Shown in pieces: positions 1-64,000 of a DNA stretch of 64,000 nucleotides. This DNA is from an uncultured Oscillospiraceae bacterium (lineage in GTDB: Bacteria > Bacillota > Clostridia > Oscillospirales > Oscillospiraceae). The stretch is from the NCBI GenBank assembly GCA_910588045.1, contig CAJUPS010000008.1, positions 4,012 to 68,011 on the forward strand, written 5' to 3'. Within the stretch, counting starts at the first letter, position 1, and the number at the start of each line of letters is the position of its first letter. The translations under genes were made by a program, and so were the position numbers. Below the pieces are notes generated by a model. It had not been told where the DNA came from. It was given only the letters and a program-made list of their open reading frames with translations, and did not search any database.

Positions 1-11
1 AGAGGGAGCGC

Positions 12-1184
12 TTATTCTTCATCTTCGCCATCCTCCTCCAGAAGACTGACGTCTTCCAACTCGTCGTACTCCTCCGAGTAGGAGGAGTAGTCGCCGAACA
101 TGCCGGAGTATTGGCTCTTGTGCATGATATGGATGTCGTCCGGATTGAGGATGATCCCGATGGTCTCCCCCTCCGGATGGTAGTCCGTGGTCTGGATGAG
201 CCACTTAAAGCCCTTGAAATCCACGATGGTGTCGTAGTGGACACCCTTGAAGGTCACACTGGTAACGGTGCCCTTCAGCTGCCCCTTCTCCGGCGGAACG
301 ATGTCCACGTCCTCGGGCCGGATGACCACGTCCACCGGCTCCATGGGGGCAAACCCCTTGTCCAGGCACTTGAACTTCCGGTTGAAGAACTCCACCACGA
401 AGTCCTCGTGCATGACCCCATCGAGGATGTTGCTCTCCCCGATGAAGTCCGCCACGAAGGCATTCTTCGGCTCGTTGTAGATGTCCTCCGGGGTGCCGAT
501 CTGCTGGATGCGCCCGCCGTCCATGACCACGATGGTATCGCTCATAGCGAGCGCCTCCTCCTGGTCGTGGGTCACATAGATGAAGGTAATCCCCAGCTGC
601 TGTTGGATGCGCTTGAGCTCGCTCTGCATGTCCTTCCGCAGGCGCAGGTCCAGCGCCCCCAGCGGCTCGTCCAGGAGCAGCACCTTCGGGCGGTTCACCA
701 GGGCCCGGGCGATGGCCACCCGCTGCTGCTGCCCGCCGGAGAGCTCGGTGATGCGGCGGCTCTCGAAGCCCTTGAGGCTCACCACCTCCAGCATCTCCAA
801 CACCCGCTGCCGGATCTCCTCCTCCGAAATCTTGACCTTCCTCTTTCGTCCTCCCACCGTCTCCGTCTTGGGGACCCTGAGGCCGAAGGCCACGTTCTCA
901 AAGACGTTGAGGTGGGGAAACAGGGCGTAGCGCTGGAAGACAGTGTTCACCTGCCGCAGATTCGGCGGAATATCGTTAATCCTCACCCCGTCGAACAACA
1001 CTTCTCCCGAAGTGGGCGTCAAAAAGCCTCCAATGATGCGCAAGGTTGTCGTCTTGCCGCAGCCACTGGGTCCGAGCAGTGTGAGGAACTCACTGTCATT
1101 GAAATATAGGTTGATGTGATCGAGAACCAGCTCGCCGTCAAACGCCATGCAGCAATCTGCAAGGCTGATCAACTTTTTGGACAT
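12..1184 (-). CDS. potA: Spermidine/putrescine-type ABC importer ATP-binding subunit (PotA-like) with an acidic C-terminal tail
   Basis: ORF 12..1208 has Walker [10 protein letters not shown], signature LSGGQQQR and Walker B LLLDEP. Start moved to ATG 1184 (MSKKLISL...), which is preceded by a GGGGGAGG SD. Confidence 0.75.
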
Positions 1185-1240
1185 TATCCTCCCCCGTTCC
1201 TTTTCCATAAATTTGATGTCCTCTGCACATGCAGAAGCAT

Positions 1241-1288
1241 AGAAAAATTGCCTGTTTTCCTGAGTAACTTTCCCCCAGGAAAACAGGC
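1241..1288 (-). terminator. Rho-independent terminator downstream of the flavodoxin-like gene pair
   Basis: Perfect 13-bp stem GCCTGTTTTCCTG (1250-1262) / CAGGAAAACAGGC (1276-1288), followed on the minus strand by a T-rich run (1241-1249). Confidence 0.6.
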
Positions 1289-1362
1289 AAGCTAACTATA
1301 TCCGTTTTATGTCGAATTGTCAATGGGTAGGGGGAATTTTTTTAAGAAAATTTTGCACGGGA

Positions 1363-2028
1363 CTATAGTTGCCGGCTTGTTTCCCATACTTTTTCATCCA
1401 GCGGCACAGTGCACCCCCACGATGCCGCCACCTTCTGAAACATCTTTTTCCCAAGTGTTTTGTGTATCAACCCCATCAGCAGGCGCATAGGAAGCGGCAA
1501 ATATTCCGGGCCGGTAAATTTTTTCGCCTCCTCACGGAAGAAGCCGTCCCCCTCCGCAAAAAGTTTCCCCATCGCCTGATACGGTTTTGTGATCTGAGCC
1601 TTCTTCTCCTCCCCCAAAAGCCGGATTCCGAAATTATCTCCTTTTACCAGACAGCCGCCATAGCGGACGCCCAGATATTCCGGCAATTTTGCCAGAAACG
1701 CCTCGCCGCAGCGAAGCTGACACCCCTCCGCGAAGCCGCTCTGCAAAAGGAAGGAGAGCCTTGTATGCTCATCCTTTTCGGGGAGCGTCTCCAAAAATTC
1801 CAGCAGAAGTCCGGGCACGCATTCTACATATAGCGGCAGCGCAATAAGGATCTCGTCGTTTTTGATATAGGCGTCGCGGATAACGTCCCACGTTTTTCGG
1901 TTGGAGATCGCGTATGTTTCAAAGGTACTTCCTTTTTCTGACAGCCCCTTTGTGAAGGCGGCGATGATTTTCTCCGTGTTGCTGTATTTTTGTACCCGTG
2001 GACTTCCATTGATAATCACAACATGCAT
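1363..2028 (-). CDS. Flavodoxin-like fold NAD(P)H-dependent oxidoreductase
   Basis: N-terminus MHVVIINGSPR... is typical of the FMN-reductase/flavodoxin-like family. Overlaps the upstream paralog-like gene by 13 nt. Confidence 0.6.
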   Translation of the reverse strand: MHVVIINGSPRVQKYSNTEKIIAAFTKGLSEKGSTFETYAISNRKTWDVIRDAYIKNDEILIALPLYVECVPGLLLEFLETLPEKDEHTRLSFLLQSGFAEGCQLRCGEAFLAKLPEYLGVRYGGCLVKGDNFGIRLLGEEKKAQITKPYQAMGKLFAEGDGFFREEAKKFTGPEYLPLPMRLLMGLIHKTLGKKMFQKVAASWGCTVPLDEKVWETSRQL

Positions 2029-2528
2029 GAGACCGCCTCCTTCCCGCTGCTTTCAGAAAAGACTCCCAGGGAGCGGCTCCCGATATTCAGCGCGGTACGC
2101 TGACACCACCGTTCAAGGTAAGCCTGGTCGCCGTCTCCGGTATAGATGATCCCAATGTCCGGCTGGTGGTCATAGCGCATGACATGACGCATTTGCCCAT
2201 CCGTGAATTTCAGATACATGGTGACCAGCGGCATGATCCTGTCTACAATGTTCTTGGTCTGCCAGGAAACAAATCCAAAGTGCGTATCCGTAACCAGCCA
2301 GACCTGGTCCGCTCCGCTCATTTTTCTCAGGATCGGCTCATAGTCGTCCTGAATGGCACAAACTCCCGGCGTTTTCAGCCAGCAGTAATTACACCCGACA
2401 CAGTGCGAAATGCGCATTCCCGCCGTATCAATCCGCTCAAATCCGGCTGTACTTTTACCTCTGCAAAGCAATTCCTCCTCTATCCCTTTTCCTATATGCC
2501 TTGCCGTTGTATCAACCAATAAAACCAC
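2016..2528 (-). CDS. Flavodoxin-like / iron-sulfur flavoprotein-like protein
   Basis: 170-aa ORF with the Cys cluster HCVGCNYCWLKTPGVC and a flavodoxin-like layout. Translationally coupled to 1363..2028. Confidence 0.55.
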   Translation of the reverse strand: MVLLVDTTARHIGKGIEEELLCRGKSTAGFERIDTAGMRISHCVGCNYCWLKTPGVCAIQDDYEPILRKMSGADQVWLVTDTHFGFVSWQTKNIVDRIMPLVTMYLKFTDGQMRHVMRYDHQPDIGIIYTGDGDQAYLERWCQRTALNIGSRSLGVFSESSGKEAVSCML

Positions 2529-2552
2529 TATACTTTTCCCTTTCTGTAAGCG

Positions 2553-4436
2553 TCACGCCCGCAGGCTCAGCTCCGCCTTGAACAGGTCCCCATCCACGTA
2601 CAGCTCAAACCCGCCGCCCATGAGGTCCATGAGGCTCCGGGCGATGTTCAGCCCCAGGCCGCTGCCCTCGGTGTGCCGGGAGGCGTCGCCCCGGACAAAG
2701 CGCTCCATGAGTTCCTCGGCGGACACGTTCAGCGGGTCCCGCGAGATGTTCTTCATGGACAGATACACCCGCCCATCCCGGGCGGCCAGGTCCACGTAGA
2801 CCCGGGTCCCCGCCATTGCGTACTTGCACACATTACTCAGCAGGTTATCCAGTACCCTCCATAGGAGACGCCCGTCCGCCAGGGCCATCAGGTTGCCCTC
2901 GTAGGTGTTGACGATGACCTCCAGCTTCCCCGCCGCCAGCTTTTCATCGTAGTCCCCGACGGCCTGGTGGATGATCTCGTTGACCACGATGGGCTCCAGG
3001 CTCACCGTCATGTTCCCCGTGGACGCCTTGCTGGCCTCCACCAGATCCTCCGCCAGCTTCTTGAGCCGGTGGGACTGCCGGTCCAGCACCTGCAAATACT
3101 CCTGCGCGGCGGGCGGCAGCTCCTCCTTTTTCAGCAGGTCCACATAGTTGACTATGCTGGTGAGGGGGGTCTTGATGTCGTGGGAGACGTTGGTGATGAG
3201 CTCGGTCTTCAGCCGCTCGCTCTTCAGGCGCTGCTCCACGGCCTTGTTCATGCCCACGCCAATGGCGTTGAGGTCCTCCCCGTGGCGCTTGACGTCAAAG
3301 TACATCTTCTCGGTGTCCAGCTGGGCATCCAGGTCTCCGGCCGCCAGGGCGGACCCCATATCGCAGACCTTTTGCAGTTGGAGGGACAGCCACGCCGCCC
3401 CCACCACCAGGACCGCGTCCAGCGCCACCGCCATCAGGAGGAAAAAAAAGCTCTCGTAGGTCTCCAGAATCAGCATGACCAGGATGGATTGTACGCCCAG
3501 TATGCCCAGCACCGCCAGGATCACCCGCCAGGTCATGGGCAGGATGCGCACCAGCTCCATAAAGGCCCGCCAGCACCGCTTCCAGGTCCGCACGCTCCAG
3601 CGGCACAGCCGCCATACCACGGTGTTGCGCCACCACTTGCCCTTTTTGAACCGGGTGGCCAGGGTCAGCAGCGTGGCCAGGGTGACCGCCGCGCAGAAGA
3701 AGATGGACAGGCAAAGCATAGCGATTTCCAGGGCGATGGGCGCTCCGCTTCCGGTTGCCCCCGGAATCATGGCGGCACAGAATATTCCCACCGCTATGCA
3801 CAGGTACAGATCCAGGGGGATCCGGTCCTGCCAGTTGAGGGAAACCCCCTCCTTCCCCGCCTTGTGCCCGGCGGCGCAAAAGAGGAACACCAGCGCCGCG
3901 AGCACCAAGGCATACAGCAGCACCGTCAGCACCACCGTCATGCCAAAGGGCAGCGCGTGGAGCCGGTTGTACATACTCAGCCGCACGGAGAAGCCGCTGC
4001 CGGAGGGCAGGTTCCGGGCGACATAGCCCTTGACGGTGAAGACCGCCCCGTCCCGGCGGAGGGTCTCCGAGGCGGCGGCGAGAGGCGAGGCGGGGACCTC
4101 GCCCCAGGTGCCCACCAGCGCGCCGTTCGCGTCGTAGACCTGGGCGGAGAAGCCCCCCAGCCGCTCCAGCTCGTACTGGGCGTTATAGCCGTAATAGATG
4201 TAGCCGTCGTAGACCTCGCTCTCGCTGAGCGTATAGTCCAGGGCCCAGCCCATGGCATCGCTCATGGCGTTTTTGCACAGCAAATCATTCTGAAATTTGT
4301 CCGCCGTGCCATAGCCGAAGCAGATATACGTCACAGAGAAGGAGCCCAGCACCGCCCCCGCCGTAGCCGCGAAAAGCAGCAGGATGGCGGCGCACTTCGC
4401 CACGAGGCTCTGCCGCAGGTCCTTTTTCTTTTCCAT
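2553..4436 (-). CDS. Membrane sensor histidine kinase (HisKA + HATPase_c)
   Basis: 627 aa with several TM segments, an H-box ITNVSHDIKTPLTSI, and N/G boxes (LLSNVCKYA, GSGLGLNIARSL). Sits directly downstream of an OmpR-type regulator gene. Confidence 0.85.
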   Translation of the reverse strand: MEKKKDLRQSLVAKCAAILLLFAATAGAVLGSFSVTYICFGYGTADKFQNDLLCKNAMSDAMGWALDYTLSESEVYDGYIYYGYNAQYELERLGGFSAQVYDANGALVGTWGEVPASPLAAASETLRRDGAVFTVKGYVARNLPSGSGFSVRLSMYNRLHALPFGMTVVLTVLLYALVLAALVFLFCAAGHKAGKEGVSLNWQDRIPLDLYLCIAVGIFCAAMIPGATGSGAPIALEIAMLCLSIFFCAAVTLATLLTLATRFKKGKWWRNTVVWRLCRWSVRTWKRCWRAFMELVRILPMTWRVILAVLGILGVQSILVMLILETYESFFFLLMAVALDAVLVVGAAWLSLQLQKVCDMGSALAAGDLDAQLDTEKMYFDVKRHGEDLNAIGVGMNKAVEQRLKSERLKTELITNVSHDIKTPLTSIVNYVDLLKKEELPPAAQEYLQVLDRQSHRLKKLAEDLVEASKASTGNMTVSLEPIVVNEIIHQAVGDYDEKLAAGKLEVIVNTYEGNLMALADGRLLWRVLDNLLSNVCKYAMAGTRVYVDLAARDGRVYLSMKNISRDPLNVSAEELMERFVRGDASRHTEGSGLGLNIARSLMDLMGGGFELYVDGDLFKAELSLRA

Positions 4437-4476
4437 GCCGATCCCTTCTTTCCGCCGCCGGGCGCAGAGCGCCCTT

Positions 4477-5163
4477 CTACGGCTCCATTTTATACCCCAG
4501 ACCCCATACCACCTTCAAGTACCGGGGGTTGGAGGGGTCGATCTCCAGCTTCTCCCGCAGGTGCCGGATGTGGACCGCCACCGCCCCCTCGGACCCGAAG
4601 GCCGTCTCATTCCACACCTGCTCATAGATCTGGGAGGAGGAGTATACCCGTCCCGGGTGGCGCATGAGGAGCAGGAGGATGTTGTACTCAATGGGAGTCA
4701 GATTCACCGCCTCGCCGTCCACGGTGACCATTTTGGTCTCGTCGTCCAGGGCGATGGTGCCGATCACCAGCTTGCTGGGCTTCTGCTCCATGCCGCCCAG
4801 GGTGGTATAGCGCCGCAGCTGGGAGCGCACCCGGGCCAGGACCTCGATGGGATTGAAGGGCTTGGTGATGTAGTCGTCCGCGCCCACGTTCAGGCCCAGC
4901 ACCTTGTCGGTATCCTCGCTCTTAGCGGTGAGGAGAATGATGGGAATATTGTAGTCCTCCCGCAGCTTGGCGGTGGCGGAGATGCCGTCCATTTCCGGCA
5001 TCATGATGTCCATGAGGATGAGATGGATCTCGTTTTTCCTGACGATCTCCATGGCCTCCCGGCCGGTGTATGCCTCAAAAAGCGTGTATCCCTCGGTGCT
5101 GAGATATATTTTCAGAGCGGAGACAATGTCTCTCTCGTCGTCGCAGATCAAGATATTGGCCAT
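4477..5163 (-). CDS. OmpR/PhoB-family response regulator
   Basis: Receiver motifs (ILICDDE, LILMDIMMPEMDG, LTAKS) plus a winged-helix C-terminus (YLKVVWGLGYKM). Confidence 0.9.
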   Translation of the reverse strand: MANILICDDERDIVSALKIYLSTEGYTLFEAYTGREAMEIVRKNEIHLILMDIMMPEMDGISATAKLREDYNIPIILLTAKSEDTDKVLGLNVGADDYITKPFNPIEVLARVRSQLRRYTTLGGMEQKPSKLVIGTIALDDETKMVTVDGEAVNLTPIEYNILLLLMRHPGRVYSSSQIYEQVWNETAFGSEGAVAVHIRHLREKLEIDPSNPRYLKVVWGLGYKMEP

Positions 5164-5297
5164 AATTGTTTTCCACCTTTCTTGAAATATTTTAGCATAA
5201 AATCTTTCAAAAAGGAAGAACCGGGTGTTTAAGACATCCTTAAGATTTATGGAACGGCCCCTAAAGCGCCGGGGCCTCGTTCTTCCGCCAGGCAGAA

Positions 5298-5333
5298 GGG
5301 CCCCGGAGAAATCGGATGATTTCTCCGGGGCCC
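5298..5333 (-). terminator. GC-rich hairpin downstream of the flavin oxidoreductase gene (possible terminator)
   Basis: 16-bp stem GGGCCCCGGAGAAATC / GATTTCTCCGGGGCCC with a GGAT loop, 30 bp after the stop at 5363. There is no clear T-run. Confidence 0.3.
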
Positions 5334-5362
5334 CTGGTCACAGGGTGTTGCTGAACAGACCC

Positions 5363-7309
5363 TTATACGTCCATCGCCGCGTGGTAGCCCCAGTAGACGG
5401 CGTTGGTGATGGTAGACACCCGGGAGGCGTCGCCGATGACACGGACGAAGGGGGCAGCGTCCTGGAGCGCCTCCACCACATCGGTGCGGCTCTTCTGACC
5501 CAGGGCGCAGATCACGCTCCCGCCGGGGATCAGGACCTCGCTGCCGTCGGGAGACGCACACACCACGCCCTCCTCGGTGACCCGCAGGGCCTTGTGGCCG
5601 GTGTGGACCGTGACGTACTTCTCAATCTCCTTGAGCAGCAGGGGACGGTGGCGAACATTGGCGTCGGGGGCCAACACGTCCCGCATCTCCACCAGGTGGA
5701 CGCGCTTGCCCTCCATGCCCAGGTGGATGGCGCACTCGCAGCCCGCCAGGCCGCCGCCCATGACCACGACCTCGTTCCCCACCTTGTCCTTCTCCAGATA
5801 GTAGTCGTTGACCACCGCCACGTTGTCCCCCCTCAAGCCGGGGATGGGGGGAACCAGGGGCGCGGAACCCGCGGCGATGATGAGGGCATCCGGGGCCTCC
5901 CGTTCCACATATTCCCGGGTGACCTCCGTATGCAGGCGGACCTCCACCCCGGCGTCCTTCGCCAGCTTGGCGTAGGTGCCCGCCAGGCGGTACATATCGT
6001 ACTTGAAGGGCAGGGCCTGCTCGCTTCTGAGGATGCCGCCCAGCTCGCCCTCCTTCTCGCACAGGATGACCCGGTGTCGCCGGCGGGCGGCGGTGTAGGC
6101 GGCGTACAGACCGCCGGGACCTCCTCCGGCCACCAGGACCTTCTTCTTCACCGGCGCGGGATAGACCACGTCGCCCTCGCACTCCCGGCCAATCAGAGGA
6201 TTGACCGTGCAGCGGCGGGTGGCGGTGGCGGCGCGCTCCGCCATGCAGGTGAAGCAGCGCAGACAGCGGACGATGTCCTCGTCTTTGTTGGCCATGACCT
6301 TGTTGGGCAGGTACGGGTCCGCCAGCAGGGCCCGGCCCATGTAGACGATGTCGGCCTTCCCGGAAGCGACGATCTCCTCCATCTGCGCCGGGTCGTTGAG
6401 CCCGCCCAGGGTGGCTACGGGCTTGCTGACGTGCTTTTTGATCTCCGCGGCCAGGAAGACGTTCCGGCCGTGCTCGGTGAACATGGACGGGTGGGTGATG
6501 CCGAAGGTCTTCTGGTATGTACCGGCGGAGACGTGGATCAGGTCCACGTAGGGCTCGATCATCTGAGCGATGCGCACGCCCTCGTCCAGGTCGTAGCCCT
6601 CCTCCACGAACTCCGCGCCGCTCATGCGGAACTCGATGGGGAAGAAGGGCCCCACGGCCTCCCGCACGGACTGGAGCACCTCGACAGCCAGGCGGCAGCG
6701 GTTTTCCAGGGAGCCGCCGTACTCGTCGGTGCGCTTGTTGAACATGGGGGAGAGGAACTGGTTGATGAGCCAGCCGTGTCCGCCGTGGATCATCAGTATC
6801 TCGAAGCCCGCCCGCTTGGCCAGGCCCGCCACGTGGCCGTAGGAGGCCACGATGTCCGCGATCATCTCCTTCGTCAGCGCCTTGACCTCCACGCCGTCGG
6901 CGCGGACCGTGTCGGAGGGGCCCCACTGGTTCATGGACTTCTGCCGGGACTTGTCCGTCATGTAGGTCCCGGCGAACATGCCGGAGTGGCTGAGTTCCAG
7001 GCTGGGGATGGCCCCGTGGCGGCGGATGGCGTCGGCGGTGTAGGTGGCGCAGGCCAGGGAGTTGAGGATGCTCTCATCCAGGTGGTAGGCGTGGGAGCCG
7101 TCGGTGGCAGGGTGGACCATGCACTCCGAGACGGTGACCGCCGCCGCGCCGCCCTTGGCCCGCAGCTCATAGAACGCGGTGGACTTCGGGCCGATACAGC
7201 CGTCGTTGGTGATGTCCGTACCGCCCATGGGAGCGGAGAACATCCGGCTGCGGAAGGTCGTCCGGCCCAGGGTGATGGGGGAACAGAGATGGGGATATTT
7301 GCGTTCCAT
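5363..7309 (-). CDS. Old-yellow-enzyme-type FMN oxidoreductase fused to an FAD/NAD(P)-binding domain (2,4-dienoyl-CoA / enoate reductase family)
   Basis: 648 aa with an N-terminal OYE-like TIM-barrel region, a Cys cluster CLRCFTCMAE...RRCTVNP, and two dinucleotide folds (VLVAGGGPGG, VVVMGGGLAG). Confidence 0.8.
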   Translation of the reverse strand: MERKYPHLCSPITLGRTTFRSRMFSAPMGGTDITNDGCIGPKSTAFYELRAKGGAAAVTVSECMVHPATDGSHAYHLDESILNSLACATYTADAIRRHGAIPSLELSHSGMFAGTYMTDKSRQKSMNQWGPSDTVRADGVEVKALTKEMIADIVASYGHVAGLAKRAGFEILMIHGGHGWLINQFLSPMFNKRTDEYGGSLENRCRLAVEVLQSVREAVGPFFPIEFRMSGAEFVEEGYDLDEGVRIAQMIEPYVDLIHVSAGTYQKTFGITHPSMFTEHGRNVFLAAEIKKHVSKPVATLGGLNDPAQMEEIVASGKADIVYMGRALLADPYLPNKVMANKDEDIVRCLRCFTCMAERAATATRRCTVNPLIGRECEGDVVYPAPVKKKVLVAGGGPGGLYAAYTAARRRHRVILCEKEGELGGILRSEQALPFKYDMYRLAGTYAKLAKDAGVEVRLHTEVTREYVEREAPDALIIAAGSAPLVPPIPGLRGDNVAVVNDYYLEKDKVGNEVVVMGGGLAGCECAIHLGMEGKRVHLVEMRDVLAPDANVRHRPLLLKEIEKYVTVHTGHKALRVTEEGVVCASPDGSEVLIPGGSVICALGQKSRTDVVEALQDAAPFVRVIGDASRVSTITNAVYWGYHAAMDV

Positions 7310-7515
7310 TGTGAAAACCTCCTGATTTATAAAGTACCTTGCCTCCTATTATAAGGGAATATTCCACAAAAAGCCAGTCTTTTTCCAGCAACAAGCGAAG
7401 CTTTTTCGCTTCGCCTGACTGTCCGCCCGCAGGAGCTGAAAAAGCTCTTGGCGGCGCTCCGCTTTTCTGTTATGATATAGGAAGCCTGAGATTCAGTAAA
7501 AGGAGGCATTCTCCC

Positions 7516-8190
7516 ATGTACAACATCCTGCTCATTGAAGATGATGTCGATATAAACGGCTCTACCGCCACCTACCTGCGGCGGCTGGGCTGTTTGTGTA
7601 CCCAGGCATATTCCGGCACCGAGGGGCTGCTCCTCTGGCGGGAGGGCGGCTTTGACCTGCTGCTGGTGGACCGGATGCTCCCGGGGCTGTCCGGCGACGA
7701 TCTGATCGCGGAGGTCCGGCGGACCAGTCAGGTCCCTGTGATCGTACTCTCCGCCCGGGCCGATCTGTCCGGGAAAGTCGATTTGCTCTGCTCCGGCGCG
7801 GACGACTACCTGACCAAGCCCTTCCAGCTGGAGGAGCTGTGGGCCAGGATTCAGGTGCAGCTGCGCCACGCCCGGGCCGTTCCCTCCCGGGAGACGCTGC
7901 GCTTCAGGGACTGGGCGCTGAACCTCGGGGAGATGACCCTGACGGCGGCGGGCCGACCGGTGAGCCTCACCGCCCACGAGTTCAAAATCGTGGAACTCCT
8001 GGCGGGCCGCCCCAGGCAGGTCTTTACCAAGCAGCAGATCTACGAGGCGGTCTGGCAGGAGGCATACGCCGTGGAGGATAAGACCATCGCCGTACACATC
8101 AGCAACATCCGGGCCAAGCTCCGGCCCAGCGGCACCGACGGGTATATCCAGACCGTGTGGGGAATCGGGTTCAAGCTGGCGGAGGAGTAA
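7516..8190 (+). CDS. OmpR-family response regulator (first gene of a split TCS-ABC module)
   Basis: ATG 7516 (MYNILLIEDD) has AGGAGG 9 nt upstream. Receiver plus winged helix (IQTVWGIGFKL). The upstream extension given in the ORF track was rejected. Confidence 0.85.
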   Translation: MYNILLIEDDVDINGSTATYLRRLGCLCTQAYSGTEGLLLWREGGFDLLLVDRMLPGLSGDDLIAEVRRTSQVPVIVLSARADLSGKVDLLCSGADDYLTKPFQLEELWARIQVQLRHARAVPSRETLRFRDWALNLGEMTLTAAGRPVSLTAHEFKIVELLAGRPRQVFTKQQIYEAVWQEAYAVEDKTIAVHISNIRAKLRPSGTDGYIQTVWGIGFKLAEE

Positions 8191-8276
8191 ACTTTATACT
8201 TTCTTTACCTTTCCTTTGCGAAGTTTGGGCATTTATCTGTCAGACTGGGCCTGCAAACAAAAAAGGAGGCTTTTCT

Positions 8277-9188
8277 ATGGCAGTGATACAAACGACGGGC
8301 CTGTCCAAGCGGTATCGGGACAAATGGGCCGTGGACCATCTGGACCTGCAAGTGGAGCAGGGGGACATCTACGGCTTCATCGGTCAAAACGGCGCGGGCA
8401 AGTCCACCACCCTGAAGCTCTTATGCGGCCTGGCCCGCCCCACCCAGGGGGAGGCCCTGATCTTCGGCAAGCCCCTCCGGGATACGGTGGCCCGCCGCCG
8501 GGTGGGGGCCCTCATCGAGCAGCCGGGGCTGTACCCGGATCAGAGCGGGCGGGAAAACCTGCGGCTGTACGCCACGCTGCTGGGTCTGGACAGCCCGGAA
8601 CGGCAGGTGGATGGCATTCTGGAGACGGTGGGGCTATCCTCCGGCGAGAAAAAACCGGTGAAGCACTACTCCATGGGCATGAAGCAGCGTCTGGGGGTAG
8701 CCTTGGCCCTGCTGGGCGGGCCGGACCTGCTGCTGCTGGACGAGCCCATCAACGGCCTGGACCCGGAGGGCATCCGGGAGATGCGGGAGCTGCTGCTGCG
8801 GCTGAACCGGGAGCGGGGACTGACCATTCTGGTGAGCTCCCACATCCTGGGTGAACTGAGCAAGATCGCCACCCGCTACGGGATCATCCAGAACGGTCGG
8901 ATGGTGGAGCAGATCACCGCCGCCGAGCTTGCGCAGAAGTGCGCCGACTACCTGCACCTGAAAACGGACCAGCCCCGGAAGGCGGCGGCCCTGCTGGAGC
9001 GGGAACTCCATCTCCAGCGCTGGGAGATGCGCCCGGAGGGGGAGATTCGGATCTATGAATCCGTGGACGCCAAAACCGTGGGGCAGCTTCTGACCCAGGC
9101 GGGTATCGTAGTCGAGGAGATGGGCCTGCACCGGCAGGACCTGGAGGGCTATTTTCTGGAGCGCATGGGAGGGGAGAAACATGTTTAA
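8277..9188 (+). CDS. ABC transporter ATP-binding protein (ABC-2 / lantibiotic-bacitracin-immunity type)
   Basis: ATG 8277 follows AAGGAGG. Walker A GQNGAGKST, signature YSMGMKQRL, Walker B LLLLDEP. Confidence 0.85.
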   Translation: MAVIQTTGLSKRYRDKWAVDHLDLQVEQGDIYGFIGQNGAGKSTTLKLLCGLARPTQGEALIFGKPLRDTVARRRVGALIEQPGLYPDQSGRENLRLYATLLGLDSPERQVDGILETVGLSSGEKKPVKHYSMGMKQRLGVALALLGGPDLLLLDEPINGLDPEGIREMRELLLRLNRERGLTILVSSHILGELSKIATRYGIIQNGRMVEQITAAELAQKCADYLHLKTDQPRKAAALLERELHLQRWEMRPEGEIRIYESVDAKTVGQLLTQAGIVVEEMGLHRQDLEGYFLERMGGEKHV

Positions 9189-9987
9189 TCTGGTAAAAAT
9201 GGACGTCCGGCGGCTGTTCCGGAGCCACAGCTTTTATATCACCCTGGGCGTGACGGCGGCGCTGATCCTGGGGCTGGTGGCGCTGGTTGCCACCATGACC
9301 GACCAACGGACGCTGGACGCCATGGCGTCCCAGGGGATGGAGGTTGAGGAGTCCGACTACGAGATGAAGGCGGAGCTGAATAGCATGACCCAGCTGGACT
9401 TTGCCCACGAGTGCCTGGGCAGCGGCTTTCTGCTGCTGTTGACCGGGATCGGCGTGACCCTCTTCATCCACAGCGATTTCTCCAGCGGATTTGTGAAAAA
9501 TCTCTGCTTCGCCCGGCCCCGCCGGTGGGAATATGTCCTCTCCAAGGTGCTGGCAGTCGGGGTTTACAGCGGCGTTATCAACCTCCTGGGCATTCTGCTC
9601 TCGCTGGTATGCCCGGTCCTGTTCGGCCTTCACCCCGTGGCCAGCTCTGTTGGAAGCATTTTGCAGTACGCTTTCTGGTTGTGGCTGCCCGCCTGGGCCT
9701 TTGGGCTGATGGCCCTGGCGCTGGTGGTGCTCACGCGCAGCTCCACCCTGGCCATTGTGATGTCGGTGATTTCCGGCGGCGGCGTGACCGTGGCGGTGCT
9801 GCGCACCGTATGCGGACAGCTGGGCTGGCCCGCTCTGGAGCAATACCTGCTCAGTTACGTGGCGCAGTACCTGTGCGCTCCCGGTCTGGGTACGTCCCAG
9901 ATCACCATGATCCTGGCCTGCTCCATCGGCTGGGCCGCCGTGTACGCGGCGGGTAGCCTGCTGGCGATGGAGAAGCGGGACATTTAG
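9181..9987 (+). CDS. ABC-2-type transporter permease
   Basis: 268-aa polytopic membrane protein that overlaps the ATPase stop by 8 nt. Confidence 0.7.
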   Translation: MFNLVKMDVRRLFRSHSFYITLGVTAALILGLVALVATMTDQRTLDAMASQGMEVEESDYEMKAELNSMTQLDFAHECLGSGFLLLLTGIGVTLFIHSDFSSGFVKNLCFARPRRWEYVLSKVLAVGVYSGVINLLGILLSLVCPVLFGLHPVASSVGSILQYAFWLWLPAWAFGLMALALVVLTRSSTLAIVMSVISGGGVTVAVLRTVCGQLGWPALEQYLLSYVAQYLCAPGLGTSQITMILACSIGWAAVYAAGSLLAMEKRDI

Positions 9988-10002
9988 CGAGGAGGATTTG
10001 AC

Positions 10003-10317
10003 ATGAAAATCGTATTGGCCGTGGTCAGCATCCTGTTTGCCGCCCTGTCCGCCTTCGCGGCACTGAGCCAGCTGACCAGGGATGAACAAAGGGGTTCCCA
10101 CCTCCTTATGGCGTTGGGCGCGCTCCTGCTTGCAGTTGCCGCCCTTGGCCTGCTGCTGGACTGGCAGGGGAGGGTCCTCAACGCTTCTCTCGGCTGCGCC
10201 ATGATCTGCGCCACCGCCCTCTGGAACGGGAAAAAGAGGGGGACGCTCCACCCGCGCCACCACGTCGTCCGGATCGCCCTGTCTCTGGCCCTTGTGGCGG
10301 GCTTCCTCCTTCTCTGA
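10003..10317 (+). CDS. Small hydrophobic membrane protein (about 4 TM), unknown function
   Basis: AGGAGG lies 7 nt upstream of ATG 10003. 104 aa, almost entirely TM helices. Sits between the permease and the kinase. Confidence 0.6.
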   Translation: MKIVLAVVSILFAALSAFAALSQLTRDEQRGSHLLMALGALLLAVAALGLLLDWQGRVLNASLGCAMICATALWNGKKRGTLHPRHHVVRIALSLALVAGFLLL

Positions 10318-10369
10318 CCAGTCCACCGACCCCAAAAAATCGACCGCTCAACGCAAGGAGGAATGTTCC

Positions 10370-11266
10370 ATGCTGCCTGCCCTGCTCCTTACCTTTGCCG
10401 CCCTTGCCGCGGCCGTACTGCGCCTGCTGGCCTACCGCGCCCAGATGCTGGAGATGGCCCGCCTGCTGGAGGAGACCCCGGCGGAGAGCAACGTCCGTCT
10501 GACCGTGCGGATGGAGAGCAAAGCGGCGCGCCGACTGTGCCGGGCGATGAACGAGCGGTTGGAGGCGGGAAGAGCTCTCCGGCAGGAGACCCTCCGGGGC
10601 GAGCGGGAGCTAAAGTACACCCTGGCCTGCATCTCCCACGACATCCGCACGCCCCTGGCCGGTGCGCTGGGCTACCTCCAGCTCCTGGACGGGGAGCCGG
10701 AGCGGCAGGCGGAATACCTGGACATTGTACGCAGACGTCTGGCGGAGCTGGAGGAGCTGCTGGACTCCCTGTTCCTCTACACCCGGCTACAGGGCGGCGC
10801 GCTCCCGCTGGAGTGCGGGAAGACGGCGGCCCTCCCTCCCCTGTGGGACGCGCTGGCGGAGCTGTACCCCCAGCTGGAGGCGGCGGGCATCCGACCCGAC
10901 CTCCGCTTCCAGGAGGAGGCCATGGAGGTCTGGGCCTCTCCGGAGGCACTGGGGAGAATCTATCGAAACCTGCTCGCCAACGTCCTGCGCCACGGCGGCG
11001 GCGGACTGACGGTCTCCGCCCGGGACGGGGAAATCCGTTTTTCCAACCCCCTGGGTCCCGGCCCCCGGCCGGATCCGGATCACCTCTTCGACCGCTTCTA
11101 TCAGGGCAGCCCTGCCCGGGGAGCGGGCGGCGCTGGTCTGGGCCTCGCCATCGTCCGGGAGCTGATGGAGCAGATGGGCGGGCGTGCGTCTGCCCGGATC
11201 GCGGGGAACGAACTGGAGATCGCGCTGACCTTCTCCCCTGCCCACTTCAGGAAAGAACCCTCTTGA
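10370..11266 (+). CDS. Sensor histidine kinase with one N-terminal TM helix and no extracellular domain (intramembrane-sensing type)
   Basis: ATG 10370 follows AAGGAGG. H-box LACISHDIRTPLAG and G-box GAGLGLAIVREL. Confidence 0.8.
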   Translation: MLPALLLTFAALAAAVLRLLAYRAQMLEMARLLEETPAESNVRLTVRMESKAARRLCRAMNERLEAGRALRQETLRGERELKYTLACISHDIRTPLAGALGYLQLLDGEPERQAEYLDIVRRRLAELEELLDSLFLYTRLQGGALPLECGKTAALPPLWDALAELYPQLEAAGIRPDLRFQEEAMEVWASPEALGRIYRNLLANVLRHGGGGLTVSARDGEIRFSNPLGPGPRPDPDHLFDRFYQGSPARGAGGAGLGLAIVRELMEQMGGRASARIAGNELEIALTFSPAHFRKEPS

Positions 11267-11345
11267 AGTTTTGGGAAAAATAAGCTATACTGAAGGACTG
11301 GTAGGATGTTGGTCCTGCAATTTTTCACGATAGGGGAGATCTTGT

Positions 11346-13370
11346 ATGCGATTTGTTGGGAAGAAAAATCTGGCCGGACGAATCGGAATGATTACAACCG
11401 TTATCACCTTGGTTGGGATGACGCTTCTCTGGCTGGTTGTATCCACCAACGCCGCTTCCATGGTCAAAAACGATATTACCAATCAGATGACCGACGCCGT
11501 GGAGTCCAGGGCCGCCATCATCAATGAGTACGTGCTCTCCGCAGAGGAATACATGACCGCCTTCGCCCTGAGCCGCGAGGTCAGGGACCTGCTGGCCAGC
11601 CCGGAGGACCCGGCGCTGCTGGAGCGGGCGCAGAAGTACACGGAGGACTTCGCCGCCGTCAAGGGGATTTTTGAGGGGCTCTACATCGCCACCCCGGGCA
11701 CCCATGTGCTGACCCACACCTCCCAGAGCGCCATCGGCATGACCACCCGGTCGGGGGACTCCCTACAGTCCTTCCAGGATACCATCCTGTCCGTACAGGA
11801 GCTGACCAATCTGGGGATCATGAAGTCCCCCGGCACGGGCAGCATGATCCTGTCCATGTACTACCCCATTTTTGAGAACCAGCAGTGCATCGGCTACGTG
11901 GGCGCCGGTGTCTACGCCAGCCGCCTGATGGACTCGCTGCTGGATCTGGACATCAAGGGCCTGCCCGGCAGCGAATACGTGTTCCTGAACGTGGACACGG
12001 GCGTCTACCTCTACCACGAGAACGACGAGCTGCTGAACACCGAGACCACCGACGTGGGATACCGGGAGATCATCCGGCGCATCAAGGCGGACGGCGGCAC
12101 CCAGGCCGGTACATATTCTTATCAGGACGAGAACGGGGTCCGGCAGCTGGCGGTCTACAAGTACCTGCGGGACCGGGGCTGGGTCTTCATGGTGCGGGAC
12201 AACGCTGCGGAGGTCTACGCCTCCGTGAGCACCGTGCGCTTCCTGGTGGGCATCCTGTGCGCGGCGATGGCCGTCGCCATCATCCTGGTCACGCTGCTGA
12301 TCCTGCGCCGGGAGGGGCGGGATCTGATGACGGTGGAGCGGGCCATTGCACGCCTGGGGGACCTGAATCTCTCGGCCGACGAGGACCTGGAGCCCTTCTA
12401 CCGCCGCTCGGACGAGATTGGCATGATTGCCCAGACCACCCACCAGGTCTGCACCTGCCTCAGGAGGACCATTGACGACGTGGGACGCATCCTGGGCGAG
12501 ATGGCAAACGGCAACCTCAGCGTGGACGTCACGACCAACGAGTCCTACTATATCGGCGACTTCCGCGCCATGTACGCCAGCCTGCAATCCATCCATGCCA
12601 ACCTGGTACATATCATCCGCGACATCTCCCAGGTGGCCGGTCAGGTGGACATCAGCGCAGAGCGGGTGTCCTCGGGCGCCCAGGCCCTGGCCCAGGGCAC
12701 CACCGAGCAGTCCGCCTCCGTAGACGGGCTCATGGCCAACGTGAGCGCCATTACCGAGCAGATTCAGACCAGCACCGTTCGCTGTGAAAACGCCAGTGAA
12801 CTGGTGGCCCAGGCCACCGGCTACACCGCTGCGGCGGACACGAAGATGGAGCAGCTGACGGCGGCCACCCGGAATATTGACCAGTCCTCCGCCCAGATCG
12901 GCACCATCATCAAGACCATCGAGGACATCGCCTTCCAGACCAACATCCTGGCCCTGAACGCCGCCGTGGAGGCCGTCCGGGCGGGAAACGCGGGAAAGGG
13001 CTTCTCTGTGGTGGCCGACGAGGTCCGGAACCTGGCGACCAAGTCCGCCGAGGCCGCGCAGAACACCGGCGTGCTCATCAGCCGCTCCATCCAGAGCGCC
13101 AAGAGCGGCACGGAGTCCACCGACCAGGCCGTCTCCGCCGTGCAGGACATCAACGGCTGCATCCAGTCCATCCGGACCCAGATGGAGGAGATTGCCGCCG
13201 CCAGCGTCCAGCAGTCGGCGATGATTTTCCTGGTGGAGAACGGGATCAAGGAGATCTCCACCGTCGTGCGGGACAACTCCGCCACCGCGGAGCGCAGCGC
13301 CTCCGTTTCCAGGGAGCTGTCCCAGCAGGCGCGAGCCCTCAACAGCCTCATCAGCCGCTTCCGTATTTGA
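11346..13370 (+). CDS. Methyl-accepting chemotaxis protein (Cache-like sensor, HAMP, MCP signalling domain)
   Basis: 674 aa with two TM segments flanking a periplasmic domain. Highly conserved hairpin region [40 protein letters not shown]. Confidence 0.9.
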
Positions 13371-13384
13371 TAAGCGCGGCGAAA

Positions 13385-13424
13385 AATCCGCCCCGCCGTG
13401 GAGCTCTCCACAGCGGGGCGGATT
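13385..13424. terminator. Bidirectional terminator between convergent genes
   Basis: 12-bp stem AATCCGCCCCGC / GCGGGGCGGATT flanked by A/T runs. Lies between the mcp stop (13370) and the DUF4179 gene stop (13441). Confidence 0.6.
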
Positions 13425-13440
13425 CTCTATGCCGTTCGTG

Positions 13441-14496
13441 TCAGCGAACCGGAATGACCACACCGGCCACCTCCAGCGAGGCGATCCGGTCCAGGTCCAC
13501 CACCCGCAGTTCCGCCAGGCCCTCGCCGTTGGCGTTGTTCATGGCGTTGGTGTGGTTGGTAAAGCTGAAATAGGCCCCGCCCGGCCCGCCGAAAAAGAAG
13601 TCGGAGGCCAGGGTCATATTCCCATCCATGTCCAGCAGGCGGACAGTGGTCAGGATGTCTTCCCGATACCAATCCCCAAAATCGACGGGGTAGGGTGTGG
13701 AGATATTGGTCCGGAGATACAGTCCCACCGGGGAGATGACAACCTCTTCCAATACCAGATGTTCCTCCTCACAGGGCAGTTCCACCATGGGCGCAAGCCG
13801 GAGGGCGTTGTCCGCGTAGTCGATGTCGATCCAGCCAAAGTCCCAGGCGCCCTCCTTGACCGGCTCCCGGTTCCAGTTGCGCGCGTCCCAGTCGTAGCCA
13901 TGGTTCTCCACCAGGTCAACGAGCGTAAAGCGCATCCGCACGTGGTTGGACTCCCCCTCGGTCGTGTACCAGTTGTAGAGCAGGCGGATCTTGTTGTCCG
14001 TGGGATCGTCATCCGGCAGGGCGTAGAAGAAGCCCTTCGTGGTCCCGGGGACGGAGTGGTCATACTCGTTGTCCACGTGGACCTCATAGTTGGTCCCGTC
14101 CAGCACGGTTCCCTCCGGCGCGGCGATCTCCACGCCCAAAAACGCCTGGAAGTCGTCCCCCACGCAGTCGGTGATGACGGCGGTCCAGCCGTCGTTCTCC
14201 GCCATCCGGCCCACCGTGCCGCTGGCCTGGTCGTAGCCCGCCTGGTCGCCGGTGAAGAATCCGCCCAGGGTGGGGGCCGCGTCGGTCTGGGCCACCGCCG
14301 CTGCGCTCAGTACCGACAGCAGTCCGATCACCGCCGCCACGGCCAGCACGTGCCGCGCCCGCAGGGGCCGCCTTCCCACACTCCGGCTCTCCGCCCTGCC
14401 CCGGCGGCCCAGGCTCTCCGTCAGGGCCCGCTTGCTCTCCTCCGTCAGCCGGACCCGATCCAGCTCGCTTTTGTAGCTCTCAAAATTCTCTTGCAT
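13441..14496 (-). CDS. DUF4179-type membrane-anchored putative anti-sigma factor
   Basis: 351 aa with a short cytoplasmic N-terminus, one TM (VLAVAAVIGLLSVLSAAAV) and a large extracytoplasmic domain. Overlaps the ECF sigma gene by 17 nt. Confidence 0.65.
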   Translation of the reverse strand: MQENFESYKSELDRVRLTEESKRALTESLGRRGRAESRSVGRRPLRARHVLAVAAVIGLLSVLSAAAVAQTDAAPTLGGFFTGDQAGYDQASGTVGRMAENDGWTAVITDCVGDDFQAFLGVEIAAPEGTVLDGTNYEVHVDNEYDHSVPGTTKGFFYALPDDDPTDNKIRLLYNWYTTEGESNHVRMRFTLVDLVENHGYDWDARNWNREPVKEGAWDFGWIDIDYADNALRLAPMVELPCEEEHLVLEEVVISPVGLYLRTNISTPYPVDFGDWYREDILTTVRLLDMDGNMTLASDFFFGGPGGAYFSFTNHTNAMNNANGEGLAELRVVDLDRIASLEVAGVVIPVR

Positions 14497-14968
14497 ACTC
14501 CGTACCTCCCAGCATATTCCGCAATTTTTCCTTCCCGCGCTTCAGATGGGTGCTCACCAGCGCCGGGGACCGGCCCAGCAGGGCGGCGATCTCCCGCACC
14601 TCGTAGCCCTCGTAGTACCGCAGGAAGATCACCTCCCGGTACACGGCTGGCAGCGCCTGGACCAGCTCCAGCAGTCCGCCCTCCGGCTCCGGGTCCTCCA
14701 CCGCCAGCTGGAGGGATTCGTCCAGCGGGACCCGGCGGCGGAACCAGGCGGTCTTCCGCCAGTTCTTGCACTCGTTCACCGCCAGACGGACCACCCAGGC
14801 CCGCTCCTGGACCTGGTCCGGGAAGTCCCGGGGATCCTCCAGCAGCTTGATGAGCACCGTCTGACACACGTCCTTGGCGTCGTCCAAGTCGCCCAGCCAC
14901 GTCTTCCCGATCCGCACAAGCAGGTCGGCGTAGTGCGCCACCAGGTATTCCGCCCTCTCCTCGGTCAT
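14480..14968 (-). CDS. ECF-type sigma-70 family RNA polymerase sigma factor
   Basis: Region 2 (DAKDVCQTVLIKLL) and region 4 (YYEGYEVREIAALLGRSPALVSTHLKRGKEKL). The start is ambiguous (GTG 14986, ATG 14974 or ATG 14968). ATG 14968 has the best SD spacing. Confidence 0.8.
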   Translation of the reverse strand: MTEERAEYLVAHYADLLVRIGKTWLGDLDDAKDVCQTVLIKLLEDPRDFPDQVQERAWVVRLAVNECKNWRKTAWFRRRVPLDESLQLAVEDPEPEGGLLELVQALPAVYREVIFLRYYEGYEVREIAALLGRSPALVSTHLKRGKEKLRNMLGGTEYAREF

Positions 14969-15136
14969 TGGCATCACCCCTTTCACTGAGAAAACAAGAT
15001 GGAAGTGGGAAATCTGTCAGAAAAGCCAAAAAATTTTTCTTGGAAGGCGGACGGCAGGTTCGCTCTTGCATTTTTTCCCGATTCATAGTACAATATGGGT
15101 CGTGTGCTCCGGGGCACGCCTTGTTGAACTTTTGTA

Positions 15137-15165
15137 TTGACGAAAAGGGAAAAAAGAAATATAGT
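15137..15165 (+). promoter_or_regulatory. Sigma-A-like promoter for the 15232 gene
   Basis: TTGACG (15137-15142), a 17-bp spacer, then TATAGT (15160-15165). Confidence 0.45.
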
Positions 15166-15231
15166 ATAGGGTAGAGAATGTGCCGCCCGGATTCCCGGGA
15201 TCATGGACATAGACCAGGAGGGAGAAACCAG

Positions 15232-15819
15232 ATGTATTTTATCACAGGCGCTGTGGGCTTTCTGGCCTGCATCATTTTCATGGTGATACTGATTATATTT
15301 GCAATCCGAGGGAAGAAGTGCGTCGTGCCGATGACCGCCTTCGGGCTGTCGATTCTGCTCTTCCTGGGCAGCGGGTTCCTGTTTTCCCGCACGGCCCCCG
15401 ACTTCGGCGGCCTGGAGTTCCTGGAGTTTCTTCTCAGGGACACCTCTGTTCCGCCGGACCTCACCGGGGAGTGGCGGGAGGCCGGCAGCGGCGACTCCTA
15501 CCACGGGATCTATATTTCCGGCGACGTGATCGAGGTCTACTGGGTAACGGAGGGCGGAAACTCCCGGTCTCTCTACTGGGCGGGCACCTTTGAGACGCCG
15601 CCCAACGGGAAGGAGCCCTACACCTGGGTCTCTCAGAACGACACCCGGCGCACGTCGGCCGCCCAGCTGGCCTCCGGCGAGGCCACCAAGGAGTTTACAT
15701 ACCAGAACGGAAAACTCAGCTACCCCGCCAGCATCCTGGGGGTAAACAGCACCATTCGGGTGGTAAAGGAATCCTGGGGATACTTCGGTCCCCCGGTCGT
15801 TGAAGAGGAAGCGGAATAA
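15232..15819 (+). CDS. Membrane-anchored hypothetical protein (2 TM plus an extracytoplasmic domain)
   Basis: ATG 15232 follows GGAGGGA. I recognise no family. Confidence 0.55.
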   Translation: MYFITGAVGFLACIIFMVILIIFAIRGKKCVVPMTAFGLSILLFLGSGFLFSRTAPDFGGLEFLEFLLRDTSVPPDLTGEWREAGSGDSYHGIYISGDVIEVYWVTEGGNSRSLYWAGTFETPPNGKEPYTWVSQNDTRRTSAAQLASGEATKEFTYQNGKLSYPASILGVNSTIRVVKESWGYFGPPVVEEEAE

Positions 15820-15825
15820 GCGCAG

Positions 15826-15865
15826 ACCGTCCGCACGGCGTATGGGCCGTGCGGACGGTTTTTTG
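15826..15865 (+). terminator. Rho-independent terminator
   Basis: Perfect 14-bp stem ACCGTCCGCACGGC / GCCGTGCGGACGGT with a 6-nt loop, followed by TTTTT. Confidence 0.8.
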
Positions 15866-15875
15866 CGATTGTGTG

Positions 15876-15994
15876 TTGGGCTCTGCCCAAACCCGACAGG
15901 GGCGTCGCCCCGTGGGCCGCCCTTCGGGCGGCTTAGGGCTGGGGCCGCCTACGGCGGCCTAACGCCTGCACCCCACCACCCTTTGAAAAGGGTG
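15876..15994. repeat. Array of five short GC-rich stem-loops (REP-like intergenic element)
   Basis: The stem-loops are TTGGGC-TCT-GCCCAA, GGGGC-GTC-GCCCC, GCCGCCC-TTC-GGGCGGC, GGCCGCC-TAC-GGCGGCC and CACCCTTT-GA-AAAGGGTG, in tandem between two convergent genes. Confidence 0.6.
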
Positions 15995-16005
15995 GACCGA
16001 AACTT

Positions 16006-18594
<2,589 letters not shown>

Positions 18595-18683
18595 GGATTG
18601 CCTCCTCCGGACGGGCATTTGCCGTCCTCTTTTCTTATTCCCCTATAGCATACACCCGTTCGCGGGAAATGTAAAGAAGAAAA

Positions 18684-18710
18684 TTAGCACTCCCGTGACG
18701 AGAGTGCTAA
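18684..18710. promoter_or_regulatory. CIRCE operator (HrcA binding site) upstream of clpB
   Basis: TTAGCACTC-CCGTGACGA-GAGTGCTAA is an exact match to the consensus TTAGCACTC-N9-GAGTGCTAA. It lies about 90 bp upstream of the clpB start. Confidence 0.8.
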
Positions 18711-18733
18711 TTTTCTGTGAACGATTTGTAAAT

Positions 18734-21700
18734 CTATCCGAGGATCTTGTCCAAGGTCTCCAGAAGCTTCTCAATGTGGATGGGCTTGGCAATATGGCCA
18801 TTCATGCCGCACTTGAGCGCCGCCTGCTTGTCCTCCTCGAATGCGTTGGCCGTCATAGCCATAATGGGAATGCCCGCCCGCTGGGGATCGTCCAGAGAGC
18901 GAATGGCCTTGGCGGCCTCATAGCCGTCCATCACGGGCATCTGGATGTCCATCAGGATCAGTTGGTAGTGCCCCGGGTCGCTCCGACGGACCATCTCCAC
19001 GGCTTCCCTGCCGTTCTCAGCGCACTCCAGGGAGAACCCCGCTTCCTCCAGGATGGCCACCGCGATTTCCCGGTTCAGCTCGTTGTCCTCCGCCAGCAGG
19101 ATGCACCCGGCGTGCTTCCGGGCGGAGGCAGACGGGGCACTGACCAGCTCCTCCGAGCCCACGACGCCCCGCAGGCACCGGCGCAGCTCCGAGAGGAACA
19201 GGGGCTTGCTGCAAAAGGCGGTCACCCCCGCGGCCCGGGCCTCCTCCTCGATGTCGGACCAGTCGTAGGCGGTGAGCACGATGATCGGCACGTCCTCCCC
19301 CATCTCCTTGCGCACGCGCCGGGCCACCTCCACGCCGTTGAGGTCCGGCAGCAGCCAGTCGATCACGTACACCGCGTAGTTGTCCCCCCGCATGACCGCC
19401 TGATGGGTGCGCAGCACCGCTTCCTTCCCCGAGAGGGTCCACTCTGCCCGCAGGCCGATTTGCTGGAGCATATAGCTGACGCTGTCGCAGGTGTTGAAGT
19501 CGTCGTCCACCACCAGCGCCCGGCACCCCGCCAGCTCCGGGATGGTCTGGGGCTCCCGCTCCCCGCCGCTGAGGCGGAAGGTCAGGCGCACGGTAAATTC
19601 GGTCCCTACGCCCTGCTCACTGGTGACAGAGATGGTTCCGTTCATCATGTCCACGATGTTCTTGGTGATCGCCATGCCCAGGCCGGTGCCCTGGATGCCG
19701 CTGATCGTGGAGTTGCGCTCCCGCTCGAAGGGCTCAAAGATCCGCTCCACGAACTCCTGGCTCATGCCAATACCCGTGTCCCGGACGGTGAACTCGAAGT
19801 TGGCATAGCCCGCAGGAGCGCCGGGCTTCTCCACGACCCGGATGGTGACGATCCCCCCGGCTGGGGTGTACTTCACCGCGTTGCTCAGGAGATTGAGCAG
19901 CAGCTGGTTGAGCCGCAGCCGGTCGCAGCAGATCTCCTCGTCCACCACGTCCACCGCGTCGATATACAGCTCCAGACGCTTCGCGTGGGTCTCCGCCTGG
20001 ACGATGCTGCGCAGGCCATGGAGGATGTCCGGCAGACTACAGGGCGCCTCCTCCAGGTGCATCTTGCCGCTCTCGATGCGGCTCATATCCAGGATGTCGT
20101 TAATCAGGCTGAGGAGGTGGTTGCCGGAGGTCATGATCTTCTTGAGGTATTCCGCCACCAACTCGTGCTGCTCAATATGGGCGATGGCCAGGGCGGTGAA
20201 ACCCACGATGGCGTTCATGGGGGTGCGAATGTCGTGGGACATGTTGGAGAGGAAGACGCTCTTCGCCTTGCTGGCCCGGTTGGCCTGGAGAAGCGCGTCC
20301 TCCAGAAGGTTCTTCTTCTCCATCTCGCTGCGGGTCTCCTCGTCCACGCTGCGCAGACCCAGCACGACTCCGCGGGTCCCGTCCCAGGCGCCCGCCTGTA
20401 CGGCCTTCATCTGGTAATACTCCATGCCGCCGTCGCGGTCTACGCGGTAGTTGACGTAGTACGAGCTCTTCCCCTCCAGCTCCTTCGTGATCCACGCCGG
20501 AGACACCGCCTGCCGAAGCATCGCCTGGTCCTCCGTATACACGCACTCCTCTATGTACCGCCCCATGCTGCCCTCCAGGGAGACCTGGCCATTGAAAATG
20601 GCGGCCAGCTTCGCATGGCTCCCGTCCGCCACCCGGAGCGGATAGCCCAGAGACGTGTCCAGGTCAAAAAAGCACACCAGGCTGTAGTCGCTGCTCAACG
20701 CCTGGATCAACTCCGCATGACGGCGGTCCGCCTCGGCCCGCTCCTGCTTCTGGGCGGTGTAATCCAGCAGGAAGCGCTGATAGAACCTCTCCCCGTTCTC
20801 CTCCACCAGCTTGATGTTGCCCAGCACGTGGACCATACGCCCATCCCGGTGGAGTACGCGGTACTCCACACTGACACTGTCGCCCGGCTGCTTGAGGGAG
20901 CGGATGCTGCCGCGCAGCTTGGGTTTGTCCTCCTCAAGCACGGAGTTGGCCACGGTCTGGAAGCCGTCGTCGAGCATCTCCTCCAGGGACGCGTAGCCCA
21001 GAATCTCCAGGGCCGCCCGGTTGATGCTGATAATCTGGGTCCCGCTCAGGGAGTGGTAAATCACGCCGCAGTCCATGGAGGTAAAGATGGTCTCCAGGGT
21101 GCGGTTTTTCTGCCTTAGGGCGTCCTCATAGGCCCGCTCCTGGGTGACGTCGATGCCCACGCCCACGGTGCCCATGACGCTGCCGTCCCGATCATACAGG
21201 GGCGATTTATAGGTGGTCAGGGTGCGCATCCCCTCGCCGGTCTGGATCGTCTCCTCGGAAATGTGGGTCCGCCGGGTCTCCATCACCACCCGCTCTGACT
21301 CGATGCACGCGGGATCATCCTGTTCCACATCCCAGATGTAGGCATGGCCCCGGTCCTGGATCTGCTCATGGGTCTTGCCCACGGTCTGGCAGAAGCTGTC
21401 GTTCACCTTCTTATGGATACCGTCACGGTCCTTGTACCACACCAGGCTGGGGATGCTGTTGATGGCGGCATCCAGGTACTGGCGGGACTCCCAGGCATCC
21501 GTCTCCACCTTATAGGCCCGCATCCAGCGCACAAACCGGAAGCGGAGCTCCTGCGCCGTGAGAGGGTCGGGCCACACGTCGTCCGCCTGCGCCCAGACGT
21601 CATCCAGGGGCTGCGCCCGGTCGAGGATCAGAATCAGCCGGGCCTCCGGCCTCTTGGCCGCCGTCAGGACCTCCAGCGCACCGGAGGTGCCGCACAGATT

Positions 21701-21859
21701 GGCCAGGATCACATCGGCCTGCGCCGCCAGCGCCGCCTCTGGCGCCTCACTCATCGTAAATTCATGGGTAAAATGTTCCTGGGGCGGGACATCTCGGACA
21801 GCATCCCACAAACTAGACCGGCTGCCCGTCAGATAAAATCGAACATGGCAATGGTACAT
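18734..21859 (-). CDS. Hybrid sensor histidine kinase / response regulator (PAS domains, HisKA, HATPase_c, two C-terminal receivers)
   Basis: H-box LSNMSHDIRTPMNAI and G-box GTGLGMAITKNI. Two REC domains (ALVVDDD...; ILLAEDNELN...LILMDIQMPVMDG). ATG 21859 follows GGAGGA. Confidence 0.85.
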   Translation of the reverse strand: MYHCHVRFYLTGSRSSLWDAVRDVPPQEHFTHEFTMSEAPEAALAAQADVILANLCGTSGALEVLTAAKRPEARLILILDRAQPLDDVWAQADDVWPDPLTAQELRFRFVRWMRAYKVETDAWESRQYLDAAINSIPSLVWYKDRDGIHKKVNDSFCQTVGKTHEQIQDRGHAYIWDVEQDDPACIESERVVMETRRTHISEETIQTGEGMRTLTTYKSPLYDRDGSVMGTVGVGIDVTQERAYEDALRQKNRTLETIFTSMDCGVIYHSLSGTQIISINRAALEILGYASLEEMLDDGFQTVANSVLEEDKPKLRGSIRSLKQPGDSVSVEYRVLHRDGRMVHVLGNIKLVEENGERFYQRFLLDYTAQKQERAEADRRHAELIQALSSDYSLVCFFDLDTSLGYPLRVADGSHAKLAAIFNGQVSLEGSMGRYIEECVYTEDQAMLRQAVSPAWITKELEGKSSYYVNYRVDRDGGMEYYQMKAVQAGAWDGTRGVVLGLRSVDEETRSEMEKKNLLEDALLQANRASKAKSVFLSNMSHDIRTPMNAIVGFTALAIAHIEQHELVAEYLKKIMTSGNHLLSLINDILDMSRIESGKMHLEEAPCSLPDILHGLRSIVQAETHAKRLELYIDAVDVVDEEICCDRLRLNQLLLNLLSNAVKYTPAGGIVTIRVVEKPGAPAGYANFEFTVRDTGIGMSQEFVERIFEPFERERNSTISGIQGTGLGMAITKNIVDMMNGTISVTSEQGVGTEFTVRLTFRLSGGEREPQTIPELAGCRALVVDDDFNTCDSVSYMLQQIGLRAEWTLSGKEAVLRTHQAVMRGDNYAVYVIDWLLPDLNGVEVARRVRKEMGEDVPIIVLTAYDWSDIEEEARAAGVTAFCSKPLFLSELRRCLRGVVGSEELVSAPSASARKHAGCILLAEDNELNREIAVAILEEAGFSLECAENGREAVEMVRRSDPGHYQLILMDIQMPVMDGYEAAKAIRSLDDPQRAGIPIMAMTANAFEEDKQAALKCGMNGHIAKPIHIEKLLETLDKILG

Positions 21860-22101
21860 AAAATTTTCCTCCGCACTCCATATACGCATGAATATATCTT
21901 TATTATATTCTACCTGTCAAGGAGGCGGATGTCAAGGATGGAAATTTTTTGTCCCATTTCTCTTTCGCGCGGGCCGCCCTGACGGGCGGCGCTCTTTTCG
22001 CGGTCAAAAACCTGCCGTTTGCGGACATTTCCGCACAGCGCCCGGTTTTCTGCTATGATGCAGGTACATCAAGGAAGCAACGCTTCAAGGAGGAAACAGT
22101 T

Positions 22102-22278
22102 ATGCGTCATGTTTATATTCGCGGTATCCTGGCTCTGACCTGGCTGGCGGCGGCGGTCGTCAGCGGCGTGTCCGGCAATCTGGAGTTGACCGGGCTCTAT
22201 GTCCTGATGGGGGCCGCCTTCGGGTATTCCGCCTGCGCCTCCCGGAAAAAAGCCAAGAGCGGTAAGGGGGAGCGCTGA
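22102..22278 (+). CDS. Small membrane protein (58 aa, 2 TM)
   Basis: AAGGAGGA lies 7 nt upstream of ATG 22102. The gene ends 2 nt before the ABC ATPase gene. A TGCTATGAT extended -10 sits at 22051-22059. Confidence 0.5.
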   Translation: MRHVYIRGILALTWLAAAVVSGVSGNLELTGLYVLMGAAFGYSACASRKKAKSGKGER

Positions 22279-22280
22279 CC

Positions 22281-22988
22281 ATGGGCGGGAACATCCTGGA
22301 GCTGCAAAATCTCTGCGCCTGGTACAGCGAGGGGAAGAACGTGCTGTCGGACTTCTCCCTCCAGCTGCGCCGCCACGAGGTGGTAGGACTGATTGGCCTC
22401 AACGGGGCCGGGAAGACTACCTTCCTGAAAACCCTGTCCGGTCTGCATGAGGGGTTCCGCTGCGACGGCATCTATTGGGGCGGCCGACCGACCGCCTTCC
22501 GGGACAGGGGGTTCAAGCTAAGTCGATACACCGTCTTTGCCGAGGACAACTCCTTCCAGTATTTCACCTTCCGGGAGTACCTGTCCTATGCGGCGGCGGC
22601 GTACAAGAAGGCGCTGCCGGATGCGGCGGAGCTGGTACGTGGCTTTCACTTTGAGGACTACACCGACACGCTGCTGAAGGACCTGTCCACCGGCAGCAAG
22701 AAAAAGGCGTTTCTCATTACCGCCTTTGCCCTGAAGCCGGAGCTGCTTCTGCTGGATGAGCCGGTGAACGGACTGGACTTTCAGAGCACGGAGTACCTGT
22801 ACAAACTGATGGCCGGGTACAAGGAGCATGGGACGCTCCTCTTCTCCTCCCACGTCCTGGAGAGCATCACCCTGACCTCCGACCGGGTGCTGGTACTGGA
22901 GGACGGGCAGATCCGTCGGAACTTTGCGGGCGGCGAAATCAGCGCCGCGAACATTCGGGAGGCCCTGCATGATGAAAATGAGCTTTGA
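22281..22988 (+). CDS. ABC transporter ATP-binding protein
   Basis: Walker A GLNGAGKTT, signature LSTGSKKKA and Walker B LLLLDEP. Confidence 0.85.
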   Translation: MGGNILELQNLCAWYSEGKNVLSDFSLQLRRHEVVGLIGLNGAGKTTFLKTLSGLHEGFRCDGIYWGGRPTAFRDRGFKLSRYTVFAEDNSFQYFTFREYLSYAAAAYKKALPDAAELVRGFHFEDYTDTLLKDLSTGSKKKAFLITAFALKPELLLLDEPVNGLDFQSTEYLYKLMAGYKEHGTLLFSSHVLESITLTSDRVLVLEDGQIRRNFAGGEISAANIREALHDENEL

Positions 22989-23988
22989 AGTGACGGCCAG
23001 GAAGCTGTTTGGCGTCAGATATGAGCGGCTGACCAGGACGCTCTTTCTGGAGCTGGTGATCTTCTGGGGGCTGCACATCTCCGGGTTCCGAATGGAGATC
23101 GCCCCCTCCATCCTGTACCTGATGTCCGCCGCCTTCTCCGCCGGGCTCATGTGGCAGGCCCTCTCCGCCGGGGACAACCGGACCAACATGGAGAATATGT
23201 TCATGCTCCCCTTTGAAGGCCGGAGTCTGATCGTCTCCTATGTGGCCGCCCTGGGGACCTACACCCTGCTGACCCGGACCGCCGGACTGCTGGCAGTTGT
23301 ATGGGCGGTCTCTGACTGGCGCTGGACGGAGATTCTGGTGAGTATCCTCTGCGCCCTGGCCGCCATTGTGGCCGCGTCCTGCCTCTATCCCCTGCGCCTG
23401 GGACGCTCGGACGCCTACGCCTTTTATGTCCAGCCGACCGGCCGTAGGCGGACGGTAAAAGTCCACCGCCGCCCCTCCGTGTGGCGCTATCTGTTCCGCT
23501 ACCTGATGGGACACAAGAATTATCTGGTCAACACCGCCGCTATGTGGGGCGTGGCCTGCGTCCTGCCGGTGCTGCTGGGACAGCTGGAGGCGCGGTTTGT
23601 CCTCCCCATCGGCTTTGCCATCCTCTCTCTGAACACCCCCATCTGCATCCTGCTGTCCTGCGATCCGGCGCTGGAACGGGCGGTGCGGTTTCTGCCGGGA
23701 CAGCAAACGGCGTTCTGCGTCCCCTACTGCCTGTTCATTTCTGTGTGTAATCTGGCCGCGGACATCGTTTTCCTGTGCAGCTGGCAAATCCAGGTCGGCG
23801 GGATCGCCCCGCGTTATGTTGTGATGGCCGCGTTCTTTGCCCTCCTGAGCGCAACCGGCTCCGTCCTGCTGGAGTGGTACTGCCCCATCCGGGGGTGGAA
23901 GATCGAAAGCGACCTCTGGCACCACCCGAGAAAATATGTTGTACCGGCTGTCATGCTCCTGCTGGCCGGATTGGTGAGCATGTTCTAA
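22969..23988 (+). CDS. Polytopic membrane protein, putative permease partner of the preceding ATPase
   Basis: ATG 22969 follows GGGAGG and overlaps the ATPase stop by 20 nt. About 339 aa with at least 8 hydrophobic segments and no recognisable family motif. Confidence 0.55.
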   Translation: MMKMSFEVTARKLFGVRYERLTRTLFLELVIFWGLHISGFRMEIAPSILYLMSAAFSAGLMWQALSAGDNRTNMENMFMLPFEGRSLIVSYVAALGTYTLLTRTAGLLAVVWAVSDWRWTEILVSILCALAAIVAASCLYPLRLGRSDAYAFYVQPTGRRRTVKVHRRPSVWRYLFRYLMGHKNYLVNTAAMWGVACVLPVLLGQLEARFVLPIGFAILSLNTPICILLSCDPALERAVRFLPGQQTAFCVPYCLFISVCNLAADIVFLCSWQIQVGGIAPRYVVMAAFFALLSATGSVLLEWYCPIRGWKIESDLWHHPRKYVVPAVMLLLAGLVSMF

Positions 23989-24143
23989 AAAAGTGGAGAC
24001 GCAAGGAGGCCATCCTGCGTCTCCGTTTTTCTTAATTTTTCCCTGATATGATTGTGAAAAGCCCTTCTTTCCTTTATACTGTTCCCAGAAGCACAATCCC
24101 CGGAGACTTCCCCAACTATTTTGTCAACATAGGAGGCAGAGAG

Positions 24144-24827
24144 ATGAATACGCAGATGATTTTGGACTACTTGACGGACCTGAGCGCCAACAATAACCGG
24201 GAATGGTATCACGCCCACAAGGCCGCGTACCAGGCGGCCAATGCACAATTTGAGGAACTGCTCCAGGCGCTGATCCTCCGAATCGGGGAATTTGACGGCA
24301 GCATTCTCGGCCACGCCCCCAAGGACCTGACCTTCAAGCTGGTTCGGGACACCAGATTCAGCCACGACAAATCCCCCTACAACCCCGCATTCCGGGCGCA
24401 CATCTCGTCCATGGGAAAGCTGCCGATCCCGGTGGGCTACTACCTGATGCTCAAGCCGGGCGGACGATCCTTCCTGGGCGGCGGTCTGTTCGCGGATATG
24501 TTCAAGGATGCCACCAGGATGGTGCGGGACTATATCTCGGAGCATGGCGGCAAGTGGGAGGCAGTCATCACCGCCCCCTCTTTTCAGGAGTGCTTCACCG
24601 TGAGCGGTACTGCTCTGAAAAATGTTCCGGCCGGATACGACAAGGAGCATCCCCAGGCGGCGTATTTGAAATATAAGAGCTGGTATCTGGAATATCCGCT
24701 CCAGGACGAGGCGCTTGCAGACAGTGAGGGGTTCCTGTCCCATGCGGTGGACATCTTCCGTCGGATGAAGCCATTCAATGATTATCTGAACCGCGCCCTT
24801 GTGGACTTCAAAATGCCGGAGAGATAG
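24144..24827 (+). CDS. DUF2461 (TIGR02453)-family protein
   Basis: ATG 24144 follows AGGAGG. The N-terminus ...LSANNNREWYHAHKAAYQ... and FRIxRDTRFSxDKSPYK-like motifs (VRDTRFSHDKSPYN) are typical of that family, recalled from memory. Confidence 0.6.
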   Translation: MNTQMILDYLTDLSANNNREWYHAHKAAYQAANAQFEELLQALILRIGEFDGSILGHAPKDLTFKLVRDTRFSHDKSPYNPAFRAHISSMGKLPIPVGYYLMLKPGGRSFLGGGLFADMFKDATRMVRDYISEHGGKWEAVITAPSFQECFTVSGTALKNVPAGYDKEHPQAAYLKYKSWYLEYPLQDEALADSEGFLSHAVDIFRRMKPFNDYLNRALVDFKMPER

Positions 24828-24875
24828 GCCCACCGGGCAAGTCCGCGGATACTCAAACCGCATAGAAGCGAAAAA

Positions 24876-24908
24876 GCATTTCATGACACTCAGAGCGCAT
24901 TTCATGAC
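24876..24908 (+). promoter_or_regulatory. Perfect 12-bp direct repeat with a 21-bp period (candidate regulator binding site)
   Basis: GCATTTCATGAC occurs at 24876-24887 and again at 24897-24908, about 85-115 bp upstream of ATG 24993. Confidence 0.4.
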
Positions 24909-24992
24909 GAAAGCCTTGCAGCGGTCCGCTTTCCCCGATAAACTGAATGAAGCAGCGCTTAACAACATCTATATCCAGAAAGGGGAACGGAC

Positions 24993-25517
24993 ATGAACAT
25001 ACAGACAACGGAAGGGCTCAGGATGCCGATTTCTGGTGCGAACGCGGTTTCAGCTTCGACTGCGGCTGAGAAGATACTGGGAGTACCCCAGGTTCAGAGG
25101 CCGGAGGAGGAGACCCCGCAGCGGAAGCCCGTGATGGACGAATACGTTCCGGAGGAACCCCAGGCGCCATCCGGACGCTACTGGCTGGGCAGGGACGGGG
25201 ACGGGCAGCCCAAGATTTATTTCGACGACCCGGAGCGGGCGGCGGAGGGACCCGAGCAGGCCAATCAGGGAGCGAAAGGCCCGGAGAGGAACGACGGCGA
25301 AGAGGAGCGCTGGGCCTGTGATACCGGCAAGGCAGACCGCGAAATCGAAAAGCTGAAAAGGAAGCGGCAGGAGTTGGAGCAGCAGCTCAATACCGAGACC
25401 GACGAGGCCAAGATCAAGGATCTGGAGCGCCAGCTGGCCCAGGTGGAACAGGAGCTGAAGCAGAAGGACAACGATACCTACCGGAAGCAGCACGCCGCAT
25501 TCACACAGCTCTCTTAA
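24993..25517 (+). CDS. Hypothetical acidic/coiled-coil protein (FlxA-like C-terminus)
   Basis: 174 aa with a low-complexity Pro/Glu-rich middle. The C-terminal heptad region KLKRKRQELEQQLNTETDEAKIKDLERQLAQVEQELKQK resembles FlxA-like proteins. Confidence 0.5.
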   Translation: MNIQTTEGLRMPISGANAVSASTAAEKILGVPQVQRPEEETPQRKPVMDEYVPEEPQAPSGRYWLGRDGDGQPKIYFDDPERAAEGPEQANQGAKGPERNDGEEERWACDTGKADREIEKLKRKRQELEQQLNTETDEAKIKDLERQLAQVEQELKQKDNDTYRKQHAAFTQLS

Positions 25518-25549
25518 TCCTCAGTACAAATCGTTTTTGACACGCAGAA

Positions 25550-25587
25550 GAGGTCCTGCCGCAAAGTCAGTTTTGCAGCAGGACCTC
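25550..25587. terminator. Bidirectional terminator between convergent genes
   Basis: 10-bp stem GAGGTCCTGC / GCAGGACCTC with A/T tracts on both sides. Confidence 0.55.
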
Positions 25588-25603
25588 TCTGTCGAAAAAA
25601 GAA

Positions 25604-26854
25604 TTACCGCGCCATCATTTCCTCGATTTCCTCCACCCGAAGCAGGCGGTCGCCGGTCAGATCCTCCGGCGCGTTCTCCGTCACCAGAATGTCGTTCTCC
25701 AAGCGGATACCGATCCCCTCCTCCGCCACGTACAGCCCGGGCTCACAGGTGATGACCATGCCCGGTTCATAGACCAGGCGGTCGCTGGGGTCGTGGGTGT
25801 CCAGTCCCAGGGAGTGGGAGACGCCATGGTAATAGTATTTGGAGACCTCGCTGTCGTCGCTGATAAGCCCCGCCGTCCGCAGGGCCTTCTTATAAAAGTC
25901 AATGACCGCCTGGTTGGATTCCTTGACGGCCACGCCGGGACGCATCTTCTCCCTGGCAACCTCCATGGCCTCCCGGACGATGCCGAACAGCTCCTTTTGC
26001 CTGTCGGTGAACTTCCCGCCTACGGGGAACGTCCGGGACACGTCGGCAGAATAGTACCCGTATTCCGCCCCCAGATCCACCAGCAGCAGGTCGCCGTCCC
26101 TGGCTATGCAGTTGTTGTCGGAGTAGTGGAGCATCACCGCGTTCTCCCCGGCGGCGGCGATGGTCTCGAAGCCGTGGCGCAGTCCGCTGCGGGCCACGTA
26201 GTGCTCGTAGTCCGCCTGCCACTGGTACTCGTACTCGCCGGGGCGGGCGCTCTGGAGCATATGCCTGAGCGCCTCGATGGTCACATCGCCCGCCCTGCGG
26301 ATACACGCGACCTCCTCCGGAGTCTTGACGGCGCGCAGGGAGGCGATCTCCCGCGCGATGTTCCGGATCTGCACTGCGGGGAACTTCTCCCGGATGGTCC
26401 GGGCGTACTCCTCCGCGGGGGTGGGCGCGGCCTTCATGGACAGGCGGTCGAAGGAGAAATACACATCCGACACGCCTGTCGCCAGCCGGGCCAGCGGCGA
26501 GGTCACATAGCTGTCCAGCTCCGGCATATAGTGGACCCTATCGGCCTTGAGGCCGCTGCGCTCGCTGGCGCGCTCCTTGGTCAGCATTTTCCCGTTCCAC
26601 TTGATCGTGTAGTCATCGGGCTCGTCAATAAACAGGTGCATAAATTCGCCGCGGGCGTTCTTGCTCATCAGCAGCCAGACATTCTGGGTGTCGATACCGG
26701 TCATGTAGTAGAAGTTCCGGTTCACGGAAAAGGGGCTCATGTCCTGGTCGTTGCTCTTGACCGGGGCCGTCCCGGAGTACAGCAGCACCATACTGCCCTC
26801 CTCCAGCTTCTCCATCAGCCGCCGGCGGTTATTGCTAAAAAATTCAGCGTTCAT
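25604..26854 (-). CDS. pepP: Xaa-Pro aminopeptidase (M24B family)
   Basis: Creatinase/prolidase N-terminal domain plus an M24 fold with metal ligands (DLGAEYGYYSADVSRT, HGVSHSLGLDTHD, EPGLY). Confidence 0.85.
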   Translation of the reverse strand: MNAEFFSNNRRRLMEKLEEGSMVLLYSGTAPVKSNDQDMSPFSVNRNFYYMTGIDTQNVWLLMSKNARGEFMHLFIDEPDDYTIKWNGKMLTKERASERSGLKADRVHYMPELDSYVTSPLARLATGVSDVYFSFDRLSMKAAPTPAEEYARTIREKFPAVQIRNIAREIASLRAVKTPEEVACIRRAGDVTIEALRHMLQSARPGEYEYQWQADYEHYVARSGLRHGFETIAAAGENAVMLHYSDNNCIARDGDLLLVDLGAEYGYYSADVSRTFPVGGKFTDRQKELFGIVREAMEVAREKMRPGVAVKESNQAVIDFYKKALRTAGLISDDSEVSKYYYHGVSHSLGLDTHDPSDRLVYEPGMVITCEPGLYVAEEGIGIRLENDILVTENAPEDLTGDRLLRVEEIEEMMAR

Positions 26855-26904
26855 CGTAGACCTCCTGTAATTATCAAAATGTGTGGCCCCTAAGGAGTCA
26901 CATT

Positions 26905-28449
26905 TTATTCCTCATCCTCGCCCATGACGGCATCCGCTTCCTCCTCCGCCAAACGCACCGTCCACTGTTCCATGCCCTGGAACACATAGGACGGCGCGGG
27001 CGCAAGGCCCTCCACCACATCCGGATAGGTCAGCACGGTATAATTCCGGAAGCAGATGGGCGCAATGGGCGTAAAGCTGCGCAGATGGCTGTACAGCCGC
27101 GCGGCCGTCTCCTGCCGGTTCTCCGCCCCGGCGAAGAGCTGGAGCAGAATGTCCGTGGTTTCCCGGGTATATCCGCCATAGTTGAGCGTCCCCTCCGTGC
27201 CGATCAGATCGGTGAGGTCCCAGTCGGCGGTGAGGCGCACCTCGCCCAGATACAGGTCGAACTCCCCCGCCTCCAGCGCCGCCAGGTATGCCTCCCAGGG
27301 CTGCTCCTCCACGGTGATCTGCCACCCCAGCTTGTTGAGCTCCCCGGCGATAAACCGGGCCTCCGCCGCGCGGAAGGCGTCCCCCCCGCCCACCAGGAGC
27401 TTGAGGGGCTCTCTCCCGGCGGCGGGCGGCTGTACCTCCTCCCAGGGCTGCTCCAGCTCCTTGGGATAGAGGGGCGAGGCGGGGTGCACGGGGAACTGCG
27501 CCGCCTGGGCCAACCCGACCAGCTGGGCGCTCACCAGGGTCTCCCGGTCGATGCTCCGGCTCAACTGGGCGCGGAGAGCTTCGTCCGCGAAGGGCCTCCC
27601 CTCCCCAGTGTTGAAGCCGATAAACTGCATGATGGCGGTGGGCTGCACCGTGGCCTGCACCCGGCCGCTGACCATCGAGGGCGTATCGGCGGGGTCCGTG
27701 GGCAGCATCTCCACCTGCCGGGTCTCAAACAGGTACAGCGCGGTCTCCTGGTCCTTGGCGGGCACCAGGGGGATGGTCTTCAGCGGCAGATCGGTCCCCT
27801 CCCGGGCCCGGAGGGATTCCGCCCCGTTCTCCCCCTCCAGTACATAGGGCCCCGTCCCCAGCGGGACCCGCTCTCCGGCGGTGGTCCGCTTGACAATGGG
27901 GATGTCCAGCAGGGCCGGGAGGCCCCGATCCGGCGCCGTCAGCGTGACCGTCACCGTCTGTCCTCTGCGGCCGGCCGCCACCGATGCCACATTCCGCAGT
28001 CGGTAGGCATACCGCTCCGATACCATGGCCCGCTGGAGGGTCTCCTCCACATCCCGGGCGGTGAGGGCCGAACCATCGGAGAAAACCACGTCCTCCCGCA
28101 CCGTCAGGGTGCACACCAGGCCGCTCTCGTCCCAGGCATAGCTCTCACAGAGCACGGGCACCGGCTCAAAATGCTCGTCCAGTCGGAAAAGGGGCTCGTA
28201 GAGCAGCGACGCCACCATCTCTTGGAAGCCCTCCCCACCCTCCACCGGGTCCAGCGTCATATTCCGGCAGTAGGGCAGCGAAAACGCGGCAGGATATGCC
28301 GGTTCCTCCGGCTCCTCCTCCTGTGGTTCCTCCGGCAGGAACTGCTGATAGTCCCCCCACTCCTCCTCGGGCGCCTCCGGCTCCGCCAGCGCGGCGCAGC
28401 CGGACAGCAGCAGCAAGGCCGTCAGCAGCAGAACCAGCAGCCGCCTCAT
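26905..28449 (-). CDS. Family-5 (peptide/nickel, OppA/DppA-like) ABC substrate-binding lipoprotein
   Basis: Start reset to ATG 28449 (MRRLLVLLLTALLLLSGC, with a lipobox). It makes an ATGA overlap with the upstream pgeF stop. Confidence 0.75.
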   Translation of the reverse strand: MRRLLVLLLTALLLLSGCAALAEPEAPEEEWGDYQQFLPEEPQEEEPEEPAYPAAFSLPYCRNMTLDPVEGGEGFQEMVASLLYEPLFRLDEHFEPVPVLCESYAWDESGLVCTLTVREDVVFSDGSALTARDVEETLQRAMVSERYAYRLRNVASVAAGRRGQTVTVTLTAPDRGLPALLDIPIVKRTTAGERVPLGTGPYVLEGENGAESLRAREGTDLPLKTIPLVPAKDQETALYLFETRQVEMLPTDPADTPSMVSGRVQATVQPTAIMQFIGFNTGEGRPFADEALRAQLSRSIDRETLVSAQLVGLAQAAQFPVHPASPLYPKELEQPWEEVQPPAAGREPLKLLVGGGDAFRAAEARFIAGELNKLGWQITVEEQPWEAYLAALEAGEFDLYLGEVRLTADWDLTDLIGTEGTLNYGGYTRETTDILLQLFAGAENRQETAARLYSHLRSFTPIAPICFRNYTVLTYPDVVEGLAPAPSYVFQGMEQWTVRLAEEEADAVMGEDEE

Positions 28450-29273
28450 ACGACCCCCTCCGGCTTCAGGCCGATGAGCGCCCCCTGGAGGCCCCGTTTG
28501 TTTCCGAAAATGCGGTGGCTCCAGTAGAGGTCCGTGTGGCAGGCGGTGCAGGTGGCGCAGACGTCGATCTGCCCCGGGTCCACGCCCTCCTCCCGCAGAC
28601 GCCAGGCGTTGACGCCCTTCAGGTCCACGGTCCACTTCGCCCCCCTGGGCCGGATATACGCCTCCACGCCGCCGCCGAAGGCGGTGCGCATGGCGTCCGG
28701 CACGTCGTCGTGGGTCTCGAAGCAGCAGGGCCCGATGCCCGCGCCGATGGCCACCCGGACATCCCCCGGTTTGGTCCCGAAGAGGCGGCCCATCTCGCGG
28801 ACCGCCTTGGCGGGGAGGTCCAGGGCGGTGCCCCTCCAGCCCGCGTGGACCGCGCCGATGGAGCGCGTCACGGGGTCGTGGAGCAGTAGGATGATACAGT
28901 CCGCCGAGAAGACCATCAGGTTCAGCCCCGGCTCACTGGTGACCAGGGCGTCGGCGGTGTAGTCCCTGGGGACAAAGATCCCCTTGCCCCGGTCTGCGCC
29001 GGTGACGTGCCGCACCGTGTCCTCATGGACCTGCTTGGACCGGACCACGTTTTGGACGTCCGTCCCCAGGGCCCCGCAGAAGCGCCGGTAGTTCTCCAGG
29101 ACGTTCTCCCAGCTGTCCGGTTCCGAACCGTGCTTTTGGAAATTCATGGAAGCGAAATGCTCTTCGCTGACGCCTCCCAGGCGGGTGGAAAAGCCGTGGG
29201 TCACGCCGGGGGCGTCCAGGATGGACGAGGTGTGATAGACCACGCCGCCGTGGTCGTGGGTTTGAAACGACAT
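28446..29273 (-). CDS. pgeF: Peptidoglycan editing factor PgeF / YfiH (laccase-domain, DUF152) family protein
   Basis: Motifs HGFSTRLGGVS, ADCIILLL and AVHAGWRGT. ATG 29273 follows GGAGG. Confidence 0.85.
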   Translation of the reverse strand: MSFQTHDHGGVVYHTSSILDAPGVTHGFSTRLGGVSEEHFASMNFQKHGSEPDSWENVLENYRRFCGALGTDVQNVVRSKQVHEDTVRHVTGADRGKGIFVPRDYTADALVTSEPGLNLMVFSADCIILLLHDPVTRSIGAVHAGWRGTALDLPAKAVREMGRLFGTKPGDVRVAIGAGIGPCCFETHDDVPDAMRTAFGGGVEAYIRPRGAKWTVDLKGVNAWRLREEGVDPGQIDVCATCTACHTDLYWSHRIFGNKRGLQGALIGLKPEGVV

Positions 29274-29281
29274 AGTGCCTC

Positions 29282-29806
29282 CTAGCTCTTCAAATAGTCC
29301 TCCCGCAGCAGGCCGTACCAGTAGAGGTCCAGCCATCTGCCCCGGCTGAGGCAGTGCTGCTTGAATACGCCCTCCCGGTGCAGGCCCAGCTTCTCCATCA
29401 GGCCCATGGAGCGGACCGTGTCCTCCGTCTCCGCCATGACCTTGTGGACCTCCCGCACCCGGAAGAGGTGGTCCATCAGCGCGGACACCGCCTCATAGGC
29501 GAAGCCCTGCCGCCAGAAGTTCCGGTGGAATATCCAGCCCAGCTCATAGATGCCGGGCTCGTCGATCTGGTTGCAGAGAAGATAGCCGATGAGCCGCCCG
29601 TCCTCCTTCCGGACGGCGGCGCAGGCCCCCGGCGTTTCCCGCTCCACGCAGAAGGTCCGCAGGAAGTCCCTGGTCTCCTCCTCCGTGTAGGGGGCCACGT
29701 GCTCCATGACCACCGGGTCCCCGAAGATCTCCCAGAGGGCGGCATGGTCCTCCATGGTAAACGGACGGATGATGAGGCGGGGTGTTTCGATGTGGATCGC
29801 TTTCAT
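29282..29806 (-). CDS. GNAT family N-acetyltransferase (RimJ/RimL-like)
   Basis: 174 aa with a RLIIRPFTMED... N-terminus and the acetyl-CoA motif WRQGFAYEA. Confidence 0.75.
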   Translation of the reverse strand: MKAIHIETPRLIIRPFTMEDHAALWEIFGDPVVMEHVAPYTEEETRDFLRTFCVERETPGACAAVRKEDGRLIGYLLCNQIDEPGIYELGWIFHRNFWRQGFAYEAVSALMDHLFRVREVHKVMAETEDTVRSMGLMEKLGLHREGVFKQHCLSRGRWLDLYWYGLLREDYLKS

Positions 29807-29832
29807 TCTATTTTCTCCTTTCTCCCAGGACG

Positions 29833-30438
29833 TCAGGACATTGCCTTTTTCATCCAGGTATCCAAAAACGCAAGCTGTTCCTCCGTATGAAACCAGTGCT
29901 CTCCGTTCTCCATGACAGTGAGATGCGCATTGTGATGCTCTATAAATCTGTTGACCGTTTGGCGTGATATGAGATGGTCGTTCCCCGCGTATAAAATCTC
30001 AGTGGGAACCCTCCATATGATCGGGTGCTCCCTCACAAAGCACAAATATTTCCAGGATAAGGTTTCTCCAAAGCTGGTGGGAATTTCTCCCCGCTCACGC
30101 AGCTCCGCTTCGGATACCTTCGCCCAGCCCATCATATCCAGTATGAGCCGTTCCATGTCGAGCACGGGTGACAGGAAAAGCGCTCTCTCAATATCGTACG
30201 CCTGTAGGGCGTGCATTGTGAAGTAAGCCCCGATACTGTTTGCTATCACATAGATGCAGCTATAGCTTTTGCGCACCTTGTCATACGCCGCCCGGATGGG
30301 CTCCTCCACGATCCACGGAAAATCGACGTCGTAATCTATCCCAACAATATCAAAGCCTAAACAATTCTTTCTATACCGTTCGGCCTCCTGGGAATTTCCG
30401 TCTTTTCCGTGGACATATAAAATCGCCTTTTTTGACAT
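29833..30438 (-). CDS. Alpha/beta hydrolase fold protein
   Basis: 201 aa with a nucleophile-elbow-like VIANSIGA (G/A-x-S-x-G) and a C-terminal His (GEHWFH). Visibly lower GC than its neighbours. Confidence 0.6.
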   Translation of the reverse strand: MSKKAILYVHGKDGNSQEAERYRKNCLGFDIVGIDYDVDFPWIVEEPIRAAYDKVRKSYSCIYVIANSIGAYFTMHALQAYDIERALFLSPVLDMERLILDMMGWAKVSEAELRERGEIPTSFGETLSWKYLCFVREHPIIWRVPTEILYAGNDHLISRQTVNRFIEHHNAHLTVMENGEHWFHTEEQLAFLDTWMKKAMS

Positions 30439-30501
30439 ATTGCCTCACCAACTTCCGAAAAAGCAGCGCGGGAGGCCGCCAGAAGCGGCCTCCCGGCAAA
30501 C

Positions 30502-30981
30502 TCATTTAATATGGGTATCCCACTTCCGGCAGAAGTCCGCGATCTCCACGATCACCTCGTCCTGGCAGTCCAGGGACAGGGGGATGGCGATCCCCACTTC
30601 TTTTCCGTACCGCCCGATCCGTCTGGGCAGCTCCTCCAGGTCCATCCCCGGGCGGTAGAGGTCCTCGGTGTAGTCCTCCACCCCGTAGACCTCGAAGGGC
30701 CAGGGGAGGTCCTTCCAGCCGAAGACCCGGGCCTGGTCGCAGTGGAGGTGGGCGTCGATGCAGATGCAGTCCAGCTCCAGCACCACGTCGCACCAGCGGC
30801 CCACCGTGATCACGGGGACCGGAAAGAGCTCCACCCGGTACTCCCCGTCCCGCAGGGAGCCGTGCATGTTGTACCAGCCCCACCGGGCGGTATACCCGGC
30901 CTCCGCCAGCAGCTTACCGATGGACTGTACCCGCCGGTACAGCATACCATATACGCCGTTGAGTGTCTCCCATACTTCCAT
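30502..30981 (-). CDS. Hypothetical protein coupled to the secA 3' end
   Basis: ATG 30981 lies 2 nt after the secA stop. 159 aa, Trp/Cys-rich, no family recognised. Confidence 0.5.
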   Translation of the reverse strand: MEVWETLNGVYGMLYRRVQSIGKLLAEAGYTARWGWYNMHGSLRDGEYRVELFPVPVITVGRWCDVVLELDCICIDAHLHCDQARVFGWKDLPWPFEVYGVEDYTEDLYRPGMDLEELPRRIGRYGKEVGIAIPLSLDCQDEVIVEIADFCRKWDTHIK

Positions 30982-30983
30982 AC

Positions 30984-33743
30984 TCACGCATCCCGTCCGC
31001 AGCAATGCTTATACTTCTTCCCGCTCCCGCAGGGGCAGGGGTCGTTGCGCCCGATCTTCTGGACCTTCCGGGGCTGCTTCTTCACGGTGCCGTCCCCCCG
31101 GCCCTCGGTGATGCCGGTGGCCACCCGCTCCCGCTTGACCTCCTGGTTGGTCTTCAGCCGCACGGAGTACAGCCGCCGCACCGTCTCCTCCTGGATGGCG
31201 GCCACCATCTCCTCAAACATGTGCAGGCTCTCCCGCTTGTAGGCGTCCACGGGGTTGGACTGGGCATAGGCCTGGAGCCGAATGCCCTGGCGCAGGTCCT
31301 GCATGGCGTCGATGTGCTCCATCCAATACTCGTCCACCACCCGCAGCATGACCACGCGCTCCAGCTCCCGCATATCGGGGAAGCCGGGGTTAGCCTCCTT
31401 GGCCTTGGCGATTTCGGCCTCCTTGGCGGCATAGGTCTCCATGGCCTTGTCGGTAAACAGCTTGATGAACTCCTCCGCGCCGGTCCTCTCGATCTCCTCC
31501 GCCGTGAGCTTCACCGCGTACTTGGGGAAGAAGGAGCCCTCCAGGGCCCCCAGCATGGTCCGGTAGGCCTCCTGATCGATGTGCTTGCTCTCCCCGAAGG
31601 CGGTGTGGACCGTCTCCGCGATGATATTGGCGATGAAGTTGGAAATATCCTTTTGCAGGTCCGCGCCGTCCAGCACGTTTTTCCGCTGGCCGTAGATGAG
31701 CTCCCGCTGCTTGTTCATTACGTCGTCGTACTCCAGGGTGCTCTTGCGGGCCTGGAAGTTCCGCGACTCCACGCTGGTCTGGGCGTTCTCGATGCCCTTG
31801 GTGAGCATCTTGTTCTCAATGGGGATGTCCTCCCCCAGGTCCAGCTTCTCCATGAGCCCCGTGATCCGCTCGCCGCCGAACAGGCGCATGAGGTCGTCGT
31901 CCAGGCTCAGGTAGAACCGGCTCTCCCCCGGGTCCCCCTGCCGCCCGGCGCGACCGCGGAGCTGGTTGTCGATACGCCGGGAGTCGTGGCGCTCGGTGCC
32001 GATGATGAACAGCCCTCCTGCCTGCCGGACCTGGTCCGCCTCCCCGGCGATCTCGGCCTTGTGCTTGGCCAGGCTCTCGGCGAACATCTTCCGGGCGTCC
32101 AGAATCTCCTGGTTGTCCGTCTCTGCGTAGCCGGTGGCCTCGGCGATGAGCTCGTCGGTGAGCCCCGCCTTCCGCAGATCGTTCTTGGCCATGAACTCGG
32201 CGTTGCCGCCCAGCATGATGTCGGTGCCGCGTCCGGCCATGTTGGTGGCCACGGTGACGGCCCCCAGCTTGCCCGCCTGGGCCACGATCTCCGCTTCCTT
32301 CTCGTGGTTCTTGGCGTTGAGGACGTTGTGCTTGACTCCCGCCTTGGTCAGCAGCTTGCTCAGGTGCTCGTTCTTCTCGATGGACACCGTGCCCACCAGC
32401 ACTGGCTGGCCCTTGGCGTGGCACTCCTTGATCTGCTGGATGACGGCGTTGTACTTGGCGCTCTCGGTCTTGTAGACCACATCGTGGTCGTCCTTCCTGG
32501 CCAGGGGGCGGTTGGTGGGGATCTCGATGATGTCCAGCTTGTAGATGGTGCCGAACTCCTCCTCCTCGGTGAGGGCCGTACCGGTCATGCCGGAGAGCTT
32601 GCTGTAGAGGCGGAAGTAGTTCTGGAAGGTGATGGTGGCCAGGGTCTTGCTCTCCCGCTCCACCTTGACCCGCTCCTTGGCCTCGATGGCCTGGTGGAGG
32701 CCCTCGCTGTAGCGCCGTCCAAACATCAGGCGGCCCGTGAACTCGTCGACGATGATGACCTGACCGTCCTTGATGACGTAGTCGATGTCCCGCTTCATGG
32801 TGCCGTGGGCCTTGATGGCCTGGTTGATGTGGTGGCTGATGGTGGAGTTCTCCGGGTCGGAGAGGTTCTCCAGGTGGAAGAACTCCTCCGCCTTGGCGAT
32901 GCCCCGGGCGGTGAGGGTGGCGGTGCGGGCCTTCTCGTCCACCACGTAGTCCGCGTCGAGGTTCACGTCCTCCTCGGCCTTCTCGTCGGTCTCGGCGATG
33001 ACCAGCTTCTTCAGGGGCCGGACGAACATCTCCGCCATGTCGTAGAGCTGGGTGGACTTCTCCCCCATGCCGGAGATGATCAGCGGGGTCCGGGCCTCGT
33101 CGATGAGGATGGAGTCCACCTCGTCCACGATGGCGAAGTGGTGGCCCCGCTGGACCAGCTCCCCGGCGTAGAGGGCCATGTTGTCCCGGAGGTAGTCGAA
33201 GCCCATCTCGTTGTTGGTGCCGTAGGTGATGTCGGCGGCGTAGGCCGCCTGTCGGGCGGGCTTATCCATGTCGTGGATGATGAGGCCCACGGTGAGGCCC
33301 AGGAAGCGGTAGACCTTCCCCATCCACTCACTGTCGCGCTTGGCCAGGTAGTCGTTGACGGTGACAATGTGGACCCCCTTGCCCGTCAGGGCGTTGAGGT
33401 AGGCGGGGAGGGTGGCCACCAGGGTTTTGCCCTCACCGGTCTTCATTTCGGCGATCCGCCCCTGGTGGAGCACCACGCCGCCCACCAGCTGCACCCGGAA
33501 GGGCCTCATGCCCAGGACCCGCACGGAGGCCTCACGCACGACGGCGAAAGCCTCGGGCAGGATGTCGTCCAGGGTCTCCCCTTTTTGCAGGCGCTGCTTA
33601 AACTCGCCGGTCTTTGCGGTGAGCTGCGCATCGGAGAGCGCCTGATACGCCGGTTCCAGCGCCTCGATCTTGTCCACGATGGGATAGATCTGCTTCAGCT
33701 CCCGCTCGCTGTAAGTCCCGAAAATTTTTGTAATCAAACCCAT
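30984..33743 (-). CDS. secA: Preprotein translocase ATPase SecA
   Basis: DEAD-motor motifs ([40 protein letters not shown]) and the C-terminal zinc motif [14 protein letters not shown]. Confidence 0.97.
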
Positions 33744-34156
33744 TCAAATAATACTCCTCTTTCGTAAGAGTGGATCACACAACAATACAAGATAATAGTA
33801 TAGCACAATTCTGGTAATTTGCAATGGGAAAATACACGGAATACGCAGCCTATAAGCGCACAGCAGGGCGGCGCACAGCCCTATGGCCGCGCGCCGCCCT
33901 GCCGACACAACTATATATATCAAAAATCCCGCCCGCGTCCCGGACACGCAGGCGAGGATTTCTGCACGGACTGCCTACGCTCATGCGATTCCCTAAGAGC
34001 CTGTTTAATATCTCAAGCACCTTTTTTGACACCCAGAGGCTCTTAGAGCCTGTTTCGTATCTCATCGTGCGTTACCGGGGGAAGCTCTCGGAATAGCCGC
34101 TGCCTAAGAGCGAATGAAAGTTCTTTTGGGGAACCTTTTTCCCGGAAGAAAAAGGG

Positions 34157-34369
34157 TTAAGCGGTCGCTTCGCTTGGCGTTCTCTCCCGGAAGAGAAGAG
34201 AAATGCACCACAGTCCACCCAGGCCCACCAGGGCGTAAATCACCCGGGAGATCACTCCCATCTGCCCGCCGCAGAGGAAGGCTACCAGGTCCAGTCCAAA
34301 CAGTCCGATGGTGCCCCAGTTGAGTGCGCCAATCACGACCAGAAGCAGTGCAATCCGATCCAAAACCAT
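34157..34369 (-). CDS. DUF378-family small membrane protein
   Basis: 70 aa with the motif IGALNWGTIGLFGLDLVA, characteristic of DUF378 (from memory). Confidence 0.7.
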   Translation of the reverse strand: MVLDRIALLLVVIGALNWGTIGLFGLDLVAFLCGGQMGVISRVIYALVGLGGLWCISLLFRERTPSEATA

Positions 34370-34448
34370 ATCTGTTACCTCCTTTTTTGTTGCGAAAGCC
34401 GGTCGGCTTACGGAGGTAGTTTTGCCTCTTTATCCGTCGCTATCCATA

Positions 34449-34490
34449 CAAAAAATGGGAGCGGTTCATTGACAAGGAACCGCTCCCATT
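34449..34490 (-). terminator. Rho-independent terminator of the GH31 gene
   Basis: 14-bp stem AATGGGAGCGGTTC / GAACCGCTCCCATT, followed on the minus strand by TTTTTT. Confidence 0.8.
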
Positions 34491-34546
34491 GCTCCTGCCG
34501 ACGTCATCACGTAGCTTGCAGGAAAATATTGGAAAACAAGAGCGCG

Positions 34547-36493
34547 TTACGCCTCCCTGCGCCGTATCACGCAGTGCTCCAGGCCACACCGCTTGGTGGA
34601 GCCGTCGTCCACGTACTGCTCGTATACGCTGCCGGTGCCCAGCAGCTCCACATCCAGCAAATCCAACTCCGCCGTATTGGCCGCAGGCTTCCCCACGGGA
34701 ACCAACTTCCCCTGTCGGATGTAGAACACCACCTGGTTCAGCGGCGCCATCACGGTCCGCTCTCCGGCCCCCACGTTGATGCAGGTAAAGCCGTCGCTGC
34801 CATAGCGCACCTCGGTCATGGGCTCCGGCAGGTAGACGATCCGGCCCTTGGCACCCTGCTCCAAGATCGGCGCAATCATGACGCTCTCCCCCACCATCAG
34901 CTGATCCTCGATCTCTCTGGCCTTCCCGTCCTCCGGGTAATCGAAGGCCAGGGGCTTGATGTACATATTCCGCCGCAGAGCGGCCTTCATGAACTCGGAA
35001 TACAGGTAGGGCAGCAGCCGATAGCGCAGGCTGACAAGGGTGCGGAAGTCCTCCGGCTGACGGAACCGGTAGCACTCCTGATTCTTGGTGAAAATGGCGG
35101 AGTGGTTGCGCATGAGGGGCGTGAAGACGGAAACGGCCAGCCAGCGCAGCAGCAGCTCCCTGTTACTGTTTCCTCCAAAGCCGCCGGTATCCGCGCCGGT
35201 GTAGAGGAATCCGCACATGTTCAGCGATGGCATATGGTACACGTTCTGCCGCAGCATCTCCCATGTGGAGGCGTTGTCCCCCGTCCAGATCCCGCCATAC
35301 CGGTGGGCCCCGATGTAGGACGAGCGGGAGAACAGCAGATACCGCTTGTCCAGCAGCCGGTCCAGGCCCTCGCCGGAGGCCCGGGTCATCATCGCGCCGA
35401 AGAGGTTGTGGACCTCGTAGTTGCTCTTCTCCCTGCCGTCGTCCAGGCGGTGGAAGAAGTCCTTGAAGTCCGCAATGTGGCGCTCCGGCTGATCCGGGTC
35501 GCCCCGCTCCACGTCGGGCTTCGTCCCCTTGGCCCGGTACTCCGTGGAGAAAATAGCGGGTTCGTTCATATCATTCCAGAACCCCTCCAGGCCGCAGTCC
35601 GTGTAGATCCTGTACTGCTCCCCGAACCAGGTCCGCACCTCCTCCCGGAGGAAGTCCGGGAAATGGGTCATGCCGGGCCAGACCTCCGCTTGAAAGTCCG
35701 TTCCCTCGTGGTTCTTGCAGAAGAAGCCGCTCCGGACGCCCTCGTCGTACACCCGGTTGCCCGGCTCGATCTTGATTCCTGCGTCCACAATGGGCACCAG
35801 ATGGATCCCCTTCTCCTTCAGTCCGGCCGTATACCCCGCCAGGTCCGGAAAGCGGCGCTTGTTGATGGTGAAATCAATATAGCGGTCCATGTAGTCGATG
35901 TCCAGGCAGACATAGTCCAGGGGGATGCCCTTCTCCTCGTGCTTGGCGATCACCCGGCTGACGTCCCGCTCCGTCTTATACCCCCAGCGGCTCTGGCCGT
36001 AGCCAAACGCCCACAGGGGCGGCAGGAAGCTCTGTCCGATGACGTGCAGGAACTGCCGGACCACGTCGTAGGCGTTCTCCCCCTCCACAACATACAGCCG
36101 CAGATCCTGGGACTCGCAGGAGACCGACAGGACGCCATCCCCTCTGCTGTCCATGTCAAACACCACCTTGGCCGGGGTATCGAAGAAAGCGCCGAAGGCG
36201 GTCTCTCCATCCACCACAAAGAAATTGTGGGCGCCGTACATGGAGGGCATATCGTCCTTGTGGTGGGGATCGTCATAGTTGAAGCTGATGTATCGGGCAC
36301 CCCGCTTGTTGATCCCCCGCATGGTCTCCCCCAGGCCGTAGATTATGTCGTCCTCCCCCAGCTGGCAGGAGAAACTCTGGGGCGAGCCCTTTTTGCGGGT
36401 GAAATGGCGGAGCTGCTCATGGTCGCAGAGGGGAACCTGCTCCACCACCGCGAAGGTCTCCACCGGGGTTCCGTAGTGAAACTGCGTTATCAT
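34547..36493 (-). CDS. Glycoside hydrolase family 31 (alpha-glucosidase/alpha-xylosidase-like)
   Basis: 648 aa with the GH31 catalytic-region motifs GFWNDMNEP and HRYGGIWTGDN. Confidence 0.85.
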   Translation of the reverse strand: MITQFHYGTPVETFAVVEQVPLCDHEQLRHFTRKKGSPQSFSCQLGEDDIIYGLGETMRGINKRGARYISFNYDDPHHKDDMPSMYGAHNFFVVDGETAFGAFFDTPAKVVFDMDSRGDGVLSVSCESQDLRLYVVEGENAYDVVRQFLHVIGQSFLPPLWAFGYGQSRWGYKTERDVSRVIAKHEEKGIPLDYVCLDIDYMDRYIDFTINKRRFPDLAGYTAGLKEKGIHLVPIVDAGIKIEPGNRVYDEGVRSGFFCKNHEGTDFQAEVWPGMTHFPDFLREEVRTWFGEQYRIYTDCGLEGFWNDMNEPAIFSTEYRAKGTKPDVERGDPDQPERHIADFKDFFHRLDDGREKSNYEVHNLFGAMMTRASGEGLDRLLDKRYLLFSRSSYIGAHRYGGIWTGDNASTWEMLRQNVYHMPSLNMCGFLYTGADTGGFGGNSNRELLLRWLAVSVFTPLMRNHSAIFTKNQECYRFRQPEDFRTLVSLRYRLLPYLYSEFMKAALRRNMYIKPLAFDYPEDGKAREIEDQLMVGESVMIAPILEQGAKGRIVYLPEPMTEVRYGSDGFTCINVGAGERTVMAPLNQVVFYIRQGKLVPVGKPAANTAELDLLDVELLGTGSVYEQYVDDGSTKRCGLEHCVIRRREA

Positions 36494-36596
36494 GTATACA
36501 ACCTCCCTGTTGTGCGTTCATCCCCTGCATTATAACGGAAGTCCGCCCCCCATGCAACACAAATCTTTCCGGATTGCCGGATTTTTCTCCGGCAGG

Positions 36597-36630
36597 CAAA
36601 ATGCCGCCCGGGCTTACAGCCCGGGCGGCA
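36597..36630 (-). terminator. Rho-independent terminator after rpmF
   Basis: 13-bp stem TGCCGCCCGGGCT / AGCCCGGGCGGCA, followed by TTTT on the minus strand. Confidence 0.75.
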
Positions 36631-36645
36631 GATGGAGCAAATCAA

Positions 36646-36834
36646 TTAGTCCTCCTCAGCGGCGCTCTTGACCTGACGGCCGTTATAAGTACCGCACTCG
36701 GGGCACATTCTGTGGGGCAGGCGCATCGCACCACACTTGGGACAAGGAGTAAGACCGGGCACCTTCAGCTTCCACACGGAAGAGCGGCGCTTGTCACGTC
36801 TCGCCTTGGATACTTTACCCTTAGGGACTGCCAT
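36646..36834 (-). CDS. rpmF: 50S ribosomal protein L32
   Basis: MAVPKGKVSKARRDKRR... N-terminus and the zinc-ribbon CPKCG...CPECG. Confidence 0.95.
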   Translation of the reverse strand: MAVPKGKVSKARRDKRRSSVWKLKVPGLTPCPKCGAMRLPHRMCPECGTYNGRQVKSAAEED

Positions 36835-36868
36835 GATGACACCTCCTATATATCTGAATTTTTATTTC

Positions 36869-37369
36869 TTAGTCGTCTCTCTCCAGAAGCTGCGCCAGCA
36901 CCGCCAATCGGGGGTCCACCTGCTTTTGGCAGGTACAGCTCCCTTGGTTGAGATCGACGCCGCAGCCGGGGCAGATCCCCTTGCAGTCCTCCGAACAGAG
37001 TGTCTTCGTGTCCATCTCCAGGATGAACGCCGTCCGGGCCAGGTCGCCCACATCGACGCATCCGTCCTCCAGGACGACAATGTCGTCGTTGTCCTCGCTC
37101 TCCACGCTCTCCGCCAGCGCGTATTCGCACCGGACGGAGCGGGGGTCGTCAAAGGACTTCAGGCACCGGTCGCAAACGGACTGCAAGGTCGAGCTCGCCG
37201 TGAAGGACAGGAGCAGCATCCCCGCAATATTCCGCACCTCGCCGGTTACCACCACCGGGTTCTGTGCGGGATACAGGCCGCCGAAGTCCACATCGGACAG
37301 ATCCAGGTCAAACTGGAAGGCTATCCGCTCTCCGGGGGCGTTGATGATCCTCTGTACATTCAAAAGCAT
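36869..37369 (-). CDS. yceD: YceD/DUF177 family protein (23S rRNA accumulation protein), upstream of rpmF
   Basis: Start reset to ATG 37369 (MLLNVQRI...). C-terminal motif CSEDCKGICPGCGVDLN. The yceD-rpmF synteny is conserved. Confidence 0.8.
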   Translation of the reverse strand: MLLNVQRIINAPGERIAFQFDLDLSDVDFGGLYPAQNPVVVTGEVRNIAGMLLLSFTASSTLQSVCDRCLKSFDDPRSVRCEYALAESVESEDNDDIVVLEDGCVDVGDLARTAFILEMDTKTLCSEDCKGICPGCGVDLNQGSCTCQKQVDPRLAVLAQLLERDD

Positions 37370-37463
37370 GGCGCACCTCACAAAGACACGAATAGTATTA
37401 TAGTGGATTACAGCCGGAATGTCAAATACTTTTTTCCAAATTTCCGCAAAAATTTTGGATTTT

Positions 37464-37922
37464 TCAGTATGCCAGCTTTTCCTCGGTCCAGTCCTGGATG
37501 ATCCCACTGTAGTAGGCGCACTGCTCCTTCGCCAGGGAGACCTCAAGGTTGATATAATTCCCGCACTCCACGGGGCTCTTCCCCGGCATCTCACCCTCGA
37601 AGGCCGCCCCGGCGGCGAAGGTCTCCTTCACCAGCTCCACGGCGTCCGCCTCACTGAGCTTCCGGCTGTCGAAGAGGAAGTAGAACCCGGTCTGACAGCC
37701 CATGGGGCCGAAGTAGATCACGGCGTCCTTGGCCCGCCCGTTCCGGAGCAGCGTGGCGATGATATGCTCCACGGAGTGCATCTCCGCGTTGGTCAGCAGG
37801 TCCCCGGTGTTGGGCTTCTTGAAGCGGAGGTCGAAGGTGACGACCTCCCCGTCCCGGCGGGAGAGGTACATGCCGGGGACCAGCTTGTTGTGGTCCACCT
37901 GAAAACTGGCGATGCGTTCCAT
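37464..37922 (-). CDS. luxS: S-ribosylhomocysteine lyase LuxS
   Basis: 152 aa with SFxVDHxKL at the N-terminus and the metal motif HSVEHIIA...GPMGCQTG. Confidence 0.9.
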   Translation of the reverse strand: MERIASFQVDHNKLVPGMYLSRRDGEVVTFDLRFKKPNTGDLLTNAEMHSVEHIIATLLRNGRAKDAVIYFGPMGCQTGFYFLFDSRKLSEADAVELVKETFAAGAAFEGEMPGKSPVECGNYINLEVSLAKEQCAYYSGIIQDWTEEKLAY

Positions 37923-37944
37923 GTTGGTTTCCTCCTGATGATTT

Positions 37945-39471
37945 CTATTTCGTCTTTCCCCGTGTCCGGTTGCGGTTCCCGCCCCGCCGTCCGTCGGCGA
38001 AGGCCGCCAGGCGGCCCATCCGGGGCGGGTCGGAGGTGATCTTCCGCATCACCGGCCTGGGCGGCACGGGGGGATAGGTAGCCTTGGGGTGCTCGATCTT
38101 GATGATGACCGGTTCCTCGTCTGCGGCAGCGGGCCGGACCGGTCTCCCCGGCTTTGCGGCCTTTGGCGCGGGGGGCACCGGCACAGGCCGCGGGGCCTTC
38201 AAACCGGGCTGCGGCGGCAGGGGCGCCCGGGGCGCCCTGAGGGGCGGCTCCGCCGGAGGGGGCGGCGCCTTCTGCGCCTGCTGGCGCTGGGCCCTTGGTG
38301 GTCTGGGCTCCCGCTGCTTCTTGGGCGTCAGCTCGAAGATCTCCATGGGCCAGGGGTGATTCTCCACTACCGGGACCTGTTTCTTGATGAGCTTTTCGAT
38401 GTCCTTGAGGTAGGCCAGCTCGTCCACGTTGCAGAAGCTGATGGCAACTCCCCCTCGGCCCGCCCGGCCCGTGCGCCCGATGCGGTGGACGTAGGTCTCC
38501 GGCACGTTGGGCAGCTCGTAGTTCACCACCGCCGCCAGCTCGTTGACGTCAATGCCCCGGGCCGCGATGTCGGTGGCCACCAGTACCCGGATGGCCCCGC
38601 TCTTAAAGCTGTCCAGGGCCTTGATCCGGGCGCTCTGCCCCTTGTTGCCGTGGATGGCCATGGCGGCGATGCCCGCACGGCCCAGCTCCTTCACCACCCG
38701 GTCCGCACCGTGCTTGGTGTTGGTAAACACCAGGACGCTGTCCAGGCTCTCGTCCTGCAACACATGCTGGAGCAGGAATTTCTTGTTGCCCTTGTCCACC
38801 TTGTAGAGCCTCTGCTCGATGGCCTCCACCGTGGAGGACTGGGGCGTCACCTCCACCCGGACGGGGTTGACGAGGATGGTCCGGGACAGCTCGGCGATCT
38901 CCTGCGGCATGGTGGCGGAGAAGAGCAGGGTCTGCCGCTTCTCCGGCAGACGGGCGATCACCTTCCGCACGTCGTGGATAAAGCCCATGTCCAGCATCCG
39001 GTCCGCCTCGTCGAGGACGAAGGTCTCAATGCCGGAGAGGTCGATGTGTCCCTGATTGCACAGGTCGTTGAGCCGCCCGGGGGTAGCCACCAGGATGTCC
39101 ACGCCCCTCTCCAGGGCCTCCACCTGGGGCGCCTGCCCCACGCCGCCGAAGATAACGGTATGGCGCAGCTCCAGGTACTTGCCGTACTGATCGAAGCTCT
39201 CTTTGATTTGCAAAGCCAATTCCCTCGTGGGCGTCAGCACCAGAGCGCGGATCGGCGTGTGCCGCTTGCTGACGTGGCCGTGGAGCCGCTGGAGAATGGG
39301 AATGGCGAAGGCGGCGGTCTTACCGGTGCCGGTCTGGGCACAGCCGATGAGGTCCCGGCCCTTCAGTACCGGCGGGATCGCCTGGGCCTGGATCGGAGAG
39401 GGCCGGACGTAGCCCAGCTCGTCTACTGCGTCCAGAAGCGCAGGAAGTAAGTTCAGTTGTTGAAATGTCAT
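37945..39471 (-). CDS. DEAD-box ATP-dependent RNA helicase (RhlE-like) with a Pro/Arg-rich C-terminal tail
   Basis: Q-motif, [13 protein letters not shown] (LDEADRM), SAT and [10 protein letters not shown]. Confidence 0.9.
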
Positions 39472-39732
39472 GGTATTCCTTTATTCAATAGATTTGCGCG
39501 GATGCACGCTTCGGCTTATTATAAACGGTTTTCCGGAAAAAAGCAATCCCTTCGGGCAAAAATCGTGATACCGGCGGGTATTGACGTTTTTCTGCCGTTT
39601 GTGCTATGATGAACCCGGCAAGGATAAAAACACGTCCCGGTCGGTAGTCCGGGAGCGGCGGTATGCCGTCAGTAGCCTTCCTCCTTTGGTCGTCCGTTCC
39701 TTGCGGCAGCATATAAAAGGAGGAATCTGAGC

Positions 39733-40152
39733 ATGGAAACTGCGACAAGCAAGCTGACGGTACTTTTCGACCCGCCCTTCTGGGTCGGACTGTTCGAGCG
39801 GGAGAGCGGGGGCCGGTACGAGGCGTGCCGGGTGGTGTTCGGGGCAGAGCCCCGGGACTCTGAGGTCTACGCCTACATCCTGGACCGCTACGGCCAGCTG
39901 GACTTCTCCCCCGGACTTCCGTCGGAAGGGACCGGGGAGCGAACGTGCAGCCCCAAGCGCGCCCAGCGGCTGGCCCGGCAGCAGACCCAGTGCACCGGCA
40001 TAGGCACCAAGGCCCAGCAGGCGCTCCAGCTCCAGCGGGAGCAGAACAAGCAGGAGCGCCGCGCCCTCTCCCGGGAAGCCCGGGAGGCGGAGGAGACCCG
40101 CCGTCTCCGGCTGCGCCAGGAGAAGCGGCGGGAGAAGCACCGGGGGCATTGA
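39733..40152 (+). CDS. YjdF/DUF2992-family protein
   Basis: N-terminus KLTVLFDPPFWVGLFE plus a basic Arg/Gln-rich C-terminal helix, a pattern I recall for DUF2992. Confidence 0.55.
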   Translation: METATSKLTVLFDPPFWVGLFERESGGRYEACRVVFGAEPRDSEVYAYILDRYGQLDFSPGLPSEGTGERTCSPKRAQRLARQQTQCTGIGTKAQQALQLQREQNKQERRALSREAREAEETRRLRLRQEKRREKHRGH

Positions 40153-40165
40153 CGGTTTCCAAAAG

Positions 40166-40194
40166 CGGGAGAGACGGCGACGCTCTCCCGTTTT
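40166..40194 (+). terminator. Rho-independent terminator
   Basis: Stem CGGGAGAG / CTCTCCCG followed by TTTT. Confidence 0.6.
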
Positions 40195-40253
40195 CCCGGC
40201 ACTTTTCAGACAAATTTGCTATATTGTGAGAAAGCAAAAGGAGGACTGCCACC

Positions 40254-41276
40254 ATGCTGTATTTCCGCAACGACTACGGCGCAGGCGCACACCCGGCCGT
40301 ACTGGAGGCGCTGATCAAGACCAACCTGGAGCTGACCCCGGGCTACGGGACCGACCCGTACTGCCGCAAGGCGGAGGAGACCGTCCGGGGGCTGTGCGGC
40401 GCGCCCGACGCCGCCGTCCACTTTCTGGTGGGCGGCACCCAGGTGAACAAGACGGCCATCTCCGCGTTTCTGCGCCCCTATGAGGCGGTGGTCGCCGCCG
40501 CCAGCGGGCACATCTGCGTCCACGAGGCCGGGGCCGTGGAACAGGACGGCCACAAAATTCTCACCGTCCCCTCCTCCGACGGCAAGCTGTCCCCGGCTCT
40601 GCTGCGGGAGGCCGCAGGCGGAGTGGTAAACGAGCACACCACCGTCCCCCGGCTGGCCTACCTCTCCAACACCACCGAGCTGGGCACGGTCTACACCCGG
40701 GAAGAGCTGCGGGCGCTGCGGACGGCCTGCGACGAATTGGGCCTGCTGCTCTACTGCGACGGGGCCCGCCTGGGCAGCGCCATGGACGCGGGCGGCACCT
40801 CCCTCGCGGACTACGGGGAGACTTGCGACGCCTTCACCATCGGCGGCACCAAGAACGGCCTGCTCTTCGGGGAGGCGCTGGTAATCGTGAACCCCGCCCT
40901 CCAGCCCTGTTTCCGCAACTGCATGAAGCAGCAGGGGGCCATGCTGGCCAAGGGGCGGCTGTTGGGGGTGCAGTTTGATACCATTCTCCGGGAGGGCCTA
41001 TATCTGGGGCTTGCCTCCCATGCCAACCGGCAGGCAAAACGTCTGGCGTCGGGGCTGGAGAACCAGGGGATTTCCCTGCTGGTCCCGGCTGAGAGCAACC
41101 AGGTGTTCCCTGTTTTCCCGGACGGCGCGGTGGAGGCGCTGGGGGAGCATGTCGAATTTGAGGTGGAGCGAAAAATCGACCCGTCCCACACCTGCATCCG
41201 ATTCGTCACGGCGTGGCACACGGCGGAGGAGGATGTGGACGCGCTGCTGGAGCTGACCGGACGGTTGATGAAATAG
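40254..41276 (+). CDS. Low-specificity threonine aldolase / beta-eliminating lyase family PLP enzyme
   Basis: 340 aa with FRNDY...HP N-terminal features, GGTQVN, and a GGTKNG Lys-containing PLP site. Confidence 0.75.
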   Translation: MLYFRNDYGAGAHPAVLEALIKTNLELTPGYGTDPYCRKAEETVRGLCGAPDAAVHFLVGGTQVNKTAISAFLRPYEAVVAAASGHICVHEAGAVEQDGHKILTVPSSDGKLSPALLREAAGGVVNEHTTVPRLAYLSNTTELGTVYTREELRALRTACDELGLLLYCDGARLGSAMDAGGTSLADYGETCDAFTIGGTKNGLLFGEALVIVNPALQPCFRNCMKQQGAMLAKGRLLGVQFDTILREGLYLGLASHANRQAKRLASGLENQGISLLVPAESNQVFPVFPDGAVEALGEHVEFEVERKIDPSHTCIRFVTAWHTAEEDVDALLELTGRLMK

Positions 41277-41279
41277 AGC

Positions 41280-41314
41280 GAGGGCGGCAGAAATGCCGCC
41301 CTCTAAAAATTTTC
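41280..41314 (+). terminator. Rho-independent terminator
   Basis: Stem GAGGGCGGC / GCCGCCCTC followed by TAAAAATTTT. Confidence 0.65.
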
Positions 41315-41394
41315 CCGCTGTCCATGTGATAATCTCCCCTCCTCCGGTGTTATATGGTTGAGGGCCTCAAACAATCCGAGAAGGAAGTGACGCA

Positions 41395-41862
41395 ATGACC
41401 GCCAGTCAGCTATCCGAACTGTTCGCCCACTACGGGGACGACATATACCGCTTCGCCTACAGCTACACCCGGCACCGCTCGGACGCGGAGGACGTATGCC
41501 AGAGCGTATTCTGCCGCCTGGCGGAGGGCGGGACAGAGCTGATGCCAGGAAAAGAAAAAGCCTGGCTGCTGCAATGCGCCGCCAACGCCTGCAAGAACCG
41601 CTTCCGGTTCCTGCGGCGGTGGGAGAGCGTGCCGCTGGAGGAGGCGGAGGCCATCCCCGACGAGAGCAGTCGGGCGGTGCTGGAGGCCGTGCTGTCCCTT
41701 CCCGAGAAATACCGGGCCCCGGTGCACCTGTACTACTACGAGGGCTACAGCCAGAAGGAGATCGCGGACATCCTGGGTCTGAGCCTGACGGCGGTACAGA
41801 CCAGGATGCAGCGGGCCCGCACCATGCTGAAGGAGGTATTGAGCGATGAGATCACATTATAG
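41395..41862 (+). CDS. ECF-type sigma-70 family sigma factor (second copy in this window)
   Basis: Region 2 (DAEDVCQSVFCRL) and region 4 (YYEGYSQKEIADILGLSLTAVQTRMQRARTML). Confidence 0.85.
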   Translation: MTASQLSELFAHYGDDIYRFAYSYTRHRSDAEDVCQSVFCRLAEGGTELMPGKEKAWLLQCAANACKNRFRFLRRWESVPLEEAEAIPDESSRAVLEAVLSLPEKYRAPVHLYYYEGYSQKEIADILGLSLTAVQTRMQRARTMLKEVLSDEITL

Positions 41863-42880
41863 GCAGGCCATGGATTCCCTGTCCCTCTCCCCCGAGGCCG
41901 ACGCCCGCATCCGGGAGAAGCTGCGCCCCTCCAAGCGGCGCATACGCCTCCGCCCCGCAGTCGTTGCAGCGGCGGCGGTGCTGGTCCTGATCCTGGGAAC
42001 CACGGCGATGGCCAGCGGCATCTTCTACCACGACATCCCGGACGCCATTGCACAGAGCCTTGAGCCAATCCAGCTGAGCAGCACCAGCCAGGGTATTACC
42101 ATGACCGTCCAGTCCGCCACCGTGGAGGACGGTATGTTCACGGCCTATATCACCATGCAGGATGAGCAGGACGGAGAACGGCTGTCCCAGGGGGTGGACT
42201 TCTACGACAGCTACCGGATCAACACGCCCTATCGCGCCAGCGAGGTCCTCAGCGGCTACCGGCCGTTGGGCTACGACGAGCAGAGCGGCTCCTATGGCTT
42301 CCTGGTCCAGATTCAGGCAAAGGACGAAAATGGACGGACGCTGGATTTCTCCAAGGACAAATTCACCTTCTCCGTCCGACAGCTGATGTTGGGGCAGACG
42401 AAAAGCGAGCCGGAGCTGTTCCTGGATTGGTCCTCCCTGCCCATGGAACCTCAGACCGAGCAAAAATACTGTCTCGGCGTCTCGCACCAGGAGGGCTATG
42501 AGAAGCCGCAGCGATACCCTGACGGCACAGCGGACTTTCTCTGCCCCGGGACCATGGACGTTCCGGTCACGGACGGCGTCGCCATCACCGCCGGAGGATT
42601 CCTGGACGGCAAGCTCCACCTGCTGCTGCGCTATGACAATTATGGTCCGGATAACCACGGCTGGCTGAATCTGATCTCTCCGGACGATGGCCGGGAGGAT
42701 ATAACCAAGTGCGTCTCCATGAATTATCGGGAGGAGGACGGCAGCAAATACAACGAGCTGATCTACGACGTCACCCCCGAGGACCTGGAGGGCCGTACCC
42801 TGTCCGGCAGGTTTACCACCGGCGGCTACCTGCTGAACGGGGACTGGAAGGTGACCTTCTCCCTGACGGAAGAGTCGTAA
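41846..42880 (+). CDS. DUF4179-type membrane-anchored putative anti-sigma factor (second copy)
   Basis: One TM (AVVAAAAVLVLILGTTAMA) and a large extracytoplasmic domain. Overlaps the sigma gene by 17 nt, as in the 13.4-15.0 kb pair. Confidence 0.65.
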   Translation: MRSHYRQAMDSLSLSPEADARIREKLRPSKRRIRLRPAVVAAAAVLVLILGTTAMASGIFYHDIPDAIAQSLEPIQLSSTSQGITMTVQSATVEDGMFTAYITMQDEQDGERLSQGVDFYDSYRINTPYRASEVLSGYRPLGYDEQSGSYGFLVQIQAKDENGRTLDFSKDKFTFSVRQLMLGQTKSEPELFLDWSSLPMEPQTEQKYCLGVSHQEGYEKPQRYPDGTADFLCPGTMDVPVTDGVAITAGGFLDGKLHLLLRYDNYGPDNHGWLNLISPDDGREDITKCVSMNYREEDGSKYNELIYDVTPEDLEGRTLSGRFTTGGYLLNGDWKVTFSLTEES

Positions 42881-42956
42881 TGTTCACAAAATTCTGTTGA
42901 TTTGCCCGATACTCCGTGGTATAGTGGCTCAATAACAACACCAAGGAGTGTCCGCC

Positions 42957-44666
42957 ATGAAGCTCACCACCGCCAGCCGCACCTTCCAGCTCCTCACCCG
43001 CATCCTGGACGTGCGTACCCCCACCGAGCCCTTCCTGCCCTCCGTCCCGGAAAAGCCCGCCATCCCCCTGGGGGACGTACAGCAGCCCTTCCCCCGGGCC
43101 ACCCCGGAGAGCCAGGGCCTCTCCTCCCGGCACATCCGGTCCTTCCTGGAGGAGCTGGACCGCGGCCGGGACCTCTACGCCCAGGACGTGATGATCCTCC
43201 GCAACGGAAAGGTGGTCTGTGAGGCCGCCTACGGTTCCCAGGACCTGCGCTCGGCCAAGTACACCTTCTCCGCCTGCAAGAGCGTGGTATCCCTGGCCGT
43301 GGGGCTGCTGGTGGACGACGGACTGCTGTCCGTCCGGGACACGGTAGCGGACATCTTTGACGAGGACGGCTCCCACCGCCGCAAGCTCAAAGGCATGACC
43401 GTGGAGGACCTGCTGACCATGCGCTCCGGCGTCCTGTTCACCGAGGCGGAGGCCCTGACGGAGGCGGATTGGGTCCGCCGGTTCCTGGAGGACTCCCTCC
43501 AGGGCGAGCCGGGCACAGAGTTTGCCTACAGCAGTCTGAACACCTACATGCTCTCCGCCATCGTCTGCCGCAAAACCGGAAAGAGCCTGACGGAGTTTCT
43601 CCGGGAGCGCCTGTTCGCCCCCATGGGCATCACGGACTTCCACTGGGAGACCTGCCCCAAGGGCATCGAGAAGGGCGGCTGGGGCCTCTACATCCGCCCT
43701 GAGGACCTGGCGAAGCTGGGCCAACTGGTGATGGATGGCGGTCTGTGGCGCGGAGAGCGGCTGATTTCCCGGGAGTACCTGGCCGCCGCCACCACGGCCC
43801 ACGCCGTTCCCCCGGCGGAAACCGGGGATTTCAACTACGGCTATCAGATCTGGGTGGGGCGGCACGAGAACACCTTCCTGTTCAACGGAATGTTGGGCCA
43901 GAACGTCCTGGGCTTCCGGGACACGGGGATCATCGTCGTATCCCACGCCGGTGCGGACACAGACTTCCAGGAGAGCCGGTATTTTGAAATCGTCAGCCGG
44001 TACTTCGGCGGCGCTTTCCCCGCCCAGGTCCCGGAGGACGCGGAGGCCCAAGGGGCGCTGGCGGACACGGTTCGCTCCCTCTCCGCCTACAGCCGGGAAC
44101 CCGAGCCCATCGGCTCCGCCGCCGCGCCCTTCCTGAACCGCTCCTTCGTCGTCCGGGACAGCCGCGCCGCCTCCGTCGGCCTGCTCCCCCTGGCCCTCCA
44201 GGCGCTGTACAACCACTACGCCGCCGGGGTGACATCCGTGGCCGTCAGCGCCAAGGGTGAGCTGCCGGAATTGATCTACCGGGAGGCAGACGCGCTCCAC
44301 CGCCTCCCGGTGGGCCTGGGCCGTCCGGCAGTGACAGAGCTGGACTTCCACGGGAACGTGTTCCACGTGGCCGCCCTGGGCCGCTTCACCCACGACGAGG
44401 AGGAGCGCCCCGTGTTCTACATCCGTCTGGACTTCATCGAGACGCCCTGCGTCCGGATCCTCAAGCTGGTGCTGGATGGGAACCGGATGCTCCTGCGGCA
44501 GACGGAGACGCCGGGGATCCCCTACATCAGCGGAAAGCTGTCCCAGGCCGCGCAGTCTCCCCTATATCGTCCCCTGCTGCTGGTGGCCGCGGGGGGCGCG
44601 GAGGAGGACTACCTCCTATTCAAAACCCAGCAGGTGCTCTCCCCAGAGCTGACCTGCTCAGAATAA
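42957..44666 (+). CDS. Serine hydrolase, beta-lactamase (class C/PBP4*-like) family, with a C-terminal extension
   Basis: ATG 42957 follows AAGGAG. Active-site S-x-x-K (SACKS) and a YxN-like motif (YSSLN). Confidence 0.75.
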   Translation: MKLTTASRTFQLLTRILDVRTPTEPFLPSVPEKPAIPLGDVQQPFPRATPESQGLSSRHIRSFLEELDRGRDLYAQDVMILRNGKVVCEAAYGSQDLRSAKYTFSACKSVVSLAVGLLVDDGLLSVRDTVADIFDEDGSHRRKLKGMTVEDLLTMRSGVLFTEAEALTEADWVRRFLEDSLQGEPGTEFAYSSLNTYMLSAIVCRKTGKSLTEFLRERLFAPMGITDFHWETCPKGIEKGGWGLYIRPEDLAKLGQLVMDGGLWRGERLISREYLAAATTAHAVPPAETGDFNYGYQIWVGRHENTFLFNGMLGQNVLGFRDTGIIVVSHAGADTDFQESRYFEIVSRYFGGAFPAQVPEDAEAQGALADTVRSLSAYSREPEPIGSAAAPFLNRSFVVRDSRAASVGLLPLALQALYNHYAAGVTSVAVSAKGELPELIYREADALHRLPVGLGRPAVTELDFHGNVFHVAALGRFTHDEEERPVFYIRLDFIETPCVRILKLVLDGNRMLLRQTETPGIPYISGKLSQAAQSPLYRPLLLVAAGGAEEDYLLFKTQQVLSPELTCSE

Positions 44667-44672
44667 CAGAAT

Positions 44673-44706
44673 GAGCGTCCCGGGACCATTTCATCCCGGG
44701 ACGCTC
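44673..44706. terminator. Bidirectional terminator between convergent genes
   Basis: 13-bp stem GAGCGTCCCGGGA / TCCCGGGACGCTC with an 8-nt loop. Confidence 0.6.
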
Positions 44707-44712
44707 CCTCTG

Positions 44713-45105
44713 TTACTCCGATTTCTCCGCAAACAACTCCTCCACAAGCTCCTCCGCCTCCGCGAGACGCGCCGCGGGAACAAAAAACCGGAGGGTTTCC
44801 GCCAGCGAACCCGTCTTGATGGCCAGCCCGGCTCCCAGAGAGCTCTCCTTGACAAAGGGGATGTCGTGCTGCCGAAGAACGTCCGCCAGCATCCCCGCCC
44901 AGATCGGGCTCTTCTCCGTCAGGAAGCACATGCCCTCCTGTTTCCCGGCCGGGGGCGCTGTCAGGGTCTCATAGGTCTCCATGCTCATGATCACCAGGTC
45001 GCCGTAGCCGTTTTTGGTGATGAAAATCGGCTCATTTTTCGCGTGACAGAGCTCTGAAATCTCGGTCGTATTGCGCAGGTCGGTGATCGGTCTGATCTGC
45101 GGCAT
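44713..45105 (-). CDS. Phd/YefM-type antitoxin N-terminal domain fused to a DUF2007-like domain
   Basis: Residues 1-50 (IRPITDLRNTTEISELCHAKNEPIFITKNGYGDLVIMSMETYETL) look like Phd/YefM. Residues about 60-125 (...AGMLADVLRQHDIPFVKE...FFVPAARLAEAEELVEELF) look like DUF2007. Confidence 0.6.
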   Translation of the reverse strand: MPQIRPITDLRNTTEISELCHAKNEPIFITKNGYGDLVIMSMETYETLTAPPAGKQEGMCFLTEKSPIWAGMLADVLRQHDIPFVKESSLGAGLAIKTGSLAETLRFFVPAARLAEAEELVEELFAEKSE

Positions 45106-45131
45106 ATCATCTCCTCCCTTCTATGTGCATA

Positions 45132-45160
45132 ATTATAGCATAATTACGCGCATCCTGCAA
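45132..45160 (-). promoter_or_regulatory. Sigma-A-like promoter of the Phd-fusion gene, overlapping a duplicated GCATAATTA motif
   Basis: On the minus strand: TTGCAG, a 17-bp spacer, then TATAAT. The -10 region contains GCATAATTA twice (45127-45147 on the plus strand) and the palindrome ATAATTAT. Confidence 0.5.
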
Positions 45161-45285
45161 CCGTTTTTTTACCAGATGACCTTTTGGAAATTTTACAAGT
45201 GAGCCTTGCTGGACAACTTTCCTCCCCTGTGCCATACTGTAGATGCCGGTAATAACAGGAATATCAACTGATTGGAGGAGGATTT

Positions 45286-46257
45286 ATGCCGTTGTCCATT
45301 GGAGAAAAGATTTCCCTGCTGCGGAAGGAACGGAATATCACCCAGACAGAGCTTGCGGAGTACCTCTTTTTAGCGCCGCAGACGGTTTCCCGATGGGAGG
45401 CGGGCGGCGGAACGCCGGAGATCACCCTGCTGCCCAGAATCGCGGCCTTTTTCAGCGTGAGCATCGATGAGCTGTTCGGGGTGACTTCCCTGAAACGGGC
45501 GGAGGACCTGGTGTGCAAATACTCCGTCCTGCGGGACGAGCGGTCCTTTCAGGAGGCTATGGAGTGCGTGAACTCTCAGATGCAAACCATCGGCGCTGCT
45601 CTCAAAAGCGGCGCGGAGGACCCCGCCGGACTGGAGGCAGACCTGGACCAGCTGGAGGCGGAGAAGATGCACCTGTGGATCCAGCAGGGCCGGGAAGCCT
45701 TTCAGCGGGCTTTGAACATCGCGGATTCCTTTGTGGAGAAGACGGAGGGGCGTCCGGAACACCTGTGGTATCTGCCCATGCGGCTGCAAAGAAATCAGCT
45801 GCGCGCGAACCTGGGAGTAGGGCGGGACGTTCTGGCGGAGTGCAGGAAAAACTTTGTGGAAGGTCCGGACGTGACCACGCTCCAGCTGTATCTCAACATG
45901 CTGTCAGAGCTTCAGAACTATGGGGCGGTCCTTGACATCCGGAATACGGAACCCGCAGTTGAGGAGATTCTATTTCCGGTCTCGGAGAAGAATCTGGACA
46001 TATGGTGGCTGCTCGTGAAAGCCGCCGCCGAAACAGACCGTGCGGATTTCATTGCCCAGTATCTGTCACCCATCCTGGCGGTCTGCACAGAACGGGATGA
46101 ATATGAGTTTCTTATGGTCCTGCTCCCCTTCTATCAGAGGGGGCGGCAGGAGGAACAACTGGCGGAGGCCAAGGGGAGGCTGCTGTCTCTGCTGCCGGGA
46201 ATGGGGTTCAACCAGTATTTTGAAGAAAAGGTCAGACAGAGGATCGAAGCATTCTGA
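45286..46257 (+). CDS. XRE-family HTH transcriptional regulator with a helical (TPR-like) C-terminal domain
   Basis: N-terminal HTH_3 (IGEKISLLRKERNITQTELAEYLFLAPQTVSRWEAG) followed by about 250 aa predicted helical. Confidence 0.8.
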   Translation: MPLSIGEKISLLRKERNITQTELAEYLFLAPQTVSRWEAGGGTPEITLLPRIAAFFSVSIDELFGVTSLKRAEDLVCKYSVLRDERSFQEAMECVNSQMQTIGAALKSGAEDPAGLEADLDQLEAEKMHLWIQQGREAFQRALNIADSFVEKTEGRPEHLWYLPMRLQRNQLRANLGVGRDVLAECRKNFVEGPDVTTLQLYLNMLSELQNYGAVLDIRNTEPAVEEILFPVSEKNLDIWWLLVKAAAETDRADFIAQYLSPILAVCTERDEYEFLMVLLPFYQRGRQEEQLAEAKGRLLSLLPGMGFNQYFEEKVRQRIEAF

Positions 46258-46275
46258 ACCCGGTCCGGCACACAG

Positions 46276-46320
46276 CAAAGAGGGAGCTTCCGGGGTTTTT
46301 CCCGCAAGCTCCCTCTTTTG
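46276..46320. terminator. Bidirectional terminator between the XRE gene and spoIVA
   Basis: 14-bp stem CAAAGAGGGAGCTT / AAGCTCCCTCTTTG. Confidence 0.65.
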
Positions 46321-46321
46321 T

Positions 46322-47800
46322 TTACAATATGATGCAGATCAGTCCGCCGCTGCCCTCGTTGACGATTCTTTGCAGCGTCTCTTGGAATTTCAGCCGTGCA
46401 TCCATGGGCATCCGGTAGAGCTTCGCCTGCAAGTCCTCGTTGACCAGCTCGTGGAAGCTGCGGCCGAAGATGTTGCTCTCCCAGATCTGGGCCGGGTCGC
46501 CGGAGAACTTCTCCATGAGGTAGTTCACCATATCCTCGCTCTGCTTCTCGTTGCCCACGATGGGGGACACCGTGGACTCGATGTCCACCTTGAACATGTG
46601 AATGGACGGGGCGCTGGCCTTCAGCTTCACGCCGTAGCGTCCCCCCTGCCGCATGATCTCCGGCTCCTCCAGCAGCAGCTCCTCCATGGTGGGCATGACG
46701 ATGCCGTAGCCGGTCTCATACACGTTGGTCAGGGCGTCGGACACCTTGTCGAACCGGGCCTTTACCCCCGCCAGGTTGGTCAGCAGCTCCATCAGGTCCC
46801 CGTCGTCGGCCACCGTAAATCCGGACTGGGTGGACAGCGTCTCGTAGAACAGGGACCTGGGCAGCTGGAGCTCCGCCGAGGCCACGCCCTTCCCCAGGTC
46901 GATGGACAGCACCCGGCTGAGGGAGATGTTCTCCTGCTCCCCCATCTCCTTGACCACGCTCTCCACGTCCCGGATGTGGGCCATCCGGTTTCCGCCCTCC
47001 CGGACCACGCCGTAGACCGCCGTCTGGATGGGGTGGCCCACCGGAAGCGCGTCCACCCAGGCGGGCAGGAAGAAGCGCAGCTCCCGCAGGGGGAACTCGT
47101 AGAGGATGGATTTGATGATGTACGTGATGGACTCCTCCGTCAGCTCCAGGCAGTTCACCGGCAGGCACTGGACGCCGAAGCGGCTGGCGATGTCCCGGCT
47201 GATGCTGACGGCCCGGCTGCCCCGGGGGTCCTGGGAGTTGAGCAGCACCACGAAGGGCTTGCCCAGCTCCTGGAGCTCGGTGATGACCCGCTCCTCCGCC
47301 TCCAGGTAGTCCTCCCGGGGGATGTCGGTGACGGAACCGTCGGTGGTGATGACCACGCCCACGGTGGAGTGCTCCTGGATGACCTTCCGGGTGCCGATCT
47401 CGGCGGCCTCGGCCATGGGGATCTCGTGGTCCATCCATGGCGTCATGACCATCCGGGGTTCCCCGTCCTCGAACTGTCCCATGGCCCCCGGGACCATGTA
47501 GCCCACGCTGTCGATGAGGCGCACCGCGAAGCTGGCCCCGCCCTCCAGGGTGATGTCCACCGCCTCCTCAGGGACGAACTTAGGCTCGGCGGTCATGATA
47601 GTCTTCCCGCTGCCGGACTGGGGGAGCTCGTCGATGGCTCGCTCCCGGCGGTAGACGTTGTCGATGTTGGGGATGACGCAGGTCTCCATGAACCGCTTGA
47701 TAAAGGTGGACTTTCCCGTCCTGACCGGTCCCAGCACTCCCACAAACAGGGAACCGCCGGTCCGTGTGGCAATATCCTGATAGAGATCCGTGTTTGTCAT
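46322..47800 (-). CDS. spoIVA: Stage IV sporulation protein A (spore coat morphogenetic ATPase)
   Basis: ATG 47800 follows GGGAGG. N-terminus DIATRTGGSLFVGVLGPVRTGKSTFIKRFME (Walker A) and full-length similarity to SpoIVA as I recall it. Confidence 0.92.
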   Translation of the reverse strand: MTNTDLYQDIATRTGGSLFVGVLGPVRTGKSTFIKRFMETCVIPNIDNVYRRERAIDELPQSGSGKTIMTAEPKFVPEEAVDITLEGGASFAVRLIDSVGYMVPGAMGQFEDGEPRMVMTPWMDHEIPMAEAAEIGTRKVIQEHSTVGVVITTDGSVTDIPREDYLEAEERVITELQELGKPFVVLLNSQDPRGSRAVSISRDIASRFGVQCLPVNCLELTEESITYIIKSILYEFPLRELRFFLPAWVDALPVGHPIQTAVYGVVREGGNRMAHIRDVESVVKEMGEQENISLSRVLSIDLGKGVASAELQLPRSLFYETLSTQSGFTVADDGDLMELLTNLAGVKARFDKVSDALTNVYETGYGIVMPTMEELLLEEPEIMRQGGRYGVKLKASAPSIHMFKVDIESTVSPIVGNEKQSEDMVNYLMEKFSGDPAQIWESNIFGRSFHELVNEDLQAKLYRMPMDARLKFQETLQRIVNEGSGGLICIIL

Positions 47801-47873
47801 AGTTACCTCCCATGCGCCCAGGCGCATTTTTGTAAAACCTCCGTGCGTGGGAGGTTTTCCTTCTACTGTTGTA

Positions 47874-47902
47874 ACTGTATGACAGCCTGGCCGGAAATAT
47901 GC
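47874..47902 (-). promoter_or_regulatory. Candidate sigma-E-type promoter of spoIVA
   Basis: On the minus strand: GCATATTT, a 13-14 nt spacer, then CATACAGT. It resembles the B. subtilis sigma-E consensus (ATATT...CATACA-T) and lies about 70 nt upstream of the ATG. Confidence 0.4.
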
Positions 47903-47903
47903 A

Positions 47904-48137
47904 TCGACAAAGATGCGAAGCATCTTTGTCGAAAGGGTTCCGCTTTGCTCTGCGCCTCGGTTGTCCGCTTACAGCGGACAATTCGACGCTCGCTCCGCGC
48001 AAAGTGTTTTTCCGAGGTACACGCCCCCGGAAAAACGATTGAAATTTATTTGCCGCCTGCGGGCGGCAAACTCCTGCGGAGGGCTTTGGGGGAAAGTTGA
48101 ACCAGCCCTCCGTTTGAGAGGGCCGGTCCAGCTTTCC
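47904..48137. repeat. Array of at least five GC-rich stem-loops (REP-like intergenic element)
   Basis: Hairpins at 47904-47932 (13-bp stem, GAA loop), 47961-47981, 48007-48035, 48050-48069 and 48078-48111. Same style as the array at 15876-15994. Confidence 0.55.
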
Positions 48138-49985
48138 TCAATAATACTGCGCCTGAGCTCGCCAGAGTTGGGCGTAAAGGCCCTCCTCCTGGGCCAGGAG
48201 CTCCTCATGGGCGCCGGTCTGGACGATGGCCCCGCCGTCAAAGACATACACCACGTCACAGAACCGGCAGGAGGACATGCGGTGGGAGATATAAACGCTC
48301 GTCTTTCCCTCCACCATCCGGCCGAAACGGCTGTAGATCTCGTACTCGCTGACCGGGTCCAGGGCGGCGGTGGGCTCGTCTAAGATGACCACGGGGGCGT
48401 CCTTGTAGAGGGCTCGGGCGATGGCCAGCTTCTGGCCCTCGCCGCCGGAGAGCTCCACGCCGTCCTCCTTCTGCTGGAAGAGGCCGGTGTCCAGCTTTTC
48501 CGGCATGGCCGCCACGCACTCACGCATTCCGGATTTCTCCAGACAGTCCCAGACCCGCCTATGGTCGTAGTCCACGCTTGCCGCCACGTTCTCCCCCAGC
48601 TTCATGGAGAAGAGCTTGAAGTCCTGGAACACCACCGACAGCAGGGACAGGTACTCGCCGTAGTCGTACTTGCGGATGTCGATGCCGTTGAGCAAGATTT
48701 CCCCCTCCGTGGGGTCGTAGAGGCGGCAGAGGAGCTTGATGAAGGTGGTCTTCCCCGCACCGTTGGGGCCCACGATGGCCAGCTTCTGGCCCTTGGGCAG
48801 GGTGCAGGTCACGTGGCGGAGGCTCCACTGCTCCTGGTTGGGGTAGCGGAAGCTCACGTCCCGGAACTCCAGGTCGTAGTCCCCGTCGTCCCGCTTCTCC
48901 ACGGGGAGGGTGCCGTTGTATTTTTGCGAGGGGGTATCCAAAAAGGCGGCGAACTCCCGCATGTACTTCCTGTGGAGGTCCAGGTGGCCCAGCATCTCGA
49001 TGCCCTGGCTCACCGCCCCGGCGAAGGCGGTAATGGCCCCCACCTGCATGGACACCGCGCCCACGGTGATGAGGCCCGCCATGGCCTTGAGACCCACGAA
49101 GGCGTAGGACAGGAGCACGGTCAGCAGGTTCACCACCGAGATCAGGGAGCGGATCGTCTGAGCCCGCATGTAATTCTTCCTGAACCGGGCGTTTTTGGTC
49201 TTCTCGTTGCGCATGAATTTGTCCAGGACCATACCGCCCAGGTTGTAGGTCCGCATATCCTTCCCCACCGGGTAGTCCACCAGGCGGTAGAAGGCCCCGA
49301 AGCGGCGGTTGCCGTCGATGCCGTCCTCGTACATCTTCATATCCGCCTCGTTGACCCATTTGGTCAGAGGGATGCTCGCCGCCGTCACCCCTAAAGCGGC
49401 CGCCAGCAGCGCCAGCGCCGCCCAGGGGGCGTTCAGGAAGCGCACCCACGCCGGGGCGTCCGGGGCCACATTCCCCGGGACAAACAGGCGGCTCACCGTC
49501 AGCAGGGCATAGAGGATGGTCGCCCCGTGACCTAGAGCATCGGCCAGGTCATAGAGAAACCCCAGCGTGCCGCCACCGCCGCCGCAGTTCCGGCTGGCCT
49601 CCACGGCCCGGGTCTTCCTGTCCATGATCTCCTGGGTCTCCAGCTGCTGATAGTCCATGGTCAGACACTTCTTCATAACCGCCATATCCGTCAGATTGTC
49701 GGACTTGCGCAGCTGGCTGTCCTTGTAGGGCTTCAACAGTCGGACGGCCAATCCGATGCCAAAGTTCAGACCCACCATCCACCAGACCAGGGTCATGACC
49801 CCCTCGCCGCCGGTCAAGAGGCAGTCCAGGATCTTCGCCCCCAGGATGATGCTCACAAAGGGAAACGCCGAATCCAGCAGGGCGCACAAAACCGTCACCG
49901 GCAGCAGTCCCGGCATTTCCTCCGATACCACCCGGAGGGACGCGCGGAAGTCCCGGAAAAATTCCCGCAGCTCAGTTTTCTTCAT
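48138..49985 (-). CDS. ABC exporter, fused permease/ATPase half-transporter (MdlB/MsbA-like), subunit 2
   Basis: Start reset to ATG 49985 (MKKTELREFF), overlapping the upstream gene by 14 nt. Six TM segments, then GPNGAGKTT, LSGGEGQKLAIARAL and VVILDEPT. Confidence 0.85.
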   Translation of the reverse strand: MKKTELREFFRDFRASLRVVSEEMPGLLPVTVLCALLDSAFPFVSIILGAKILDCLLTGGEGVMTLVWWMVGLNFGIGLAVRLLKPYKDSQLRKSDNLTDMAVMKKCLTMDYQQLETQEIMDRKTRAVEASRNCGGGGGTLGFLYDLADALGHGATILYALLTVSRLFVPGNVAPDAPAWVRFLNAPWAALALLAAALGVTAASIPLTKWVNEADMKMYEDGIDGNRRFGAFYRLVDYPVGKDMRTYNLGGMVLDKFMRNEKTKNARFRKNYMRAQTIRSLISVVNLLTVLLSYAFVGLKAMAGLITVGAVSMQVGAITAFAGAVSQGIEMLGHLDLHRKYMREFAAFLDTPSQKYNGTLPVEKRDDGDYDLEFRDVSFRYPNQEQWSLRHVTCTLPKGQKLAIVGPNGAGKTTFIKLLCRLYDPTEGEILLNGIDIRKYDYGEYLSLLSVVFQDFKLFSMKLGENVAASVDYDHRRVWDCLEKSGMRECVAAMPEKLDTGLFQQKEDGVELSGGEGQKLAIARALYKDAPVVILDEPTAALDPVSEYEIYSRFGRMVEGKTSVYISHRMSSCRFCDVVYVFDGGAIVQTGAHEELLAQEEGLYAQLWRAQAQYY

Positions 49986-51789
49986 GACTGCCGCCCTCCT
50001 TCTTGTCCTTGTACCAGGAGCTCTGTATCTCGAACAGTTTCGCGTAGGCCCCGCCCAGATCAAGCAGCTCCCGATGGGTCCCCATCTCCGTGATGCGGCC
50101 ATTTTCCATGTAGACCACCCGGTCGCAAAACTGGGTGGACCCCAGGCGGTGGGAGATGAAGACGCTGGTCTTGTCCGCCGTCTCCCGGGCGTACTTCCGG
50201 TACAGGTCCGCCTCCGCCAAGGGGTCCAGGGCGGCGGTGGGCTCGTCCAGGATCAGCAGGGGCGCGTCCTTATAGAGCGCCCGGGCGAAGGCCAGGCGCT
50301 GCCGCTGGCCGCCGGAGAGCTCCACGCCGTCCTTCTCCATCTGCTGGGTCAAGCTGGTATCCAACCCCCTGGGCAGGGCGGTAACGGCCTCCCGCAGTCC
50401 CGCCTTATCCAGCGCCTTCCAGGCCCGCTCCCGGTCATACGCCTCCCGTCCGGCCAGGTTCTCCCCAACGGCGAAGGGCAGCAGGTTCACGTCCTGGAAC
50501 ACCGTTCCCACCAGCTTGAAGTATTCCTTCCGGCCGAACTGCTCCACAGGTATGCCGTCCATCAGAATCTCCCCGCTGTCCGGGCGGTAGAGGCCGTTCA
50601 GCAGCTTCACCAGCGTGGTCTTGCCCGCGCCGTTGAGCCCGACGAGGGCGATCTTCTCCCCCGGCTCCAGGGTGAGGCTCAGGTGGTCTATGGTCGGCGC
50701 GGACCCGCCCGGATAGGTGAAGGTCACGTCCCGCAGCTCCACCCGGGGCGGGCGGCAGACGGAATCCGCTTTCACGCCGCCGCCTGCGGGGGGTGCGTCG
50801 TCCCGCTCCATGAAGACCCGGTAGTTGTCGAAGGCAATGTTGTTGTAGAGGGTGTTGTCCGTGGTCTGGATGAACTCATTGAGCCAGGTCGTCAGGGCGG
50901 CGATGATCCCCAGGGAGAAGGTGAACCCCGCCGCGTCCGTCTCTCCCGCGAGAAACGCCGAGACCAGCACCGTATAGGCCAGAATATCCCGGAGGGCCAG
51001 GAACAGGGTATCGCTGGTCAGGGCAGCGATCCTCCTCCTGTCCAGCCCCCGCCGCCATGCCCACTCCTTCTGCAAGATCGCCCGCACGGAGGCAATGAAC
51101 CACCCCTCCATCCGGTAGAGCCGCACATCCTTTCCGTTGACCGGATCGTCGGACTGGGCGAGGAGGTAGTCCCGCTCCCGGTAGCTCTGGATGCGCTCCG
51201 GCTGCGTGCGCTCCTCATACCGTCGGATCACCGCGTCCAGCCCCATGCCGACAGCGGTCATGCCCGCCAGCACCAGCAGGATGCGCCAGTCCAGCGCCAC
51301 CGCCGCCGCCCCGTAGGTCAGGATGCCCAGCAGACTGCGCAGCCAGGGCTCCATGGCCCAGACCATGGCGTCCACGCCGCCCGCCATCGGGTTGCCCGCC
51401 ATATTCTTGGCGGCCGCCAGCCGTTTCTGGCCCTCGGCGGACTCCAGACAGCCGTAGTCCATGGTCAGGGCCTTTTCCATCAGCATCCCCACACACGCCT
51501 CCATGCGGAAGTCCTTGCGCAGGATGATGTTCCGGTTCTCCAGCCAGTCCCGCAGGAGGGTGGCGGCGGCGTAGAGGACCATCAGTCCCCCGATCACCGC
51601 CAGATACCGCCCCATGCCCCCGCCCCGGGTCAGCGCCGCCACCGCCGCCGCGGGCAGCAGGGCGGAGAGGAGCGGCAGAAGCAGCTTCATTCCCACGAGC
51701 GCCCCCAGCAGCAGGGGGAACCGTTTTTCGTACTGGACCAGCCGCTTCAGAAGCCATATCTCATTGCTGAGAGCGGAATGTCGTTTCAT
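49972..51789 (-). CDS. ABC exporter, fused permease/ATPase half-transporter, subunit 1
   Basis: ATG 51789 follows AAGGAGGG. GLNGAGKTT, LSGGQRQRLAFARAL and LLILDEPT. Confidence 0.85.
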   Translation of the reverse strand: MKRHSALSNEIWLLKRLVQYEKRFPLLLGALVGMKLLLPLLSALLPAAAVAALTRGGGMGRYLAVIGGLMVLYAAATLLRDWLENRNIILRKDFRMEACVGMLMEKALTMDYGCLESAEGQKRLAAAKNMAGNPMAGGVDAMVWAMEPWLRSLLGILTYGAAAVALDWRILLVLAGMTAVGMGLDAVIRRYEERTQPERIQSYRERDYLLAQSDDPVNGKDVRLYRMEGWFIASVRAILQKEWAWRRGLDRRRIAALTSDTLFLALRDILAYTVLVSAFLAGETDAAGFTFSLGIIAALTTWLNEFIQTTDNTLYNNIAFDNYRVFMERDDAPPAGGGVKADSVCRPPRVELRDVTFTYPGGSAPTIDHLSLTLEPGEKIALVGLNGAGKTTLVKLLNGLYRPDSGEILMDGIPVEQFGRKEYFKLVGTVFQDVNLLPFAVGENLAGREAYDRERAWKALDKAGLREAVTALPRGLDTSLTQQMEKDGVELSGGQRQRLAFARALYKDAPLLILDEPTAALDPLAEADLYRKYARETADKTSVFISHRLGSTQFCDRVVYMENGRITEMGTHRELLDLGGAYAKLFEIQSSWYKDKKEGGSHEEN

Positions 51790-51820
51790 GATACATCCCT
51801 CCTTTGCCGTTGATGGGGAC

Positions 51821-51889
51821 AGTATAGCACAACTATTCCCCAAAAAGAAAATCCGCGCACGAATTGCAGAAATTCGTGCGCGAATTGCA
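51821..51889 (-). promoter_or_regulatory. LytTR-type direct-repeat promoter in front of the ABC exporter operon
   Basis: On the minus strand, TGCAATTCG (51889-51881), a 12-nt spacer, then TGCAATTCG (51868-51860). The extended 19-mers are TGCAATTCGCGCACGAATT and TGCAATTCGTGCGCGGATT. About 30 nt further downstream is the extended -10 TGCTATACT (51829-51821). Confidence 0.6.
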
Positions 51890-51969
51890 TAGGTGGCGCG
51901 CAGCGCTGCCGGGACCGGTCGTTGGGCGCAGCCCAATGACGGTCCCCGTGCAGGCTGACCACCGGCCCG

Positions 51970-52686
51970 CTATAGGGGCAATAAAATCTCCGTGGCGAAC
52001 ACCCCCGGCTCATTCTGCCGGTTGACGTAGCCGCCGTACTTCTCCACCACCCGGTCGATGCGCTTGAGGCCGTGGCCGTGGTTCCCCCGCTTGGAGGAGA
52101 TGTAGGCCGTGTCGATCTTCCGCACGGTTTCGGCCGTGGCGTTGGAAATGGAGACGTAGAGCTGCTGCCTGAGCACGCCGATGTAGAGCCTGAGGAACCG
52201 CTGCCCCTCCTCCACCTTCTCGCAGGACTCCATCGCGTTATCGATGAGGTTTCCCAGGATGACGCACAGGTCGATGTCGGAGACGGTGAGGCTCTTGGGC
52301 GCCACGGCCCTGAAGTTGAGGTCGATGCCCTGCTTGAGCACCAGGGAGAGCTTGGCGTTGAGGATGGCGTCCACGCTGACATTTCCGGTCTCCGCCAGGG
52401 CGTGGATGCCGTCCAGATCCTTCTCCAGGCGGTCCAGGTACTCCCTGGCCCCCTCGCTCTGCCCCATGTCCAGGCGGGCCTTGAGCGTTTGCAGGTGGTT
52501 GTGGTAGTCGTGCCGCCAGCCCCGCATGGTCAGATACAGATTCTCCACCTCGGCGATCTGCCGGGCCAGGAGCTTATTCTGATAGGCGGCGATCCGCCGG
52601 TCGCCGCGCCTGTGCAGCAGCCAGACCGCCAGGACCGCGCCGAGCGCAGAGCACACGGGGACCAGCAGAAGAACAACCCAGCCCAT
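51970..52686 (-). CDS. HPK10-type (AgrC/LytS-like GHKL) histidine kinase with a single N-terminal TM helix
   Basis: 238 aa with H-box MRGWRHDYHNHLQTL, N-box LGNLIDNAME and G-box GHGHGLKRI. There is only one hydrophobic segment (residues 1-25). Confidence 0.75.
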   Translation of the reverse strand: MGWVVLLLVPVCSALGAVLAVWLLHRRGDRRIAAYQNKLLARQIAEVENLYLTMRGWRHDYHNHLQTLKARLDMGQSEGAREYLDRLEKDLDGIHALAETGNVSVDAILNAKLSLVLKQGIDLNFRAVAPKSLTVSDIDLCVILGNLIDNAMESCEKVEEGQRFLRLYIGVLRQQLYVSISNATAETVRKIDTAYISSKRGNHGHGLKRIDRVVEKYGGYVNRQNEPGVFATEILLPL

Positions 52687-52689
52687 GCC

Positions 52690-53400
52690 CTAACCCTCCC
52701 GATAGTAGTTGATAAACGCCCGGTTCAGCTTCTCCCAGGCCCCCCGGCTGACGGGGACGACGCGCTCCCCCTCCAGAGAGCACTCATTCCGCCCCACCCG
52801 CTCCACATAGCGCAGATTCACCAAAAAGCTCCGGTGTGTGGGAACAAAGTCCTCCCCCAGCCGGGAGGCCAGGGCAGAAAGGGCGGCTTTCACCGTGATC
52901 GGCCCCGCCGCCGTCTCCACCAGCACCGTATGGCCCCGGGCCTCCAGGTAGATAATGCTGTCCTCCTCCACCCGCCGCCGCTCCCCGTCCACCTCCAGCA
53001 CCACGTAGCGGCTCGTCCGGGTGATGTGCTCCAGGGCGAGATCCAGCAGGGGGAAGAGATTTTCCTCCGTCATCGGCTTCATGAGATAGCGCAGCGCGGC
53101 CACCTCGTACCCATCAAAGACGCAGCCCGAATCGTTGGTGAGAAACGCCAGCGCCACCCGGGCGTCCGTCCTGCGGATCTTCCGGGCCACCTCCAGGCCG
53201 CTGAGGTTCCCGCCCCCTAAGTCGATGTCCAGTAGGATCAGGTCGACGGGATAGCTGCCCGCCATCTCAAAGAGGAGCTCCTCCCCGCTGGCGAAGGCGC
53301 GGATATGGCAGGGGGTCCCCCGCGCCGCGCCCCAGCGTCCGGCGAGGGCGTCCAGCCGCACCGCCTGGGTCTCCTCGTCATCACAGATGGCTATGTGCAT
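52690..53400 (-). CDS. LytTR-family response regulator
   Basis: Receiver (MHIAICDDE, LILLDIDL) plus a LytTR DNA-binding domain (IIYLEARGHTVLVET..., THRSFLVNLRYVERV). Confidence 0.88.
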   Translation of the reverse strand: MHIAICDDEETQAVRLDALAGRWGAARGTPCHIRAFASGEELLFEMAGSYPVDLILLDIDLGGGNLSGLEVARKIRRTDARVALAFLTNDSGCVFDGYEVAALRYLMKPMTEENLFPLLDLALEHITRTSRYVVLEVDGERRRVEEDSIIYLEARGHTVLVETAAGPITVKAALSALASRLGEDFVPTHRSFLVNLRYVERVGRNECSLEGERVVPVSRGAWEKLNRAFINYYREG

Positions 53401-53459
53401 CGCAGCGCCTCCTCTTCCTGAAGATCTGCATCAAGGGAACCTTTCTCAAGGGGAATCGG

Positions 53460-54140
53460 TCAGGAGATCACCTGATAGCGCAGCCTGAGATAGGAGTCCT
53501 CCAGAACCGCACACTCCAGCAGCTTCAACACGCCTAATTGGGACAATTCGTCTTCAAATTGCAGCGATTTCCCATCAATCAAGGTGGATGTGTCCTTGCC
53601 GCCAATCAAAACAGGGGCAACCACAATGTCAATATAATCAAACAGCTTTTCCCGCAGGAACAGCCCGTTCAAGGTTCCCCCGCTCTGTATGGTGATCCTC
53701 TGGCAGTCATAGTCGGACTTGAGTTTTTCCAGGGCCTCCGTTAAGGACAATTCCTGCTGATAGATGATATGCAGGTTATCCTCCTTCACCTGAAACGCCG
53801 GATGGTCCGCATTGGACGTGATAAGCACAAAGTCCTTTGATAAGGCGCAAAAATAGCGAATACCATGCTCCGTCAAATGATGGTTGTCGATGAGGACAAA
53901 GGAAACGGGCAGCTTACTCGGCATCTCCTTCGTGTTGACGCCCATTTTTTCCTGTACTCTGCCGGAATTGAGCGACCACAAATCGGTGCTCTGTTCGATC
54001 TCATAATACTGGTACAGCCCCTCCTGGACGCCCATAATTTGGGGGAAATCCTTGTCCACATCAAACGCATCGGTCGCCCCCGTGCTGATTTTCCCGTCAA
54101 CAGACATCAGCATAAATAGTGTTGTAATCGGTCTTTTCAT
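53460..54140 (-). CDS. RibD C-terminal/dihydrofolate-reductase-like domain protein
   Basis: Start ATG 54140 (MKRPITTLFMLMSVDGKISTG). C-terminal motif VAPVLIGGKD. Lower GC than the flanking DNA. Confidence 0.65.
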   Translation of the reverse strand: MKRPITTLFMLMSVDGKISTGATDAFDVDKDFPQIMGVQEGLYQYYEIEQSTDLWSLNSGRVQEKMGVNTKEMPSKLPVSFVLIDNHHLTEHGIRYFCALSKDFVLITSNADHPAFQVKEDNLHIIYQQELSLTEALEKLKSDYDCQRITIQSGGTLNGLFLREKLFDYIDIVVAPVLIGGKDTSTLIDGKSLQFEDELSQLGVLKLLECAVLEDSYLRLRYQVIS

Positions 54141-54141
54141 C

Positions 54142-54462
54142 CTACTGCACCTCAATATAGTCGCTGTATGTTTCTCTCCACTTCTCCCCGGCCCAATACG
54201 CCGAGCCGTCCCGGCAGCGGTCGAGAAATTTGTACTCGAACAACTCCCGGCGGACCATCTCTACATCGCTGAAGGCAATGGCGCTCTTGATCACCTCGTT
54301 TACCTCCCTCTCGGTGTACTGCCGCCCCTCCTCGAACCGCCCGGCGATGCGCGCCAGCGCCAGGATGCGCATGGGCCTCTTCTGGGGGTACTGCACCAGC
54401 TTGTCCCCCTCCGTATAGTATCGCCGCAGCTTATCGCAATACCGCTGTACTTCTTGTTCCAT
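54142..54462 (-). CDS. DUF2087-domain protein
   Basis: 106 aa. ...KLVQYPQKRPMRILALARIAGRFEEGRQYTEREVNEVI... matches my recollection of the DUF2087 pattern. Abuts the RibD_C gene. Confidence 0.55.
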   Translation of the reverse strand: MEQEVQRYCDKLRRYYTEGDKLVQYPQKRPMRILALARIAGRFEEGRQYTEREVNEVIKSAIAFSDVEMVRRELFEYKFLDRCRDGSAYWAGEKWRETYSDYIEVQ

Positions 54463-54478
54463 TTTGCTGTCCTCCTCT

Positions 54479-54943
54479 CTACAGGTCCCTCGCCACCAGG
54501 ACGTATGCCTCCGTGCGCCTCACCTCTCGGAATCCATGGCGCAGAAACAGTCCCACGGAGGGGTTGTCCAAGGCGATGTCGTCATAAAGTCTCTCTACGC
54601 CGTTCTCCCCGGCCGCCTGGCACAGCAGCTCCAGCCCCTGTCCGCCGTAGCCCCTGCCCCGGTGGGAGGCGTGGACAATCACATCACAGAGAAACCCGCC
54701 CAGCTCCCCGTCGAAGTGGTACGCCGCCTCCCCCACGAAGCCCTCCGCGCTGCGGAGATAGCGGTAGAATCTCCCCTCCGGGTCCTCCACCCAGCGGCGA
54801 TGCCAGTCCGCCCAGCGTTCCGGCGGGAAGTCGATGGTCCCTCCATAGGCGTGGTTGTACGCCATGGTGTCCGGGTCGCTCAGAAGCGCCCGCCGGAAGG
54901 AGAGCTCCTCCAGGGCCGGGCTATACAAGGTTATCTGGGACAT
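54479..54943 (-). CDS. GNAT family N-acetyltransferase
   Basis: 154 aa with the acetyl-CoA binding motif HRGRGYGGQGLELL. Confidence 0.75.
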   Translation of the reverse strand: MSQITLYSPALEELSFRRALLSDPDTMAYNHAYGGTIDFPPERWADWHRRWVEDPEGRFYRYLRSAEGFVGEAAYHFDGELGGFLCDVIVHASHRGRGYGGQGLELLCQAAGENGVERLYDDIALDNPSVGLFLRHGFREVRRTEAYVLVARDL

Positions 54944-55040
54944 CGTATGACCTCCTTGTCAGTAGACGTCCCTTATGATACCCCATTCCCGCCCCACTGT
55001 CAACAAAAACGGACCGGAGGCATCCGCCTCCGGTCCTCGC

Positions 55041-56561
55041 TCATGCTCTCGCCCTGGGAATCAGCAGCAGCCGGTCCGGGGTGATCTGGCTCTCGTCCGC
55101 CAGCTCGTTCACGGACAGGATCCCCTCCCGGGTCGCCCGGTACTGCTTTGCCACGGCCCACAGGGTCTCCCCTGTCCCCATCTTCCGAAGGATCAGGGAC
55201 GGCGCCTGCCCCTGGTCCTGGGGCTCCTCCTCCGTCTCTCCGCCGCTGACGCACAGATACCGCCGACGGTGGACCCCCGTGATCTCGCACTCCACCGGGA
55301 AGCGCAGCTCCACGCCCTCCGGCGTGATGTTGGCAATCACGTCCCCGCGGCAGAACGCCTCCGCCTGGCAGTCCCCGCCGTCCTCCTCGTCCGGAATGGA
55401 GACGGTGAACTCCCGCCGGACGCTGCCCAGCTGGCCGCTCTCGTCCATATACAGGCACCGGGCCCAGACGGGCACCTTCCACTCGCCGCCCTCCAGCCGG
55501 GCCCCGCCGCAGCTAATGGCCGTATCCACCACCGAGCGCACCGCCGTACCCGTCTCCAGCAGCTCCCGGACGTTCTGCCGCCGGACGTTCTGCTGGCTGT
55601 CCTCGCCGATCTCCAGCTCCGTCATCTGGCAGGCCACCGGCGCGGCGGTGCTGTAGAGGTCCGCGATGAACCCAATCTCCAGCCGCTTCCACACCGTCAC
55701 CCGGGTGCACAGGGACACCGTCAGCGTCAGCGTGCAGGTGTCGTCCGGGGCGCTCTCGCTGCCCGCGCGGCAGTCCAGGCTCAAAAGCCGGTAGGCCGCC
55801 TCGCTCTCACAGTCCTCGTCGAACCCGTTTCCCTCCAGGATCTGGGAGAAGGGCAGCTCCTGTTGGAGCAGACTCAGCCGCCCCCCCGCCTCCCGATAGA
55901 GCACCGTGGCCGACAGGAACCCCTTCACCACCAGCTTGCTCCCGATGAGCTTGCTGTCCGAGCCCCGGATGTCCACCCGGGTGGACAAAATTTCCTCCGC
56001 ACCGCCCCGGCCCGGCGACAGGGGCAGCTCCTCGGAGAAGGTGAACTCCTTCTCCCGCACCCCCGCCGCCACCCGGGTCTCCTTCTTCTCCCGGAGCAGC
56101 TGGATGTTTCCCTCTTCCCCCTCCACGCCCGTGCAGACGGAGAGAGACACGTGGCGGCAGAGGGCGGGGTACAGCATCAGGTTCGCCCTGGTCAGTACCT
56201 TCCGGGGGTTGAGTACCCGGGTGTCGATGCTCCTCAGCTCTCCCCGGATGTCCAGCTCCTCGCCGTCCCCCTGTCCCTCCCCGTAGCACTGGAAGGGGAT
56301 CTGGAAGTGCAGGGAGCGCAGCCCCTCCTCCTTCTCCGGTATGTACAGCACCGACACCTCCACGTTGCCGCTGGCGCAGAAGCGTCCGTCCCCGGTCAGC
56401 TCCCGGCCCGTGAGGCACACGCAGCCGGTGGTATCCACAACGCGTGCGATGTCCCCGCAGCTGTCGGGCACGATGTTTTCCCGCATGGTCTCACAGGGGA
56501 AGGGAGCGAAACGGAGTGTTTCGTAGTATTCATGATCGGCTTTTTGCAGTTTCAGTTCCAT
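55041..56561 (-). CDS. SipL/SpoVID-like spore morphogenetic protein (DUF3794/SPOCS region plus a C-terminal LysM domain)
   Basis: ATG 56561 follows AGGAGG. C-terminal LysM (GETLWAVAKQYRATREGILSVNELADESQITPDRLLLIP). The N-terminal repeated beta-rich region resembles DUF3794. Lies next to spoVM. Confidence 0.65.
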   Translation of the reverse strand: MELKLQKADHEYYETLRFAPFPCETMRENIVPDSCGDIARVVDTTGCVCLTGRELTGDGRFCASGNVEVSVLYIPEKEEGLRSLHFQIPFQCYGEGQGDGEELDIRGELRSIDTRVLNPRKVLTRANLMLYPALCRHVSLSVCTGVEGEEGNIQLLREKKETRVAAGVREKEFTFSEELPLSPGRGGAEEILSTRVDIRGSDSKLIGSKLVVKGFLSATVLYREAGGRLSLLQQELPFSQILEGNGFDEDCESEAAYRLLSLDCRAGSESAPDDTCTLTLTVSLCTRVTVWKRLEIGFIADLYSTAAPVACQMTELEIGEDSQQNVRRQNVRELLETGTAVRSVVDTAISCGGARLEGGEWKVPVWARCLYMDESGQLGSVRREFTVSIPDEEDGGDCQAEAFCRGDVIANITPEGVELRFPVECEITGVHRRRYLCVSGGETEEEPQDQGQAPSLILRKMGTGETLWAVAKQYRATREGILSVNELADESQITPDRLLLIPRARA

Positions 56562-56627
56562 ATCTGGCGTCCTCCTTTGGCGTATGACAGACCTGCTTGC
56601 CTCATTGTATGAGGAGGACGCCTTCGG

Positions 56628-56702
56628 TTATTCCTTCATCTTGAAAATCCGCTTGAGAATCCCGTTGAGAAACTTCGGGGATTTGACAACGACGATCTTC
56701 AT
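56628..56702 (-). CDS. spoVM: Stage V sporulation protein M (24-aa amphipathic peptide), below the ORF-track size cutoff
   Basis: GAAGGAAGGAGG SD, then ATG 56702. The product MKIVVVKSPKFLNGILKRIFKMKE compares with B. subtilis SpoVM MKFYTIKLPKFLGGIVRAMLGSFRKD (from memory) through a shared MK....K.PKFL.GI core. Confidence 0.65.
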   Translation of the reverse strand: MKIVVVKSPKFLNGILKRIFKMKE

Positions 56703-56717
56703 AGCCGCCTCCTTCCT

Positions 56718-56861
56718 TCACCTGCGCATACAGCCGCAGCCGCAGGCAATCAACAGAAATGCCACAAGAAACAGAAGGAAGCCGGTCGGGAAGATCACCG
56801 CAATCAGAATGCCCAGGCCCAGCGCCGTGGCGCAGGCTCCCAGCCAACGGCAGTTTCTCAT
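56718..56861 (-). CDS. 47-aa hydrophobic sORF upstream of spoVM
   Basis: GGGGGGAGAGG SD, then ATG 56861. The product is MRNCRWLGACATALGLGILIAVIFPTGFLLFLVAFLLIACGCGCMRR (two TM segments, Cys-rich ends). Its stop is 15 nt before the spoVM ATG. Confidence 0.4.
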   Translation of the reverse strand: MRNCRWLGACATALGLGILIAVIFPTGFLLFLVAFLLIACGCGCMRR

Positions 56862-56927
56862 TTCCTCTCCCCCCTGTCTCCTGGTCTGTTACCATTATAT
56901 ACAGCCCGGCGGCGGAGGTGCAAAAGG

Positions 56928-56961
56928 AGGCCCCGGAGGGCGCGCGCGTCCTCCGGGGCCT
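56928..56961 (-). terminator. Terminator after the beta-helix protein gene
   Basis: 12-bp stem AGGCCCCGGAGG / CCTCCGGGGCCT, followed by CCTTTTG on the minus strand. Confidence 0.6.
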
Positions 56962-56994
56962 TGGGGTTGCCTTTTCTCGGGTTTTCTGAATAGG

Positions 56995-58728
56995 TTATGC
57001 CTTGGCCGCAAGGGCGGCTTCCAGTTCGCCGTAGAAGACGGTCAGACGCTCGCCAAGGTCCATAACGATCATGTCGTCCTCGCCTTCGACGGTGACAACA
57101 AAATCAGTCAGGCCCTTGTACTCCACAAAGCTCTCCAGAACCTCGCGGAGAATCGCTACGGTCACAAGCTCGTCGGGGTCAAGGGGTTCGTCTTCGGTGT
57201 CGATGACCAGCGCCTCGTCAAGAGCCCAGTAGATCGCCTGTGCGTAGTCGTGGTCTGCCCACTGGAAGTCCTCGGGGAGCTCCACATCCTCGACGCCCTC
57301 GTACTGGCGCAGAGCCTCCAGCAGCTCGGCCGTGGAGATCAGGCCAGCCAGAGGGATTTCCTCGTCTTCGATGGTGGTAGCGTCGGCAGAAGCAGCAGCA
57401 AAGCCATCCACCATGGGAATGTCTTCATTCCCGGGAATAACAGGATCGTCTGGCTGCTCATTGTCCGTGGAAGGAACATAGAGAGAAAGCACCCTGTCAA
57501 AGTCCAGAGATGTTGTTCCCTCCGGCAGTTTTCCCGCGTGGATGGGATCTCCATTGTGGTCGTAAACGACATCCAAGTGGTTCCCCTCCGCGTCCGTAAT
57601 GGTGACGTTGCCCTCCTCGTCCACGGAGATGGTATAGCCGTTGCTGGTGTAACTGCCCATGCGTACCGCCATGACCGTGCCGGACTGTGCCTCATTTTCG
57701 GAGATCTCACCGCCGGACATCTGGAAGTTGCCGCCTTTGTTCTTGTCTTGATCTACCCCTATACCGCCTCCGCTGACGGACGATGTATTCTGGGTAATCT
57801 TGCCGCCAGTCATGTTGACTGTACCGTCAACCCGCACATATACACCGCCGCCACAGCTGTCCACATCTACCAGCTGGCCGCCGGACGGGCGTTTCCCCAC
57901 GGCTTTGTTGCCGCTGATCTCACCGTCACTCAAATTGAGGGTTCCATCTGATACAAAGACACCGCCGCCGTACTTGCCAGCCCGGTTGTCCGTGATCTCA
58001 CCACCGGTCATGTTAAAGGTAGCGCCTGTTGTCACACTTACACCGCCACCTACTGAACCACTCCAGTTATGTGTGATCTCTCCACCGGACATGTTGAAGG
58101 TCCCTCCGTAGTACACTCCAACACCGCCGCCTGTAGCGTTCTGCTGGTTGTCGCAGATGATCCCACCGGTCATATTGAAGGTAGCATTGTCCACATTTAC
58201 ACCCCTACCGACGTTTTGGGTGACCTTACCGCCGTTCAATGTGAACTCGCCGCCATTGTTTACAGCGATACCACCCGCGTTGGAACCGGTAATGATGCCC
58301 GTCTCTTCGCCGCGGGACTCAGCGCCTTCTTCCATTACTTTATCCATTATGGTCAAAGAGGTATCTTCACCGGTTACCTTAATAACAGGCCCGCTTTTTC
58401 CTCCTCGCCAGAAGATATAGCTGTCGTACCCTTCGTCGTAATTATCTTTAGTGGTCACCTTTTCGTTGAGTTGCAGCTTGTGGCCATTCAGGTCGATGTT
58501 GGCGTCTATGCCATCGCTGATAACGAGGGTCTTATCCAGGGTGAAGTCGCCGCTCAGGTAGTAGTCATACGCTTTGCTCTCGCTGCCCTCTACATCATAT
58601 CCGAGCAGTGCGCCAGTGTCGGTGTCGATGTAGTCCGTCGTAAGCTCCACCGCTGCAAACGCGGTGGTAGACAGCAGCGACAGCGCCATGATGAGGGCCA
58701 GGACCCGAGAAAAAATGTGCTTCTTCAT
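56995..58728 (-). CDS. Secreted repeat protein with a predicted parallel beta-helix (adhesin-like), signal peptide and acidic C-terminal domain
   Basis: Start reset to ATG 58728 (MKKHIFSRVLALIMALSLLSTTAFA, a signal peptide). Seven tandem repeats of about 25 aa of the type G-x-TFNM(T/S)GGEI(T/S)xN....GGGV.V. Confidence 0.75.
   Translation of the reverse strand: MKKHIFSRVLALIMALSLLSTTAFAAVELTTDYIDTDTGALLGYDVEGSESKAYDYYLSGDFTLDKTLVISDGIDANIDLNGHKLQLNEKVTTKDNYDEGYDSYIFWRGGKSGPVIKVTGEDTSLTIMDKVMEEGAESRGEETGIITGSNAGGIAVNNGGEFTLNGGKVTQNVGRGVNVDNATFNMTGGIICDNQQNATGGGVGVYYGGTFNMSGGEITHNWSGSVGGGVSVTTGATFNMTGGEITDNRAGKYGGGVFVSDGTLNLSDGEISGNKAVGKRPSGGQLVDVDSCGGGVYVRVDGTVNMTGGKITQNTSSVSGGGIGVDQDKNKGGNFQMSGGEISENEAQSGTVMAVRMGSYTSNGYTISVDEEGNVTITDAEGNHLDVVYDHNGDPIHAGKLPEGTTSLDFDRVLSLYVPSTDNEQPDDPVIPGNEDIPMVDGFAAASADATTIEDEEIPLAGLISTAELLEALRQYEGVEDVELPEDFQWADHDYAQAIYWALDEALVIDTEDEPLDPDELVTVAILREVLESFVEYKGLTDFVVTVEGEDDMIVMDLGERLTVFYGELEAALAAKA
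57688..58281 (-). repeat. Intragenic tandem repeats of about 75 bp encoding beta-helix coils
   Basis: The protein motifs FTLNGGKVTQN, FNMTGGIICDN, FNMSGGEITHN, FNMTGGEITDN, LNLSDGEISGN, VNMTGGKITQN and FQMSGGEISEN span residues about 150-347. Confidence 0.7.
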
Positions 58729-58756
58729 AGTTTCGTTTCCTTTCTTTGCATTATTC

Positions 58757-58937
58757 GGACGCAAAGGGAGTCCGGTAACCGAACGAGCATAGAGCCCGAG
58801 GGGCCCCACAGCCTCTGGTTTTGCGTCTTGCGGTTTCCCGCAATTTGCCGTGCAACCGGTCGAGCGTGGGGCGTTTGCCCCGACGCACCTGGCTTTGCGT
58901 CCCACTGTTTCCAATGGTTTGCCGATGGGATTTGCGT
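58757..58937 (-). ncRNA. Tandem c-di-GMP-I (GEMM-I)-like riboswitch aptamers in the 5' leader of the beta-helix protein gene
   Basis: Minus-strand aptamer 1 core is GGCAAACCATTGGAAACAGTGGGACGCAAAGCC (58923-58891), nearly identical to the Vc2 core GGCAAACCAUUCGAAAGAGUGGGACGCAAAGCC as I remember it. Aptamer 2 core is GGCAAATTGCGGGAAACCGCAAGACGCAAAACC (58849-58817). Both have a GNRA (GAAA) loop on the first helix and a second helix downstream. Confidence 0.65.
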
Positions 58938-59051
58938 AGGTAATTGATTTTGGGATGCATCCTCCTTCCATCAATTTATAGTCGAACTCCGTTTGGACAT
59001 ATACACCACCTGACCCGCCCCGAGGGTATGGCGGAAACAGGAGCATACACT

Positions 59052-59075
59052 TGTTGACAAAATTTTTATTTTGTC
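59052..59075. repeat. Left inverted repeat (IR-L) of the candidate invertible element
   Basis: TGTTGACAAAATTTTTATTTTGTC is the exact reverse complement of 59276-59299. Confidence 0.9.
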
Positions 59076-59124
59076 CTTTGGTTGCACGCTTTTAGGCAAC
59101 TAAGCCCCAAAGAAAAGCAAAAAA

Positions 59125-59190
59125 GGGCATGAAAAGTAAGGACTGCGCAAAATGCTTTTTCACAGTCCTTGGATTTTCATGTCCTTTTTT
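59125..59190. terminator. Bidirectional intrinsic terminator inside the invertible cassette
   Basis: Long imperfect hairpin GGGCATGAAAAGTAAGGACTG ... CAGTCCTTGGATTTTCATGTCC, with TTTTTT after it on the plus strand and TTTTTTGCTTTT after it on the minus strand. Confidence 0.6.
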
Positions 59191-59239
59191 CGTTAAACCG
59201 CTGATTTTGGGAAAACCGTCTTTCTTTTTTGGAAATCTA

Positions 59240-59248
59240 TGCTATAAT
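59240..59248 (+). promoter_or_regulatory. Extended -10 promoter element inside the invertible cassette, currently facing the recombinase gene
   Basis: TGCTATAAT (TGn + TATAAT). There is no good -35, as is common for extended -10 promoters. I saw no comparable -10 on the opposite strand of the cassette. Confidence 0.5.
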
Positions 59249-59275
59249 GAGGGAAAGCTAACTATGTAGAAATGC

Positions 59276-59299
59276 GACAAAATAAAAATTTTGTCAACA
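59276..59299. repeat. Right inverted repeat (IR-R) of the candidate invertible element
   Basis: GACAAAATAAAAATTTTGTCAACA is a 24/24 match to the reverse complement of IR-L. It lies 10 bp from the recombinase stop codon. Confidence 0.9.
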
Positions 59300-59308
59300 T
59301 GACGAAAG

Positions 59309-60133
59309 TCACGTGACCAGCCCCAACTTTTCCAGCTGCCGCGCATGTTCCGCACCGGAGGTCATCAGATAAATCCGGGTGGTGTTGATTGAACTATGGC
59401 CGAGAACGTCCGCCAACTTTACGATGTCCTTGCAGACTTTATAGAAGGTTGTGGCGAACAGGTGGCGGAGGTTATGGGGGAAGACTTTGCTTTCCTCCAC
59501 GCCTGCCTTTTTGCAGATGGCTTTCATTTCGCGCCAAATCTGGCCGCGCGAGATCGGCTTACCGCTTCCGGTGAGAAAAATCTCCCCGGAGGCGATTTTG
59601 TTTTTCTTGGCGTACTTGAGCAACTTCCGACGGAGCTTGTTGGGAAGTAAAATGCTGCGGATTTTGCCCTTGAGATTGATGTCCGTCGCCGTCCGGTTTG
59701 CAGCTTCAACAGTAATATAGCGGACCTCCGAAACGCGGATCCCCGTGGCGCAAATGGTCTCCATCAGGAGCTCCAATCGCTCCTGGCCCGTCTCACGGGC
59801 GGCGTCGAGTAAGCGCTGGTACTCCGCCTTGGTCAGCTCCTTGTTCTCCTCCCGGAACGCCTTCCTCTGCACTCGGAGAAACTTGATTTTGCAGTCTTCC
59901 CGACCCAGAAACCTGAGAAACCGATTGACAGCGGACAACATGGAGTTTATCGTCACTGGCGCATATCCCTGTTCCAGCAGGTACTCCCGCCAGCCGGATG
60001 CCTCCTCCAACTCCAGGTCATCCAGCCATGCCGCAAACGCCCGTACGTCCCGGCGGTACTTCTCCACAGTCCCTTTACTGCGCCCCTCGCTCTCCAAATA
60101 AGAGGTGAAGTTTAATATATCGTCTATACGCAT
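59309..60133 (-). CDS. Site-specific tyrosine recombinase (XerC/D-integrase family)
   Basis: 274 aa with an N-terminal SAM-like core-binding domain. Catalytic signature R (ATGIRVSE), HxxR (HNLRH) and H...Y (LGHSSINTTRIY). Confidence 0.9.
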   Translation of the reverse strand: MRIDDILNFTSYLESEGRSKGTVEKYRRDVRAFAAWLDDLELEEASGWREYLLEQGYAPVTINSMLSAVNRFLRFLGREDCKIKFLRVQRKAFREENKELTKAEYQRLLDAARETGQERLELLMETICATGIRVSEVRYITVEAANRTATDINLKGKIRSILLPNKLRRKLLKYAKKNKIASGEIFLTGSGKPISRGQIWREMKAICKKAGVEESKVFPHNLRHLFATTFYKVCKDIVKLADVLGHSSINTTRIYLMTSGAEHARQLEKLGLVT

Positions 60134-60142
60134 AAAATGAAT

Positions 60143-60182
60143 CCCCCTTTTGTGTTCCTTCTAAGTTTCACACAAAAGGGGG
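60143..60182 (-). promoter_or_regulatory. Perfect 13-bp hairpin immediately upstream of the recombinase ATG that sequesters its SD (terminator/attenuator-like)
   Basis: CCCCCTTTTGTGT / ACACAAAAGGGGG. On the minus strand the 3' arm ACACAAAAGGGGG carries the only purine-rich SD, 9 nt before ATG 60133. Confidence 0.5.
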
Positions 60183-60239
60183 AAAAGATGTATGAAATTG
60201 TGCAACGAATCAAAAATTTCTGCGCACCCAACTCTGTTC

Positions 60240-60929
60240 CTACAGCAAATCCTCGTACTCCAGCAGCGCCGCCAGCGCCTTTTCGTTGGGGCGGTAGAGG
60301 TAGCGCTTCGCGCTGGGGTCCGGCTCCCGGTCAAACCAGCCCAGAACGTTACGCCCCAGGATCACGCCGGTATTGGCCGGGCCGCCCTGCTTTTTCACAT
60401 CCTCTGCACGCATGGGACCGCTGTCCCGCAGAATGCGCACCACCCACAACGCCTGCTCCTTATAGGCGGTGAGGATCTTCTTTCGGCTCACGCCACCGGC
60501 GTTGACGCTGCCGGTGCGGCTCTCATGCTCCCGGATCACCGCCAGACGGCGCTTTCTATCCGGTCGCGGAGCGGACGCCTCCTTGGGATGCAGCACCACA
60601 TCCACCTGCCCGATCCCCCGGCTGGTGCGCCCCACAAAGATCAGACCCAGCTCCAGCCGACGGCACAGGGATTTCATATCCGGGATGCGGGGCGACATGT
60701 ATCCCCGCTTGGGCAGCGGCACGGCCACATAGACCCCGTCCGCCACCCGCTGCCGGTCCAGCGCCTGATAGATCAGCTCCAGGGTGAATCCCCGCTTGAG
60801 CTCTACCACGATCAGCTCCCCGTCCCGCAGAGCGGTGACGTCGCAGTCCTTTACCTCGCCCTTCACCTCGTAGCCCAGGCCCGTCAGGTAGTCCCGGACC
60901 GGGCCGTAGAGGTCGCTCTCCTTGTCCAT
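60240..60929 (-). CDS. Hypothetical protein with an N-terminal PD-(D/E)xK nuclease-like motif (possibly DUF2161-like)
   Basis: 229 aa. DVTALRDGELIVVELK fits D-x(n)-E-x-K. The C-terminal half looks like a winged helix. Its ATG shares 1 nt with the upstream stop (TGATG). Confidence 0.5.
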   Translation of the reverse strand: MDKESDLYGPVRDYLTGLGYEVKGEVKDCDVTALRDGELIVVELKRGFTLELIYQALDRQRVADGVYVAVPLPKRGYMSPRIPDMKSLCRRLELGLIFVGRTSRGIGQVDVVLHPKEASAPRPDRKRRLAVIREHESRTGSVNAGGVSRKKILTAYKEQALWVVRILRDSGPMRAEDVKKQGGPANTGVILGRNVLGWFDREPDPSAKRYLYRPNEKALAALLEYEDLL

Positions 60930-61894
60930 CAGTATCCCCGCTTCCGGTCCACCAGGTGCTCCAGGGGCTCTCCGGCGCCATAATGGGCCAGATCGCGGCA
61001 GAACATGTCAATATCCAGGTCGCAGGTCAGCCCCAGGGACATGTTCCCGGACACGTGGGGCGTGATGATCATATTGGGACAGCTCCACAGCGGGTGATCC
61101 GCCGGAAGGGGCTCGGGGGTCATCACATCCAGCGCCGCGCCTGCCAGACGCCCGCCTTGCAGCGCCTCCACCAACGCCTCCTGGTCGATGGCGGAGCCCC
61201 GGCCCACATTGACCATGTAGGCCGTCTCCGGCAGCAGGGCGAGACGCTCCCGGGAGAGGATCCCCGCCGTCTCCGCCGTGGCGGGGAGGGAGAGGATCAG
61301 CGCGTCCGCCCGGGGCAGGACGCCCTCCAGCCCGGACAGGGGCACCACCCGGTCAAACGCCGGTTCCGCCGCACGTCCGCTGCGGCACACACCGGTGACC
61401 TCCGCCCCCAGGGCCTTGAGCCTCCGGGCGGTGTTGGAGCCTATGTCCCCGGTCCCCAGCAGGACCATATAACTGCCCGTGATGGAACGGATGGGCGTGA
61501 GGAAGGGCCACTCCCGCCGGAGAAGGGGCTGCTGGTACTCCGGCATCCGCCGCAGCAGCATCAGCAGCACCATGAGGATATGCTCGGAGATCGTCGGGCC
61601 GTAGGCCCCGGAGGAGTTGGACAGCAGGCAATCCGGGTGGGGCCAGATGGCGTCGTCCAGCAGGTGGTCCACCCCGGCGGAGGCGGCGCACAGCCAGCGC
61701 AGGGATCTCGCGCCCGGCAGCAGCTCCGGAGGAATGTAGCCGAATAGGACCTCAAAGTCCGCGATCTTCTCCTCCAGCGCGGCCTGGGTATCAAAATAGG
61801 TGACGGAAAATCCTACGCTTTCCGCCGTCCGTTCGATCTGGAGGCGGTGGGCGTCGGTGATGAAATGACTGGCGCATACGGCGATGTTTTTCAT
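60929..61894 (-). CDS. D-isomer-specific 2-hydroxyacid dehydrogenase family protein
   Basis: Start ATG 61894 (MKNIAVCASHF), an ATGA overlap with the upstream gene. NAD fold VLLGTGDIGSNTARRL and catalytic-region motifs (VNVGRGSAID, ITPHVSG). Confidence 0.8.
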   Translation of the reverse strand: MKNIAVCASHFITDAHRLQIERTAESVGFSVTYFDTQAALEEKIADFEVLFGYIPPELLPGARSLRWLCAASAGVDHLLDDAIWPHPDCLLSNSSGAYGPTISEHILMVLLMLLRRMPEYQQPLLRREWPFLTPIRSITGSYMVLLGTGDIGSNTARRLKALGAEVTGVCRSGRAAEPAFDRVVPLSGLEGVLPRADALILSLPATAETAGILSRERLALLPETAYMVNVGRGSAIDQEALVEALQGGRLAGAALDVMTPEPLPADHPLWSCPNMIITPHVSGNMSLGLTCDLDIDMFCRDLAHYGAGEPLEHLVDRKRGY

Positions 61895-63504
61895 GTTGTT
61901 TCTCCTTCCCGCGCGGTATTTTTTATTGTTTCCAGAACCTTCTCCGCGGTCCGCAGTCCGTCGGCGGCGGCAGACAGGATGCCCCCGGCATAGCCCGCGC
62001 CCTCGCCGCAGGGCCACAGGCCCCGGACCGGGGACTGCCCGTCCTCCCCCCGCAGAATGCGCAGCGGGCAGGAGGACCGGGTCTCCGCCGCCGTCAGCAC
62101 CGCATCCGGGGCGGCATATCCCCGGACCTTTTTGTCCAGGATGGGCAGGGCCTCCGCAAGCGCCTCACAGATGAAGTCCGGCAGAACCTCCCACAGGTTG
62201 CACCACCGCACGCCGGGGCGGTAGGTCGGGAGCACCCTCCCCGGCCCGGCGGAGGGACGGCGGAGCAAAAAGTCCTCCACCCGCTGAACCGGAGCGGCAA
62301 AGCCGCCCTCTCCGGCGGCGTAGGCCCGCGCCTCCAGCTCCTGCTGAAAGGCGATCCCCGCCAGGGGGCCGTCCCCCGGGAAATCTGCCGGGGTGACGCC
62401 CACCAGCAGCCCGCCGTTGCAATTGATCCCGTCCCGCGCATAGAAGCTCATGCCGTTGGTCACCGCCCGGTCCCGCTCGCTGGCCGCGGCCACCACCTGT
62501 CCGCCGGGGCAGACGCAGAAGCTGAACACGCCCCGTCCGCTGTCCAGGTGGCAGCTGAGCTTGTAACTGGCCGCCGGAAGCCGGGGATGGCCCGCCAGGG
62601 CCTTGTATTGGGCCAGGTCGATGTCCGCCTGACGGTGCTCGATGCGCACGCCTACCGCCAGGGGCTTGGGCTCCATGGGAACACCGGCGGCGTACAGCAT
62701 TTCAAAGGTATCCCTGGCCCCGTTGCCCAGAGCCAGGACCACGGCCTCCGCCGGAAGGCGGTATGCACCCTCTGGACCTTCGACCTCCAGAGCGACCACC
62801 CGGCCGTCCAATATCTCCAGCCCCGCAAGCCGGTGGCCGAACCGGATGTCACCGCCCAATTTCTCCAGATCCCGGCGGATACTGACCAGCACTCGACGCA
62901 GATAGTCCGTGCCCACGTGGGGCTTCGCCTCCGTGAGGATGCTCTCCGGTGCGCCGTGGGCAACCAGCGTCTTCAGGATGAAGCGGTGGCGCAAGTCCCT
63001 GGTCCCGGTGTTCAGCTTGCCGTCGGAGAAGGCCCCCGCGCCGCCCTCGCCGAACTGGACGTTGGATTCCGGGTCCAGCTCTCCGGTCTCCCAGAATCGC
63101 TCTACGTCCTCCGCGCGCCGCTCCACGTTCCATCCCCGCTCCAGCAGGATGGGCCGCGCGCCGCAGCGGGCCAGGGCCAGGGCGCAGAACAGTCCTCCGG
63201 GTCCCGCGCCCACCACCACCGGCGGGAGGTCCGGCGGGCGCACGCCGTCCGGCAGACGGTACGGCGTCTCGTTGACCGGCGAGACATTTTTATTTTTGCA
63301 GCGTTTCAGCACATGACCCTCGTTTTTGACCTCTGCCCGCAGGGTGCAGATGAAGCGAACGCCCTCCCGGGCGTCGATCGCCCGGCGAAAAATCCAGCAC
63401 CGGAGGACGTCTCCCTCCGGCACCCGCAGTACGGCCGAGACCTTCTGCCGCAGAAGCTCCTCGTCCTCATCCAGTTCCAGCCTGACGCGCTCAATTTGCA
63501 GCAT
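61891..63504 (-). CDS. FAD-dependent oxidoreductase (COG2509-like uncharacterised dehydrogenase)
   Basis: Start ATG 63504 (MLQIERVRL) follows AAGGAAG. Dinucleotide fold VVVGAGPGGLFCALALA. The N-terminal ferredoxin-like extension is typical of this family. Confidence 0.75.
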   Translation of the reverse strand: MLQIERVRLELDEDEELLRQKVSAVLRVPEGDVLRCWIFRRAIDAREGVRFICTLRAEVKNEGHVLKRCKNKNVSPVNETPYRLPDGVRPPDLPPVVVGAGPGGLFCALALARCGARPILLERGWNVERRAEDVERFWETGELDPESNVQFGEGGAGAFSDGKLNTGTRDLRHRFILKTLVAHGAPESILTEAKPHVGTDYLRRVLVSIRRDLEKLGGDIRFGHRLAGLEILDGRVVALEVEGPEGAYRLPAEAVVLALGNGARDTFEMLYAAGVPMEPKPLAVGVRIEHRQADIDLAQYKALAGHPRLPAASYKLSCHLDSGRGVFSFCVCPGGQVVAAASERDRAVTNGMSFYARDGINCNGGLLVGVTPADFPGDGPLAGIAFQQELEARAYAAGEGGFAAPVQRVEDFLLRRPSAGPGRVLPTYRPGVRWCNLWEVLPDFICEALAEALPILDKKVRGYAAPDAVLTAAETRSSCPLRILRGEDGQSPVRGLWPCGEGAGYAGGILSAAADGLRTAEKVLETIKNTAREGETT

Positions 63505-64000
63505 TTTTCGCTTCCTTTCCGCCATCGCCGCGGTATCCCAGGGCGAAGGAAATCCGCGCCGCCGCCTCCAACAGGAGGCCCGTGGCCTGCTCCAGCTCCG
63601 GTGCATTGACCCGACGGAACATCCCCACCACGCACACCGCGTAGGCGGCGTCCCCGTTCACATCGAATACCGGCGCAGAGACCGACCGCAGCCCGATGCG
63701 GTACTCCCCGTTCTCAAGGGCGTAGCCCCGGGCCAGGATCTCCGGCACCTCCGCCTCCAGCGAGGCCGCGTCCGTGTGTCCGTGGGGGGTGTAGGCGGTA
63801 AAATCGCAGCTGCGCAGCAGGCTCCTCCGCCGGCCCTCCGGCAGATAGGACAGCAGCAGCTTCCCTTGGGAGGTACAGTGCACCGGCAGACGGGCCCCCT
63901 TTCGGGACACCACCCGCAGGTCGCTGTGGGCATCGGCGCAGTCCAGGACCAGCACCTCGCCCCGGTCCAGGGCGGCGATAGAGACCGACTCCCCTGTCTC
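63491..64000 (-). CDS. IclR-family transcriptional regulator, C-terminal effector domain (5' end lies outside the window)
   Basis: The frame stays open to the window edge (ETGESVSIAALDRGEVLVLD...). IclR-type motifs include HCTSQGKLLLSYL and ENGEYRIGLRSVSAPVF. Confidence 0.8.
   Translation of the reverse strand, partial: ETGESVSIAALDRGEVLVLDCADAHSDLRVVSRKGARLPVHCTSQGKLLLSYLPEGRRRSLLRSCDFTAYTPHGHTDAASLEAEVPEILARGYALENGEYRIGLRSVSAPVFDVNGDAAYAVCVVGMFRRVNAPELEQATGLLLEAAARISFALGYRGDGGKEAKNAAN

Follow-up and report, generated by a model that had tools for sequence, protein, structure and literature searches.

The window analyzed here, a 64,000-nt stretch of DNA from an uncultured mouse-gut Oscillospiraceae bacterium, contains a locus in which a recombinase gene, a cassette of a flippable kind, two c-di-GMP-I aptamers, and a gene for a surface protein (the cargo) follow one another in a row on the minus strand. 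A first-pass annotation made from the sequence had proposed this row, that is, a tyrosine recombinase gene (60133->59309), a 200-bp cassette bracketed by perfect 24-bp inverted repeats (59299->59052), a leader with two GEMM-I-like aptamers, and a secreted beta-helix protein (58728->56995), with nothing else between them. Every one of these structural claims was borne out: all four elements lie where they had been placed, and no other supported ORF occurs among them. The genes around the locus are housekeeping (DUF2161, a 2-hydroxyacid dehydrogenase, and SipL). A prophage integrase or mobile element was ruled out on the basis of these neighbors, the small Xer-like recombinase, and the lack of a further repeat copy in the window. 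The features, in the order in which the minus strand is read, are:

60142..60182, minus strand: hairpin CCCCCTTTTGTGT...ACACAAAAGGGGG with the recombinase Shine-Dalgarno sequence in its 3' arm (by reading of the sequence)
59309..60133, minus strand: Xer-like tyrosine recombinase, presumed invertase, 274 aa (Pfam and catalytic residues)
59276..59299: recombinase-proximal inverted repeat, a core-type site with GACAAAA and TTTTGTC arms around a TTTTTA center
59238..59248, plus strand: putative extended -10 promoter TATGCTATAAT (TRTGnTATAAT), conserved across cassettes
59119..59190: symmetric long hairpin between an A-run and a T-run (repeats I3 and I5)
59081..59100: palindrome GTTGCC-N8-TGCAAC (written for the minus strand), adjoining the distal repeat
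59052..59075: distal inverted repeat, on the cargo side (repeat search)
58934..59051, minus strand: leader spacer, 118 nt, from the distal repeat to aptamer 1
58851..58933, minus strand: c-di-GMP-I aptamer 1 (RF01051, 50.2 bits)
58771..58859, minus strand: c-di-GMP-I aptamer 2 (RF01051, 56.5 bits)
58729..58770, minus strand: expression platform, carrying CUUUGCGUCC and a Shine-Dalgarno sequence
56995..58728, minus strand: secreted surface protein, 577 aa (ORF, structure model, and profile matches)
56922..56958, minus strand: GC-rich hairpin CCCCGGAGG...CCTCCGGGG followed by CCTCCTTTTG (by reading of the sequence)

The recombinase ORF is intact; its product matches the Pfam families PF00589 (Phage_integrase; 2.4e-25) and PF02899 (Phage_int_SAM_1; 2.3e-11), and the translation contains the complete R-K-H-R-H-Y catalytic set (R133, K155/157, H220-x-x-R223, H246, and Y255). 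On profile scores the protein is Xer-like and is not a Xer ortholog, because these scores fall below the NCBIfam equivalog cut-offs (XerA, 158 vs 220 bits; XerD, 131 vs 330; XerC, 120 vs 335). The nearest solved structures are XerC-like 4a8e (4e-23) and XerD 1a0p; models of FimB/E-type invertases match only at 7e-8 and 2e-6, far under their cut-offs. The hairpin ahead of the gene probably attenuates translation of the recombinase; a counterpart with altered arms precedes every paralogous recombinase gene.

The inverted repeats that bound the cassette are perfect, 24 nt long, and 200 nt apart; no 24-nt inverted repeats are expected by chance (100 shuffles). No further copy was found in the window with up to three mismatches allowed, that is, the locus has exactly two sites. 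Each repeat is a core-type site with a 6-nt center within 7-nt arms, and the center co-varies between both repeats of one locus (TTTTTA, TGTTTA, TTTTCA, or TTTCTA), as seen in pairs 13/241 and 16/238. Polymorphisms in the outer arms of a locus found in opposite orientations (L084 and L085) remain with the flanks, and in L116, a recombinant of two loci, the junction falls within the distal repeat. Judged from these comparisons, the 6-nt center marks the crossover, which would lie inside the repeat.

The base composition of the cassette is 35% G+C, as compared with 62% for the window. Across 10 divergent cassettes the TRTGnTATAAT motif hardly varies, with an invariant TATAAT hexamer, and in every case it faces outward from a position flanked by the terminator and one of the repeats. 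A scan for sigma-70 consensus promoters called none in the cassette or leader; the motif has no recognizable -35 element, and the scan returned nothing in the cassette because it requires a -35 match. The scan is blind without that element, so the evidence for a promoter is the conservation of the extended -10 motif, and the action of the motif as a promoter for the neighboring gene is inferred in the absence of transcription data. The symmetric hairpin has compensatory changes in at least six pairs across paralogs; we read it as a bidirectional terminator that would insulate the cargo from recombinase read-through, a function that is likewise inferred. The palindrome next to the distal repeat is kept in most cassettes, and a similar one is located upstream of the L084 and L038 recombinase genes; in the window's orientation (the standard orientation), it could serve as an operator or as a promoter directed at the cargo.

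The first-pass annotation had also proposed that the cassette inverts. Public assemblies provide direct, comparative evidence, at homologous loci, that cassettes of this kind do so: four such loci are present in both orientations with near-identical flanks (L084 vs L085; L003 vs L016; L094-98 and L100-102 vs L099; L113-115, L118, and L119 vs L117). Measured flank identities between opposite orientations are 298/300, 300/300, and 89/90, and the inner 200 nt in one orientation are the reverse complement of those in the other (195/201 and 198/200 identical). At least two of the four inverting loci belong to the species of the window, and one of these has the recombinase-cassette-riboswitch layout. 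In L084/L085, the recombinase is identical in both contigs and 89% identical to that of the window, and the distal repeat, leader, and start of the c-di-GMP-I aptamer are laid out as in the window. The extended -10 motif is directed at the 3' end of the recombinase gene, away from the cargo, in the window; it faces the cargo in 4/4 flipped assemblies. The proposal does not have this support at the window's own locus, however, which was found in the standard orientation only, in five complete cassettes (the window, L001, L002, L076, and L080) and two partial ones (L077 and L082); these are assemblies, with no read-level data, and look-ups with exact protein sequences (recombinase, adhesin, and SipL) yielded no flipped copy. 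Flipping of the window copy itself is, then, an inference. The many contig breaks at the cassette or in the leader were rejected as a sign of mixed orientation, since multi-copy sequences such as the leader, cassette, and recombinase break assemblies in any case.

One orientation in seven assemblies also fits a copy that is a fossil or locked and no longer flips, such that the riboswitches alone control the cargo; decayed relatives do exist, including L016 (no recombinase), the P0246 locus (a single repeat), and L030 (a broken recombinase frame). We judge this quite unlikely for the window copy: both of its repeats are perfect and are identical in L001 and L080, its recombinase ORF and catalytic residues are complete, with 100% protein identity to L001 and L002, and two sister loci with like features do flip although they, too, are mostly in the standard orientation (1/9 and 1/7 flipped).

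Among all complete cassettes, 29 are in the standard and four in the flipped orientation. We read the window copy as most likely OFF because the conserved extended -10 motif points into the recombinase gene; which orientation is ON is inferred. Inversion might instead swap or modulate promoters, that is, the standard orientation might also drive the cargo (from the GTTGCC-N8-TGCAAC palindrome or from a weak TATAAA in the leader) or might itself be ON. The retention of the palindrome beside the distal repeat, with a similar one ahead of recombinase genes, is consistent with this possibility, as are the ~88% of assemblies in the standard orientation, a bias not expected for a required cargo, and the several promoters that act in parallel to the switch in cmrRST of Clostridioides difficile. 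However, the palindrome looks operator-like because its half-sites are only 7-8 nt apart, and it provides no -35/-10 pair; the terminator would block read-through from upstream; the consensus scan is empty in the leader; and the one promoter motif that is both strong and invariant is directed at the cargo only when the cassette is flipped. We consider this alternative unlikely.

In the leader, both aptamers match the covariance model over its full length (model positions 1-87) and above the gathering score of 35 bits, with standard base pairs at 20/21 of the model pairs in aptamer 1 and 21/21 in aptamer 2; the GAAA tetraloop and the GGCAAA and ACGCAAA blocks are seen in the aptamer alignments, and the first hairpin of aptamer 2 has a compensatory change in L076 and L080. 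An Rfam scan of the whole window gave a single aptamer; this is an artifact, with aptamer 1 missing because overlapping same-clan matches are removed, and a scan of 58850-58965 recovered it at 50.2 bits. The 118-nt spacer has homology to the stretch behind the AP2-like gene of sister loci. The expression platform is identical in five loci (L076, L080, L078, L116, and L131); CUUUGCGUCC (58766->58757) is complementary at 10/10 positions to GGACGCAAAG in the core of aptamer 1 (58902->58893; repeat I9), and the Shine-Dalgarno sequence is AAAGGAAAC (58743->58735). No intrinsic terminator was found after the aptamers, and when the RNA was folded with the aptamers either enforced or left free, accessibility of the Shine-Dalgarno sequence did not clearly differ and no usable ON/OFF prediction resulted. 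Binding of c-di-GMP by the aptamers and gating of the cargo mRNA are inferred, without binding data, and the ON/OFF sense is unresolved.

The cargo begins with a signal-peptide-like N-terminus and is divided into a predicted beta-helix (residues ~26-420), a disordered linker (422-461), and a helical, SLH-like C-terminal domain (462-577). In the AlphaFold2 model, residues 26-420 are beta-rich (pLDDT 78.9); a profile search of the PDB identified Rhombotarget A (5.5e-7), pertactin (1.8e-3), and also NosD, and homologs carry the Beta_helix (PF13229), NosD (PF05048), and Chlam_PMP (PF02415) families. The protein itself has no Pfam match, SLH (PF00395) included, and Foldseek searches with the model returned only weak beta-helix matches (E-values 0.03-1). 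The C-terminal domain is described as SLH-like solely by the structural resemblance of the modeled residues ~462-577 to the SLH domains of SpaA and Sap (probability 0.9-0.99, TM-score 0.38-0.49). The GC-rich hairpin beyond the gene is likely its terminator. In some strains the adhesin is truncated by a RepA_N/MobC element.

We interpret the locus as a phase-variation module in series with second-messenger control, a reading to which we assign a probability of roughly 70%. The adjacent Xer-like recombinase would act on the two inverted 24-nt sites and flip the 200-bp cassette, in which a single extended -10 promoter would face outward near one end and a bidirectional terminator would occupy the middle. 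In the orientation of the window, the promoter would fire antisense into the recombinase gene and recombinase read-through would be stopped by the terminator, so the cargo would be OFF. Once the cassette had flipped, transcription from the promoter would cross the distal repeat into the ~370-nt leader, where the two aptamers would decide whether the mRNA for the surface protein is expressed. The two layers would be in series because all transcripts from the invertible promoter pass through the riboswitches, and expression of the cargo would require the ON orientation and a permissive c-di-GMP state together. Neither layer has been shown to affect expression.

The module is a known kind of switch in a new arrangement; its nearest precedent is C. 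difficile flgB/cmrRST, with the opposite order of elements. The first-pass comparison with the flagellar and cmrRST loci is apt for the combination of inversion with a c-di-GMP riboswitch but not for the order in which the elements occur. The flgB locus (RecV, Cdi-1-3) likewise has an element inverted by a tyrosine recombinase and a class I c-di-GMP riboswitch serially in one 5' leader, and both layers must be permissive for expression; RecV acts on many switches from a gene located elsewhere, whereas in the family of the window every locus carries an adjacent recombinase of its own. The cargo also differs, a surface protein in a commensal Oscillospiraceae rather than a flagellar operon. In flgB the order is promoter, riboswitch, and switch, and the switch is reported to act post-initiation via Rho (PMC7446863); in contrast, the switch in the window holds the promoter and is upstream of two aptamers. 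At cmrRST, an invertible element with a promoter active in one orientation and a c-di-GMP riboswitch occupy the same locus; the riboswitch transcript originates from the upstream P1, and the layers are independent and parallel because the switch promoter, P2, is downstream of the riboswitch (PMC8844915).

Escherichia coli fimS (FimB-FimE) and the Bacteroides-type invertons share with the window a short, repeat-bounded promoter segment, a neighboring tyrosine recombinase, and a surface structure as the output; the window differs in its Xer-like recombinase, its arm-center-arm core sites, its riboswitch layer, and its occurrence in multiple copies with locus-specific centers. Riboswitches for c-di-GMP are found in the 5' UTRs of genes for wall-associated adhesins in Firmicutes (B. 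thuringiensis Bc2/cap, cbpA; C. difficile CD2831/CD3246) (PMC4933901, PMC7423583, PMC6200980); these loci have no DNA-inversion layer, and the window differs further in its tandem aptamers and in its cargo, a predicted beta-helix protein that ends in an SLH-like domain, in place of an LPXTG collagen-binding protein. A 2025 review presents inversion combined with c-di-GMP as a novel regulatory insight; its inversion case is C. difficile, accompanied by one epigenetic example from E. coli. Literature searches on invertons or invertible promoters together with Oscillibacter, Oscillospiraceae, riboswitch, or c-di-GMP gave nothing relevant beyond C. difficile.

The module is multi-copy (at least four to five copies per genome), and its cargo is varied (AP2-like genes, riboswitches, and assorted surface proteins). 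The order of recombinase, cassette, tandem c-di-GMP-I aptamers, and surface protein is conserved in L076, L080, L116, and L131, with different cargo proteins behind the same layout; in L094 and L113, an AP2-like gene is inserted after the cassette. Homologs of the recombinase number in the thousands in gut metagenomes; cassettes are confirmed only at a few dozen loci. One of the relatives, L116, is a recombinant of two loci that have the center TTTCTA in common, with the cargo exchanged exactly inside the distal repeat; L076 has other neighbors to the left of the recombinase; and identity among the cargo ORFs is 43-95%, with the leaders in front of them, by eye, far better conserved. Such exchanges could mean that the recombinase and repeats are mainly a gene-capture or rearrangement platform (shufflon- or integron-like) that moves surface-protein genes, with inversion as a side reaction. 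We consider this very improbable: every locus has exactly two inverted sites ~200 bp apart around a conserved promoter and terminator, the anatomy of a promoter switch; integron integrase models score far under their cut-offs (52 and 33 bits vs 265 and 435); and L116 is the only inter-locus recombinant seen.

We propose, tentatively and at a little less than even odds, that gut Oscillospiraceae have a large, undescribed family of self-contained modules (recombinase, invertible promoter, and terminator), several copies per genome, that are partly insulated from one another by their own 6-nt centers; no published description of such a family was found. Together these modules would phase-vary, combinatorially, a set of c-di-GMP-riboswitch-gated surface proteins and AP2-like regulators, loci with the same center could swap cargo via the inverted repeats, and the antisense promoter in the OFF orientation and the Shine-Dalgarno-sequestering hairpin would bias the system to OFF. 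So far, stochastic DNA inversion layered over c-di-GMP sensing is on record almost exclusively for the pathogen C. difficile; the same logic, as inferred here, now appears in commensal, largely uncultured Oscillospiraceae, rewired with the promoter switch ahead of tandem aptamers and with private recombinases. The sequence of the crossover center appears to control which loci recombine together, and the module, a naturally occurring two-input gate that combines DNA and RNA elements, would offer a tractable handle on surface diversification in abundant gut Clostridia.

The locus consists of four elements in a row on the minus strand (60133 to 56995), as the first-pass annotation had proposed, with no other supported feature between them: a tyrosine recombinase gene, a cassette bracketed by inverted repeats, a leader with tandem c-di-GMP-I aptamers, and the gene for a secreted protein (the cargo). 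Its features are the following:

60182 to 60142, minus: hairpin burying the Shine-Dalgarno sequence of the recombinase gene
59309-60133, minus: tyrosine recombinase ORF, 274 aa (Pfam Phage_integrase, 2.4e-25)
59276-59299 (proximal, recombinase side) and 59052-59075 (distal, cargo side): perfect 24-nt inverted repeats, spacing exactly 200 nt
59238-59248, plus: promoter motif TATGCTATAAT, a match to TRTGnTATAAT
59119-59190: long central hairpin between an A-run and a T-run
59081-59100: palindrome GTTGCC-N8-TGCAAC, adjoining the distal repeat
58933 to 58851, minus: c-di-GMP-I aptamer 1, full-length (Rfam, 50.2 bits)
58859 to 58771, minus: c-di-GMP-I aptamer 2, full-length (Rfam, 56.5 bits)
56995-58728, minus: cargo ORF, 577 aa, with a typical signal peptide at its start

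The assignment of the first element rests on the Phage_integrase match and on the full set of catalytic residues (R, K, H-x-x-R, H, Y) in the translation; the N-terminus matches a SAM-like domain (Pfam, 2.3e-11). The protein resembles XerA, XerC and XerD, with scores far under the equivalog cut-offs, and matches FimB/E-type invertase models weakly; the nearest solved structures are the XerC-like protein 4a8e (4e-23) and XerD. At least 7,966 homologues with E ≤ 1e-60 are found in the protein collection, and the few that have a source name carry Oscillibacter or Oscillospiraceae. The hairpin that buries the Shine-Dalgarno sequence also occurs at the equivalent position in homologous loci from other assemblies (L004, L006, L038, L076, L080, L084 and L094); its arms vary among paralogues, with the pairing preserved.

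The cassette is also as first described, that is, exactly 200 nt are enclosed by perfect 24-nt repeats, the proximal one starting ten bases past the recombinase stop codon. No repeat pair of this length is expected by chance, and no further copy of the repeat was found elsewhere in the window; the G+C content of the cassette is 35% (vs 62% for the window). From an alignment of ten divergent homologous cassettes and the consensus fold derived from it, we recognize four conserved features: the repeat sites, the promoter motif, the central hairpin, and the palindrome. Each repeat has the structure of a core-type recombination site, in which 7-nt inverted arms (GACAAAA/TTTTGTC) flank an asymmetric 6-nt centre. 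The centre is TTTTTA in the window and TTTTTA, TGTTTA, TTTTCA or TTTCTA across loci; both repeats of any one locus always carry the same centre (consensus pairs 13/241 and 16/238). Strand exchange by a tyrosine recombinase needs matching centres in both sites. The sequence TRTGnTATAAT, which faces outward some 30 nt inward of one repeat, is nearly invariant in the ten cassettes (the TATAAT hexamer fully so); the window copy is aimed at the recombinase gene's 3' end, away from the cargo (the standard orientation). The central hairpin has been preserved through compensatory changes, seen at six or more of its pairs, and we read it, without transcription data, as a putative bidirectional terminator. 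The palindrome may be an operator for an unidentified factor; a similar one, GTTGC(A/C)C-N7/8-TGCAAC, is located about 55 nt upstream of the recombinase start codons in L084 and L038. Separately, the 11-nt sequence TGATTTTGGGA occurs as an exact direct repeat in the leader (58945-58955) and in the cassette (59202-59212), where it is within the invariant AAAATCAGCG block; this may be chance.

Homologous loci were retrieved from genome and metagenome collections by the exact repeat core, and many more by exact-protein look-ups. The reads underlying the assemblies are SRR10593860, ERR675653, ERR3199558, ERR3199617 and those of the ERZ142096xx mouse-gut samples. Four loci (the P-numbers denote proteins by which they are known) are found in both orientations in different assemblies:

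P0129 locus: standard in L084; flipped in L085
P0218 locus: standard in L094-98 and L100-102; flipped in L099
P0245 locus: standard in L113-115, L118 and L119; flipped in L117
L003-type locus: standard in L003; flipped in L016

In two measured standard/flipped pairs, the recombinase-side flanks are identical at 298/300 and 300/300 positions and the inner segment matches only as the reverse complement (195/201 and 198/200); the cargo-side flank, among the measured pairs, is identical at 89/90. The most telling pair is L084/L085: the recombinase shares 89% identity with that of the window, and the sequence past the distal repeat is homologous to the window leader and continues into a c-di-GMP-I aptamer; the locus is also in the same species, because assembly GCA_965613965.1 holds both this locus (L086) and a SipL identical to that of the window (L105). 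The polymorphisms that distinguish the outer arms in L084 and L085 remain with the flanks, so the crossover is inside the repeat. The extended -10 promoter motif points toward the cargo in all four flipped cases. The complete cassettes comprise 29 standard and 4 flipped; the 7 partial ones are all standard. For the window's own locus, the flipped orientation was not seen in the window, L001, L002, L076 or L080 (complete) or in L077 or L082 (partial), so the inversion of this exact copy is inferred, on the grounds that its parts are intact and that its relatives invert. In L016 (630-1100), the recombinase gene is deleted to its last 20 nt and an alpha/beta-hydrolase-like gene is in its place; the cassette is thus fixed in the orientation that directs the promoter at the cargo, a natural locked variant.

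Recombination may also join loci. In L116 (assembly GCA_950064065.1; 3841-4420), compared with L113 and L131, the recombinase and cassette are those of the P0245 module, and the leader and gene, starting at the distal repeat's outer arm, are those attached to the P0249 module in L131. Both modules have the centre TTTCTA, and L116 has, on this comparison, the structure that site-specific exchange would produce between two loci whose centres match; this suggests that loci are normally insulated by having different centres. However, a strict rule is countered by MAG S10_Bin2, in which three loci share one centre, although this bin may contain errors.

The two GEMM-I-like aptamers proposed for the leader both score above the Rfam gathering score of 35; aptamer 1 is missing from the whole-window scan because overlapping matches were removed. 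The standard pairs of the model are formed at 20/21 positions in aptamer 1 and 21/21 in aptamer 2, and compensatory changes occur between loci. The platform downstream is fully conserved and includes CUUUGCGUCC, which is perfectly complementary to GGACGCAAAG, the ligand-binding core of aptamer 1, and has an alternative partner in GCAAAG directly 5' of the Shine-Dalgarno sequence. No U-tract terminator is present after the aptamers, which makes translational or Rho-dependent control the probable mode; RNA folding gave no indication of the sign of the c-di-GMP effect on expression. In loci in which an AP2-like gene precedes the leader, a short upstream ORF, provided with a strong Shine-Dalgarno sequence, begins in the leader and enters aptamer 1 (L094 4689-4805, 38 aa called; L113 about 4650-4730); at the homologous position in the window (about 58960), the ATG is directly against the Shine-Dalgarno sequence and is probably unused. 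An azaaromatic (yjdF) riboswitch aptamer (39614-39713, plus; 78 bits vs a gathering score of 45) is unrelated to this locus.

The cargo had been described as a secreted beta-helix protein. Its signal peptide, beta-rich body and beta-helix homologues are consistent with this description; the Foldseek matches to beta-helices are only weak. In the AlphaFold2 model (pLDDT 78.9), residues 26-420 form a beta-rich body, and a disordered linker connects it to a helical C-terminal domain that resembles SLH domains in Foldseek. Homologues contain Beta_helix, NosD, Chlam_PMP, Flg_new and SLH domains, and a PDB profile search matches Rhombotarget A, pertactin, NosD and Vag8. The acidic C-terminal domain (residues about 450-577; 56995-57380) has no Pfam model, its SLH likeness being structural, and is common to otherwise unrelated surface proteins of LRR, Big_2, Flg_new and beta-helix types (P0012, P0017, P0025, P0027, P0037 and the L116 cargo); this sharing fits a cell-wall anchor. 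At the chromosomal site of 56995-58728, some strains (L103, L105 and L107) have an inserted element, encoding RepA_N and MobC/NikA-like proteins, that leaves only the C-terminal 350 aa of the surface-protein gene.

The order recombinase, cassette, leader, tandem c-di-GMP-I aptamers, secreted protein recurs in relatives (L076, L080, L116 and L131). Relative to the window cargo, those of L076, L080 and L078 (a second locus in the L001 sample, beside recJ and relA) are 95%, 43% and 60% identical, and by eye their leaders are far better conserved than the ORF (vs 56995-59051); L131 and L116 have an unrelated Flg_new-type protein. This suggests, from the alignments, that cargo alleles are replaced or diversified behind a fixed control region. 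In most family members (L003-L006, L016, L030, L038, L046, L054, L069, L094-L102 and L113-L119), an AP2-like gene (149-176 aa) is directly past the distal repeat, and a second copy is often upstream of the recombinase. In paralogous loci with this gene, the same leader comes next, then c-di-GMP-I aptamers (one per locus is detected by Rfam and another is visible on inspection) and the gene for a large SLH/MucBP surface protein. No copy was found in the window, the arrangement of which looks like this layout minus the AP2-like gene. The AP2-like protein contains the motifs LTGQRFGKLTV, CRCDCG and SCGC, matches the AP2 DNA-binding domain weakly (E about 5e-3), and is a possible phase-variable regulator. 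The modules of one species number at least four or five, each at its own place in the chromosome. The P0246 locus, beside NAD synthase (L122-L130), is a decayed module that retains only the proximal repeat with some 25 nt of cassette, joined to an internal segment of a CLIPPER/CARDB/SLH surface-protein gene. Genes for PilZ-domain proteins (c-di-GMP receptors) lie close to two loci (L003 2221-2865; L080 7149-7832), and flgK is near L003.

We propose that in the standard state the promoter would transcribe antisense across the recombinase gene, with the terminator stopping read-through and the cargo silent; in the flipped state it would transcribe through the distal repeat and leader, and the tandem aptamers would then gate cargo expression. 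Speculatively, the Shine-Dalgarno-burying hairpin, together with antisense transcription from the promoter, may make switching infrequent and skew it toward OFF, which would match the roughly 7:1 excess of the standard orientation.

The first-pass annotation knew of no description for this lineage, and our literature searches likewise found none of the module family or of invertons in these taxa. The likeness it drew to the C. difficile flagellar and cmrRST loci holds in that flgB and cmrRST are the closest precedents; however, the order of elements is opposite. The switch is downstream of the riboswitch in flgB (PMC7446863) and in cmrRST, where the switch promoter bypasses the riboswitch (PMC8844915), so that the two inputs are parallel. 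In the window locus, in contrast, the recombinase is local, the module is amplified, and the invertible promoter is upstream of the riboswitches; thus, the two inputs would act in series.

Follow-up and report, generated by a model that had tools for sequence, protein, structure and literature searches.

Abutting twin c-di-GMP-I aptamers and a candidate invertible promoter upstream of a surface-protein gene in an uncultured Oscillospiraceae bacterium

How is a gene controlled whose leader appears to carry two riboswitch aptamers, and do both aptamers take part? This question is raised by a gene for a secreted beta-helix protein in an uncultured Oscillospiraceae bacterium, whose leader had been interpreted, in a sequence-only reading, as containing two tandem c-di-GMP-I (GEMM-I) aptamers followed by a 3′ segment suited to alternative pairing. 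We analyzed the locus within a 64,000-nucleotide stretch of DNA, hereafter called the window, together with related loci from other assemblies. The minus-strand sequence on which the earlier interpretation was based is found at 58937-58757. Farther upstream lie a recombinase gene and a putative invertible promoter element that the earlier interpretation did not include, and these are the more unusual part of the locus. The elements of the leader and the gene that it precedes are as follows, in the direction of the minus strand.

58925-59051, minus strand: leader spacer running from the switch to the aptamers; no sigma-70-type promoter or terminator was detected in it
58851-58924, minus strand: c-di-GMP-I aptamer 1, with a GAAA-capped P1 and the ACGCAAAG core, matched by RF01051 and by a trimmed model
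58774-58850, minus strand: c-di-GMP-I aptamer 2, directly abutting aptamer 1, matched by RF01051 and by the trimmed model
58756-58774, minus strand: hairpin X, predicted, with CGGAC (58774-58770) facing GUCCG (58760-58756) and the loop CUUUGC (58766-58761)
58738-58749, minus strand: pre-SD box GCAAAG (58749-58744) and the Shine-Dalgarno (SD) sequence AGAAAGGA (58745-58738), overlapping
56995-58728, minus strand: gene presumed to be regulated, encoding a 577-aa secreted protein (from translation and an AF2 model)

Two abutting c-di-GMP-I aptamers

An Rfam scan of the whole window reports a single match to RF01051, located at 58859-58771 on the minus strand (56.5 bits, E 2.2e-8). When the region 58850-58990 is scanned alone, the upstream half also matches the full model, at 58933-58851 (50.2 bits, E 1.7e-9). 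The curated gathering score of RF01051, 35 bits, was applied to each half separately, and both exceed it, which bears out the proposal that the beta-helix protein gene has a pair of tandem GEMM-I aptamers in its leader. The upstream aptamer is hidden in the whole-window scan because its unpaired 3′ flank overlaps the 5′ flank of the downstream match by 9 nt; a permissive scan of 58600-59300 again places RF01051 at the downstream half only. A trimmed covariance model, built in this analysis from the aptamer core only, finds exactly two matches in the 64 kb, at 58924-58851 (73.4 bits) and 58850-58774 (69 bits). By this model, aptamer 1 ends at 58851 and aptamer 2 starts at 58850, such that the two abut with zero spacer. 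RF01051 is the top-scoring family of its clan at both sites, where two lower-scoring, unnamed matches of the same clan were suppressed. The model for c-di-GMP-II riboswitches (RF01786), suggested earlier as a negative control, is silent in 58600-59300 even at E≤10.

The features that had first pointed to GEMM-I, namely GGCAAA, a GAAA-capped helix and an ACGCAAA core, are seen in both RF01051 alignments, and the two aptamers share the plan GGCAAA, 6 bp, GAAA, 6 bp and GACGCAAA(G/A)CC. Positions G20, A47 and C92 of the Vc2 structure were mapped onto the window aptamers, and on this assumed correspondence the G20 equivalent is a G at 58923 in aptamer 1 and at 58849 in aptamer 2, while the A47 equivalent is an A at 58896 and 58822, respectively. 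A C is present in the 3′ tails of the aptamers, GC and ACC, and is taken as the C92 equivalent. Aptamer 2 carries a receptor-like CUGUGG...CUAUG in P2. The P2 of aptamer 1 has no canonical tetraloop receptor and shows non-canonical marks in the RF01051 alignment; GEMM-I types without a tetraloop receptor are known. No convincing 5′ partner for a conventional P1 helix of aptamer 2 was found when the window sequence was read by eye. A 69-aa ORF that spans both aptamers (58960-58751) is judged to be spurious. A GGDEF/HD-GYP motif filter, which is a crude test, gives no candidates among the window ORFs of at least 150 aa.

Covariation was examined in 58 aptamer matches, of which 34 are distinct. 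The aptamers were aligned by covariance model and hairpin X was tabulated by hand, because in MAFFT alignments the variable P2 apex and the fifth pair of hairpin X were out of place. In this set, 86.8% of alignment cells are canonical pairs and compensatory double changes occur at 12 of the 18 pairs. The observed covariation values are reached by none of 500 shuffles, and the signal collapses in slid-partner controls. Of the P1 pairs, 96% are canonical, and compensatory changes occur at all six. The compensatory changes that the sequence-only reading had looked to homologous leaders to supply are found in first-position aptamers (88.7% canonical pairs) and last-position aptamers (85.4%) alike, at 11 of 18 pairs in each group. 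Since both positions covary, both halves are under selection as folded aptamers.

Every related leader of sufficient length carries two or three RF01051 aptamers, with a triplet in leader L013. The same zero-spacer junction between aptamers is present in L007, L015, L019, L045 and L055 and at the P0159 locus, and L055 also contains an insertion of ~130 nt in the P2 apex of aptamer 1. The relatives L012 and L014 have the classical aptamer-terminator-aptamer layout. Judged from these sequence features, the window very likely contains two aptamers of functional type for c-di-GMP.

A predicted platform shared by both aptamers

No minus-strand terminator was found between or after the aptamers in a promoter and terminator scan of 58600-59400, and control is therefore probably translational. 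We consider it probable that both aptamers share one translational platform. The 3′ segment singled out in the earlier interpretation is indeed complementary to an aptamer core: CTTTGCGTCC (58766-58757) matches GGACGCAAAG (58902-58893) over 10 nt at 100%. GCAAAGAAAGGAAAC comes right after CTTTGCGTCC and is followed by the start codon, the ATG at 58728, rather than the upstream in-frame ATG given in a mechanical ORF list. The switching strand, CUUUGCGUCC, lies within hairpin X and forms a 10-nt complement of the aptamer-1 core; read by eye, it pairs over only 8 bp with the core of aptamer 2. The idea of an alternative-pairing platform is plausible, the pairing being real in sequence and appearing in one unconstrained MFE fold, and it is one component of the fuller scheme proposed below.

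Twelve distinct platforms follow one plan, which reads, in order, the aptamer tail (A/G)CCGGA(C/U), 1-3 nt, CUUUGC, (G/A)UCCG, 6-9 A-rich nt, GCAAAG, (A/G)AAAGG, 8-12 nt and AUG. The fifth pair of hairpin X is kept in all twelve (C:G in 8, U:A in 4, with no mismatches), and the support for this hairpin amounts to one covarying position, which probably reflects no more than one or two evolutionary events. CUUUGC and GCAAAG are both present in 11 platforms. The remaining one, L031, keeps hairpin X without either element, and therefore the putative pseudoknot between X and GCAAAG is not universal. Where both elements are present, the geometry fits an H-type pseudoknot with a stem 1 of 5 bp, a loop 1 of 1-3 nt, no spacer, a stem 2 of 6 bp and an A-rich loop 3. 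The 3′ strand of such a pseudoknot would overlap AGAAAGGA, an extended SD that is complementary to the 3′ tail of Firmicute 16S rRNA.

At every scored locus with a matched core, the duplex of the switching strand with the aptamer core is predicted at -10 to -16 kcal/mol, and that with the pre-SD box is weaker, at -8 to -9 kcal/mol. Pairing with the aptamer core is perfect over 10 bp in the window type; elsewhere it covers 9-10 bp and is interrupted once by a bulge or mismatch, and such a break is present in L013, L006 and L037. Nearest-neighbour folding places the alternative folds of the leader within ~1-3 kcal/mol of one another and predicts, in most of them, a local hairpin that masks the GGA of the SD. 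By the same method, SD accessibility gives no clear difference between the aptamer-held and free states (P(unpaired) for GGA is ~0.2 in both), and constrained folding does not discriminate ON from OFF.

We propose that two abutting c-di-GMP-I aptamers act on a single translational platform, with no terminator. In the unliganded leader, the switching strand CUUUGC(G)UCC would pair with the GGACGCAAAG core and leave the SD open. When ligand buries the cores, the strand would be left to pair with the aptamer-2 tail, forming hairpin X, and with the GCAAAG box at the SD. These pairings, in the form of an H-type pseudoknot or an extended hairpin, would occlude the ribosome-binding site and repress translation. 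Because both aptamers would act on one strand, the response might be sharper than that of a single aptamer. The direction that we prefer, in which c-di-GMP turns the gene OFF, is given about an even chance of being right and is chosen by analogy with Cd1, an OFF switch that lacks P1, and Vc2, a translational OFF switch (PMC9262584). Induction by c-di-GMP would be more intuitive for a surface protein or adhesin, which counts against this direction.

The same anatomy could operate with the opposite sign, such that c-di-GMP turns translation ON, a serious rival that we regard as less likely. Without ligand, the pseudoknot or an extended hairpin of the form UCC-CUUUGCGU/AUGCAAAG-GGA would mask the SD by default; ligand binding would draw the aptamer-2 tail (CCGGAC) into the folded junction, break hairpin X, weaken the mask and free the SD. 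Such a default agrees with the SD-masking local hairpin predicted in most unconstrained folds, and hairpin X does form with the conserved tail of the aptamer, immediately 3′ of the binding pocket. Moreover, the tandem GEMM-I riboswitches of Bacillus adhesin genes and the c-di-GMP-II riboswitches of surface-anchor genes are ON switches or assumed to be so (PMC4759541, PMC9481103), and the cargo here is, judged by fold, an adhesin-like, wall-anchored protein. However, aptamer 2 of the window, as read by eye, lacks a 5′ P1 partner, which leaves no evident element to capture the tail, and activation gives no role to the perfect 10-nt complementarity between switching strand and aptamer core. Clostridia class I riboswitches such as Cd1 are, in addition, OFF switches (PMC9262584).

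It is improbable that only aptamer 2 senses ligand, with aptamer 1 as a "ghost" scaffold or decoy that offers GGACGCAAAG to the switching strand, such that the response would be 1:1 without cooperativity. Glycine riboswitches provide examples of ghost aptamers (PMC9481103), and the missing receptor motif and non-canonical P2 marks of aptamer 1, the tolerance of the large apex insertion in L055 and the perfect match of the switching strand to the aptamer-1 core, as opposed to 8 bp with that of aptamer 2, would all be expected of such an element. Nonetheless, aptamer 1 reaches 50 bits with RF01051 and keeps the G20-, A47- and C92-equivalent bases, first-position aptamers covary as well as those in last position, and insertions are confined to the apex, with the base of P2 preserved.

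A probable invertible promoter between the recombinase gene and the leader

Upstream of the leader spacer, the window contains a recombinase gene and a switch element with the following parts.

59309-60133, minus strand: gene for a tyrosine (Xer-like) site-specific recombinase of 274 aa, reading toward the switch
59276-59299: recombinase-proximal inverted repeat of 24 nt, reading TGTTGACAAAATTTTTATTTTGTC on the minus strand
59240-59248, plus strand: putative extended -10 promoter TGCTATAAT, a motif read from the sequence
59119-59190: long hairpin with A-tract and T-tract flanks, a predicted bidirectional intrinsic terminator
59076-59275: presumed invertible interior of 200 bp, AT-rich, in the OFF orientation in this assembly
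59052-59075: gene-proximal inverted repeat of 24 nt, 100% complementary to 59276-59299

The recombinase matches Pfam Phage_integrase (2.4e-25) and Phage_int_SAM_1. Among NCBIfam models, it scores below the equivalog cutoffs of XerA, XerD and XerC and gives a weak match to a FimB/E-type invertase. Alignment to the XerC-like 4a8e structure reveals an intact catalytic set, RVSE...HNLRH...GHS...TTRIY. The gene ends 10 nt before the first repeat, and the whole element spans 248 bp. A perfect inverted repeat of 24 nt with 200 nt between its arms has a chance expectation of 0.

Within the interior, TGCTATAAT is directed away from the riboswitch gene and runs antisense into the recombinase gene at its 3′ end. 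A promoter scan of 58600-59400 finds no sigma-70-like promoter on the strand of the gene. The -10 motif is the most conserved interior block in 12 distinct switches, where it varies at one G/A position only (one switch has TGTTATAAT); as the reverse complement of the -10, the block reads ATTATAGCA. The terminator hairpin is the sole consensus structure of the interior alignment, with four compensatory pairs and A/U-tract flanks, and we read it as insulating the promoter from recombinase read-through. An orientation-dependent terminator of the cwpV type was rejected, as the hairpin carries a U-tract on each strand and should stop transcription in both directions. Insertion of a MITE or transposon was also rejected: the element always lies beside the recombinase gene, at the same position across paralogs and species, and contains a conserved promoter and terminator.

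About 30 loci share this arrangement: paralogous or orthologous surface-protein genes are accompanied by a recombinase homolog and by repeats 198-208 bp apart that enclose an interior of the same plan; recombinase homologs adjoin every related switch. The repeat arms are identical to each other within each locus, and their central bases differ between loci (TTTTT, TTTAT, TTTCT, TTGCA, TTTCA and GTTTA, with an unrelated repeat in L006). Such concerted change of the two arms is what recombining partner sites require.

Two loci of this switch family, with recombinases 74% and 89% identical to that of the window, are observed in both orientations, and in both, twin aptamers precede genes of the SLH/MucBP type. 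The P0218/P0202 locus is OFF in 14 assemblies and ON in one, L069; relative to L065, L069 is the exact reverse complement over 239 nt, with the repeats as boundaries, and the flanks match (397/400 downstream). At the P0129 locus, whose recombinase is the one 89% identical, L090 is ON and L089 and L091-093 are OFF, and L090 differs from L089 by an equally clean inversion between the repeats. In the distant L006, a TTGAAA-17-TAGAAT promoter occupies the mirror position and is oriented toward the cargo gene; the -10 motif faces the cargo gene in L069, L090 and L006. For the family, an invertible promoter is very likely.

Those switches of the window's repeat type that were sampled first are all in one orientation, and ~95% of all sampled assemblies are OFF, a value in keeping with an OFF-biased phase switch, given that consensus assemblies display the majority state only. 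The window locus is seen in the OFF orientation only, in the window itself, in L001 and L002, and in the orthologs L015, L016, L019 and L021. An exact search of metagenome, genome and viral collections for its flipped junction returned nothing, and a repeat scan of viral contigs returned one unrelated, single-repeat contig only. In the flipped state, this junction would read CGTCATGTTGAC...GTC joined to CTTTGGTTGCAC. Contig breaks near the leader or switch were rejected as evidence for inversion, since multi-copy, near-identical paralogous cassettes also break assemblies. We nevertheless consider it quite likely that the promoter is still invertible at the window locus.

It is very unlikely that the element is static in this genome, whether locked OFF or acting as a mere terminator and antisense-promoter module, with the gene transcribed from an unrecognised spacer promoter or by read-through: the single orientation at the window locus and its close orthologs, the ~95% of sampled assemblies in OFF and a conserved leader block, TATATGTCCAAACGGAGTYCGAC, between switch and aptamers would agree with it, but the 24-nt repeats are perfect and the recombinase intact, two loci of the same family were caught in both orientations, the spacer has no promoter-like site, the terminator should block read-through in either orientation, and consensus assemblies report only the majority state. 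A constitutive spacer promoter was also rejected as a candidate: TTGACA boxes occur in the leaders of L006, L007 and L055 without a -10, and are absent from the window.

The two elements would together form a two-layer control cassette for a wall-anchored surface protein, in which an invertible promoter is followed by a twin-aptamer leader, and we consider this reading as a whole fairly likely. In the first layer, acting on DNA, the tyrosine recombinase (60133-59309) would invert the 200-bp segment between the 24-nt repeats (59299-59052). In the assembled orientation, the promoter would fire antisense into the recombinase gene and leave the surface-protein gene without a promoter (phase OFF). 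Once the segment is inverted, transcription from the promoter would cross the gene-proximal repeat and enter the leader (phase ON). The second layer, acting on RNA, would be the twin-aptamer platform described above. With c-di-GMP as the repressing signal, expression would need phase ON and low c-di-GMP; were the sign of the riboswitch reversed, it would need phase ON and high c-di-GMP.

Known counterparts and spread of the cassette

The window aptamers resemble other RF01051 members, such as Vc2 and Cd1, in the GAAA-capped P1, the ACGCAAA core, the P2 helix and the G, A and C at ligand-contact positions, and, as in Cd1, a closing P1 helix is not obvious. They differ from single RF01051 riboswitches in that two aptamers abut upstream of one shared platform, aptamer 1 lacks the tetraloop receptor, and the platform, which appears to be translational, has a hairpin immediately 3′ of the pocket.

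Among tandem riboswitches, those of the c-di-GMP-I class are the commonest and have been treated as stacks of independent, terminator-bearing switches. In all, 347 doublets and 12 triplets have been reported (Sherlock et al. 2022, PMC9481103), and such tandems are described as stacked complete riboswitches (PMC4759541, PMC12452182). The Bacillus precedent cited in the sequence-only reading is correct with regard to tandem aptamers (PMC4759541, PMC9481103), but those are complete riboswitches, each with a platform of its own. Tandems and triple tandems such as Bc3-5 of B. thuringiensis resemble the window leader in that the 5′ UTR of a surface- or adhesin-type gene contains two or three class I aptamers. 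There, however, each aptamer has a terminator platform and the response is pseudo-cooperative (PMC9481103), whereas leaders of the window type have no platform between the aptamers. Abutting aptamers with one platform are not among the tandem c-di-GMP-I architectures described (PMC9481103, PMC4759541, PMC12452182). The glycine riboswitch, which is cooperative, has this layout, with homologous aptamers immediately adjacent and then a single platform (by the definition in PMC9481103); it differs in ligand and fold. If abutting c-di-GMP-I aptamers do act on one translational platform, true cooperativity between aptamers would become open to study in another ligand class besides glycine.

A c-di-GMP riboswitch and an inverton with inverted repeats at its ends share one 5′ region in two C. 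difficile systems, flgB (Cd1 with the flagellar switch) and cmrRST (a c-di-GMP-II riboswitch with the cmr switch) (PMC5386303, PMC8844915). As proposed here, a tyrosine recombinase (RecV) carries out the inversion, and the cmr switch carries a promoter in the ON orientation. In contrast to the window locus, the C. difficile riboswitch lies upstream of the switch and has a single aptamer, and RecV is encoded remotely and serves many switches. The order in the window is recombinase, switch, twin aptamers and gene, with a separate recombinase for each of several cassettes per genome. The closest analogue at the DNA level is the fimB/E-fimS-fimA region of E. coli, where recombinase genes (FimB/FimE) likewise lie directly upstream of, and read toward, a short invertible promoter of a surface-structure gene, where the population is OFF-biased, and where the OFF promoter faces a recombinase gene. 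The window element differs from fimS in its 24-nt rather than 9-bp repeats, its internal bidirectional terminator, its one adjacent recombinase and its riboswitch layer. Tandem GEMM-I aptamers and the pairing of riboswitch with inverton are known; two adjoining aptamers on one shared platform, and a cassette complete in itself, appear to be a new variation on them. A stochastic DNA switch in series with a second-messenger sensor, in a compact and portable unit, would make the interplay of bet-hedging and signalling testable outside C. difficile.

The 577-aa protein consists of a signal peptide, a right-handed beta-helix (~55-410), a disordered acidic and proline-rich linker and a helical C-terminal domain, and its AF2 model has a pLDDT of 78.8. 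Foldseek, which yields no strong E-value overall, relates the beta-helix to adhesins, lyases and tailspikes at weak E-values, and the C-terminal domain to SLH structures at a probability of 0.94-1.0 with a TM of ~0.4. The protein has no Pfam or NCBIfam match, PF00395 included. Because its modeled C-terminus offers fold similarity alone and no profile match, we term it SLH-like and do not file it as an SLH member. Relatives carry Beta_helix, Chlamydia_PMP and SLH domains from Pfam (PF00395 in some).

The module order of recombinase, invertible promoter, twin aptamers, one predicted translational platform and secreted beta-helix protein recurs across gut Oscillospiraceae in several copies per genome, with each cassette having its own recombinase and lying upstream of a different SLH-like beta-helix or MucBP protein. 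Among paralogs and orthologs, identity is 72-95% in the C-terminal domain and in the stretch from recombinase to signal peptide, and the beta-helix passenger cannot be aligned. A more far-reaching and doubtful reading is that of a multi-copy, modular antigenic-variation cassette, in which each paralog would have its own invertible promoter, a truly cooperative dual or triple aptamer and a pseudoknot platform, and beta-helix passengers would also be exchanged between loci at the cassette ends. If this were true, the cassette would form a stochastic-AND-signal logic gate, and the swap sites would be the recombinase-to-signal-peptide end and the C-terminal anchor.

With more than 8000 recombinase homologs at E≤1e-40 and several cassettes per genome, the system is abundant enough to suggest a major means of surface variation, so far unstudied, among uncultured gut commensals, with the caution that reference assemblies show the cassette genes in the silent state. 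Homologs of the 577-aa protein, and the loci that encode them, all come from gut metagenome assemblies of the Oscillibacter/Oscillospiraceae type.

Mosaic structure and multiplicity of the cassette

Comparison of the window cassette (61227-56947) with those of homologous loci L019, L015, L045, L055 and L007 reveals mosaic conservation. The recombinase, invertible switch, twin aptamers and signal peptide are 72-95% identical between loci, as is, separately, the C-terminal anchor domain; the beta-helix passenger cannot be aligned. Synteny is also split: L019 shares the upstream but not the downstream neighborhood of the window, and L015 the downstream but not the upstream one. This combination of mosaic identity and divided synteny suggests that passengers are swapped, or that rearrangement occurs, at the cassette boundaries.

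Paralogous cassettes number at least three or four per genome or sample in assembly GCA_965613965.1 (L046, L056 and L091) and sample SRR10593860 (L001, L017 and L047). Each of these paralogs carries its own recombinase, 89-96% identical to that of the window. Loci encoding the recombinase homolog P0129 are systematically fragmented in MAGs: all ten contigs (L089-L098) break off within the switch or right at it, 10-430 nt past the recombinase stop codon, which fits assembly breaks caused by repeats or inversion.

Repeats and reading frames around the switch and leader

An 11-nt direct repeat occurs once in the switch and once in the leader, and a short reading frame overlaps the aptamers:

59202-59212, minus strand: copy of TCCCAAAATCA in the switch interior
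58945-58955, minus strand: copy of TCCCAAAATCA in the leader
58751-58960, minus strand: 69-aa ORF spanning both aptamers

The interior repeat copy resides within a block, AAAATCAGCG, that lies ∼50 nt upstream of the -10 element and is invariant in 12 distinct switches. It may constitute a regulator-binding or UP-type site. The 69-aa ORF starts directly 3' of a purine-rich block, GGAAGGAGG, which is kept 5' of the aptamers in several leaders. A comparable 83-aa ORF is predicted by gene callers in the L055-L060 paralog (L055 2139-2390). The 69-aa ORF is probably an artefact of GC-rich sequence.

Some leaders carry additional sequence ahead of the aptamers. Between the switch and the aptamers of L007 (3488-3590) is inserted a 27-nt perfect inverted repeat with a 49-nt spacer, which resembles an inserted REP-like element or hairpin; the window has no counterpart of it. 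In some other cassettes, an ORF of 162-176 aa occupies this interval:

L037, about 960-1430 (also the L024-L043 group): ORF with an AP2-like motif, GVxWxKRxxKWRAxI, in the L037 protein
L064-L076, 2710-3240: ORF without a Pfam match

Either ORF would share the transcript from the invertible promoter and would escape riboswitch gating.

Distant tandem aptamers and neighboring genes

More distant homologs L012 (612-933) and L014 (1360-1692) have neither recombinase nor switch. Both present, in order, a promoter of the TTGACA/TATACT type, a first aptamer, an intrinsic terminator, and a second aptamer adjoining the SD. Such an arrangement corresponds to the classical two-platform tandem, here within the same protein family as the window surface protein. 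In another distant relative, L006, the second aptamer (3882-3955) carries A in place of G at the position equivalent to G20 of Vc2 (UAGCAAC). The same change is linked to 3'3'-cGAMP selectivity in GEMM-Ib, and thus the L006 tandem may detect two distinct dinucleotides.

No GGDEF or HD-GYP genes turned up in a crude motif scan of the window. In L019, the orthologous cassette is followed downstream by a PilZ-domain gene (5649-6332), and a LytTR response regulator and GHKL kinase pair is located ∼4 kb downstream of the window cassette (51970-53400). An Rfam scan of the window also recovered, on the plus strand at 39614-39713, an aptamer of the azaaromatic (yjdF) riboswitch class (RF01764); the match is full-length and scores 78 bits, well above the gathering score of 45.

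Follow-up and report, generated by a model that had tools for sequence, protein, structure and literature searches.

A predicted recombinase-flipped promoter switch in series with tandem c-di-GMP riboswitches in an uncultured member of the Oscillospiraceae

A 248-bp cassette (both flanking repeats included) in the genome of an uncultured member of the Oscillospiraceae is, in our assessment, highly likely to be a self-contained phase-variation switch, in which a promoter flipped by a recombinase stands in series with tandem c-di-GMP riboswitches. The cassette lies in a 64,000-nucleotide (nt) stretch of DNA, which was analyzed as a whole and is referred to here as the window. On its minus strand, the recombinase gene is followed by the switch, a 118-nt leader, two c-di-GMP-I aptamers, and a gene encoding a protein of 577 amino acids (aa) (Table 1). 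The anatomy of the cassette is conserved in a family of sibling elements, and natural inversion is observed among these siblings. Phase-variable surface proteins shape the encounters of gut bacteria with the immune system, phages, and mucus; to our knowledge, they are well mapped in Bacteroides and Clostridioides difficile and hardly in the Oscillospiraceae, which account for a large uncultured share of the gut flora.

Table 1. Features of the switch locus, with positions in the 64-kb window
Feature	Position	Strand	Basis or remark
Target gene, 577-aa secreted repeat protein	56995..58728	-	ORF; same gene called in L001
c-di-GMP-I aptamer 2	58771..58859	-	RF01051, 56.5 bits, E 2.2e-8
c-di-GMP-I aptamer 1	58848..58933	-	RF01051, 54.8 bits, E 1.9e-10
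Target-proximal inverted repeat	59052..59075		Exact repeat, copy search
Invertible interior (predicted), 200 bp, AT-rich	59076..59275		Stops in all six frames
Bidirectional intrinsic terminator (predicted)	59119..59190		Folding z-scores, RNAalifold
Extended -10 (TATG-c-TATAAT)	59238..59248	+	Sequence, sibling alignment (12/12)
Recombinase-proximal inverted repeat	59276..59299		Core GACAAAA-TTTTTA-TTTTGTC
Xer-like tyrosine recombinase, 274 aa, putative invertase	59309..60133	-	Pfam, NCBIfam, structure match
Anti-Shine-Dalgarno (anti-SD) hairpin, 3' arm = recombinase Shine-Dalgarno	60142..60183	-	Perfect 14-bp inverted repeat

An earlier, sequence-only reading of the locus had proposed perfect inverted repeats around a promoter/terminator segment, and the repeats are indeed exact: the target-proximal copy, TGTTGACAAAATTTTTATTTTGTC, equals the reverse complement of the recombinase-proximal copy throughout its length (24/24), and 200 nt separate the two. 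At up to 3 mismatches, this 24-mer occurs twice in the 64 kb, against an expectation of 0 (100 shuffles). In each repeat, an asymmetric 6-bp spacer separates two palindromic 7-bp arms, a 7-6-7 arrangement that is the layout of tyrosine-recombinase core sites. Among five elements, the spacers read TTTTTA, TGTTTA, TTTTCA, TATTCA, and TTTCTA; the spacer is always the same in both arms of one element and varies among elements, as is expected if strand exchange requires spacer homology. A general role of spacer variants in insulating paralogous cassettes is made less plausible by a metagenome-assembled genome (MAG), JAETNP01, whose three modules all carry TTTTTA.

The suggestion that further copies of the repeat might reveal a recombinase regulon gains no support from the window, which has no extra 24-mer copies (also under a relaxed core pattern) and a single recombinase gene, nor from its relatives, in which each inverton has its own adjoining recombinase. 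The repeat is likewise no generic dispersed sequence unrelated to inversion, since the 20-mer encountered elsewhere is the core of a dif-like site and hence also a recombination site in other Clostridia (discussed below). A full-text search of papers returned no occurrence of the repeat sequence. A separate palindrome, GTTGC(A/C)-N-G(T)GCAAC, is present inside the inverton near one end (59081-59101) and again just 5' of the recombinase anti-SD hairpin, including at the recombinase genes of contigs L056, L075, L081, and L083; it may be a protein-binding site.

The 200-bp interior is AT-rich and noncoding, as had been claimed: its GC content is 38.5%, versus 62% in the window, and stop codons break all six frames. 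The promoter element TGCTATAAT is present on the plus strand at 59240-59248 and, together with the two preceding bases (TA), reads TATGcTATAAT. The form TRTG-n-TATAAT is the Gram-positive "-16" extended -10. In all 12 aligned sibling invertons, the invariant motif T(A/G)TGnTATAA(T/C) holds the same position on the same strand while the flanking bases vary, and it occurs on only one strand of the segment, which is therefore predicted to carry a promoter directed at the regulated gene in just one of the two orientations. The arithmetic of inversion (x becomes 118351 - x) bears out the earlier placement of the flipped promoter, moving the -10 hexamer from 59243-59248 to 59103-59108 on the minus strand. 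No good -35 was seen for the extended -10. A two-hexamer promoter scan and a simple terminator scan returned nothing in the segment, results that are uninformative rather than negative because the scans call promoters only with a -35 and accept terminator stems only up to 20 pairs. Two further candidates were set aside: TTGACA within the repeat as a -35, whose nearest -10-like hexamer is 23 to 25 nt off, and a conserved ATG-TAG/TAA "start-stop" 3' of the promoter, which reads ATG-AAC in L081.

The long hairpin flanked by T-runs is also present (hairpin, 59125-59184; A-run, 59119-59124; T-run, 59185-59190). Its folding energy is -45 kcal/mol on the plus strand (z = -6.5) and -39 kcal/mol on the minus strand (z = -4.5), and such stable folds on both strands imply that it can terminate in both directions. 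An RNAalifold consensus of 10 elements places 27 pairs in the hairpin, 9 of them with compensatory double changes; Rfam matches to microRNA and SpF43 sRNA families lie far below gathering scores and are spurious. The 12 invertons have in common both the order and the orientation of the core sites, a TACATA block, the extended -10, a AAAATCAGCG block, and the hairpin with its T-run.

The recombinase ORF is real, and its stop codon lies 9 bp from the proximal repeat. The protein matches the Pfam family Phage_integrase (2.4e-25), plus SAM_1; its top NCBIfam matches are XerA, XerD, and XerC, all under their equivalog cutoffs (158 bits versus 220 for XerA and 131 versus 330 for XerD). On the models of FimB/FimE-type invertases (NF007370 and NF007371), it scores 32 and 27 bits against cutoffs of about 221, and we regard it as a putative enzyme that works like a FimB/FimE-type invertase from outside that subfamily. 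Its nearest solved structure is Pyrococcus abyssi XerA (4a8e; E 4e-23), and the full catalytic set is in place (R133, K157, H220, R223, H246, and Y255). The anti-SD hairpin is kept, with compensatory changes, 5' of all seven paralogous recombinase genes (7/7) and probably throttles translation of the recombinase.

Sibling elements were collected in a genome scan with the 20-bp core GACAAAATTTTTATTTTGTC (one genome per species), which returned 46 loci in two classes. In class A, two inverted copies of the core lie 200 to 430 bp apart, directly 3' of a recombinase that is 64 to 75% identical to that of the window, and one Oscillospiraceae MAG contains three such modules (L025, L032, and L039). 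More class A loci came from a metagenome scan and from contigs encoding close homologues of the recombinase. Throughout the elements compared, the inverton is located 9 to 16 bp after the recombinase gene. As to individual siblings, the recombinase stop codon of L050 and L055 is set apart from the proximal repeat by 96 inserted bp that contain a GC-rich hairpin (GGTAGGGCGCG...CGCGCCCTAC), an insertion absent from L053 and L054. In modules from rabbit-gut MAGs with a longer, 407-bp inverton, group II intron domains are matched just 5' of the recombinase gene (L033:4864-4945 and L048:3355-3436).

Five sibling elements, whose recombinases are 66 to 89% identical to that of the window, are found in both orientations within the same flanks in public, independent assemblies, the flipped interiors having 96 to 100% identity to the reverse complement. 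A metagenome element (L055 versus L049) matches the reverse complement of its counterpart at 198 of 198 interior positions, with flanks matching 60/60; for the P0009 element (L056 versus L057), the figures are 193/201 against the reverse complement, versus 113/201 in the same orientation, with flanks at 58 to 60 of 60, and for the P0098 element (L066 versus L071), 196/200 with flanks at 58 to 60 of 60. The P0008 (L075 versus L076) and P0014 (L078 versus L079 and L080) elements likewise differ by inversion. P0009 stands close to the window, with a recombinase 89% identical to the window's, the same leader, and an interior of 83% identity. The arms of P0014 differ in their outer halves (TGTTGACAAAAT and TGTGGACGAAAT) and in their inner halves (ATTTTGTCgcaa and ATTTTGCCtatt); upon inversion, the flanks keep the outer half-arms, whereas the inner half-arms move with the interior, which places strand exchange within the central ~14 bp. 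Since the P0014 arms share only 14 identical bp, the repeat is too short for misassembly at usual k-mer sizes, and the flipped contigs derive from different samples and assemblers.

Across the ~200-bp family, 31 contigs have the promoter directed toward the recombinase, as in the window, and 6 have it directed toward the target (n = 37; the tally includes L049, L050, and L055). The window's own element is represented by three contigs (the window, L001, and L002, of which the window and L001 possibly come from one assembly), all with the promoter toward the recombinase; look-ups with the target protein returned no flipped copy, the contigs retrieved all breaking in the leader or the gene. With this one state in all three contigs, we infer inversion of the window's copy from its intact parts and from its siblings. 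Among the matches listed, all 10 P0009 contigs (10/10) end 10 to 436 bp past the recombinase stop codon, and nearly every contig with a P0008, P0009, or P0010 recombinase ends in this range (L056-L065, L077, L084, and L085). Breaks at the inverton are what mixed orientations or paralogous repeats would be expected to cause in assemblies. In L083 (3838-4070), the inverton hairpin leads by its 3' arm directly into the 3' portion of aptamer 2, and what would lie between (distal repeat, leader, and the greater part of both aptamers) is absent, a structure representing either a switch-locking deletion or a misassembly. Overall, the adjoining complete recombinase, the conserved -10 and terminator, and the five siblings found in both orientations support the earlier interpretation of the locus as a fimS-type invertible promoter.

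The riboswitch that the sequence-only reading had placed in the leader is real and of the c-di-GMP-I class, but it comprises two aptamers in tandem rather than one, both above the RF01051 gathering score of 35 bits. Aptamer 1, which shares 12 nt with aptamer 2, is masked in whole-window and standard scans because these retain only the better of two overlapping matches. With two aptamers in the leader, the promoter and the riboswitches would act in series. Downstream of aptamer 2, no clear terminator was found, and a possible hairpin may pair part of the Shine-Dalgarno sequence. The leader also contains a conserved TATAAA(T/A) downstream of the switch, which could be a weak, orientation-independent promoter. 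A longer ORF (56995-59046) that runs in frame through both aptamers is a GC-rich artifact, the real start of the target gene being at 58728. The target protein carries a signal peptide (MKKHIFSRVLALIMALSLLSTTAFA) and contains 27-aa repeats of the beta-helix/PMP type. It has no Pfam match of its own; its relatives contain Beta_helix, NosD, Chlam_PMP, Flg_new, and SLH domains, which mark the target as a beta-helix repeat protein that is secreted or located at the surface. At the DNA level, 81-bp tandem-like repeats (27 aa) occur within the gene at 58001-58185, and several assemblies break inside it (L089-L091).

The window's locus is part of a large family of paralogous cassettes located 5' of beta-helix, LRR, MucBP/SLH, and CLIPPER/SLH proteins, and metagenome assembly ERZ17913132, from run SRR10593860, contains the window's module on contig _240 together with two others on separate contigs. 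In four sibling modules, c-di-GMP-I aptamers also lie 5' of large surface proteins (a 797-aa LRR protein, a 551-aa protein, a MucBP/SLH protein, and a 1,946-aa CLIPPER/SLH protein). Many modules encode first, directly after the distal site, a small Cys-rich protein of 160 to 176 aa, a candidate phase-variable regulator that precedes the riboswitch and a large SLH protein. The N terminus of this small protein carries a CxCxCG...CGC motif (L020, L025, L032, L039, L051, L053-L055, L066-L074, and L078-L080); its C-terminal part looks AP2-like by eye, an identity that we rejected given a Pfam AP2 match of only E = 1.3. Elsewhere in the window, an azaaromatic (yjdF) riboswitch aptamer is located at 39614-39713 on the plus strand (78 bits).

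Under the mechanism that we propose, the Xer-like recombinase would synapse the two inverted 7-6-7 sites and exchange strands inside the 6-bp spacer, flipping a segment that would carry a single promoter of the sigma-A extended -10 type together with a single terminator working in both directions. As assembled, this promoter would be aimed at the 3' end of the recombinase gene, and the terminator would halt read-through from that gene, leaving the target silent; based on this promoter direction, the assembled state is predicted to be OFF, and the predicted-OFF orientation is the one most common in the family. Once the segment is flipped, the terminator would lie upstream, and the promoter would read through 59075-59052 into the leader (the predicted flipped junction on the recombinase side being GTCA-TGTTGACAAAATTTTTATTTTGTC-CTTTGGTTGC). 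The two c-di-GMP aptamers would then decide whether the secreted beta-helix protein is made, and target expression would depend on a stochastic DNA state and, at the same time, on a second-messenger signal. The OFF-state promoter would meanwhile direct an antisense RNA across the recombinase gene, which, along with the anti-SD hairpin, suggests a feedback stabilizing the common state.

This last feature could also be given first place, with the switch chiefly controlling its recombinase: antisense RNA would damp recombinase synthesis and lock the common state, and the effect on the target would be secondary. Of 37 contigs, 31 have the promoter directed toward the recombinase, the -10 of this promoter lies ~75 nt from the recombinase stop codon in every element with no intervening terminator, and the conserved anti-SD hairpin suggests that recombinase expression is tightly limited; the fimE gene of Escherichia coli is likewise under orientation-dependent control. 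However, the 31:6 bias could arise equally from selection against expression of the surface protein, and control of the recombinase would complement the promoter-riboswitch series rather than replace it, such that we consider it a real, if somewhat unlikely, possibility as the chief function. We think it very unlikely that the cassette is a relic, be it a MITE-like element or a fossil switch fixed in one orientation. Perfect terminal inverted repeats around a short, AT-rich noncoding segment would suit a relic, the window's element is known in one orientation only (three contigs), and L083, lacking the distal repeat and leader, indicates that locked derivatives may exist. Against this, there is no target-site duplication (flanks ...GTCA and AGTG...) and no further copy in the window, the element always keeps its short distance (9 to 16 bp) past the recombinase gene, repeats matching 24/24 and an intact recombinase argue for current use, and sibling copies invert in place while their flanks stay unchanged.

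A link to chromosome dimer resolution emerges from the second class of loci (class B: L004, L008-L015, L017-L019, L022-L024, L026-L029, L031, L034, L035, L037, L038, L040, L042-L044, L046, and L047). These loci hold, at one copy per genome, a perfect 28-bp 11-6-11 palindrome (ATTAGACAAAA-TTTTTA-TTTTGTCTAAT) that is present in ~30 species of Clostridia ranging from 26 to 54% in GC content. Its central 20 bp are identical to the core of the inverton repeats, and in 15 of 30 loci it is situated ~20 bp upstream of a gene for a 330-aa XerC-like protein. GC skew (4 kb on each side) falls across the palindrome in 21 of 22 loci (Wilcoxon p = 5e-6), with a change of sign from plus to minus in 16 loci and the reverse in none. 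Such a drop is the signature of a replication terminus, and the palindrome is thus very probably dif, that is, an undescribed dif site for a single-Xer system. It is unlike the Bacillus subtilis-type dif that has been used for predictions in the Firmicutes (PMC3025954).

The identity of the cores, the position of the palindrome at the skew switch and directly 5' of XerC-like genes, and the top family matches of the recombinase (XerA, XerD, and XerC) would all be compatible with repeats that are dif-like sites for the host Xer, serving dimer resolution or the integration of mobile elements, next to a gene that is a housekeeping Xer paralogue. We nevertheless regard this as extremely improbable for the window: the repeats are two inverted copies 200 bp apart and not a single site, the GC skew shows no switch of sign at 59 kb (cumulative skew falls steadily over 56-62 kb), the recombinase is under all Xer equivalog cutoffs, and three modules exist in one genome (L025, L032, and L039). 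Furthermore, the inverton recombinase and the dif-adjacent Xer are only 25 to 27% identical, though their core sites share 20 bp. On the origin of the invertible promoter switch, we offer a conjecture that we ourselves hold to be rather unlikely, namely, that the inverton sites are domesticated dif, and that an Xer dimer-resolution module was duplicated and rewired into multicopy recombinase-plus-switch cassettes that gate surface proteins in series with c-di-GMP riboswitches, with antisense feedback on the recombinase and partial insulation of paralogous cassettes by spacer variants.

Whatever its history, the switch is compact and fully specified, consisting of one 274-aa recombinase and one 248-bp cassette with promoter and insulator, and its predicted logic is legible from sequence. 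The cassette might find use as a genetic memory part in GC-rich Clostridia, and its connection with a dif-like site offers a clue to the origin of such switches.

Invertible promoters operated by tyrosine recombinases are classical and include fimS, the switches of Bacteroides, and the RecV switches of C. difficile. The cassette resembles E. coli fimS (acted on by FimB and FimE) in being a short invertible segment within inverted repeats (248 bp, compared to 314 bp for fimS), in its predicted promoter for an adjoining surface-structure gene, in having its tyrosine recombinase encoded alongside, and in the possible control of the recombinase by the orientation of the switch. It differs in that fimS has 9-bp repeats, two recombinases, and IHF/Lrp sites, whereas here the 24-bp repeats are full 7-6-7 core sites and are combined with one recombinase, a putative built-in bidirectional terminator, and downstream riboswitches. 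In the RecV switches (cwpV, the flgB "flagellar switch," and the cmrRST "cmr switch"), clostridial tyrosine-recombinase inversion similarly controls surface or motility genes, and at flgB and cmrRST, a c-di-GMP riboswitch is contained in the same 5' region as the switch. The cmr switch has a promoter in its ON orientation, and the cmrRST riboswitch, which has its own promoter, is located upstream of the switch, with c-di-GMP acting independently of orientation (PMC8844915). By contrast, the invertible promoter predicted here lies upstream of tandem class I aptamers, placing the two controls in series, and a dedicated recombinase adjoins each switch, whereas one distant recombinase serves many switches in C. 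difficile.

Also similar by description is inverton group 139 (with invertase group 35) of the hCom2 community, which consists of ~250-bp invertons with 14- to 26-bp repeats, nearly all from the class Clostridia (including the Oscillospiraceae member Intestinimonas) and nearly all with an adjacent tyrosine recombinase, and for which read-level inversion dependent on surface attachment was demonstrated (PMC11892184). The window's family resembles this group in size, clostridial host, and adjacent recombinase, a comparison made from descriptions; the main text of that study mentions neither riboswitches nor c-di-GMP. Single-recombinase Xer/dif systems (XerH/difH, XerS/difSL, and archaeal XerA/dif, with archaeal XerA as the nearest solved structure) share with the locus an Xer-like fold, palindromic arms around a 6-bp spacer, and a site that adjoins the recombinase gene; unlike the inverton, they employ single-copy terminus sites that resolve dimers, whereas here two inverted copies would drive inversion. 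The locus, then, belongs to a known type of switch, and its less ordinary aspects are the predicted serial wiring of promoter and riboswitches and the dif-like core of its sites.
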